IMG/VR virus record: IMGVR_UViG_3300024256_000557 | Source: a virus | Strand: one strand, 5' to 3' | DNA length: 30,628 bases | Shown: positions 1 to 30,628 of the stretch, in pieces | Layout: every line of letters starts with the position of its first letter | How positions within the stretch are numbered: position 1 is the first letter of the stretch | Notes under the pieces: generated by a model | Told to the model about the DNA's origin: nothing | The model's input: only the letters and a program-made list of their open reading frames with translations | The model's database searches: none | Translations under genes and position numbers: made by a program

Positions 1-426
1 ATTAAATTTAAACCAGATTTAATAAATTATAAAGAAGTTGAAATTATACCAGAAATAAATCAAGTTTTTGACTTAGATGAAGAAAAATTAAAATGGGCTA
101 TAGATGAATTTCAAGTAGAATTGAATTGGGAAGATATGTGGTCGATGGAAGATGCAAAACAACGATTAAAAGATGGATGGTATTTTAATATTTTAGAAAT
201 AAATAATAAAATCGTGGGGTGGGTTTGGTTTAATATCATAGAAAATGAACTTTGTAATTTATATGTACATAAAGATTATAGAAATACGGGATATGGAGAG
301 CAATTAATATATTCAATTACAAATTTGGTAAATAAGAAGAAAATTGATATTTATAGTATGGTAGATGGGTGGAATATAAAAAGCATAAATGTATTTAAAA
401 AATGTAATTGGGAAGAAATTAAATGA
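1..426 (+). CDS. GNAT-family N-acetyltransferase (5' partial)
   Basis: Frame is open from base 1 (IKFKPDLINY...) into the listed ORF 121-426. Acetyl-CoA-binding motif 'NLYVHKDYRNTGYG' and C-terminal 'NIKSINVFKKCNW'. Confidence 0.75.
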   Translation: MKFKPDLINYKEVEIIPEINQVFDLDEEKLKWAIDEFQVELNWEDMWSMEDAKQRLKDGWYFNILEINNKIVGWVWFNIIENELCNLYVHKDYRNTGYGEQLIYSITNLVNKKKIDIYSMVDGWNIKSINVFKKCNWEEIK

Positions 427-785
427 AATTAAATTATTTTAGTTTTAATAATTATAGTAGTTCTATTGTAACTCAGTCTTTGCAAGCTGCAGCTCCCTTT
501 TTAACAGGAAGTAATCCTGAATATTGGTCGGGAAAGGGTGATAATTATGGAGTAATTGCCGGAGATGTTAGTGATGTGGTTGGTGGTCTATGGGAAGTTG
601 ATTCAACTATTGATACCACAAAATTTAATGATGAATTTTTGAAGATTCTGATGAAAAAACTTGGTGGTACATTAGAAAAAAATAATCTATCCAGTGAAGA
701 ATTACAACTACTTATTAGTAGAGGAAAGAAAAGGTTAGAAGATGAAGAATGGTTGTTAAAAGGAAACAATGAAAACTTTATTTGA
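423..785 (+). CDS. Hypothetical protein, 120 aa
   Basis: ATGA overlap with the GNAT gene; no recognisable motif. Confidence 0.6.
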   Translation: MKLNYFSFNNYSSSIVTQSLQAAAPFLTGSNPEYWSGKGDNYGVIAGDVSDVVGGLWEVDSTIDTTKFNDEFLKILMKKLGGTLEKNNLSSEELQLLISRGKKRLEDEEWLLKGNNENFI

Positions 786-845
786 AAATATAATATAGTG
801 ATAAAATAAATTAAATTTTAAGATAAAACATTAATAGTTATATAT

Positions 846-1289
846 ATGAAAACAAAAACACTGTTTGACCACATAAATCATATAACAGGAAAACAAACAA
901 AAGGTTATTGGGATACGCTCAATGATAAAGAAAAGAAAAATTGGTCTAATTATATGGTACATCGCTTCCTATCTATGAAAATGGAATGGGTAGATATAGT
1001 AAATGAGTTCCAAAAATATAATTTAAGACCACAAGAGTTATACAAGTTATATACCAATATATTACCAAAGGGTAAGCAATGGTTGAAATACACAAAAGGT
1101 AAAAAGAGTATGAAACATCCAAAATGGTTATTAGAAATAGTAGCAAAGTACTATGAATCAAGTCTTAAAGAAGCACACGAATATTTAGAAGTATTCTATG
1201 CAACCGAACAGAACAAGGCAAATCTCAAAACTATTCTCCAGAAATACGGAGCGGATACAAAAGAACTGAAAAAACTGAACCTACCGTGA
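846..1289 (+). CDS. Putative phage clamp-loader small subunit (T4 gp62-like)
   Basis: 'LFDHINHIT...KKNWSNYMVHRFLSM...LYKLYTNILPKGKQWLKY' resembles the pattern of phage clamp-loader A subunits. Recognised from memory, not by search. Confidence 0.5.
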   Translation: MKTKTLFDHINHITGKQTKGYWDTLNDKEKKNWSNYMVHRFLSMKMEWVDIVNEFQKYNLRPQELYKLYTNILPKGKQWLKYTKGKKSMKHPKWLLEIVAKYYESSLKEAHEYLEVFYATEQNKANLKTILQKYGADTKELKKLNLP

Positions 1290-2365
1290 GCCGAACAAAT
1301 TACTCAACACTCGGTAATTTTTTCGAGTTTGATGAAGATGATTTAGAGTTTGAGAGAGTTACAAATAATATAGATACAGTAGATATTGATTACGGCGTAG
1401 AAGTCATTTTCAAGTATTATAGAAAACACGGTTTCCCTCACTACAAAATACGAGAAGATGAGAAGCATTCTCATATGAGAAAACTGCGTAAATTCGACAC
1501 AACCACTATATTTGAGGACAAGAAAATCATCCAGACTATGCATGCTCTACGGTTAGCCTGGTCCTACTTCCCATATTTTTGGGAAATTCAATGTGGGAAC
1601 TCTATGAAATCCCCAATGGAAACTTTCAATGATGATAAGAAGTTCAAGGCAACAATCAAAAAGTGTTGGACCTGGCAAATAAAACATTGGAGTGGTGAGG
1701 GAATACGGACCCATAATAAGTTTCACGAAAACAGATTACGTCAGTCAATAAAAATTTATACAGGTACACAATCAGTATCTAATTTTAGACCAACAGCTGC
1801 AAAGATGATTTATGAAAAATACGGTGGAGAAGTCATTAGGGATTTTAGCTCTGGATGGGGCGGCAGACTATTGGGGTTCTTAGCATCATCAAATACCAAA
1901 CATTATATTGGTACTGAACCATCCACCAGAGCATACGAAGGTCTATTAGAAATGAAAAAAGATTTTTCGTATTTAGGGAAAAAAGTTGATATATATAAGT
2001 GTGGGTCAGAAACATACAGAACAGATCCTGATATATTAGATTTAGTTTTTACATCACCACCATATTTCGACACTGAGAAATATAGTGATGAACCAACACA
2101 AAGTTATATAAAATTTCCTACATTAGACAGCTGGGTAAATGAATTTTTATTTCAATCATTTGAAAATGGTTATTACGGATTAAAGGATGAGAAGTATATG
2201 ATTATTAATATAGCAAATACATCAAAACATAAAACAATAGTGGGAAGTACAATTAAAGTTGCGGAAAGGGTCGGCTTCACTCACGTAGATACAATACAAT
2301 TAACTCTTTCATCAGTTATGGGGAAAGGTATGAAACTGGAGCCTTGCCTAATTTTTCAAAAATAA
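1286..2365 (+). CDS. Amino (N4-C/N6-A) DNA methyltransferase
   Basis: SAM-binding motif I 'DFSSGWGG' followed by catalytic motif IV 'FTSPPY' (alpha order); GTGA overlap with the upstream gene. Confidence 0.85.
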   Translation: MSRTNYSTLGNFFEFDEDDLEFERVTNNIDTVDIDYGVEVIFKYYRKHGFPHYKIREDEKHSHMRKLRKFDTTTIFEDKKIIQTMHALRLAWSYFPYFWEIQCGNSMKSPMETFNDDKKFKATIKKCWTWQIKHWSGEGIRTHNKFHENRLRQSIKIYTGTQSVSNFRPTAAKMIYEKYGGEVIRDFSSGWGGRLLGFLASSNTKHYIGTEPSTRAYEGLLEMKKDFSYLGKKVDIYKCGSETYRTDPDILDLVFTSPPYFDTEKYSDEPTQSYIKFPTLDSWVNEFLFQSFENGYYGLKDEKYMIINIANTSKHKTIVGSTIKVAERVGFTHVDTIQLTLSSVMGKGMKLEPCLIFQK

Positions 2366-2399
2366 ATGAATAAAATAACTTCATTTTTTTACTTTAGTT

Positions 2400-2407
2400 A
2401 TATTTAT
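2400..2407 (+). promoter_or_regulatory. ATATTTAT putative phage promoter motif upstream of endonuclease cassette 1
   Basis: Intergenic, preceded by a T-rich tract and followed by SD AGGAG. The same octamer lies at 7791 and 11921 in equivalent positions. Confidence 0.45.
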
Positions 2408-2422
2408 TATAGGAGATGATAA

Positions 2423-2608
2423 GTGGGAAGAATAAAGAAACATATTACGGTAGATGAAAAGAAACAAGCTCAACGTAAGTGGTCTTTAGATTATTATCAT
2501 CGAAATAAAGATGAAATAAATAAAGAAAAAATGGAGAAATATTATGAAGAAAAAATTAGGGAGTTTCAAAAGAAATTGTCCGACTTGCGAAAAGGTGATT
2601 ACTTATAA
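2423..2608 (+). CDS. Small basic helical protein (61 aa) overlapping the endonuclease gene
   Basis: AGGAG SD upstream and GTG start; Lys/Arg-rich; overlaps the next ORF by 65 nt. Confidence 0.6.
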   Translation: MGRIKKHITVDEKKQAQRKWSLDYYHRNKDEINKEKMEKYYEEKIREFQKKLSDLRKGDYL

Positions 2609-3221
2609 ACGGAATGATATAATGATTCGAGCTGAATCAATGGGGTTTAAGTGTAGGAGTTGCACTCATAAAGGTGAAAATAATGGAAATTATAAACATG
2701 GATTGATGGTAGGTGATGGAAAAAATAAAAAATGTTTGAATTGTGAGAAGTTGATACACATTAGGTCAGTATATTGAAGGGCGTGTTCAGTAATTGGTGA
2801 TAGAAACCCGTTTTATGGAAAAACTCACACCACATCTGTAATTAATGTTGTTATTAAATCAAATAAAAATAGAGCTGGAGTAAATTGTAAAGATACTACA
2901 AGAAAAAAACACAGAGTAAATATGATAAATAAATTAAAAAAATATCATCCTGATTTCCCAACTGGAGCTCCAATGTATAATGTAAAATCAATTTCGATAA
3001 TAGAACGATACGGAAAAGAAAATAGTTACAACTTCCAACACGCAGAAAACGGCGGTGAAGTTCAAGTGATTGGATATTTTGTAGATGGCTATGACAAAGA
3101 ACGGAATGTAGTGATAGAATACTATGAAAAACATCACAAATATCAAAAAGAACGAGATGAAAGAAGAAAGCAAGAAATAGTTGATCATCTGGGATGTAAA
3201 TTTATAATAATAGAGGAGTAA
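2544..3221 (+). pseudogene. Free-standing homing-type endonuclease (Zn ribbons + NUMOD3-like + Vsr/DUF559-like nuclease), interrupted by one in-frame TGA at 2775-2777
   Basis: ORFs 2544-2777 and 2922-3221 share a frame, and the gap reads RACSVIGDRNPFYGKTH... without further stops. C-terminal 'GYFVDGYDKERNVVIEYYEKHH...LGCKFIII'. Confidence 0.75.
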
Positions 3222-3223
3222 AA

Positions 3224-3772
3224 ATGCACGAAAGTAAAGAAGTATTTTATAAAAATTTGGAGTGGGGAGTAGACATACATACTAATACTATGTATCTCAC
3301 ATACGACATAGATGCAGATAGTTTATATTCAACAATGACCAGATTTGACCAGTTAGTTAAATACAATAAAGGTGAAGATATAAACTTGGTAGTCTCGTCT
3401 TATGGTGGAGATGTTTATGCGATGTTAGGAACAATAGATTATTTCAGATCACTTCCAGTAAAAGTGAATACTCATTGTTTTGGAGTAGCAATGTCCGCAG
3501 CAGCAGTCATCCTCGCATGTGGAACCGGAGTTCGTTCAATGAGCATAAATTCAACAATAATGGTGCATGAGGGTTCAGCATTTGAGTCAGGTAAAACATC
3601 AGATGTACTAAAAGGTGCAGAACACCTGAAAAAATTACAAGCAAATATCAATCGTATTCTCGGTAAAGTAACAAATAAAGACCATAAATTTTGGACGAGA
3701 ATATCTAAAAATGATGTGTATTTAACGGCAGACGAAGCATTGGAATACGGCATTGTTGACATTATAAAATAG
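3224..3772 (+). CDS. clpP: ClpP-like serine protease
   Basis: 'SYGGDV', catalytic Ser in 'AMSAA', His in 'IMVHE', C-terminal 'YLTADEALEYGIVD'. Confidence 0.9.
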   Translation: MHESKEVFYKNLEWGVDIHTNTMYLTYDIDADSLYSTMTRFDQLVKYNKGEDINLVVSSYGGDVYAMLGTIDYFRSLPVKVNTHCFGVAMSAAAVILACGTGVRSMSINSTIMVHEGSAFESGKTSDVLKGAEHLKKLQANINRILGKVTNKDHKFWTRISKNDVYLTADEALEYGIVDIIK

Positions 3773-3784
3773 GAGTTATAAATT

Positions 3785-4207
3785 ATGACTAAATTTATCA
3801 AAGATAATAAAAAAAGAGTAATCTACGGAAACGATGGTTCACCAGATACAATTGAAGTGAACCCACAGTCAAATAACATCATAGACAAAATGGAACGAGA
3901 ATATCCAGAAATGATGAAAGAGTTTCGTAAAATACAAGAAGAACAATATGAGTTATTTGCCAAAAAACAGCAAGCATATGGAAAAAATTCTATTTTAATG
4001 GGTGGTGATATAAATAAATCTGATGATAGACAAATGGCACTATCAGGAGTAGTAATTAGATTGAATGATAAATTACAGAGATTATTAAATCTTGTATTAA
4101 AAAATAAGAAAAGTGCGGTAGATGAAAACGTTGAAGATACATTTATTGACATTGCAAATTATGCTAATATAGCATTGGTTGTTAGTAGAAAAAAATGGGG
4201 AAAATAG
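3785..4207 (+). CDS. DUF1599 / nucleotide-modification-associated domain 1 protein
   Basis: 'KKQQAYG...IRLNDKLQRL...EDTFIDIANY' matches the family pattern (KxxxYG, RxxDKxxR, DTxxDxxNY). Confidence 0.7.
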   Translation: MTKFIKDNKKRVIYGNDGSPDTIEVNPQSNNIIDKMEREYPEMMKEFRKIQEEQYELFAKKQQAYGKNSILMGGDINKSDDRQMALSGVVIRLNDKLQRLLNLVLKNKKSAVDENVEDTFIDIANYANIALVVSRKKWGK

Positions 4208-4316
4208 TTTTTCCTGATAGTTATTATAGAACAAGGACAGCATTCGACGGAGTGTTTCCTGAAACCTGTTTAAGTAAGGATAACTTGTTCTATAACATAA
4301 ATCTGAACAGGAGAAA
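4208..4316 (+). ncRNA. Structured leader upstream of the GIY-YIG gene
   Basis: Perfect 12-bp inverted repeat 4224-4235/4284-4295, inner hairpin 4236-4258, and outer stem 4208-4216/4308-4316 covering the AGGAG SD. Folded by hand only. Confidence 0.5.
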
Positions 4317-4320
4317 TAAA

Positions 4321-5109
4321 ATGATTATCTACAAAGCTACTAACAAAGTCAATAATAAAAGTTATATTGGTCAAACAATTAAACCATTAACACAAAGAAT
4401 ATCAGAACATTTACATGCATAACGAAATGATCCAGCAACCTATTTTCATAGATCAATTAGAAAACATGGGAACGAAAATTTTAGTTGGAAAGTTATAGAT
4501 AATTCAGCAAAATCTATTGGTGAGTTAAATCTATTAGAACAAAAATACATTAAAGAATATCACACATTCCGTGGTGATCCAGAATGTAATGGATATAACT
4601 TAACTACAGGTGGGATGAATAAATTATTGTCAATTGAAACCATTAATAAAATAAGGAATACACGAATATCAAATAATGGTTATGCACACTCAAAGGAATC
4701 ATTAGATAAAATGGTTGCAACTAGAACCAAAAATAACAGTTGGAAACATTCAGATGAAACCAAAGAAAAACTTAGAATATCGAGTACAGGACGTAAACAT
4801 TCAGATGAATCCAAATTAAAAATGTCCATATCTAAAGTAGAATGGCATAAGACTGTTGATATCACTGGAAAGAAAAATCCATTTTATGGTAAAAATCATA
4901 CAGACGAACTTAAACTTTATTTTAAAAAATTATATGCTAAACATTGGATAGTTACATTTCCAAATGGCAACACTAAAACATTTTTAGGTAAAAAAGAAGT
5001 TAAACAGTATATTATGGAGTATACTATGAAAAATAATGAAAAAGTAAGTTACTATAGTTTATTTTATTATGGTAAAAATGGTCACAACTGGAAAGTTGAG
5101 AAGAAATAG
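4321..5109 (+). pseudogene. GIY-YIG homing endonuclease with NUMOD3 repeats, interrupted by one in-frame TAA at 4420-4422
   Basis: 'MIIYKATNKVNNKSYIGQT...QRISEH', then stop, then in-frame 'RNDPATYFHRSIRKHG...ELNLLEQKYI...GYNLTTGG' joining ORF 4615-5109 (NUMOD3-like 'KHSDETKEKL', 'GKKNPFYGKNHT'). Confidence 0.85.
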
Positions 5110-5184
5110 ATGGACACCTTCAGGGACATTTCAGTTTATGGAATTATTGTCGAGATAGTTCGTAGGGGTAGTTGGGGAAAATAA
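5110..5184 (+). pseudogene. Orphan 24-codon copy of the DUF1599 gene 3' end (MDTFRDISVYGIIVEIVRRGSWGK)
   Basis: Ungapped 12/23 amino-acid identity to the last 23 residues of ORF 3785-4207, ending in the same WGK-stop. Confidence 0.75.
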
Positions 5185-5303
5185 TGTATAGTTATAAATG
5201 TGACACTGGACTCTATGAATCAGATTCTTGGATCGGATTGATGATAGAAATAATTAAACATAGAACTTGGCATTTAGTAAACCACGGTAAGTGGATAGAT
5301 TAG
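5184..5303 (+). CDS. Small hypothetical protein, 39 aa (MYSYKCDTGLYESDSWIGLMIEIIKHRTWHLVNHGKWID)
   Basis: Not in the ORF track. TAATG coupling to the upstream remnant; its TAG overlaps the AGGAG SD of the thioredoxin gene. Confidence 0.6.
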   Translation: MYSYKCDTGLYESDSWIGLMIEIIKHRTWHLVNHGKWID

Positions 5304-5313
5304 GAGAAATAAA

Positions 5314-5559
5314 ATGAAAACTGCAGATTATTATACGGCGAACTGGTGTGGTCCCTGTAAAACTTTCAAACCAATCATATTGGAACTTGTGAGTGAGGGA
5401 TATAACATAACATTACACGACATAGATACTGAACGAGATTTGGCACTAACAAATAGAATACAAAGTGTTCCAACGCTCGTCATATCAGAGAACGGTGAAG
5501 AGGTGGATAGATTAGTTGGAGTGCATACAAAACAGTCCGTCATTTCAAAATTGTCTTGA
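5314..5559 (+). CDS. Thioredoxin
   Basis: WCGPC active site; 'IQSVPTL' cis-Pro loop. Confidence 0.9.
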   Translation: MKTADYYTANWCGPCKTFKPIILELVSEGYNITLHDIDTERDLALTNRIQSVPTLVISENGEEVDRLVGVHTKQSVISKLS

Positions 5560-5584
5560 CTTTAACTTATTTTTTACGTATATT
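5556..5584 (+). promoter_or_regulatory. Sigma70-type promoter (TTGACT - 17 nt - TATATT)
   Basis: Near-consensus -35 and -10 hexamers with ideal spacing, just upstream of ATG 5597. Confidence 0.6.
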
Positions 5585-5596
5585 TAGGCATAAAAT

Positions 5597-6466
5597 ATGA
5601 AAAGTATAAGCTATTCGCAATTTTCTAAATGGGATAGGTGTCCTCACGCCTGGAAACTATCTTATGTAGATAAAAAATCTGTATTTGAGGGAAACATTTA
5701 TACAATTTTTGGAACCTCGATGCATGAAGTATTACAAAAATATATAAAAGTAATGTATACAGATAGTGTAAAGAAGGCCGATGAATTATATCTTGATGAA
5801 TTATTAGAAGATAGACTCAGAATAAACTTTTTGGACACTATGAAAACCAATGGTGGTGTAGAGATTTGTACAAAAAATGAAATGAACGAGTTTTACCAAG
5901 ACGGAATAAAAATAATAGATTTCTTTAAGAAGAAACGAAATCAATATTTCAGTAAAAAGGGTTATGAGTTACTTGGCATTGAATCTGCATTAGATTATAA
6001 TATGAAAAAAGCGAAATTTAAGGGATTTATAGATTTGATAATTCGTGACGTTAAACGTGAACGAATAAAAATTATTGATATTAAGACCGCAACATACGGC
6101 TGGAACAAATATCAAAAAGCAGATACGAACAAAACAGCTCAGTTATTGTTATATAAACAGTTCTTCTCTAAGCAGTTTGATGTTCCATTAGATAGAATTG
6201 ACGTAGAGTATTTCATAGTAAAGCGAAAACTATATGAAGGAACAGATTACCCACAAAAACGAATTCAGACATTCATCCCAGCAAATGGTACTCCATCTAT
6301 AAACAAGGTTAATAGACGATTAGAGAGTTTTATAGACAACTGTTTTACAGTGGATGGGGAATACCGAACAGACCATATTTATAGTAAATTACCATCAGTA
6401 AAGAACTGTAAATGGTGTGAATACACAGACCAACCAGATTTGTGTGATAAGAAACCTGAGAATTAA
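5597..6466 (+). CDS. PD-(D/E)XK exonuclease, Cas4/AddB-like with probable Fe-S cysteines
   Basis: 'SISYSQFSKWDRCP', 'GFIDL...IIDIKT', C-terminal 'CKWC...C'. Confidence 0.8.
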   Translation: MKSISYSQFSKWDRCPHAWKLSYVDKKSVFEGNIYTIFGTSMHEVLQKYIKVMYTDSVKKADELYLDELLEDRLRINFLDTMKTNGGVEICTKNEMNEFYQDGIKIIDFFKKKRNQYFSKKGYELLGIESALDYNMKKAKFKGFIDLIIRDVKRERIKIIDIKTATYGWNKYQKADTNKTAQLLLYKQFFSKQFDVPLDRIDVEYFIVKRKLYEGTDYPQKRIQTFIPANGTPSINKVNRRLESFIDNCFTVDGEYRTDHIYSKLPSVKNCKWCEYTDQPDLCDKKPEN

Positions 6467-6907
6467 ATGATAGGAAGTAATTTTAGTTTAAGGATGAAAT
6501 TATCATATTTTATTAATACAGAAAATGAAAGCGATGTAATAGATAAAATAAATGAGATATATGGATTATACCCATTTAAACTTCAGCTATGGTATGATGA
6601 GGGTGAAGTAGCACCATCAGACTTAAAGGGATTTTTGGAACGATATGAAAAAATCCTTCACTATAAAACAACCATTACAGTCGGAAATACACATAAAATA
6701 AATGAATTTACGTGGTTTAATATAACTCATAAACGAGATATATTATTGGAATCCCCGTTAAGATTTCAGTATTGGTTCACGGGATCATCAGCTTTTGATG
6801 GTTTAATGGATGGATTAGAAGAATTTAAGAGTTGTGTAACATTTGTAACTTCACCAAAACCACAAAAATCACATCAACCAGTAAGAAAGCAAAAAAGGAA
6901 TGATTAG
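6467..6907 (+). CDS. Hypothetical protein
   Basis: 146-aa ORF packed between neighbours; the start could be ATG 6494. Confidence 0.55.
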   Translation: MIGSNFSLRMKLSYFINTENESDVIDKINEIYGLYPFKLQLWYDEGEVAPSDLKGFLERYEKILHYKTTITVGNTHKINEFTWFNITHKRDILLESPLRFQYWFTGSSAFDGLMDGLEEFKSCVTFVTSPKPQKSHQPVRKQKRND

Positions 6908-6910
6908 ATT

Positions 6911-7315
6911 ATGAAAAGAATTGGAATCGTTGGAAGTAGAAAATATATCAACAGGCGAAAAATTCGAGAATTTATTTTCAATTTAAGGGAAAAGTTCGGT
7001 GATGAAGTTGAAATTGTAAGTGGTGGGTGTAAACAAGGAGCTGACCACTATGCAAAGAAAATATCACTTGAATTTGATATGAAGTACGTAGAGTATCCAC
7101 CAAAACATTTTCAGTATAACCAACATTGTATATTGGATTCCAGTGAATACGGAAAACCATACAGAGTTACCAATTATTTTAACAGAAATAAACAAATAGC
7201 AGAACATAGTGATTATATAGTAGCATTTATACCAAAGGGTCATACATCAAGGGGAACGAATAATACAATAGAATATGCAACAAAATTAGATAAAAAAGTA
7301 GTTATTTTAGATTAA
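6911..7315 (+). CDS. SLOG-superfamily (DprA/YspA/DUF2493-like) protein
   Basis: 'IGIVGSR', 'IVSGGCKQGAD', 'RNKQIAEHSD', 'SRGTNNTI'. Confidence 0.75.
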   Translation: MKRIGIVGSRKYINRRKIREFIFNLREKFGDEVEIVSGGCKQGADHYAKKISLEFDMKYVEYPPKHFQYNQHCILDSSEYGKPYRVTNYFNRNKQIAEHSDYIVAFIPKGHTSRGTNNTIEYATKLDKKVVILD

Positions 7316-7346
7316 TCTGATATATATGTATATATGAGGAATAATT

Positions 7347-7550
7347 ATGAGGATAAAAGATAATACAAAACTTACTTCTGTTAAAATAATAACGGATTTA
7401 TACAAGAGATTTAAAGAAATTGCACTGAGAGAAGAATTTACATTACAAAAATTAGTAAATAGATCAATGGATAAATATTTGAGTGATGAAGAATACAAAA
7501 AATCTATTGTAGAATATGATGGGCTTGAAGCAAGTGGTAGTAATTTTTAA
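7347..7550 (+). CDS. Small ribbon-helix-helix-like DNA-binding protein
   Basis: 'KLTSVKI' strand then 'LYKRFKEIA...TLQKLVNRSMDKYL'; GAGGA SD. Confidence 0.55.
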   Translation: MRIKDNTKLTSVKIITDLYKRFKEIALREEFTLQKLVNRSMDKYLSDEEYKKSIVEYDGLEASGSNF

Positions 7551-7571
7551 ATAGTTTATAGGGAAACGGTT

Positions 7572-7760
7572 ATGAAAGAGAATGAAATAATAGATTTACC
7601 AAACGACTCATTTATGAGCAATGAAACTATACATTTTGAGATGCCACATATGACATTACATTTTACCATTGATGAATGGTATTTGTTTATGGGGCATATA
7701 TTTGAAGTTAGTGAAGCTGTAGATATGGTTATGAATAAAGATAATATGGCAAAAAGTTAA
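7572..7760 (+). CDS. Hypothetical acidic protein, 62 aa
   Basis: ORF with a GGGA SD-like sequence upstream. Confidence 0.45.
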   Translation: MKENEIIDLPNDSFMSNETIHFEMPHMTLHFTIDEWYLFMGHIFEVSEAVDMVMNKDNMAKS

Positions 7761-7790
7761 AAATAAAATGATGTTTTATTTAATTTCTTG

Positions 7791-7798
7791 ATATTTAT
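7791..7798 (+). promoter_or_regulatory. ATATTTAT putative phage promoter motif upstream of the PD-(D/E)XK cassette
   Basis: Intergenic, context TTTCTTGATATTTAT. Confidence 0.45.
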
Positions 7799-7821
7799 AT
7801 AAAAGATATAAGATATATAAT

Positions 7822-8001
7822 GTGAAATCAAATACAAAAAAAATAGCACCTATAGAATTAGAAGTCGTAACTTTTAAAAAGTTACAAAAAATAATAGCTA
7901 AATATTCTGACGATGGTGTAAAATTTGTGTCGGTTAGAGAGGCGTTAGTTAATTTAATTGATGAAAAATATGAACAGATTAGTGGAAGTATAAAATGGTA
8001 G
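7822..8001 (+). CDS. Small ORF, 59 aa, possibly RHH-like (VKSNTKKIAPIELEVVTFKKLQKII...VSVREALVNLIDEKY...)
   Basis: Not in the ORF track. GTG start, no internal stop, overlaps the endonuclease ATG at 7995. Confidence 0.5.
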   Translation: MKSNTKKIAPIELEVVTFKKLQKIIAKYSDDGVKFVSVREALVNLIDEKYEQISGSIKW

Positions 8002-9002
8002 TTTGTGAAATATGTGGTGATACGATGAAAATGAGAATCAATGGCTCACATTTAAAATCTAAACACGGTATATCATTGTATGAATACAAATTTAAATTTC
8101 CAAAATCAAATTATGGTGAATATGTTGTTGGAAAGTTTGATTGTAAAGAATGTGGTGATATTGTAAGTTCCAATTCAGCAATTAAAGTTAACCATTTAAA
8201 ATTACATAATTTATCGGTTGACAATTATAATATAAAACACCATAAAATTGAATGTGAATGTGGGTGTGGTGAATTTACAGAATATAGTTATACGAGACAC
8301 ACATATAATAGATTTTTAGGTGGTCACTGTGAAAGTTGGAATAGTGGACTTACAAAAGATACTAATTCTTCTATAAAACGTCAATCTGAATATATGATGA
8401 AAAATAATCCTATGAATGACAATAAAGTAGTTGAACGAATGTTATCCCATCCAAATAGTAAATGGACAAGGAAGCGGATTCAGAGTAGAAGTGACAGTTA
8501 TAAAAAGACAATGCTCAAAAAGTATGGTGTATCTAACTACTTCAAAACGAGTGAATTCAGAGAAAAATCTGAGACTACTTGTTTGAAAAAATACGGAGTT
8601 AGAAATGCTCAACAAAATACAGAAGTTCATCAAAAAAATATTAAAAGTAGATTAAATTTTAAAGATTATAAAACACCATCTGGTAAGTTATTAAGAGTTC
8701 AAGGGTATGAACCACAGGCGTTAGATATTTTGTTTAAGTTGTACGATGAAAGTGATATTTTCACAGATAAAAAAGGCATGCCAAAATTTTGGTATAATAA
8801 TGGTAAAGATAGAAGGTATTTTCCAGATATTTTTATAAAATCTGAAAATAAGTTTATAGAAGTTAAATCAATGTGGACGTATAAAACACACGAAGATACA
8901 GTTGAATCAAAATGTAAATCGGTTACAGATAAATTATATAAAATTGATGTATGGATATTACATGAAAATGGTAAATTACTACAGGAATATAAATATGAAT
9001 AA
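7995..9002 (+). CDS. Homing-type endonuclease: C2H2/Cys Zn fingers, KKYGV repeats, C-terminal PD-(D/E)XK domain
   Basis: 'CEICG...HLKSKH', 'CECGCG', two 'KKYGV' repeats, 'RYFPDIFIKSENKFIEVKS'. The ORF is intact. Confidence 0.75.
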   Translation: MVVCEICGDTMKMRINGSHLKSKHGISLYEYKFKFPKSNYGEYVVGKFDCKECGDIVSSNSAIKVNHLKLHNLSVDNYNIKHHKIECECGCGEFTEYSYTRHTYNRFLGGHCESWNSGLTKDTNSSIKRQSEYMMKNNPMNDNKVVERMLSHPNSKWTRKRIQSRSDSYKKTMLKKYGVSNYFKTSEFREKSETTCLKKYGVRNAQQNTEVHQKNIKSRLNFKDYKTPSGKLLRVQGYEPQALDILFKLYDESDIFTDKKGMPKFWYNNGKDRRYFPDIFIKSENKFIEVKSMWTYKTHEDTVESKCKSVTDKLYKIDVWILHENGKLLQEYKYE

Positions 9003-9558
9003 AATCACGGAGGTATCTACAGATCATCTGAATAGTAAGAAGAAAAAAATCTTACTTTTATCAGATGATCTTTGACTCAGAATGAGTAGTGGGGTTGGTA
9101 CAGTTTCCAAAAATTTTGTACTGGGTACACTTGATAAATACGATTGGGTCCAGGCCGGTGGTGCAATAAAACATCCAGAAGACGGTAAAGTGGTGGATAT
9201 GAATGATTCAGTTAGAGAAGAAACTGGAATAGAAGATGCTTACCTCAAAATATATCCTATTAGTGGATATGGAAATCAAGAGTTATTACGACAACTAATG
9301 AAATTGGAAAACCCAGATGCCATCTTACATTTTACTGATCCGAGGTTCTGGGGCTGGTTATATCAAATGGAACATGAAATTAGACAACTCATCCCCATAT
9401 TTTATTATGCACTTTGGGACAATTTTCCATCACCATTATACAATGCAAGATACTACGAGAGTTCTGATTTGATAATGGGAATATCCAAACAATCTTGTGC
9501 AATGCATAAAGATGTTTTAAACAGAAGTGGTGTCGACACTGAATGGATTGGAAAATAA
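8995..9558 (+). CDS. GT-B (GT4-like) glycosyltransferase, N-terminal part, with in-frame TGA at 9073-9075 (CTT TGA CTC)
   Basis: MNKITEVSTDHLNSKKKKILLLSDDL*LRMSSGVGTVSK...; first Rossmann strand ILLLSDD lies before the stop; 'PDAILHFTDPRFW'. Confidence 0.7.
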
Positions 9559-9585
9559 GTTTTATTAGAAAAATAAGGAGTGAAA

Positions 9586-10497
9586 ATGAACGAGAAAAGT
9601 AAAGTTATGTTATCATACGTTCCACATGGTATTCCAGAAGATAAGTTTTTCCCAATAAATGAGTTAGATGTGGAAAAATGGAAGAAACTACAAGGATATA
9701 GAAAATCAGTGTTCCACGATAAAGATAAAGATTTCGTAGTATTTTGGAATAATCGGAATATCAGACGGAAAGTTCCAAGTGACGTGATTTTAGCATATAA
9801 AACATTCTGTGATACCTTACCCAAAGAGAAATCAGACAAATGTGTATTATTAATGCACACTCAACCAGTAGACCAGAATGGAACAGATTTACCAGTAGTA
9901 GTAAATGAAATTTGTCCAGATTACGATATTGTATTCTCACACCAAAAGATAGACGACGAACAACTCAATTTTCTATATAATATTGCAGATGTTACTATAA
10001 ACATGGCAAGTAATGAAGGTTTCGGATTGGGTACAGTCGAAAGTCTAATGGCAGGAACACCAATCACTACAAATACCACAGGTGGTCTACAGGATGCAAG
10101 TGGCTTCAAATATAAGGGTAAATTCCTAACAACTGAAGATTACGATTGGGTTCATTCACTACACGATGACAGAAAATGGAAAGACAATCCTGATCTTACT
10201 TACGGTGATTGGGCAAAACCAGTCTGGCCATCAAATAGAAGTTTACAAGGTTCAATTCCAACACCGTATATTTTCGACGACAGATGTAGATGGGATGATG
10301 TAGCAGATAGATTATTAGAATGGTATAATGAAGGACCAGAAAAAAGAAAAGAATGTGGACAGTTAGGTAGGGAGTTTTTACAATTAGAAGAAATTGGAAT
10401 GTCAGCTAAAAATATGTGTAAACGTATGGTACATGACATGGACACTGCACTTGAAAACTGGACACCAAGAAAACGATTTACGTTATATAAAGTTTGA
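9586..10497 (+). CDS. GT-B (GT4-like) glycosyltransferase, C-terminal part
   Basis: Same frame as the upstream part; AAGGAG SD then ATG 9586; 'YVPHGI', 'NRNIRRK', 'ASNEGFGLGTVESLMAGTP'. Confidence 0.85.
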   Translation: MNEKSKVMLSYVPHGIPEDKFFPINELDVEKWKKLQGYRKSVFHDKDKDFVVFWNNRNIRRKVPSDVILAYKTFCDTLPKEKSDKCVLLMHTQPVDQNGTDLPVVVNEICPDYDIVFSHQKIDDEQLNFLYNIADVTINMASNEGFGLGTVESLMAGTPITTNTTGGLQDASGFKYKGKFLTTEDYDWVHSLHDDRKWKDNPDLTYGDWAKPVWPSNRSLQGSIPTPYIFDDRCRWDDVADRLLEWYNEGPEKRKECGQLGREFLQLEEIGMSAKNMCKRMVHDMDTALENWTPRKRFTLYKV

Positions 10498-10539
10498 TAA
10501 AAATGAATTCAAAATAATAACAGAAGAGGATTTAAATAT

Positions 10540-11886
10540 ATGAGCTATAAACCTTTAGTTTTGATAACTGCTCCGGTGGGAACTCGAAGTGGATATGGTA
10601 GTCACTCCAGAGATATTGCAAGGTCATTGATTTCTATGAATAAATTTGATATTAAAATATGGCCTGTTAGGTGGGGGAGCACAAGTCAAAATGCATTAAG
10701 TGAAAATGACCCAAATGATATTCCAATCATAGAGAGATTATTAGATAATCCAAATATGGATAGACAACCAGATATTCACATCCATATAGTAGTCCCAAAT
10801 GAATTCCAACCAATCGGTAAATTTAATATTGGTATCACAGCAGGATTAGAAACCACCGTGTGTCCCCCAGAATGGATAGAGGGATTAAATAGAATGAACT
10901 TGAATATTGTTCCAGCGACATTTGTTAAGGAAAGTATTGAAAAGGTCGTATTTGATAAACATGATAATCAAACTAAACAGAAAATTGGTGAAGTTAGATG
11001 TCAAACACCAATAGAAGTTTTATTTGAAGGTGCAGACACAAACATATACAAAACAACAAAAGAATTTTCAAAGGATTTGGTAGACGAGTTCGATAGTATA
11101 AAAGAAGATTTTTGTTTTCTATTCGTGGGGCATTGGTTACAAGGTGGTTTAGGAAATGACAGAAAAGATCTTGGTATGCTGATTAAAACCTTCTTGGAAA
11201 CATTTAAGAATAAGAAGAACCAACCTGCACTAATTCTAAAAACAAGTGGAGCAACACCCTGTATATTAGATAGAGAAGATATACTCGCAAAGTTGAACCA
11301 AATAAGACAGACAGTAGAGGGTAACTTACCAAACATTTATGTATTGCACGGTGATTTAAGAGATGATGAGATGAATGATTTATACAATCACCCAAAGGTA
11401 AAGGTTCACGTTTCATTCACCCACGGTGAGGGATTTGGTCGTCCATTACTTGAGGCATCTTTAAGTGAGAAACCAGTAATTGCACCAAACTGGAGTGGTC
11501 ATACAGATTTCCTGGATAGTAAAAAGTCTGTATTATTACCAGGTAGTATGAATGATGTAAAGAAAGAATCATTACAGAATGGAATGCACATAAAAGGAAC
11601 TCAATGGTTTACTGTAAATTACAATTACGCATCTAAAATGTTAAAGGATGTTTTTGATAATTATAATAAATACACGGTAAAGGCTAAGAAACAGGGTATA
11701 ATGAATAAAACAAAGTTCTCACTTGATGCAATGACTGTAAAATTTGAGAAAATACTCGACGCATGTTTACCTAATTTTGAAGCTCCACCACAACCGGTGG
11801 AACTTAAACTCCCGACGTTAAAAAAAGTCGGTGAAGTTAAAGAGTTACCGAAAATAAAACTTCCAACATTAAAAAAGGTAAATTAA
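10540..11886 (+). CDS. GT-B (GT4-like) glycosyltransferase with repeated basic C-terminal tail
   Basis: 'RSGYGSHSRDIARSL', 'FTHGEGFGRPLLEA...KPVIAPNWSGHTDFL'. Confidence 0.85.
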   Translation: MSYKPLVLITAPVGTRSGYGSHSRDIARSLISMNKFDIKIWPVRWGSTSQNALSENDPNDIPIIERLLDNPNMDRQPDIHIHIVVPNEFQPIGKFNIGITAGLETTVCPPEWIEGLNRMNLNIVPATFVKESIEKVVFDKHDNQTKQKIGEVRCQTPIEVLFEGADTNIYKTTKEFSKDLVDEFDSIKEDFCFLFVGHWLQGGLGNDRKDLGMLIKTFLETFKNKKNQPALILKTSGATPCILDREDILAKLNQIRQTVEGNLPNIYVLHGDLRDDEMNDLYNHPKVKVHVSFTHGEGFGRPLLEASLSEKPVIAPNWSGHTDFLDSKKSVLLPGSMNDVKKESLQNGMHIKGTQWFTVNYNYASKMLKDVFDNYNKYTVKAKKQGIMNKTKFSLDAMTVKFEKILDACLPNFEAPPQPVELKLPTLKKVGEVKELPKIKLPTLKKVN

Positions 11887-11887
11887 A

Positions 11888-11905
11888 ATGGAAATAATTG
11901 ATTGA
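11888..11905 (+). other. Mini-ORF MEIID*, candidate displaced 5' end of the gene now starting at 12856
   Basis: ATGGAAAT is shared with the start at 12856 and begins one base after the upstream stop. Confidence 0.4.
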
Positions 11906-11920
11906 AAATTGAATTTCTTT

Positions 11921-11928
11921 ATATTTAT
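11921..11928 (+). promoter_or_regulatory. ATATTTAT putative phage promoter motif upstream of the HNH cassette
   Basis: Intergenic, context TTTCTTTATATTTAT. Confidence 0.45.
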
Positions 11929-11966
11929 TTATGTATAAGTATGAATAAAACTTGGAGATAAAGTAA

Positions 11967-12122
11967 ATGAAACGACAACTAGTAAATTATACAGTAGATA
12001 AATCAGTGGTGAAGCAATTTAATGAGATAGCAAAGACCCATTCTATAAATAAATCATTGTTAATAGAAAATTTAATATTGGAATGGATAGATAAAACACG
12101 AAAACTGGATAATAATAAATGA
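11967..12122 (+). CDS. Small CopG/RHH-like protein, 51 aa (MKRQLVNYTVDKSVVKQFNEIAKTHSINKSLLIENLILEWI...)
   Basis: Not in the ORF track. GGAG SD, RHH strand-helix-helix pattern, ATGA overlap with the HNH gene. Confidence 0.7.
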   Translation: MKRQLVNYTVDKSVVKQFNEIAKTHSINKSLLIENLILEWIDKTRKLDNNK

Positions 12123-12856
12123 ATACTATTAAATGTAAGGCTTGTGGTGTGGATACTACAAATATAAAATATTGTTCAAATGAATGTTCTTGGAAAAGTA
12201 AGATAAAATACAATGTTAAAATAAAAAATGGTAAGTTTGTTAGGGATTGCCCAAGTTGCAAGTGTGAAGTATTCCATACAGCAAAGCAATCTTGTATAAA
12301 TCAAATTAGACATAAAGTGCAATGTAAATCGTGTGCTAGGTTAAAATTTAATAAAAGTGGTGATGGTAAATTGTTATATAAACGCATTTCAATGATGATG
12401 ATTGGTAAAAATAATCCATTCTGGGAAAAATGTGGTAAAGAGAATAATATGTACAAACCTGGTGTATTAGATAGATACATTAAGAAATATGGATATGATA
12501 ATTACGATGATTTTTTAGCTTCAAAAACGGATAAGCAGATATACAAAAAGAATGTTCTACGTATAACAAATTCACAGTCGGTACACTTATTACCAAATAG
12601 TGGAAAACGAGGTAGGTTGGGATATCATTTAGATCACATAGTTCCGATAAATTATGGGTTTGTAAATAACATACCGGTAGAATATATTGGAGATATAAGT
12701 AATTTACAATTTATTACATATAGCGAAAACGTTAGAAAGCACATAAAGTTATTTTTTGAAAGCAAGGATGTCCACTGTGGCAGTGAATTAAAGGGAGATC
12801 ATGCTGTATTAAGTACAATGTTTTTTAAATATTTTTTAAATAGGGAGGTAGTTTAA
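12119..12856 (+). CDS. HNH homing-type endonuclease with Zn ribbons
   Basis: 'CKACG...YCSNEC', 'RDCPSC...CKSC', 'YHLDHIVP...SNLQFI...EN'. The ORF is intact. Confidence 0.75.
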   Translation: MNTIKCKACGVDTTNIKYCSNECSWKSKIKYNVKIKNGKFVRDCPSCKCEVFHTAKQSCINQIRHKVQCKSCARLKFNKSGDGKLLYKRISMMMIGKNNPFWEKCGKENNMYKPGVLDRYIKKYGYDNYDDFLASKTDKQIYKKNVLRITNSQSVHLLPNSGKRGRLGYHLDHIVPINYGFVNNIPVEYIGDISNLQFITYSENVRKHIKLFFESKDVHCGSELKGDHAVLSTMFFKYFLNREVV

Positions 12857-13347
12857 TGGAAATTGGAAAATATGTCGGTGAACGAGTTGTAGATACTTGC
12901 CCAGTGTGTTACGATAGAGATACTTGTTTTGAAGATATGTATGAAAATTATAGTTCATTTTTATGTTTTAATTGTGGGATGTTAAGCAATACATTTTACA
13001 CAGAGGACAACAAAGAACGAGCAAAACTATTAGAAACCACTTCAAAACTTGTTAAAGACTTAGAATTCTTTGATGAAGAAAGACAAATATACTGGTATCC
13101 ATCCATTATAAATATGGGACAAATGGGTATGATATTCCCAGAAGGTTCAATAAATAAATGGGTATGGAAGTATGCTACAGTAGTTGAAGTTCCTAAAAAC
13201 GAAAAAGAATCATATCCAGTACCAGGAAAAGATGGAGAATTTTATACTGAGAAACTTGATATGGAAGGTGCTATAGAATATGGACAATATGAGTTTCTCC
13301 AGGCTTGTAAAGATATGGGTTTTGCTAAGGATATAGGTAATGGCTAA
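12856..13347 (+). CDS. Hypothetical protein with N-terminal Zn ribbon
   Basis: 'CPVC...CFNCG'; GGGAGG SD. Confidence 0.65.
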   Translation: MEIGKYVGERVVDTCPVCYDRDTCFEDMYENYSSFLCFNCGMLSNTFYTEDNKERAKLLETTSKLVKDLEFFDEERQIYWYPSIINMGQMGMIFPEGSINKWVWKYATVVEVPKNEKESYPVPGKDGEFYTEKLDMEGAIEYGQYEFLQACKDMGFAKDIGNG

Positions 13348-13852
13348 GTATTACAGATTACATAGGGGTAGAATAATAGGTGATAGCAAGGGGAGAAAAA
13401 AATCTCAACCTCGTGATTTAAAACCTGGGTCAGTTTATGAAATTAGATATGATAGTAAAACTGCGTCCAAGGGTAGATACTTAGTCTTGATATTAAATCT
13501 ATGGCCAGTTGTTGGTGGAATGAAAGATCAAAAAGCACACTGTCTTGATTTATCAGAAGTTCCACCCGTTGAATTGAAAAAAATCATAAAGGAAAGTGAG
13601 GGTATATTTAATGAAACCGATGGGAAGTTTGAATATCAGGCATTAAAGTTTCCAAGTGGATATTCTGCACCAAAGGTATTTTATAAGAAAAATATAAAAA
13701 AGCTTGAAAAGACACTTCCAAACATATACAAAACTTTTAAGTTGGAAAAAATGAAATTGGTAGAATTATTAAATTATGATTTTGAATTAGCATTAAGTGG
13801 TAAAGAAAAGAAAAAACAAGATGATGAACAATTGGAGTTACTTAACGACTAA
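13340..13852 (+). CDS. Hypothetical basic protein (weak resemblance to T4 gp2 DNA end protector)
   Basis: 'GSVYEIRYDSK...YLVLIL...HCLDLSEVP'. The ORF is solid; the functional resemblance is only suggestive. Confidence 0.45.
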   Translation: MAKYYRLHRGRIIGDSKGRKKSQPRDLKPGSVYEIRYDSKTASKGRYLVLILNLWPVVGGMKDQKAHCLDLSEVPPVELKKIIKESEGIFNETDGKFEYQALKFPSGYSAPKVFYKKNIKKLEKTLPNIYKTFKLEKMKLVELLNYDFELALSGKEKKKQDDEQLELLND

Positions 13853-14511
13853 TGAAAATTAGTTATGGAATCACTGTTCATAATGAAGCAGATGAACTAA
13901 ACAAGTTATTAGAGATATTAATACACAAAACAGACCCAGAAGATGAGATTGTTATTTGTGATGATTATTCAGATGAGAAAACACAAGAAGTTATAACGAG
14001 TTGGATACAACAATACTCACATGAGAAAACCATTAAGGTTTATCAGAGAAAACTTGATGGTGATTTTTCGGCTCAAAAGAATTCGGTTATAGAAAACTCT
14101 ACGGGAGATTATATATTTCATATAGATGCGGATGAGCAGCCACACGAAACATTATTACAACAACTTAAACAAATAATAGAAATGAATGATGGGGTTGATT
14201 TAATATATGTACCAAGAGTGAATACAATCGATGGTATGGAAGTAGAACACATTCAGAAGTGGGGATGGAAAGTATCAGAAAAGGGTTGGGTAAATTGGCC
14301 AGACTACCAGGCCAGGGTATTTCGTAATGATGAAAAGGTACGATGGACTCGACCATTACACGAACTAATTACAGGTTGTAAAACATATGCACATTTGCCA
14401 CCACACGAAGAATTATCGTTATATCATCCTAAAACAATAGATAAACAAGAACAGCAAAATCTATTTTATAATCAAAATTTTAGTAAAGAATTAAACGTGA
14501 GGAAAGGATGA
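13852..14511 (+). CDS. GT2 (GT-A) glycosyltransferase
   Basis: 'ITVHNE', 'ICDDYS', 'DFSAQKN', 'IDADE', 'WPDYQARVF'. Confidence 0.85.
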   Translation: MKISYGITVHNEADELNKLLEILIHKTDPEDEIVICDDYSDEKTQEVITSWIQQYSHEKTIKVYQRKLDGDFSAQKNSVIENSTGDYIFHIDADEQPHETLLQQLKQIIEMNDGVDLIYVPRVNTIDGMEVEHIQKWGWKVSEKGWVNWPDYQARVFRNDEKVRWTRPLHELITGCKTYAHLPPHEELSLYHPKTIDKQEQQNLFYNQNFSKELNVRKG

Positions 14512-14915
14512 GAAAATATTTACCAACAATAGCTGAACTAATAGACAGACTTTCTATTATTCAACTAAAAGAAGTTTTTATAACAGAACACAAAGAAGAA
14601 TATGTCAAAGAAATTAAAGACATAGTTCACGATTTAAATAAATTGGGTTTAGAAAAAGAATATGATTATGCTAACTTAGGAGAACTTCTTAGGGCAGTTA
14701 TAGTTTTATCACAAATGAATCTACATATTTGGCATAATGAAACCAAATATAGAGCCGGTGAAGGTGATGGTAATCTTGGATTGACTCATGGATTAAATGG
14801 AATTAGAAATACTGCTAAGAATAAAATCCAAGACCAACTTGTAGATGGTGGAAGAAAAGATTATAAAGTAGATTGTATAGCAGCCGAGTTTGATGATTGG
14901 GATGTGAGTTGGTAG
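14508..14915 (+). CDS. Helical protein, DUF6165-like
   Basis: 'ELIDRLSIIQLK...NLHIWHNE...NGIRNTAKNKI'; located next to a GT9-like gene. Confidence 0.45.
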   Translation: MRKYLPTIAELIDRLSIIQLKEVFITEHKEEYVKEIKDIVHDLNKLGLEKEYDYANLGELLRAVIVLSQMNLHIWHNETKYRAGEGDGNLGLTHGLNGIRNTAKNKIQDQLVDGGRKDYKVDCIAAEFDDWDVSW

Positions 14916-15785
14916 ATGATATTCTGGAGAATCGTAGATAACCAACTTCACCCAGTTCACGAAACGGACAATCTTGGATTTGAGAAATCAGAAGGATTAC
15001 GGATACCTGATGAGTATTTAGATAAACAAGAGTTTATGGTTATGAGAACTTGTCATGGTATAGGTGATTGGGGAATTATATCAGCAATGCCTCGATTACT
15101 TAAAGAAAAATATCCTGGTTGTAAGGTATATGTTCCATCTAAAAAACTTCTAAAAAAGTTATATGGTCAAGACCACAATAATGTTCAAGTGGTATTTGAT
15201 AATAATTCATTTGTAGATGAGTTTGTTGATGTGATAAGTGGTGAAGTATTCCACGATCATTACAGAATATATGATAAAGGCAATACAGACATTCCGTTAT
15301 TGAAACAGATATTGAAATTCTGGCAATTCACTGATGAAGAAATGGAAGATTGCCAGCCAGAATTATATTGGTCAAATGAAGAAAAAAGTTTTGGTGGTGA
15401 AATAATAAAAGAATATGTTGGTGACAAAGAATTTGGAAGTTTATTAGTATCAGATAGATTTGGAACTCAAAGTGGAAAACACGATGAAAAGTCATATAAT
15501 AAAGATACAAAAGTAATGACAAAAGTATTAAAGGACAATCCATTTCAATATTTTTATTATTCATATAAATCACTTAAAGAAACACCGTTCAACTTTATTG
15601 ATAAAGTATTAAATATGAGACATATGGATCTAAGGATTCAGTTATATATTAAATCAAAGTCAAAGTTAAATGTAAGTAACCAATGTGGAACTAATCATTT
15701 AATGGTAAGGTATTCTACTTGTTATGAATCACAAAGACAATATCCAATAGCACATAATTTTGTACAAGGGGAAAATTATTTATAA
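14916..15785 (+). CDS. GT9 (heptosyltransferase)-like glycosyltransferase
   Basis: 'HGIGDWGIISAMPRLLKEKYP' matches the GT9 N-terminal GIGD motif. Confidence 0.6.
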   Translation: MIFWRIVDNQLHPVHETDNLGFEKSEGLRIPDEYLDKQEFMVMRTCHGIGDWGIISAMPRLLKEKYPGCKVYVPSKKLLKKLYGQDHNNVQVVFDNNSFVDEFVDVISGEVFHDHYRIYDKGNTDIPLLKQILKFWQFTDEEMEDCQPELYWSNEEKSFGGEIIKEYVGDKEFGSLLVSDRFGTQSGKHDEKSYNKDTKVMTKVLKDNPFQYFYYSYKSLKETPFNFIDKVLNMRHMDLRIQLYIKSKSKLNVSNQCGTNHLMVRYSTCYESQRQYPIAHNFVQGENYL

Positions 15786-16216
15786 TGAAGTTAATATATT
15801 CAAAGGTAGAATCAGATAAGTTGTTACATATCATACATAAGGTAGACGAGTTTTATACAATAGAAGAAGGACATAGACGAGATGTAGTAGGAGAAAGGGA
15901 ATTCATTCAGTTGTCAGCACTAAATATGAATGAAGGACATACTTTTAAACCACACCAACATATTTGGAAACCTGGTGAAGAATCGTGTATAGCACAAGAA
16001 TCTTGGGTAGTAATAAAAGGTAGTGTTGAATGTAATCTTATGGATACGGATGGAGTTACATTATCCAAACCAATATTAGAAGTTGGCGATTGTTCTGTAA
16101 CTTTGGGTGGTGGTCATACCTATTTAATATTAGAAGATGATACATTAGTTTACGAATATAAAACAGGTCCTTATAAAGGACAAAAGAATGATAAGGTTTT
16201 TTTAGATGAAACTTAA
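15785..16216 (+). CDS. WbuC-like cupin protein
   Basis: 'FKPHQH', 'QESWVVIKG', 'GGHTYLILEDDTLVYEYKTGPY'. Confidence 0.7.
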   Translation: MKLIYSKVESDKLLHIIHKVDEFYTIEEGHRRDVVGEREFIQLSALNMNEGHTFKPHQHIWKPGEESCIAQESWVVIKGSVECNLMDTDGVTLSKPILEVGDCSVTLGGGHTYLILEDDTLVYEYKTGPYKGQKNDKVFLDET

Positions 16217-16748
16217 TATAGGTTGTGGTTGGAGAGATTTCGGTAAAGATTGGATTCATATAGATGGTGGTAATTATGACCATCTTGATTCTGATGATAT
16301 TTTTGTTACGGAATATAAAAATAATTCTGTGGATTTAATTTATGCTTCTCATTTTATTGAATATTTTGATAGGGAAGAAGTTGTTCCTTTATTGGAAAGG
16401 TGGAGAGAGGTTTTAAAACCAAGTGGAGTTATGAGATTGGCAGTTCCTAATTTTTCAAAAATAGCATCTTTATATATTAAAGGTTATGAACCATATGGTA
16501 TGGATGATTTTGTTGGTTTATTATATGGTAAGATGCCAATGGGTGGTGAAACGATATACCACAAAACAGTATATGACTTTCGCAGTTTAAAAAGTCTGTT
16601 GGAAGGTATAGGTATGAGAGAAGTAAAACATTATGATTGGAAAAAAACAGAACATTCAGAATTTGATGACCACTCACAGGCATATCTGCCACATATGGAT
16701 AAAGAGAAAGGAACTTCAATGAGTTTAAATATGGAGTGTATAAAATGA
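16206..16748 (+). CDS. Class I SAM-dependent methyltransferase
   Basis: 'LNIGCG', 'VDLIYASHFIEY', 'LKPSGVMRLAVP'. Confidence 0.85.
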   Translation: MKLNIGCGWRDFGKDWIHIDGGNYDHLDSDDIFVTEYKNNSVDLIYASHFIEYFDREEVVPLLERWREVLKPSGVMRLAVPNFSKIASLYIKGYEPYGMDDFVGLLYGKMPMGGETIYHKTVYDFRSLKSLLEGIGMREVKHYDWKKTEHSEFDDHSQAYLPHMDKEKGTSMSLNMECIK

Positions 16749-17335
16749 GTTTTGATAAGATAAGAGAACTTGAGAATAAGATAGCAAAATTTTATGGTGC
16801 ACCACATGCAGTAGCGATAGATTGTTGTACTCATGCAATAGAATTATGTTTGAGATATAAAAAGGTAGAGAAGTTTACAGTTCCACCAAATACTTATCCT
16901 TCAATTCCAAATCTGGCAAAAAAGATAGGGATTGAATTTGAATGGGAAGAGAAAGATTGGGAAGATTACTATTATTTAGGGGGAACAAATATAATAGATG
17001 CGGCAGTATTATGGAAAGAGAATAGTTATATTCCAAATAGTCTTATGTGTTTGAGTTTTCAATATCAGAAACATTTAAGTCTCGGTAGGGGCGGAATGAT
17101 TTTAACAGACGATGAAGAAGCAAAGGACGAGTTAAAGAAAATGTCCTATGATGGTAGGTTACCTGATATACCTTGGAGGGATCAAAATATTAGTAGTATG
17201 GGATATCATTATTATATGACACCAGAAACAGCTAGTTTAGGATTAGAGAAATTACCAAAGGCAATAGAAACTAAACCGAGAGATTGGGAATTAGAAGATT
17301 GGCCAGATTTAAGAGATATGGAGCTATATAAGTGA
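16745..17335 (+). CDS. Short DegT/DnrJ/EryC1/StrS PLP aminotransferase (196 aa)
   Basis: 'AVAIDCCTHAIELCL', 'IIDAA', PLP-lysine motif 'SFQYQKHLSLGRGG'. Start chosen at the ATGA overlap. Confidence 0.8.
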   Translation: MSFDKIRELENKIAKFYGAPHAVAIDCCTHAIELCLRYKKVEKFTVPPNTYPSIPNLAKKIGIEFEWEEKDWEDYYYLGGTNIIDAAVLWKENSYIPNSLMCLSFQYQKHLSLGRGGMILTDDEEAKDELKKMSYDGRLPDIPWRDQNISSMGYHYYMTPETASLGLEKLPKAIETKPRDWELEDWPDLRDMELYK

Positions 17336-18081
17336 GAAGTATTGTTTTGAGTTGTGATAAATACCATCCTTTATCTGAACATATGGTAGTTAGTTATAGA
17401 GATAAATGGCCATCACATAATTTTAAGTTCAATATACCTTGGAATGATTCTAAACCTATACATTTATTAGAAAAATATTCTAATGAAGTAGAATTAATAC
17501 AGACACCGATAGAATTTAAAAAAACTATAGGTTCGCTGTTAGATAAAGTAGATGATGATGAATGGATTTTTTGGTCAACTGATGATACATATTTAATTTC
17601 TGTTGATGAAGAGGAAGTAAATATTACTCAAAAATTTGTAGAACAATGTGATGAAGATGTATTTGGTGTTACATTTGGATATATAAGACACGTTCCACAT
17701 AGTATAGATGAGAAAGATACAGTTGAATATGAAGGATTAAGGTTTGTTAGGAGAACACGATTAACTAATCCTTGGGCTCCACAATATTGGAGAGCCAAGG
17801 TATTGAAATTTATGTTTGAGTCTATGGAAGAAGCACCAAAGTATAAAGCAAAACAGATGGATTATATGTTAGGAGATTGGAATAATCACACATCCAATGC
17901 ATTTTGGGATATAATAAATCAGGGTAAATTTTATACTCTTGATCACAATGTAGGAATTTGGGGTGAAAGTACAAAGAGGGGATTAATTACTATAAATTGT
18001 GCTGATAGTTTTAATAATTACGGATTAGAAATTCCAACTACCTTTGAAGTTTCTGATTCTTCAATTTTTTTTGATGATTAA
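17332..18081 (+). CDS. Putative GT-A-like glycosyltransferase
   Basis: 'IVLSCDKY', 'WIFWSTDDTY' acidic motif; glycan cluster context. Confidence 0.45.
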   Translation: MRSIVLSCDKYHPLSEHMVVSYRDKWPSHNFKFNIPWNDSKPIHLLEKYSNEVELIQTPIEFKKTIGSLLDKVDDDEWIFWSTDDTYLISVDEEEVNITQKFVEQCDEDVFGVTFGYIRHVPHSIDEKDTVEYEGLRFVRRTRLTNPWAPQYWRAKVLKFMFESMEEAPKYKAKQMDYMLGDWNNHTSNAFWDIINQGKFYTLDHNVGIWGESTKRGLITINCADSFNNYGLEIPTTFEVSDSSIFFDD

Positions 18082-18092
18082 AAGGATATAAA

Positions 18093-19067
18093 ATGAAAAA
18101 GAAGGCGTTTATAACAGGAATTAATGGACAAGATGGTAGTTATCTTGCAGAGTTGTTGTTAGAAAAAGATTATGATGTATATGGAATAGTAAGAAGAAAT
18201 TCTATAGCAGAACATCAAGAAAGTAGAATTGACCATTTGGTAGGTAATGGAGTTGAAACAGAGTATGGTGATTTACTTGATGTAAGTTCATTAGAAAGAT
18301 TGATACGGACTATTCAACCAGATGAAATTTATAATATAGCAGCACAAAGTCATGTGAGAATTAGTATGGATATTCCACAATTTACAGTACAAACTAATGC
18401 ACTCGGATTGTTAAATGTATTAGAGGCCTATAAAAATAATTGTCCAAGTGCAAGATTCTATCAGGCATCATCTTCAGAGATGTTTGGTCGTTCCGTAGAT
18501 GAAGATGGTTATCAAAGAGAAACCACACCAATGCACCCAACAAGTCCTTATGGATGTACAAAGGTATTTGGATTTAATATGGTTCAACATTACAGAAACG
18601 CTTATAAGTTATTTGCAAGTAATGGGATATTATTTAATCACGAATCACCAAGACGAGGTTCTAATTTTGTAACTAATAAGGTTGTAAAGGCAGCAGTTGA
18701 GATTTCAGTTGGTAAACGAGATAAACTTCCACTCGGTAATTTAGATTCTTATCGTGATTGGGGACATTCAAAAGATTATGTTCGGGCAATGCACATGATA
18801 TTAAACCATACAGAACCAGATGATTTTGTATGTGCTACTGGAGTAACTAATTCAGTTGGTGATATGTGTGATTATGTATTTAATAAGTTAGATTTAAATT
18901 ACAAAGATTATGTTACAGTAGATGAAAGGTTTATGAGGGCCGAAGAATTGAAATATTTAAAAGGAGATGCCACGAAGTTGAGAATGGCATTTGGTTGGGC
19001 ACCTGAATATACATTTGAGTCTTTAATGGATGAAATGATTGAACATTGGTTAGATATTTATAAATGA
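18093..19067 (+). CDS. gmd: GDP-mannose 4,6-dehydratase
   Basis: 'FITGINGQDGSYLAELLLEKDYDVYG', 'AAQSHV', 'FYQASSSEMFG', 'SPYGCTK', 'LFNHESPRRG', 'RDWGH'. Confidence 0.95.
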   Translation: MKKKAFITGINGQDGSYLAELLLEKDYDVYGIVRRNSIAEHQESRIDHLVGNGVETEYGDLLDVSSLERLIRTIQPDEIYNIAAQSHVRISMDIPQFTVQTNALGLLNVLEAYKNNCPSARFYQASSSEMFGRSVDEDGYQRETTPMHPTSPYGCTKVFGFNMVQHYRNAYKLFASNGILFNHESPRRGSNFVTNKVVKAAVEISVGKRDKLPLGNLDSYRDWGHSKDYVRAMHMILNHTEPDDFVCATGVTNSVGDMCDYVFNKLDLNYKDYVTVDERFMRAEELKYLKGDATKLRMAFGWAPEYTFESLMDEMIEHWLDIYK

Positions 19068-20089
19068 GGTTACTTTTAATTTTATCACAATACAGAATTA
19101 GTGAAAAGATTTTACCAGTTATTCCAGAACTTAAAAAAGAATTTGATTTAGATTGTTTGTTAGTTTATCAAATGAAATCAAATCATAAATGGCCAGGAGA
19201 TAGAGATTTAAGAAAAGAGTTTTATAAAAATTATAAAGATTACTTCAATATAATTACAGAAAATAGGAATCATTTTGATTATGGTAGTTATGATTTAATT
19301 ATATCAGATGATAATAGAAATACACCTAAAACAGGGTTGAATGAAATATATGAAAAGAAAAGTTGTTTGATGATTGGTTGTTATCATGGAGCTGGAGAGA
19401 AATGGAATAATGTTAAATTTATTAAAAGGTCAACTGGGACAGTTTTAGATTATTGTTTTGTGATGGGAAAGTCAGATGTAACTACTGATGTGAGTATACC
19501 AGTTGGTATTCCATCAAATGATTACTTACATTTGTATCAAAATATGGATAAGAAACATATTCTCGTAATTGTAAATTTTCTTGGTAATAGATCATGCCCA
19601 TTTGAAGTGCGATTAAACAATAAGTTTGTTAAAGAATTAGATTTAATTTATTTACAAGATAAACTAAATTTACCAATTATTTTTAAATTAAAAAGTAGAC
19701 AGGACGAGGGTTTAGATGGATTTGAAACAAATAAAAATTATTTAAATTTTATTTTACCAGATAATCTTGATTATAAAATTTTATGTGATTATGAAGATAT
19801 AGATACATTAGTATCTGAAAGTAAAATTGTTATATCGGCACCATCAACATTGGCATATAAACCAATTCAACTTGGTATTCCAACAATATTAATTAAGAAT
19901 AGTGGTCAGTTGGGTAATTTTGGAGAATTTAGGGGACTTGTAGAATTGGATAAAGAAAAAGTTAAAAATAAAATAGATGAGATGATAGAGAACCCAAAAG
20001 ATGTAGATTTTATAGAAAATACAGTTGAAGGTGGGTTAGATTTTAAATCTACAGAAGTTTTTGTTGATAAAATAAAAGAATTAATGTGA
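19064..20089 (+). CDS. Hypothetical GT-B-like protein (possible sialyl- or phospho-sugar transferase)
   Basis: 'YHGAG', 'VGIPSND', '[10 protein letters not shown]...LGIPTI' pattern of the CDP-glycerol/capsule-synthesis GT-B group. Confidence 0.45.
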
Positions 20090-20481
20090 TAAGTGATAAA
20101 TCAAATGTGTTTGTTTCTGCTAAACTTGGAAAAAATGTTAAGGTGGGAGCATACTCTGAAATAGGTAAAAATGTTGTGATTGGGAATAATACAAATATAT
20201 CTGCCGGAGTATTTATACCAGAAAATGTTATAATAGAGGATAACGTATTTATAGGACCCCATTCGGTATTTACCAATGATAAAAATCCACCGTCTTTTGG
20301 AAAATGGAAAAATGAGAATCCAACCATAATTAAATCAGGAGCATCAATAGGTGCTAATTCTACAATTTTACCAAATATAACGATTGGGTTAAATTCTGTA
20401 GTTGGAGCTGGGTCTGTTGTGACTAAAGATGTTCCAGATGGGGTTACAGTTGTAGGAAATCCAGCAAGGATATTAAAGTGA
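20086..20481 (+). CDS. Left-handed beta-helix sugar N-acetyltransferase (WbpD/WlbB-like)
   Basis: Hexapeptide repeats, '[11 protein letters not shown]', '[11 protein letters not shown]', '[11 protein letters not shown]...VGNPAR'. Confidence 0.85.
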
Positions 20482-21485
20482 ATATCTTACACATTGTTGG
20501 TGCAAGACCACAATTTATGAAATTAGCACCATTGGTGAAACAATTGTCAAGATGTAATTTAGAATTCGATATATGTCATACTGGACAACATTATGATAGA
20601 ACAATGTCCGAAAATTTTTTTATAGAACTTGATATAGAACTCCCAAAATTTAAATTCAATAATAATAATAAATCATATTCCAATATGTTGTCTAATATGA
20701 TTGTAGATATATCATCGATAATAGATGACTATACAGATGTATTTGTATATGGTGATACCCTAACAACATTAGCAGGTGCTATGGCATCAATTTTTTGTGG
20801 TAAGACGTTGCATCACATAGAATCTGGAATTAGATGTAAGAATTTAGAAATGCCAGAAGAAAAAATTAGACGAATAGTTGATGAATCATCTAATTATTTA
20901 TATTGTTTGACTGAAGGTGATAGATACAATTTGAGTCATGTTGGTGGTAAAGTAAGTGTTGTTGGTGATTTGATGTATGAGAATTTTTTATCATATAATA
21001 TAAAAAATATTGGAATGAGTGATTATGTGTTTGTTACCATTCATAGAGAAGAAAATACAAGAAAGGAACAATTAACTAACATAGTAAATCAATTAAATAC
21101 ACTAAGTTTAACAGAAAATATAATTTTTCCAATACACCCAAGAACAAAAAAAATGATGGAACTTTATGAAATAAAACCAAATTTTGAACCCATTGATCCA
21201 ATTTCGTATGGTGAAGTTTTATCATATATTAAAAATTGTAACTATGTTATATCAGATTCAGGAGGAGTTCCAAAGGAGGCATACTGGTTGGGTAAAAAAA
21301 GTGTGGTAGTGATGAAAAATCTTGTATATGAAATCCTTAAAACAGAAAAATATAATATTAGGTCAGATTACAATAGCATATTAGAAAATATTGATAAACT
21401 ACATAATTTACCAGATATAACAAATTTCAATTTGTTTGGTGATGGTAAAACTTCTAAAAAAATAGTGGAGAGATTGAGTGAATAG
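20478..21485 (+). CDS. Non-hydrolysing UDP-GlcNAc(-type) 2-epimerase (WecB/WbpI family)
   Basis: 'VGARPQFMK', 'HTGQHYD', 'YGDT', 'HIESGIR', 'TIHREEN', '[10 protein letters not shown]'. Confidence 0.9.
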
Positions 21486-22356
21486 GTATGGACTAATAGG
21501 AGCATCAGGATATATAGCACCAAAACATATGGAGGCCATAAAAAACACAGGTGGTGAGTTAGTTACTATTCTCGACCCAAATGATTCTGTGGGGGTTATA
21601 GATAGGTATCATCCAAAGGCTACATATTTTTCTGAGTATGAAAGATTTGATAGAGAAGTTGATAGACTACGGAGAATCGGAAAGGGCCTTGATTATATTT
21701 CTATAGCATCTCCAAATTATTTACACGATGCTCACATTAGATTTGCACTAAAGAATGGAAGTAATGCAATATGTGAAAAGCCGTTAGTATTAAACCCTTA
21801 TAGTATTAATTCATTGGAAGAACTGCAGCGTGAAACTGGTAAAAATATACATCCAATTTTACAATTAAGGTTACATCAGAGTATTATTGATATTAACGAT
21901 AATATTGGAAAGACACAAAATAATGAGGTGGAGTTGAAATATGTAACTCCTCGTGGAAAGTGGTATCATTATTCATGGAAGGGTGATGAAGTAAAATCTG
22001 GTGGGATTGCAACAAATATAGGAATCCATTTCTTTGATATGCTACTGTGGATATTTGGAGAAGTAAAAAATAATTATGTTTTCCATCATACTAAAAATAA
22101 TTCACAGGGTTATTTGGAATTGGAACGAGCCAATGTGAATTGGTCATTGAGTGTTGATGAGAGAGATTTACCTCATAGAGAATGGAAGGCATTTCGTTCC
22201 ATAAAGATTAATGGAGAAGAAGTAGATTTCTCAAGTGGATTTACTGATTTACATACTAAGAGTTATCAAGAAATATTAAATGGTAATGGATTTACATTAA
22301 ATGATGCAAAACCAGCATTAGATTTGGTACATAAAATACGGAATTACAAAACATGA
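21478..22356 (+). CDS. wbpB: Gfo/Idh/MocA oxidoreductase, WbpB/WlbA-like UDP-GlcNAcA 3-dehydrogenase
   Basis: 'IGASGYIAPKH', 'DPNDSVGVID', 'SPNYLHDAHIRFAL', 'CEKPL', 'KSGGIATNIGIHFFD', 'FTDLHTKSY'. Confidence 0.85.
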   Translation: MNRYGLIGASGYIAPKHMEAIKNTGGELVTILDPNDSVGVIDRYHPKATYFSEYERFDREVDRLRRIGKGLDYISIASPNYLHDAHIRFALKNGSNAICEKPLVLNPYSINSLEELQRETGKNIHPILQLRLHQSIIDINDNIGKTQNNEVELKYVTPRGKWYHYSWKGDEVKSGGIATNIGIHFFDMLLWIFGEVKNNYVFHHTKNNSQGYLELERANVNWSLSVDERDLPHREWKAFRSIKINGEEVDFSSGFTDLHTKSYQEILNGNGFTLNDAKPALDLVHKIRNYKT

Positions 22357-23318
22357 GTAATATTATTATTTACGTTTCTTCACGAAATAACTATGATATG
22401 CTGAGTGGAGAAGTTTTAAAGAATATAAATACTGATGGATTTGAATTTATCAATGTAGATGATAATTCATCACAGGAAGAAATCCAAAAGGGTGAGAAGA
22501 TTTGTAGAGATAATGACATAGCATTCCTTAAAAATAAATCGAGGGGAGTGCAAATGGCAACTCAAACTTTGATTGATTTTATAAAAGAAAATCGCCCAAA
22601 CTGTAAATGGGTATTCTGTTTTCAGCATGATTGTTATCCAATAAGTGAAAACTTTTTTAGTAGAATTTCTAAATTAATAGATAGTGGACAACTTGATGAC
22701 TTTGGGACTGTTGGATTTAATAGAATAGATATGGGAAAACATACTCCAACTGCTTATGATGAATTTGTAAATGGCAAATCACCACTGGGGTGTATTGGAT
22801 TATCCCACTTATCAATATTGGATACTACAAAAAGATGGTTGATGCCATCAAGAAATACGTGGTTAGATGATAATAACGATTGGAAAAATCCGTTTAGTGT
22901 AGAAATAACAGCTTGGACTGCAATAGGAATTAATGTAAATTTGTGGATAAAACATATAGAACCAACGGATGAATATCATTTTCATTTGTGGGCACCTGAT
23001 ATTTCCATGCAGTTTCTGTATAATAATTTTCATAATGTAGTGTTGCCAAAATTATATTTGATGAATAAACAAGAATTGAAGGAGAATTACGGTATAGATG
23101 CAAACTCAGCTCACGGCTCAAAAAAAGGGAATGAATATCATTTCGGGCATTATAAACCATCCCATGATACGTGGAAGTCAAGGTGGGGTTGGGAATATGA
23201 TAACCCATCTACAATACCAGGAATAATACAGAGTTATGGGGGAACGTTAATAGAAGAATTTATCAATCACAATACGAAGTCCGGACCATTAAAAACATTT
23301 GATTTGGGGGAGTATTAA
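22353..23318 (+). CDS. GT2-like glycosyltransferase
   Basis: 'NVDDNS', 'CFQHDC', 'WAPDISMQ'. Confidence 0.6.
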   Translation: MSNIIIYVSSRNNYDMLSGEVLKNINTDGFEFINVDDNSSQEEIQKGEKICRDNDIAFLKNKSRGVQMATQTLIDFIKENRPNCKWVFCFQHDCYPISENFFSRISKLIDSGQLDDFGTVGFNRIDMGKHTPTAYDEFVNGKSPLGCIGLSHLSILDTTKRWLMPSRNTWLDDNNDWKNPFSVEITAWTAIGINVNLWIKHIEPTDEYHFHLWAPDISMQFLYNNFHNVVLPKLYLMNKQELKENYGIDANSAHGSKKGNEYHFGHYKPSHDTWKSRWGWEYDNPSTIPGIIQSYGGTLIEEFINHNTKSGPLKTFDLGEY

Positions 23319-24310
23319 TGAAAATATTAGTAACCGGATCAGCCGGATTAATTGGAAGTCATTTATGTGATAAATTATTATCTATTGGATATGAAGTAGT
23401 TGGTGTAGATAATTTATCTTATGGTAGTTTAGATAATTTAAAAAAATCTTTATTATTTGATAAATTTACATTTATTGAGGCAGATTGTACAGAGAATTTT
23501 TGGAGATTATCTAAAAATTGTATGTGTGAAATTTCGTGTAACTGTGATTTGAGTGGATTTGATTTTGTATTTCACACTGCATCATATAAAAAAACCTATC
23601 CAAAGATTGAGTATAACAATAAGATTACTTCGTCAGATGTAATGATAAATAACTCCAAAATGATAGATAAAATTTCCAAGTTCTGTATAGAAGATAAATC
23701 AAAATTGATATTCACTTCAACTTCTGATGTTTATGGTCATCATGAAACTTTTAGTGAAAATGATGATGTGACTATAAGTAAAACTGATGTAGAACGGCAA
23801 TCATATTCTATTGTTAAATTATTTGAAGAGCAGTTTTTATTAAATCTTTTCAATCAGGGTGAACTATGTGTTTCAGTTGCAAGAATATTTGGTTGTTTTA
23901 GTAAGAGGTCAAATAAAGAATGGAGTGGTGGCCACGTTCCATTGTTTATTGATAGAGCACTAAAAAATGAAGATATAATAATTCACGGGGATGGACAACA
24001 GACTAGAAGTATGGCATACGTAGATGATATAGTGGATGGGTTGGTATCTATAATGAATAATTTTAATGAATGTAATGGTGATATTTTTAATCTTGGCACT
24101 GATGAAGAACTGAGTGTATTAGAACACGCTGAAATAATAAAAAAAATGACAAATTCAAGATCAAATATTGTTTTTATTGATGAAGAAAGTGCACACGGAA
24201 AGTATAAAGATATTCGTAGGAGGAAACCTAATCTAAATAAGTCAAGAGATGTGTTGGATTATAATTCACATTTTAAATTCACCGATATCATCAGAAAGAT
24301 TATAAGTTAA
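23318..24310 (+). CDS. NAD-dependent nucleotide-sugar epimerase/dehydratase (SDR)
   Basis: 'VTGSAGLIGSHL', 'FTSTSDVYG', YxxxK 'YSIVK', 'GDGQQTRSMAYVDD'. Confidence 0.9.
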   Translation: MKILVTGSAGLIGSHLCDKLLSIGYEVVGVDNLSYGSLDNLKKSLLFDKFTFIEADCTENFWRLSKNCMCEISCNCDLSGFDFVFHTASYKKTYPKIEYNNKITSSDVMINNSKMIDKISKFCIEDKSKLIFTSTSDVYGHHETFSENDDVTISKTDVERQSYSIVKLFEEQFLLNLFNQGELCVSVARIFGCFSKRSNKEWSGGHVPLFIDRALKNEDIIIHGDGQQTRSMAYVDDIVDGLVSIMNNFNECNGDIFNLGTDEELSVLEHAEIIKKMTNSRSNIVFIDEESAHGKYKDIRRRKPNLNKSRDVLDYNSHFKFTDIIRKIIS

Positions 24311-24316
24311 AATATA

Positions 24317-25264
24317 ATGAAGATCCTTTGTATAACACCAATAAAACACCTTAACGGGATTTATGAAACATTATCTTCATATGGTGAGATCAGTTATCAA
24401 CCTTATATTTCAAATATAGAATTGAAAAAAATACTTGAAAATGAAACTATAACCCATTTATTTACAAATCCAAACAAACAGAATTTTATTCTGGATGATG
24501 AAGTTTTGAGAGATAGCAGTTTAAAAGTTATAAATACTTGCTCAACCGGATTAAATCATATAGACATAAAATATTGTGAAGAAAATAATATTGAAGTGTG
24601 GTCATTAAAAGAAGATTATGAATTGATAAGCGATTTACCATCAACTTCAGAATTAGCATTTGGTTTGATGTTGTCATTACTACGAAATATACCAAGTGGA
24701 TTTGACGATGTGAAAAATGGTAATTGGAATTATGAGCCATTCGTAGGTCACCAGATAAGGGGATTAACCGTTGGTGTAATTGGTTATGGTAGACTTGGTA
24801 AAATAATGTGTAGATTGTTTGATGGATGGGGAGTTAAAATTTTAGTGGATGACCCATATGAATATAATATAGATGAACGAGATAGTAAAGTATTGAGTAA
24901 ACGATTATTAAATACCTCGGATGTAGTTTTTTTACATACCCACGTAACAGATGAAACACGTGGTATGGTAGATGATGAGTTTTTATCTAAAATGAAACAA
25001 GGAAGTTATCTCATAAATACTGCACGAGGTGAATTAGTAAATGAGGAGTCAGTAATAAAATCTATTGAAGAAGGACACTTAAAAGGTTATGGAACGGATG
25101 TTATCCGAGATGAATTTGGTAATAGAGAAAATAGTAAGTTAGTAGAGTTTGCCAAAGATCCAACTAGCAATATAGTAATAACACCTCATGTTGGTGGAAT
25201 GACATTTGAAGGACAGACTAAAGCATTTCATTGGGCAGTAAGTAAATTTAGGAGTGTAGTATGA
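24317..25264 (+). CDS. D-isomer-specific 2-hydroxyacid dehydrogenase (SerA-like)
   Basis: 'STGLNHID', 'GVIGYGRLG', 'INTARGELV', 'DV', 'ITPHVGG'. Confidence 0.9.
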   Translation: MKILCITPIKHLNGIYETLSSYGEISYQPYISNIELKKILENETITHLFTNPNKQNFILDDEVLRDSSLKVINTCSTGLNHIDIKYCEENNIEVWSLKEDYELISDLPSTSELAFGLMLSLLRNIPSGFDDVKNGNWNYEPFVGHQIRGLTVGVIGYGRLGKIMCRLFDGWGVKILVDDPYEYNIDERDSKVLSKRLLNTSDVVFLHTHVTDETRGMVDDEFLSKMKQGSYLINTARGELVNEESVIKSIEEGHLKGYGTDVIRDEFGNRENSKLVEFAKDPTSNIVITPHVGGMTFEGQTKAFHWAVSKFRSVV

Positions 25265-25797
25265 AATTATTAACAATAATCCCAGCAAAACTTGATTCAA
25301 AAAGATTGAAACGAAAAAATATAAAAGAGTTAAATGGTAAGCCACTTTTGTTCTATTCAATAGAATATGCACAAAATACTAAATATCCAAATGATATAAT
25401 AGTTTCATCAGAAAGTATGGATGTGAAAAACATATTACAGAAAAATATATTATTTCATAATAGAAGTAAAGATTTATGTGGTGATGTTGAAGTAGTAGAT
25501 GTATATTTAGAAATATTAAAAACAATAGATGAAGAATATGATTATGTAATATGTTTACAGCCGGATAATCCAAACAGATCAAATACACTTGATGAATGTT
25601 TAGATTATATGATTGAAAATAATTATGATGATTTGATAACTGTAAATGATACTTATAAACGAAGTGGTTCTGTTAGAATATTTAAATATGAACATTTAAA
25701 AAGAGGTTTTATTAGTAAAAGAATGGGTTGTATTAGAGACGGTGCAACAGACATACACTACCAATCAGATTTTGAAAATGTAAAGGGTAAATTATAA
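25261..25797 (+). CDS. neuA: CMP-nonulosonate synthetase-like cytidylyltransferase
   Basis: 'IIPAKLDSKRLKRKNIKELNGKPL', 'LQPDNP'; close to a neuB-like gene. Confidence 0.75.
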   Translation: MKLLTIIPAKLDSKRLKRKNIKELNGKPLLFYSIEYAQNTKYPNDIIVSSESMDVKNILQKNILFHNRSKDLCGDVEVVDVYLEILKTIDEEYDYVICLQPDNPNRSNTLDECLDYMIENNYDDLITVNDTYKRSGSVRIFKYEHLKRGFISKRMGCIRDGATDIHYQSDFENVKGKL

Positions 25798-25851
25798 AAT
25801 GGCAGTATTTGGTAAAAAAGATTTGGGTCTGGTTATCAACGTAGGGTTGGA

Positions 25852-26388
25852 ATGCAATCTAGATCATTATTACAAGAAAATTCGAAAGAGCTTGTTTCTG
25901 TTCTTAAAATTCATGGAGTTATAGAAGATGGTATTAAGATATTTGAAATAGGTGCTGGCCCTGGTAGAAATTTAAAATATATTAATGATGAAAATAATAC
26001 AGTAGAGTTATATTTGAATGATTTATGGAAAGATGCAAGTTATAAGTATATGGATAAATTAATAAAAGATAAAACAGTATTTTACGAAATGGATACTTTT
26101 ATTTTGATAAATGATTGTAAACCAGAATTTCAAGTAGATCTACTAATTTCATCTGACCATTTAATGCATATTGAATATGAACCAGCTGATATTATATTAA
26201 AAGGAATAAGAGATTCTTGGAAACCTAATTATATTTTATTAAGGGAAGTAAAAAAAGAGTTTGAATCACCAGACCATCCAAGATTATTTCATGATTATAA
26301 TCAATTATTAACTGATTATGATTTAGTATATGAAACTACAAGTGTCAATGCAAAAGAATATTTTATTTGGTTATTAAAAGGTAAATAA
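25852..26388 (+). CDS. Class I SAM-dependent methyltransferase (true start possibly 25799 via a frameshift)
   Basis: 'FEIGAGPGRNL', 'DHLMHI'. Confidence 0.7.
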   Translation: MQSRSLLQENSKELVSVLKIHGVIEDGIKIFEIGAGPGRNLKYINDENNTVELYLNDLWKDASYKYMDKLIKDKTVFYEMDTFILINDCKPEFQVDLLISSDHLMHIEYEPADIILKGIRDSWKPNYILLREVKKEFESPDHPRLFHDYNQLLTDYDLVYETTSVNAKEYFIWLLKGK

Positions 26389-26389
26389 T

Positions 26390-27190
26390 ATGACAAAGAT
26401 AATATCAGAAATAGGTTGGAATCACATGGGAGATATGAATCTCGCTAAAGAAATGATTTCAGCATCAAAAGAGAATGGTGCAGATTTAGTAAAAACACAA
26501 ACATTTTCCGTACAACGATTAAAAAATGGTCCTTGGGATGAAGATGGTAGAACTGAAATATACAAAAAGGCTGAATTATCAGTAGATGAACATTTGGAAT
26601 TGCAGGATTATTCTAATAATATTGGAATAAAATTCTTTTCGTCAGTTTTTTCAATTGAAGATGCGAAATTACTATTGGAAGTTGAAACTGATATGGTAAA
26701 AATAGCCAGTGCTGAATCAAGAAATATTGAACTATTAGAATTTTGTGATAGAAATTTTGATAGAATGATCATATCTACTGGAACATCAACACTTGAAGAA
26801 ATAAAATCCAGTTTAAGTTATATAAAAAAATCTGAAGTGACATTATTACATTGTGTTTCATCATATCCATTAGAGCCACAAAATGCAAATTTACCGAAAC
26901 TACTTGAACTTAAAAAATTGTGTGATAGAGTTGGTTATAGTGATCACACATTCGGTGTAGAGGTTAGCAAGGTTTCATTGGAGTATGATATTGATGTTAT
27001 AGAAAAACATTTTACAATAGATCATGAGTTACCAGGTAGGGATAATAAATTTGCAATATTACCACATGAACTCAAAGATTTGTCTGATTATATTAAATTG
27101 AGAGAACAATCAACATTGAGTCATGGTAATGATTATTTAGAATGTGAAGCTGAAACACGTAATGTTATGTCAGGGAGATTTAATGGATAG
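26390..27190 (+). CDS. neuB: N-acetylneuraminate/nonulosonate synthase (no C-terminal SAF domain)
   Basis: 'ISEIGWNHMGD', 'ADLVKTQTF', 'KIAS', 'ISTG', 'LHCVSSYP', 'GYSDHT', 'IEKHFT', 'D'. Confidence 0.9.
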   Translation: MTKIISEIGWNHMGDMNLAKEMISASKENGADLVKTQTFSVQRLKNGPWDEDGRTEIYKKAELSVDEHLELQDYSNNIGIKFFSSVFSIEDAKLLLEVETDMVKIASAESRNIELLEFCDRNFDRMIISTGTSTLEEIKSSLSYIKKSEVTLLHCVSSYPLEPQNANLPKLLELKKLCDRVGYSDHTFGVEVSKVSLEYDIDVIEKHFTIDHELPGRDNKFAILPHELKDLSDYIKLREQSTLSHGNDYLECEAETRNVMSGRFNG

Positions 27191-27827
27191 TGTAATAATC
27201 CGAAGTAGAAATGAAGAACGTTACATTGGACACACAATACAATCCGTAACAGATTATATTGGAAATCCAGAAATAATTTTGGTTGACAATGAATCTACCG
27301 ATAATACAATACGAATAGTAAATAGATTTGAGTATCACAATATAAAGAAATTATATATTAATGGAGATGATTATACTCCAGGTAGAGCATTGAATAAAGG
27401 AATTGTAGAATCTAATGGTGAATTTATAATAATATTGTCAGCACATTGCGAAATTACAGACCTGACTATGGATATAGCAAAAGAACATTTCAACGATGAC
27501 TCCGTTGTTGCAATGTGGGGTAAACAAATTCCAATATGGGATGGCAAAAAGATTAGTCGTAGATATATGTGGTCCAATTTTGGTGATGAATATAAAGAAA
27601 ATTATTTTTGTGAGTTAGAAAATAGATATTTTTTTCATAATGCATTCTCTATTTTCAGGGGAGACTATTTAAGAGATAATTTATTTGATGATCATTATAG
27701 TAGTAAAGAAGATAGATATTGGGCAAATGAAAAAATAGATAGTGGGTATAAAATAGTATATGATCCAACTCAAATAGTAAACCATTATTATACTATAGAA
27801 GGATCGACATGGAGAGGTATAGGTTAA
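27183..27827 (+). CDS. GT2 glycosyltransferase (rhamnosyltransferase-like)
   Basis: 'VIIRSRNEE', 'LVDNESTDNT', 'GRALNKG', 'LSAH', 'EDRYWA'. Start placed at MDSV. Confidence 0.8.
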   Translation: MDSVIIRSRNEERYIGHTIQSVTDYIGNPEIILVDNESTDNTIRIVNRFEYHNIKKLYINGDDYTPGRALNKGIVESNGEFIIILSAHCEITDLTMDIAKEHFNDDSVVAMWGKQIPIWDGKKISRRYMWSNFGDEYKENYFCELENRYFFHNAFSIFRGDYLRDNLFDDHYSSKEDRYWANEKIDSGYKIVYDPTQIVNHYYTIEGSTWRGIG

Positions 27828-28702
27828 TGAAATTAAAACAGAAAATTGGAATTATAGGAAAGGGATTTGTTGGAAGTGCAGTTCAGTTTGGATTTTCTCC
27901 AAATGTAGGAATTGACGCTGAAGTCCGTGTATATGATAAGGATCCAAACAAATCAACTCATAGTCTTATTGAAGTAGTTACTGAAAGTGATATAATATTT
28001 TTATCGGTGCCAACACCATCTAATATAGATGGTTCAATGAACATAGATATTGTAGAAAGTGCATTGGCTGATATAGACCAGTTTTCTGATGATTATAACT
28101 TTGAGATTGGAATAATCCTTTTGAGATCAACTGTTGTTCCTGGAACCACACGAAAGTTACAAGAGAAATATCCAAAATTGAAAATAGTGTTTAATCCAGA
28201 ATTTCTTACAGAGAGGTCTGCCAATTTTGATTTTATAAATCAAACACGATTTATACTTGGAGGTAGTTCAGATGATGTTATAGAAGTTAGCGAGTTATTT
28301 AGGGATAGGTTTGGATCAACTATATCCATAATAGAAACTAATTATGAAACAGCAGAACTTATAAAGTATATGACTAACACGTTTTTTGCAACTAAAATAT
28401 CATTTTTAAATGATATGAAATTACTAGCAGATGAATGTGGTGCAATCTGGGACGATACAATTGAGGGGTTTGTTAGAGACGGAAGAATTGGTCATACTCA
28501 CTTAGATGTTCCAGGACACGATGGGAGATATGGATTTGGTGGAAGTTGTTTTCCCAAAGATATTCAAGCACTTATAGATTATGCAAGAGAGCACGGAGTA
28601 GAAATGAATGTCTTGAAAGGAGCTTGGAAAACTAATTTAGAGGTTAGACCAGAACGAGATTGGGAAAACTTAAAGGGGAGATCAATAGTAGATGAACAAT
28701 AA
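27827..28702 (+). CDS. ugd: UDP-glucose/GDP-mannose dehydrogenase family (short form)
   Basis: 'GIIGKGFVG', 'SVPTP', 'RSTVVPGT', 'NPEFL', 'KYMTN', catalytic 'GFGGSCFPKD'; TAATG coupling. Confidence 0.88.
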   Translation: MKLKQKIGIIGKGFVGSAVQFGFSPNVGIDAEVRVYDKDPNKSTHSLIEVVTESDIIFLSVPTPSNIDGSMNIDIVESALADIDQFSDDYNFEIGIILLRSTVVPGTTRKLQEKYPKLKIVFNPEFLTERSANFDFINQTRFILGGSSDDVIEVSELFRDRFGSTISIIETNYETAELIKYMTNTFFATKISFLNDMKLLADECGAIWDDTIEGFVRDGRIGHTHLDVPGHDGRYGFGGSCFPKDIQALIDYAREHGVEMNVLKGAWKTNLEVRPERDWENLKGRSIVDEQ

Positions 28703-29384
28703 AGTAATCTACACAGCAATAATCGGTGGATACGACGAGTTAGTAGAGCCAAATTACAAACCAGAAGGTTGGGATTTTGTTTGTTTTACAGATAGAGATT
28801 TAACGTCAGATACGTGGGAAATTAGAAAAACGCTTCCACTTTATACAGACAACACAAGAACAGCCCGTAAACATAAGTTATTGTCACATAGGTTATTTCC
28901 AGATTATGAATACAGTTTATGGTTAGATGGTAATATAAAAGTGGTTGGAGATGTAAACGAATTAGTAAGTCATCTTGGTGGTTGTAATTATGCGACGTAT
29001 GACCACTCACAAAATCAGTTAGACCCACGAAATTGTATCTATGGTGAAGCGAATACCATTCTACAACTTGGAATAAAAAATAATGGAAATTACAAAGACA
29101 ACCCACTACTTATTAAAGAACAGATGAATCGATATAGACGAGATGGATATCCAGAAAATAATGGATTAGTAGTTCAAATGGAAGTTTTAAGACGACACAA
29201 TGAAAAAGATGTTATAGAATCAATGGAAAATCACTGGAACGAGTTAAAATATAATAGCAAGAGAGAACAGTTGAGTTTTAATTATATAGCGTGGAAGAAT
29301 GATTTGAAGTTTAGTTATATTCAAGGTGATTCACGAGATAATAAATATTTTTTGAATATGGGAGCACATACAGGTAAGAAATGA
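28692..29384 (+). CDS. DUF616 (TOD1/MUCI70-like) glycosyltransferase
   Basis: 'IYTAIIGGYD', 'VCFTD', 'YSLWLDGNI', 'REQLSFNY'. Confidence 0.75.
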   Translation: MNNKVIYTAIIGGYDELVEPNYKPEGWDFVCFTDRDLTSDTWEIRKTLPLYTDNTRTARKHKLLSHRLFPDYEYSLWLDGNIKVVGDVNELVSHLGGCNYATYDHSQNQLDPRNCIYGEANTILQLGIKNNGNYKDNPLLIKEQMNRYRRDGYPENNGLVVQMEVLRRHNEKDVIESMENHWNELKYNSKREQLSFNYIAWKNDLKFSYIQGDSRDNKYFLNMGAHTGKK

Positions 29385-29938
29385 AACCAATTTTATTTGT
29401 TCATGTTCCAAAAGCAGCAGGAAGTACTATCTACAAGAGTTTTAATTTAGAGAGAGTAACAAAACATGCAACATTAAATTACTTACAGATAAAAGATGAA
29501 ATTGATGTAGATGGTTGTTGGATTATTGGAACGGTTAGAAATCCGTGGCAAAGAATTTTTAGTTTGTGGAATTGGACTTGTAGTCTTGCAAATCCAAAAC
29601 ATGGATTAGATTGGAAAGAGTGGTTATATGATTCACCTTTAGTTGGATATCATTATAGAGATGAATTAAATAATAATCCATTAAAACAGGTAAATTATTT
29701 TATTGATATGAACGGTAAAATTAAATATGATGAGATAATTAGAGCAGAACACCTTGAAAAAGATGTGTGGAAATCCACTCGTTTAAATGGTGTTTCTACT
29801 AATCATTATGCGGGTGGAATAAGTGGAACTTCAAACGGATGGAGAGATCATTACGATGAAGAAGATGTAGAATATGTAAGGGAACAATCAAAGTGGGAGA
29901 TAGATACATTTGGTTATAAGTTTGAGGAAACTGAATGA
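29381..29938 (+). CDS. Sulfotransferase family 2 protein
   Basis: 5'-PSB 'FVHVPKAAGSTI' and 3'-PB 'VRNPWQRIFS'. Confidence 0.8.
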   Translation: MKPILFVHVPKAAGSTIYKSFNLERVTKHATLNYLQIKDEIDVDGCWIIGTVRNPWQRIFSLWNWTCSLANPKHGLDWKEWLYDSPLVGYHYRDELNNNPLKQVNYFIDMNGKIKYDEIIRAEHLEKDVWKSTRLNGVSTNHYAGGISGTSNGWRDHYDEEDVEYVREQSKWEIDTFGYKFEETE

Positions 29939-30628
29939 GTAAAAATGTAGTTTTTATACCCAACATTGATTTAGGTAATGGTAGAAATAAGTCATATAGT
30001 TATTCTATCAATAGTTGGAAACAATTTTGTGATAAATACGATTGTGAATTATTGGTATGGGAAGATTTACTCTTACCAATAGAACAAATGAAAATAACTT
30101 GGCAACGATATTATATGTTTGATATATTGGAGGCAAATAATATAGATTACGACCAAATATTGATAGTAGATGCAGATACAATAGTTCACCCTGATTGTCC
30201 TAACTTTTTTGATGAGACAGATGGTAAGTATAGTGCAGTTAGAAACAATGGTAGTTTTGAGTGGGTTAGGAGGTCAATGGATGGATTCTCTAAGTTATTG
30301 TTTGATGGAGAAGTTCCATTTAATGTTTGGAATTATATAAATTGTGGATTTCAGATTGTTAATAAAGACCATAAAGAATTTTTTGAATATGTAAGAAATT
30401 ATTATTTAGAAAATCAACATGATGTACAGAATGCAATATCACAAGTTAAGGCGGGTACAGATCAAACCATAATTAATTTTCTATTGAGACAACAAAATAT
30501 AGAATTAAATTATTTACCCATTTGTTATAATTTACAAGATTTACATTCAAAACAATTATTATTTATTCACCCACAAATGTGGTTTGAGGATAAGTTGATA
30601 TTTGAGAATTGTGGTTATGTATTTCACT
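29935..30628 (+). CDS. GT8/GT34-like glycosyltransferase (3' partial)
   Basis: Not in the ORF track. ATGA-coupled start MSKNVVFIP..., DxD 'IVDAD', 'YINCGF', 'TDQTIIN', 'YNLQ'; open to the window end. Confidence 0.8.
   Translation, partial: MSKNVVFIPNIDLGNGRNKSYSYSINSWKQFCDKYDCELLVWEDLLLPIEQMKITWQRYYMFDILEANNIDYDQILIVDADTIVHPDCPNFFDETDGKYSAVRNNGSFEWVRRSMDGFSKLLFDGEVPFNVWNYINCGFQIVNKDHKEFFEYVRNYYLENQHDVQNAISQVKAGTDQTIINFLLRQQNIELNYLPICYNLQDLHSKQLLFIHPQMWFEDKLIFENCGYVFH

Follow-up and report, generated by a model that had tools for sequence, protein, structure and literature searches.

The WHO elements, which are relatives of the HO endonuclease of yeast, occur at the FBA1 gene in Torulaspora and Lachancea yeasts (Coughlan et al. 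2020, PMC7282813). The WHO model predicts a target gene composed of a recipient 5' part and a donor 3' part, with the old 3' end of the recipient left as a new fragment (PMC7282813). In fungal mitochondria, mORFs make gene hybrids in atp6 of Allomyces macrogynus and in atp6, atp9, cox2 and nad3 of Glomus (Beaudet et al. 2013, PMC3630166). The Seg endonucleases of phage T4, such as SegF at gene 56 and SegG at gene 32, perform intronless homing and cause marker exclusion (PMC2988022), and in ICP1 and other phages the limits of exchanged tracts are marked by nuclease genes (Barth et al. 2023, PMC10448857). Here we propose, with a probability of about 0.65, that a donor endonuclease cassette and the foreign 3' end of a DUF1599 gene came into a phage genome by break repair, displacing the old gene end downstream.

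The DNA analysed is a stretch of 30,628 nucleotides (the window; IMG/VR record IMGVR_UViG_3300024256_000557), the source of which is an uncultured marine phage. The original prediction held that a GIY-YIG cassette had swapped the 3' end of the DUF1599 gene from its D-T-F codons onwards and had left the old end as a coupled mini-ORF. On re-checking the window, all its coordinates and strings were reproduced, including the ORF ends, the identities between the two gene ends, both positions of the repeat TGGGGAAAATA and the abutting stops and starts. The features are collected in Table 1. Searching GenBank phage DNA with 3224-5600 gave no match, the protein search of GenBank phages gave distant DUF1599 matches only, and a sigma-70 promoter and terminator scan of 3700-5650 scored no better than shuffled sequence. 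Cassette-free relatives sharing the gene order of the window are L105/L107, L116, L112, L117, L108 and L119. In L105, L116, L112 and L117 the thioredoxin gene directly follows DUF1599; in L108 and L119 the 39-aa ORF does so, with a TAATG overlap identical to that in the window.

Table 1. Features of the DUF1599-endonuclease locus, in positions of the window.
Feature	Position	Strand	Comment
DUF1599 gene, 5' part, codons 1-60	3785..3964	+	native to this phage lineage
DUF1599 gene, 3' part, codons 61-140	3965..4207	+	foreign C-type tract, putatively arrived with the endonuclease
Leader of the endonuclease cassette, conserved, non-coding	4208..4320	+	12-bp stem; AGGAG ribosome-binding site before ATG 4321
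GIY-YIG homing endonuclease gene, free-standing, pseudogene	4321..5109	+	Pfam GIY-YIG and NUMOD3
C-terminal DNA-binding domain of the endonuclease	4843-5106	+	common to endonucleases behind DUF1599 in six other contexts
DUF1599 3' end, last 24 codons and stop, apparently displaced	5110..5184	+	tail profile, E 2.8e-13
Native 39-aa gene, ancestral successor of DUF1599 with TAATG overlap	5184..5303	+	69% identity to the ORF of L108/L119
Thioredoxin gene, downstream flank	5314..5559	+	Pfam PF00085, E 1.6e-14

The ORF 3785-4207 encodes 140 residues ending in DTFIDIANYANIALVVSRKKWGK before the stop, and 3785-4204 matches DUF1599 (Pfam PF07659, nucleotide modification associated domain 1) with an E-value of 1.6e-7 and a score of 32 bits, the gathering cut-off being 25. 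The gene has 50 homologues at E <= 1e-10. Behind the endonuclease, the ORF 5110-5184 reads MDTFRDISVYGIIVEIVRRGSWGK up to its stop. The two ends have 12/23 amino-acid identities with no gaps, and their last 75 bases, stops included, are identical at 46 positions. A DUF1599 tail profile, built from the relatives with the window left out and searched against the six-frame translation of the whole window, matched at only two places, the end of the resident gene (E 6.4e-17) and 5110-5181 (E 2.8e-13); all other matches had E-values of 0.15 or more. Residues 114-137, the tail of the L105 protein, also match 5110-5181 by tblastn (E 2.6e-8). Such similarity is far beyond chance, and the DUF1599 3' end is genuinely present twice, the second time at 5110-5184. 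A tblastn extension of this copy upstream to 4990, into the endonuclease C-terminus, adds only 7 identities outside the 24 codons in a region covered by homologous endonucleases, and was taken as a chance extension. A degenerate DNA pattern for the copy found no match in viral contigs. The repeat TGGGGAAAATA (4196-4206 and 5173-5183), noted in the original prediction, represents the conserved W-G-K-stop codons. As most relatives carry the same codons, the repeat is not independent evidence, and a target-site duplication was rejected in favour of codon conservation.

The two parts of the resident gene have different affinities. Codons 1-60 show 61-78% identity to the cassette-free L105, L116, L112 and L117, in line with the flanking ClpP gene (70-82%); the PD-(D/E)XK nuclease is 81-82% identical to its counterparts, as expected. 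Codons 61-140 are only 40-41% identical to these relatives, where 84-95% is found among the relatives themselves, this C-part being the better conserved part of their DUF1599. The resident 3' end is thus indeed foreign to the rest of the gene, as had been claimed. We then scored informative sites as A-type, the type of the cassette-free relatives with the same gene order, or C-type, that of another DUF1599 lineage including P0003-P0006. Before residue 60 the counts are 17 A-type to 3 C-type, and after it 4 to 21 (Fisher 4e-6; the observed statistic was reached in 0/20000 permutations). The maximum chi-square breakpoint falls between residues 59 and 60, so that the break at about codon 60 follows the conserved EQYELF motif. 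Judged from sequence, these comparisons show the resident gene to be chimeric, with a native 5' part joined to a foreign 3' part. Based on the identity shift over codons 61-140 towards the other DUF1599 lineage, the foreign tract begins near codon 60, making it some 80 codons long rather than the 24 from D-T-F onwards that had been assumed.

The best matches of the foreign tract are P0003 (37/54 over codons 63-116) and P0004/P0005 (21/24 in the tail), which are intact genes of other phage lineages, and resident codons 118-130 show 87-90% DNA identity to the C-type L113/L114. Two copies of one gene end in direct orientation might suggest a local tandem duplication of the DUF1599 3' end that diverged in place and was later entered by the endonuclease, with no foreign DNA at all. 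However, codons 61-140 lie far nearer to other lineages, in the tail (P0004) and in the DNA of codons 118-130 alike, than to the second copy or to the phage's own relatives. In-place divergence would not produce this affinity and is disfavoured, and the same chimera has arisen independently in L132 (see below), making the duplication hardly credible. The idea that C-type tails are always linked to an endonuclease was rejected, as P0003-P0006 have no endonuclease gene behind DUF1599, the neighbourhood of P0003 being read from the gene list only and the contigs of P0004-P0006 being about 1 kb or less. Inclusion of the thioredoxin gene in the imported tract is also unsupported, its 53-64% identity being normal at such divergence; between L105 and L117, taken as a yardstick, ClpP is 82% and thioredoxin 62% identical.

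Under the original prediction, the 3' ends of cassette-free relatives should be closer to 5110-5184 than to the resident end. This holds for the L105 tail, with 17/24 residues matching the downstream copy versus 12/24 matching the resident end (54/75 versus 43/75 in DNA), and for the tails of L112 (16 versus 11 of 24) and L001 (16 versus 14 of 24). The more distant L108 tail does not discriminate, with 12 versus 11 residues and 41 versus 50 bases. In addition, the ATG of the copy is no new start codon but corresponds to a Met codon that lies within the gene in the closest relatives (..PTMDAFKD..). This clade-specific Met and a DISVYGII run also occur in those relatives that resemble the window in the DUF1599 5' part and in the flanks, and the TAATG junction with the 39-aa gene is ancestral, as in L108 and L119. 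Therefore, 5110-5184 looks like the displaced native end by its sequence affinities. It is 71% (17/24) identical to the tails of its closest relatives, or 18/24 with the Ala that other assemblies have at 5150, whereas those relatives are more than 90% identical to one another; it has thus either decayed or is not strictly the end of its own lineage.

An open frame, an ATG start and a TAATG overlap with the next gene could mean that the 24 codons are retained for use, as a translated spacer to the 39-aa gene or as a micropeptide. The coupling chain pointed out at the outset is indeed intact in its overlaps. However, the ATG, the open frame and the TAATG overlap are all heritage of the parent gene, so an intact chain is not evidence that the mini-ORF is used. 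The ORF has no ribosome-binding site of its own, as its ATG (5110) abuts the TAG (5107-5109) of a gene terminated 229 codons upstream, its TAA (5182-5184) overlapping the ATG at 5184. The phage population has 8 polymorphic sites in 5.5 kb, of which 2 fall within these 75 bases; one is non-synonymous and the other alters both the stop codon of the ORF and the start codon of the next gene. The corresponding fragments in L132, L147 and L148 are truncated or frameshifted. Retention for use is therefore improbable, and 5110-5184 is most likely a non-functional relic.

Translated across the TAA, 4321-5106 matches GIY-YIG (PF01541; E 1.2e-7, residues 2-82) and NUMOD3 (PF07460; E 1.2e-12, in three stretches), confirming the proposed GIY-YIG cassette and its nonsense codon. 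The TAA at 4420-4422 interrupts the frame within the catalytic domain and recurs in four further assemblies (L025, L129, L130 and L131), so that the gene is a pseudogene in all five assemblies of this phage. Intact homologues are P0052, P0054, P0173 and P0176. As an Rfam search of 3600-5700 gave no RNA family match, we take the endonuclease not to be associated with a group I intron. L105, L107, L116, L112, L117, L108 and L119 lack the cassette, and L132 has it. The leader aligns by nucleotide with the leaders of L132 and L142, and its stem, formed by 4224-4235 and 4284-4295, is retained in all three with one compensatory change from C-G to U-A. The leader frame is open in the window and L132, which had suggested that 4195-4320 is an N-terminal extension of the endonuclease; this was rejected, the L142 counterpart being stopped in all three forward frames.

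Used as a query in viral contigs, the C-terminal domain of the endonuclease gave weak partial matches only; its homologues were found by an all-protein HMMER search. Endonucleases with this domain stand directly behind DUF1599 in seven phage contexts, the window counted. The six others are L132, L142/L143, L144-L146, L147, L148 and L149/L150/L152/L158, and any gene may follow. Thus a recurrent association of the domain with DUF1599 is shown, on the evidence of gene order and homology. In L132, the endonuclease is intact and 49% identical to that of the window. The L132 DUF1599 N-part resembles L012 (31/42 versus 24/43) and its C-part L001 (67/81 versus 52/81; Fisher 6e-4), with a boundary at about codon 56-62, against about codon 60 in the window. 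Its downstream relic, IMATIVGRDKWGK before the stop, is L012-like (tail profile E 3.5e-6), L012 being the best match with 12 of the 16 residues compared (YNRIMATIVGRDKWGK). By these affinities, L132 repeats the pattern of chimera plus relic independently of the window. Each locus has one relic.

The population L149-L158 behaves differently and bears on the origin of the relic. Endonuclease-plus and endonuclease-minus genomes stand side by side as a clean presence/absence polymorphism. The endonuclease ORFs of L149, L150, L152 and L158 end in 11 residues that represent a DUF1599 tail, but not one of the resident type. L151 and L154 lack the endonuclease and are otherwise nearly isogenic to L150 and L152, from which they are set apart by a clean insertion and a single SNP in DUF1599. 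In this population the resident gene has not been altered; the tail fragment downstream of it is of foreign type and forms part of the endonuclease ORF, which shows that tail fragments can travel with the cassette. The extreme C-termini of endonuclease ORFs (WKVEKK-stop, IQIVNNGKWGK-stop and VIREVV..) may be older tail fragments, this being clear only in L149-L152. Similar fused pieces in L147 and L148 were seen by eye and were dropped as cases, their profile E-values being 5.4 and 0.27.

As the tail fragment is carried by the cassette in L149-L158, the opposite polarity has to be weighed for the window as well: the relic would be a leftover of an earlier host serving as downstream homology arm, the native 3' end having been converted away. 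The clean insertions and, weakly by profile, L147 and L148 speak for such a history, as do the mixture of tail types in the window relic, its 71% identity to the closest relatives, and the WHO model itself, in which the downstream fragment belongs to the element (PMC7282813). However, the Met and the DISVYGII run of the relic are shared with just those relatives that the 5' part and the flanks resemble, and the native junction with the 39-aa gene is kept, whereas the other endonuclease loci have no such junction. The relic also starts 11-14 codons before the fused tail pieces elsewhere. We consider a cassette-borne origin of the window relic unlikely.

In the displacement reading that we prefer, the cassette (leader and gene, 4208-5109) would have entered the phage through break repair copied from another phage, where it followed a DUF1599 gene from a separate lineage. 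The upstream crossover would lie at about codon 60, immediately behind EQYELF, where DUF1599 is most conserved, so that donor codons 61-140 would have arrived together with the cassette to form the present end of the gene. The last 24 codons of the recipient would not have been replaced but pushed behind the endonuclease, still abutting the native next gene. Because the relic begins at codon 117 and the foreign tract at codon 60, a single-point insertion does not describe the event. The C-terminal domain of the enzyme may be dedicated to the DUF1599 3' region, and the endonuclease would later have been killed by the nonsense codon while the relic drifted. We infer this order of events and that the relic is the recipient's own DNA. 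The imported end is presumably resistant to cleavage; as for the putative cut, originally placed near D-T-F, the data fit the D-T-F codons, codon 60 and the extreme 3' end equally well. Searches for a donor with this exact cassette and for a close endonuclease-free sibling of this phage found neither.

The signature of the window, a recipient-5'/donor-3' chimera with the old 3' end as a fragment, fits the WHO model. As in WHO, the endonuclease gene lies directly downstream of a full-length target gene whose two parts have discordant phylogenies, the fragment behind it need not be an open frame, and both endonuclease genes and fragments decay to pseudogenes. The nuclease differs, being an intein-like LAGLIDADG zinc-finger protein in WHO and a GIY-YIG enzyme with putative allele-specific cleavage here, and exchange takes place at meiosis there and in phage co-infection here. 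In addition, the fragment (24 codons) is shorter here than the converted tract (80 codons), and no tandem cluster was seen. The mORFs likewise have a foreign C-terminus upstream of the endonuclease ORF and the native C*-terminus downstream, the native copy grouping with close relatives and the inserted one elsewhere, and one case, atp9, involves a GIY-YIG enzyme (PMC3630166). They differ in residing in organelle genomes and in that several endonuclease ORFs are fused in frame to the upstream gene (PMC3630166), whereas the window endonuclease is not joined to the DUF1599 ORF and has a leader and a ribosome-binding site to itself. The mode proposed would be 3'-end replacement and displacement, as in yeast WHO and mitochondrial mORFs, carried out by a phage Seg-like GIY-YIG enzyme.

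By family and modular build, GIY-YIG plus NUMOD3, the enzyme resembles T4 Seg, although other GIY-YIG endonuclease genes from viral contigs and phage records show little sequence identity to it. Seg genes are also intergenic and beside their targets, have a structured leader before the ORF and co-convert the adjacent gene segment, and the enzymes may cut hundreds of bases away from their own genes (PMC2988022). In contrast to the loci described here, that review describes no displaced target-gene end and no tail fused to an endonuclease ORF. As in ICP1, where they edge mosaic tracts between related phages, homing endonuclease genes edge mosaic tracts in the window, at 3965-5109 and at a second cassette, 2366-3223; remnants or duplicated target-gene ends are unmentioned in PMC10448857 by term search.

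Literature searches found no description of end-swapping homing in phages. The style is already known from fungal mitochondria and yeast, and the window, if read correctly, would be the first viral example as far as these searches show. Homing that swaps a gene end and leaves the old one behind would then not be confined to eukaryotes, and in phages would use an unrelated nuclease family. On a broader view, to which we give even odds, a GIY-YIG family with a common C-terminal domain specialised on the DUF1599 3' region may spread in WHO/mORF style through marine and freshwater phages. Starting at a conserved motif, each invasion would rewrite the second half of the gene and strand the old end behind the nuclease gene, and stranded ends might be carried along, in some lineages as the C-terminus and stop of the nuclease, restoring the overlap with the next gene. 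With the endonuclease-plus and -minus siblings in L149-L158 and the intact homologues, the target site, the polarity and the resistance can be tested directly in vitro. For annotation, small orphan ORFs behind nuclease genes may be relics of gene ends and not new genes. Such homing would provide a mechanism for one kind of mosaicism within phage genes, that with a sharp breakpoint at a conserved motif beside a nuclease gene.

A search of the six-frame translation of the 30.6-kb window with a profile of the last 30 residues of the relatives' DUF1599 proteins (the tail profile, built with the window left out) revealed exactly two places, the end of the resident DUF1599 gene (E 6.4e-17) and 5110-5181 (E 2.8e-13), followed by a third-best match with an E-value of only 0.15. 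The stretch 5110-5181 also matches residues 114-137, the tail, of the DUF1599 protein of the related contig L105 (tblastn, E 2.6e-8). The second DUF1599 3' end, hereafter the relic, is thus genuine. The 11-base repeat TGGGGAAAATA adds no evidence for it, because it consists of the W-G-K-stop codons common to most relatives; for the same reason the repeat was ruled out as a target-site duplication. The original prediction, that an endonuclease cassette had swapped the end of its host gene and displaced the old end, gave strings and coordinates that were all correct on recheck against the window.

Gene order of the DUF1599 locus in the window
Feature	Position	Strand	Remark
ClpP	3224-3772	+	
DUF1599 (PF07659), resident gene	3785-4207	+	
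Leader, 113 bases	4208-4320	+	
GIY-YIG plus NUMOD3 endonuclease gene	4321-5109	+	in-frame TAA 4420-4422
24-codon ORF (relic)	5110-5184	+	
39-codon ORF	5184-5303	+	
Thioredoxin	5314-5559	+	
PD-(D/E)XK nuclease	5597-6466	+	

Segment-wise comparison of the resident DUF1599 with 65 homologues revealed that residues 1-62 are closest to L001/P0002 and L002/P0007 (up to 28/32 in residues 31-62), residues 63-116 to P0003 (37/54) and residues 117-140 to P0004/P0005 (21/24). P0003, P0004 and P0005 are intact DUF1599 genes of other phage lineages, with no endonuclease gene found 3' of them (P0003 from its gene list alone). Using A-type references (L105, L112 and L001), the lineage of cassette-free relatives with the window's gene order, and C-type references (L113-L115), the other DUF1599 lineage, informative sites favoured the A-type 17 to 3 ahead of residue 60 and the C-type 21 to 4 beyond it (Fisher 4e-6). 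The maximum chi-square test placed the breakpoint between residues 59 and 60, with a statistic that 0 of 20000 permutations reached. At the DNA level, codons 118-130 are 87-90% identical to C-type L113/L114 and 82% to L115, versus 54-59% to the A-type. In the cassette-free relatives DUF1599 is better conserved beyond the motif EQYELF (84-95% identical) than before it, whereas the window shows 40-41% identity to them there, with the N-terminal part (61-78%), ClpP (70-82%) and the PD-(D/E)XK nuclease (81-82%) as expected. Therefore, the resident gene is chimeric, with about 80 foreign codons instead of the 24 originally proposed, and the upstream junction of its foreign tract falls immediately after EQYELF, the family's most conserved motif.

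Relatives were recovered from viral and metagenome contigs with the neighbouring ClpP as anchor, and show the order orf147, orf359, ClpP, DUF1599, (39-aa ORF), thioredoxin and PD-(D/E)XK nuclease. No endonuclease gene was found 3' of DUF1599 in L105/L107, L116, L112, L117, L108 or L119. Thioredoxin follows directly in the first five of these contigs, and the 39-aa ORF intervenes in L108 and L119. The closest relative is L116 (orf359 91%, ClpP 82%, PD-(D/E)XK nuclease 82%). The TAATG at window 5182-5186 recurs exactly in L108 and L119, as the overlap of the DUF1599 stop with the 39-aa gene start; therefore, the relic ends on its right at the ancestral junction. At the relic's start the closest relatives read ..PTMDAFKD[IL]SVYGIIAQIV.., so the relic ATG is an inherited in-gene Met codon, and a new start codon was ruled out.

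The relic's best tail matches are L105/L002/P0007 (17/24) and L112 and L001/P0002 (16/24), which are also the best matches to the window's 5' part and flanks; a group of 129-134 aa DUF1599 proteins including P0010 reaches 16/23. The resident end matches those same relatives at 11-14/24 only, bearing out the expectation that the displaced end would be closer to cassette-free tails. Because the relic carries the clade-specific Met, keeps its native junction to the 39-aa gene and agrees in lineage with the 5' part, we propose, with a probability of about two in three, that the relic is the recipient's own displaced end. Tails of true close relatives agree at >90% and the relic matches them more loosely, so it would either have drifted or derive from a somewhat different A-type lineage. 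The codon containing 5150 is Val in the window and Ala in three other assemblies of its phage (L129-L131), which moves the relic nearer the family consensus IIAEIV. Two of the eight polymorphic sites across 5.5 kb in the near-clonal population of five assemblies fall inside the relic's 75 bases, one non-synonymous and the other altering both the relic stop and the next gene's start, which suggests that the relic is under weak constraint. The latter is an A>G change at 5184 in L130 (relic TAA to TAG, 39-aa gene ATG to GTG), and four of the eight sites (5150, 5184, 5205 and 5324) cluster in 5150-5324.

A similar arrangement was found in contig L132, the endonuclease of which is intact and 49% identical to the window's overall, with much higher identity at both ends. 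Its DUF1599 N-part is L012-like (31/42 vs 24/43 for L001) and its C-part L001-like (67/81 vs 52/81 for L012), a switch (Fisher 6e-4) indicating a gene again chimeric around EQYELF. The sequence IMATIVGRDKWGK, ending in a stop codon 3' of this endonuclease, is an L012-type tail fragment (tail profile E 3.5e-6). By these affinities, as in the window, the stranded fragment is of the same lineage as the 5' part, and the 3' part is of a different one.

The L149-L158 population (contigs encoding P0015) has an identical DUF1599 protein throughout, with the endonuclease gene in four genomes and absent in six. Endonuclease-minus genomes run ..GEWK-TAA-TG into the PD-(D/E)XK nuclease gene. In the endonuclease-plus genomes (L149/L150/L152/L158) the insertion lies exactly after the DUF1599 TAA and ends ..IQIVNNGKWGK-TAA-TG, re-creating the overlap with the nuclease gene. 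IQIVNNGKWGK is a DUF1599 tail from another lineage that provides the endonuclease ORF with its final 11 residues and stop codon. Between L150/L152 and L151/L154, the DUF1599 gene shows one base difference over its full length. From these comparisons the tail piece behind this endonuclease clearly came with the cassette, and the resident DUF1599 is native. Similar pieces end the endonuclease ORF in L147 and L148, not significant by profile. That the window relic was likewise brought in with its cassette has a parallel in this population, but set against the Met, junction and lineage of the relic we consider such an origin unlikely.

In the yeast WHO model, cleavage of the sensitive allele and repair from the element-bearing genome yield three products, namely a full-length target gene chimeric between recipient 5' and donor 3' parts, the endonuclease gene, and a fragment from the recipient's old 3' end, with the donor's own downstream fragment as homology arm (PMC7282813). 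This published model fits the phage DUF1599 loci (PMC7282813), and fungal mitochondrial mORFs have the same layout as WHO elements (PMC3630166). The surviving downstream fragment would be set by the position of the right-hand crossover, so that both polarities, that of the window and L132 and that of L149-L158, would be expected under the WHO model. One candidate cut site is the boundary of the chimera (codon 60), which is found at two loci and adjoins the conserved motif; in T4, cleavage by free-standing endonucleases occurs hundreds of bases away from the gene encoding them (PMC2988022). Another is the relic start at codon 117, near the D-T-F codons as originally proposed, and the near-clean insertion in L150 vs L151 suggests a third in the last few codons.

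The in-frame TAA lies inside the endonuclease catalytic domain, where homologues carry a sense codon, and is present in 5/5 assemblies of the window's phage; the endonuclease gene is thus a pseudogene fixed in this phage. No protein closely similar to it over the whole length was found. A HMMER search of 1.8 billion proteins with its C-terminal 88 residues retrieved a few endonucleases sharing this domain, and all placeable ones lie directly 3' of DUF1599, the next gene being variable: P0052 (L132), P0054 (L142/L143), P0173 (L144-L146), P0176 (L147), P0171 (L148) and those of L149/L150/L152/L158. In L147-L152 this domain is joined to a different catalytic module, a LEM-3-type GIY-YIG. The window's N-terminal catalytic module (starting MIIYKATNKVNNKSYIGQTI) occurs in P0053, P0055, P0056, P0057 and P0066 with another C-terminus, a CPHCG...HF.NC zinc-finger domain. 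These combinations are evidence that the endonucleases of marine phages have shuffled their modules. Because the C-terminal domain is kept behind DUF1599 with differing catalytic modules, it is likely the DUF1599-targeting part. The leader begins directly after the DUF1599 stop. Its DNA sequence is conserved in L132 and L142, and in L142 it is non-coding. The leader contains a 12-bp stem, formed by 4224-4235 and 4284-4295, with one compensatory change across the window, L132 and L142, and an inner hairpin varying in sequence with its pairing kept. By analogy with T4 leaders (PMC2988022), the stem may regulate endonuclease expression.

A second endonuclease cassette, apparently broken (ORFs 2423-2608, 2544-2777 and 2922-3221), lies between orf359 and ClpP at 2366-3223. 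An intact counterpart of 227 aa, with NUMOD3 motifs, occupies this place in L116 (L116 3315-3998), and L105 and L107 have only an 80-base gap. A mosaic boundary lies just 3' of this cassette, because identity to L118 falls at 3426, about 200 bases into ClpP, from 99.9% (2001-3426) to 56% at the DNA level; the two ClpP proteins are 75% identical overall. In L124 (788-1212) DUF1599 is split into two abutting ORFs of 103 and 37 aa, by a frameshift or assembly error.

The source of the window is an uncultured marine phage with near-identical contigs in Saanich Inlet metagenomes from 120 m; the nearest cultured phages, Flavobacterium phage immuto and Microcystis phage Mel-JY01, are distant (glycosyltransferase 43-48% identity). 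Co-conversion beside free-standing endonuclease genes is textbook knowledge from T4, and the present architecture is already known in eukaryotic systems from WHO elements and mORFs. In ICP1 phages nucleases are described at mosaic boundaries (PMC10448857), in a paper in which a term search retrieved nothing on displaced ends of target genes. In the literature searched, no phage was described with the displaced end of a target gene 3' of a homing endonuclease gene, and no paper connected DUF1599 with homing endonucleases. The loci described here, including the natural endonuclease-plus/minus polymorphism of L149-L158, are unusually good natural test material.

Follow-up and report, generated by a model that had tools for sequence, protein, structure and literature searches.

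Programmed translational bypassing is nearly unique to gene 60 of phage T4, and shorter natural counterparts have long been expected (PMC5009743). In the cassette that combines mobA with the bypass, self-cleavage is prevented by the insert, and the bypass often stays on after loss of the nuclease (10.1101/2022.08.31.505936). Also, pairing of the mRNA as it leaves the ribosome has been proposed to act in gene 60 as a forward "driver", and hops over a stop codon that lack a stimulator proceed at a low level in E. coli (10.1101/2024.12.09.627546). In synthetic stop-hops, nine bases give one residue, and no natural case was known to a review of 2016 (PMC5009743). Our full-text literature searches, furthermore, returned no report of a natural short stop-hop or of such a cassette in glycosyltransferases. 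Here, we describe a break in a glycosyltransferase gene within a stretch of 30,628 nucleotides from a marine phage (IMG/VR record IMGVR_UViG_3300024256_000557; the whole stretch is hereafter called the window), where an in-frame stop is flanked by two leucine codons. Judging from comparison with related alleles, this break is probably a programmed short bypass (a "stop-hop"), its six extra bases being the smallest version of a conserved recoding module that resides in a homing-nuclease cassette.

In terms of layout, the locus has much in common with T4 gene 60 in its MobA element: namely, take-off and landing codons that match each other, a stop immediately 3' of the take-off, pairing of the mRNA behind the ribosome, an adjoining free-standing homing nuclease, an N-terminal extension of the host gene, several host-gene backgrounds, a module that outlives its nuclease, and a host gene that also occurs split. 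There are also differences. The gap amounts to 3-12 bases here, as opposed to 47-50 in gene 60, and holds no stem-loop; the matched codons are Leu CTN instead of Gly GGA; the nuclease belongs to DUF7487 (PD-(D/E)XK-like) instead of HNH MobA; and the host gene encodes a glycosyltransferase instead of a topoisomerase. The hairpin upstream of the break shows strong conservation, unlike the 5' stem-loop of gene 60, for which none is seen between clades, and the two modules share no sequence homology. On the bypass reading, the module thus works like a gene 60/MobA cassette but is not a member of that family. Synthetic Leu-stop-Leu hops have the same layout as the window allele (PMC5009743; 10.1101/2024.12.09.627546), but they are artificial, low-level and without stimulators, while the alleles described here are natural, conserved and linked to a hairpin, and also include longer and out-of-frame gaps. 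The mitochondrial "byps" of Magnusiomyces capitatus, as far as they are outlined in the review, are likewise short inserts in coding sequences that are skipped in translation (PMC5009743); in that outline, they differ from the present alleles in occupying many sites per genome, in using other signals, and in having neither a homing-nuclease cassette nor an upstream hairpin.

The window is phage-like, with about 30% G+C and every long ORF on the + strand, and contains no tRNA genes. Positions 9061-9090 read TCA GAT GAT CTT TGA CTC AGA ATG AGT AGT (S D D L * L R M S S), in a frame shared with the upstream ATG at 8995 and with the downstream ORF at 9082-9558 (Table 1). We compared the site with 162 homologous uninterrupted loci, which comprise two isolate phages (Microcystis phage Mel-JY01 and a Flavobacterium phage), 80 IMG/VR contigs and 80 metagenome contigs. 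Exactly one residue is present between DD and R in all the 162 loci (L in 150, M in 7, F in 4 and I in 1), none being two residues longer, and the window therefore carries six extra bases, just as the initial annotation had supposed, and the family motif that it expected is correct. The same six bases recur in contigs that were assembled independently: L163 and L164, which are identical over 6.5 kb, and L166, which has 2 SNPs in 6.5 kb. Indeed, the window allele is widespread; the exact 158-residue downstream ORF is indexed in 364 blocks of a public assembly collection. A scan of IMG/VR and the JGI metagenomes gave no relative of the window above 85% protein identity, and an exact 23-mer was absent from IMG/VR. 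As for the origin of the six bases, tandem duplication and hairpin templating were inspected by eye, and no convincing template was found. An alternative genetic code with TGA as a sense codon is ruled out: TGA ends 15 of the window's 42 genes (TAA ends 20 of the 42), no other gene in the window has an in-frame TGA, and the related alleles use TAG or lie out of frame.

Table 1. Features of the interrupted glycosyltransferase locus in the window.
Feature	Position	Strand	Remark
Two small ORFs, head of the mobile cassette	7572..8001 (7572-7760, 7822-8001)	+	
Homing-type nuclease gene, DUF7487, PD-(D/E)XK-like	7995..9002	+	stop overlaps leader start (ATGAATAA)
Interrupted GT-B glycosyltransferase gene, three pieces	8995-10497	+	one reading frame throughout
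Leader ORF, 26 codons + TGA	8995..9075	+	variable N-terminal extension, then K-K-I-L-L-L-S-D-D-L
RNA hairpin (predicted)	9021..9071	+	outer stem 9021-9031 with 9061-9071; inner stem 9034-9040 with 9050-9056
Putative take-off codon CTT (Leu)	9070..9072	+	CTN in 13/13 interrupted alleles
In-frame stop TGA, the whole gap in the window allele	9073..9075	+	
Putative landing codon CTC (Leu) and first resumed codon AGA (Arg)	9076..9081	+	CTN-Arg in all alleles
Rest of N-terminal Rossmann-like half, 158 aa, called from ATG 9082, TAA 9556	9082..9558	+	55-85% identity to 160 homologues
Second break	9556..9585	+	TAA 9556, TAA 9574, Shine-Dalgarno AAGGAG 9575-9580, then ATG 9586
C-terminal (donor-binding) half	9586..10497	+	Pfam Glycos_transf_1 E 4.9e-9; aligns with fused homologues

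The break is by no means confined to the window. By following gene calls with odd starts, relatives of the upstream nuclease and degenerate DNA patterns, we collected 13 interrupted alleles at one site, which represent 12 versions (Table 2); L171, L173 and 42 of the 43 matches to the loosest pattern were chance matches and were discarded. Recurrent matched codon-stop-codon inserts, together with purifying selection upstream of them, had been set beforehand as a test of the hop, and the outcome was positive, with all 12 versions following the order CTN-stop-...-CTN-Arg. The landing codon is in every allele the first CT past the take-off codon and lies immediately 5' of an Arg codon (AGA, CGT or CGA). 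The distance from take-off to landing is 6, 8, 9, 13 or 15 bases, which places the body in the 0, +2 or +1 frame of the leader; given these three frame relations, no single readthrough or frameshift event serves all of the alleles. A hop from Leu to Leu, on the other hand, would restore the family sequence, DDLR(M), in all 13.

Table 2. Codons at the break in the 13 interrupted alleles (12 versions); further gap bases are those between the stop and the landing codon (0-9).
Allele	Take-off	Stop	Further gap bases	Landing
Window	CTT	TGA	0	CTC
L179	CTT	TAG	0	CTA
L180	CTT	TGA	0	CTA
L186/L187	CTT	TAG	0	CTC
L190/L191	CTT	TAG	0	CTA
L218	CTG	TGA	0	CTG
L188	CTT	TGA	2	CTA
L175-L178	CTG	TAG	3	CTG
L184/L185	CTC	TGA	3	CTC
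L165 and L170	CTG	TGA	7	CTA
L167/L172/L174	CTG	TGA	7	CTG
L189	CTT	TAG	9	CTA

The leucine codons at the break are restricted in a way that other leucine codons are not. All 26 take-off and landing codons in the 13 interrupted alleles are CTN, as compared with 67 TTR and 16 CTN at the corresponding Leu position of 90 distinct alleles without the break and with 20 TTR and 16 CTN among the remaining Leu codons of the interrupted leaders, although these counts are not independent trials because the interrupted alleles descend from one cassette family. The third positions of both codons vary freely, and a synonymous change of the first position from C to T was never seen. The C of the take-off codon is also part of a hairpin stem (see below), and the stem alone could hold that codon at CTN. 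The initial annotation had both codons read by tRNA-Leu(GAG), which is correct for the window but not for the family, where CTT is often paired with CTA and the rule is CTN with CTN. The stop is restricted as well: TGA is used in 7 of the 12 versions, TAG in 5 and TAA in none, although TAA is the commonest stop of the window. TGA and TAG are each read by one release factor. The leader is 24-29 residues long and keeps a basic run, which is also present in the uninterrupted homologues. In addition, the gaps of L188 and L189 contain GAGG just 5' of the landing codon; this recalls the small Shine-Dalgarno element 5' of the landing site in gene 60 but could equally serve a restart of translation.

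The enzyme encoded across the break is a glycosyltransferase of the GT-B fold, GT4-like, with two Rossmann-like halves and a Glycos_transf_1 domain. The AlphaFold model of an intact homologue, L003 (pLDDT 90, pTM 0.90), matched MshA, PimB', HepE and a chlorovirus transferase in Foldseek with E values of 1e-15 to 1e-12. Residues 4-10 of this model form strand beta1, which is presumably the central strand of the N-terminal Rossmann-like half as in GT-B folds in general, and the leader is hence predicted to carry beta1 of the transferase. The break falls in the beta1-alpha1 loop of the model, which is flexible (pLDDT <50 at residues 16-20) and in which D11, D12, R14, S17, G18 and T21 are invariant.

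Selection is evident on either side of the stop. In the last 12 codons of the leader, 10-17 base differences between lineages are accompanied by only 1-3 residue differences; I-L-L-L-S-D-D-L is essentially fixed with the synonymous sites between lineages saturated, and this beta1 segment is conserved although the accompanying nucleases diverge down to 41-46% identity. In the N-terminal half of the body, dN/dS is 0.063 at a dS of about 1.1 between the window and L165, both of which have the nuclease and the break. The bodies contain no internal stop except for a split at the linker between the halves; L175, L180, L184, L188 and L189 have complete fused ORFs, and the body of L170 is an open read of 450 codons as far as the end of the stretch examined. 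Comparison among lineages thus shows that the leader (24-29 codons) and the body are both under purifying selection, which in turn argues that both sides of the stop are translated and matter. Decay of the 26 upstream codons, which would have spoken against a hop, did not occur, since the beta1 leader is kept at the amino-acid level. A null allele, which the initial annotation had raised as a caveat, is likewise improbable; the break is not a one-off but recurs in 13 alleles with selected leaders and bodies.

Upstream of the stop, a large hairpin is predicted in the RNA. The 3' arm of its outer stem is made of the Ser-Asp-Asp codons and the CT of the take-off codon. Positions 9016-9075 of the window fold with -21.2 kcal/mol (z -5.2, a stability reached by 0 of 200 shuffles), and the values for all interrupted alleles range from -19 to -36 kcal/mol (z -3.9 to -9.7). 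The uninterrupted alleles (99 distinct sequences), by contrast, average -5.1 with none below -11.3, so that the hairpin is found in 13/13 interrupted versus 0/99 uninterrupted alleles; L116, which has a nuclease and an N-terminal extension but no stop, is among the alleles without it. When 11 alleles are aligned, paired cells make up 97.9%, and 4 of the 10 pairs are changed on both sides; 0 of 500 shuffles reached the observed pairing or covariation, and slid controls were 15-57% paired. Where the Asp codons are GAC, furthermore, the 5' arm changes from GATCATC to GGTCGTC, which converts the leader residues D-H to G-R, and the RNA pairing is therefore kept at the expense of the peptide. Folds around and 3' of the stop were no better than those of shuffles, and no stem-loop was found inside the gap of 3-12 bases. 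A small hairpin at 9075-9087, to which the initial annotation had drawn attention, has a z of +0.6 against shuffled sequence and is not conserved in the other alleles; the relevant structure is the large hairpin, which had been missed.

A few bases 5' of the 5' arm of this hairpin, we also noticed a Shine-Dalgarno-like GGAG (9009-9013 in the window) in at least 9 of the 11 leaders inspected (the window, L165, L167, L170, L175, L179, L180, L186 and L188), which is kept in two codon registers, AAG GAG and GGA GAA. This element might hold back the following ribosome and let the hairpin re-form.

The nuclease gene that overlaps the leader start matches Pfam PF24308 (E 1e-45) and the PHROGs family "homing endonuclease" (E ~1e-7), with a weak TnsA-like match. 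Its distribution among relatives is sporadic: about 135 related loci lack this gene and the two small ORFs before it, and have the orf7347 homologue directly adjoining the glycosyltransferase; among the 162 homologous loci, the small ORFs have homologues in L116 only (69-71% identity). Relatives of the nuclease with 41-72% identity, on the other hand, precede the same transferase with the same kind of break. Of the nuclease gene, L167/L172/L174, L170 and L186/L187 retain only about 50 codons from its 3' end, and L188 has no remnant at all; nonetheless, the hairpin and the stop are retained in L188 and in all the remnant-bearing alleles. The window and L167 share about 92% identity over 8880-9098 and about 72% beyond, which fits the cassette having been copied into a different transferase background. 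These arrangements show a link between the break and the mobile nuclease cassette that had escaped the initial annotation.

More distant DUF7487 nucleases (34-42% identity) also precede the transferase, in L116 (1919-4353), L006, L043, L060, L181 and L183, and some of these cassettes add an N-terminal extension without stop, gap or hairpin; they may cut elsewhere or represent a stage before the insert arose. Also, at least three endonuclease cassettes occur within 2391-12856 of the window, around 2400, 7800 and 11900, and a small ORF lies upstream in each, in agreement with what had been remarked at the outset.

The transferase gene of the window is broken a second time, at the linker between its halves (Table 1). 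This second break is part of a 63-base in-frame insert relative to fused homologues; the distance from LLLSDD to YVPHG is 564 bases in the window, 492-510 in most fused homologues and 552 in four with a longer linker. At the same linker, L165 has an endonuclease-like ORF with Cys pairs (1243-1725), L172/L174 have a decayed remnant of about 340 bases between the transferase halves, L183 has a DUF723 gene, and Mel-JY01 (L001) is split. The linker split thus resembles a "gene in pieces" created by another homing endonuclease, which the window would since have lost. In the outline given in the literature, mobE in nrdA of phage Aeh1 is similar in that an endonuclease sits at the break in relatives and both halves are intact (10.1101/2022.08.31.505936); this likeness concerns the linker split at 9556-9585 only and not the Leu-stop-Leu break.

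From these features, we infer the following course of events at the Leu-stop-Leu break. Translation would begin at ATG 8995, coupled to the nuclease stop, and yield a 26-residue chain that ends in beta1, with the ribosome positioned at CTT and TGA in its A site. It would pause there, its peptidyl-tRNA-Leu paired with CTN and its A site occupied by a stop that one release factor reads; in a share of the ribosomes, the peptidyl-tRNA-Leu would be retained without termination, the tRNA would un-pair, the mRNA would slip by 6-15 bases, and the tRNA would re-pair at the next CTN, 6 bases on in the window and 8-15 in the other alleles. Decoding would then resume at the Arg codon to give the family sequence ...SDD-L-RMSSGVG. 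At take-off, the 3' arm of the hairpin would be located just behind the P site, in the mRNA exit path, and on leaving the ribosome it may re-pair with the exposed 5' arm and pull the mRNA forward by roughly the length of the stem, which matches the range of the hop distances (6-15 bases). By analogy with mobA/gene 60 in T4, furthermore, the insert may disrupt the nuclease's own target in a very conserved stretch and thereby serve self-protection. The initial annotation had already read the site as a minimal natural bypass, and the recurrence, the codon rule and the selection on the leader favor that reading of the sequence; its further suggestion that the bypass throttles the enzyme found no support. 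With slightly less assurance than for a bypass at this break, we also lean toward the view that short hops (6-15 bases) driven by a hairpin form a natural family, maintained in evolution and mobile together with a homing nuclease of the PD-(D/E)XK type.

The main rival to the stop-hop is restart at ATG 9082. Translation would terminate at TGA and release the 26-residue leader, giving a three-piece enzyme whose beta1 peptide is supplied in trans or dispensable, and the hairpin would stop the ribosome from drifting backwards. Restart after a nearby stop is common in phage operons, and the same gene is already split at the linker with its own ribosome-binding site; in 12 of the 13 alleles, moreover, an ATG is present two codons past the landing codon and 6-13 bases past the stop, which counts against a hop, and L188 even has GAGG 5' of this ATG. 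Sliding on re-initiation has also been discussed (PMC11194080). No ribosome-binding site, however, precedes ATG 9082 in the window, and L189 (LRSVSG) has no ATG at the resume point, so that restart is not possible there. The Leu-Arg codons between the stop and the ATG are kept through synonymous change (AGA, CGT, CGA), with the landing codon always CTN, next to a gap that varies freely; an untranslated spacer would need neither. The extra gap bases, furthermore, are always 5' and never 3' of the landing codon, and a free 26-residue peptide is an unlikely supply of beta1, the first strand in the L003 model. We thus consider restart unlikely, though still a serious competitor to the programmed bypass.

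Considerably less probable is a selfish scar, in which the cassette inactivated the transferase and the module persists through cleavage protection and homing. Some transfers of the module are indeed recent, since L165, L167 and L170 have almost the same leader (dS 0.07) on very different bodies, and the drop in identity between the window and L167 occurs just past the break, as a scar would have it. Against such a scar are the low dN/dS of the body and its freedom from internal stops besides the linker split, the conservation of beta1 in the leader over deep divergence of the nucleases, and the occurrence of the exact allele in 364 assembly blocks.

Readthrough of the stop, with insertion of two residues in the window and +1 frameshifting in the out-of-frame alleles, is more doubtful still. 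The break is in a flexible loop, and TGA followed by C, as in the window, is a weak termination context. This explanation nonetheless requires a separate mechanism for each frame class and leaves CTN at both codons without explanation, and no extra loop residues are found in any of the 162 homologues, where D11, D12, R14, S17 and G18 are invariant. A prfB-type +1 site (CUU UGA C) is present at 9070-9076, but the +1 frame does not open the downstream ORF; a +1 shift in the window would add Phe, Asp, Ser and Glu and then meet TGA at 9083-9085. Slightly less probable again is skipping at the RNA level, where the hairpin, acting on a nascent 3' CU, would advance RNA polymerase and realign the transcript on the next CT, so that some transcripts are gapless. 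Strict matching is limited to the first two bases (CT), which the hairpin directly adjoins, much as a terminator hairpin does at the release site, but there is no conserved U-tract and the strict TGA/TAG-type stop is left without explanation; we know of no precedent for skipping of this kind in bacteria. An assembly or sequencing artefact has a negligible chance, because the six bases recur in independently assembled contigs from three samples, with the identical break in each, and related versions occur in many other assemblies.

Breaks of this kind also have a bearing on annotation, because gene callers give truncated genes with an internal or false ATG, or read the stop through under an altered code, and the true product is thereby missed. 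In L189, for example, the public gene calls (1950-3467 and 461-880) read through TAG, but two other genes of the contig plainly terminate at TAG a few codons short of the called end. TAG as a sense codon is therefore ruled out in L189, and the in-frame TAG of the break may have misled the gene caller into an altered genetic code.

In terms of recoding, the natural variants constitute a ready-made mutational series with five distances, three frame relations, two stops, several pairs of Leu codons and a compensated hairpin. This series allows tests of what triggers hopping and of whether mRNA pairing behind the ribosome drives the hop. If the programmed bypass is true, it would represent a family of hops independent of T4 gene 60, and selfish nucleases would repeatedly hide their own targets in highly conserved coding sequence by means of tiny recoding inserts.
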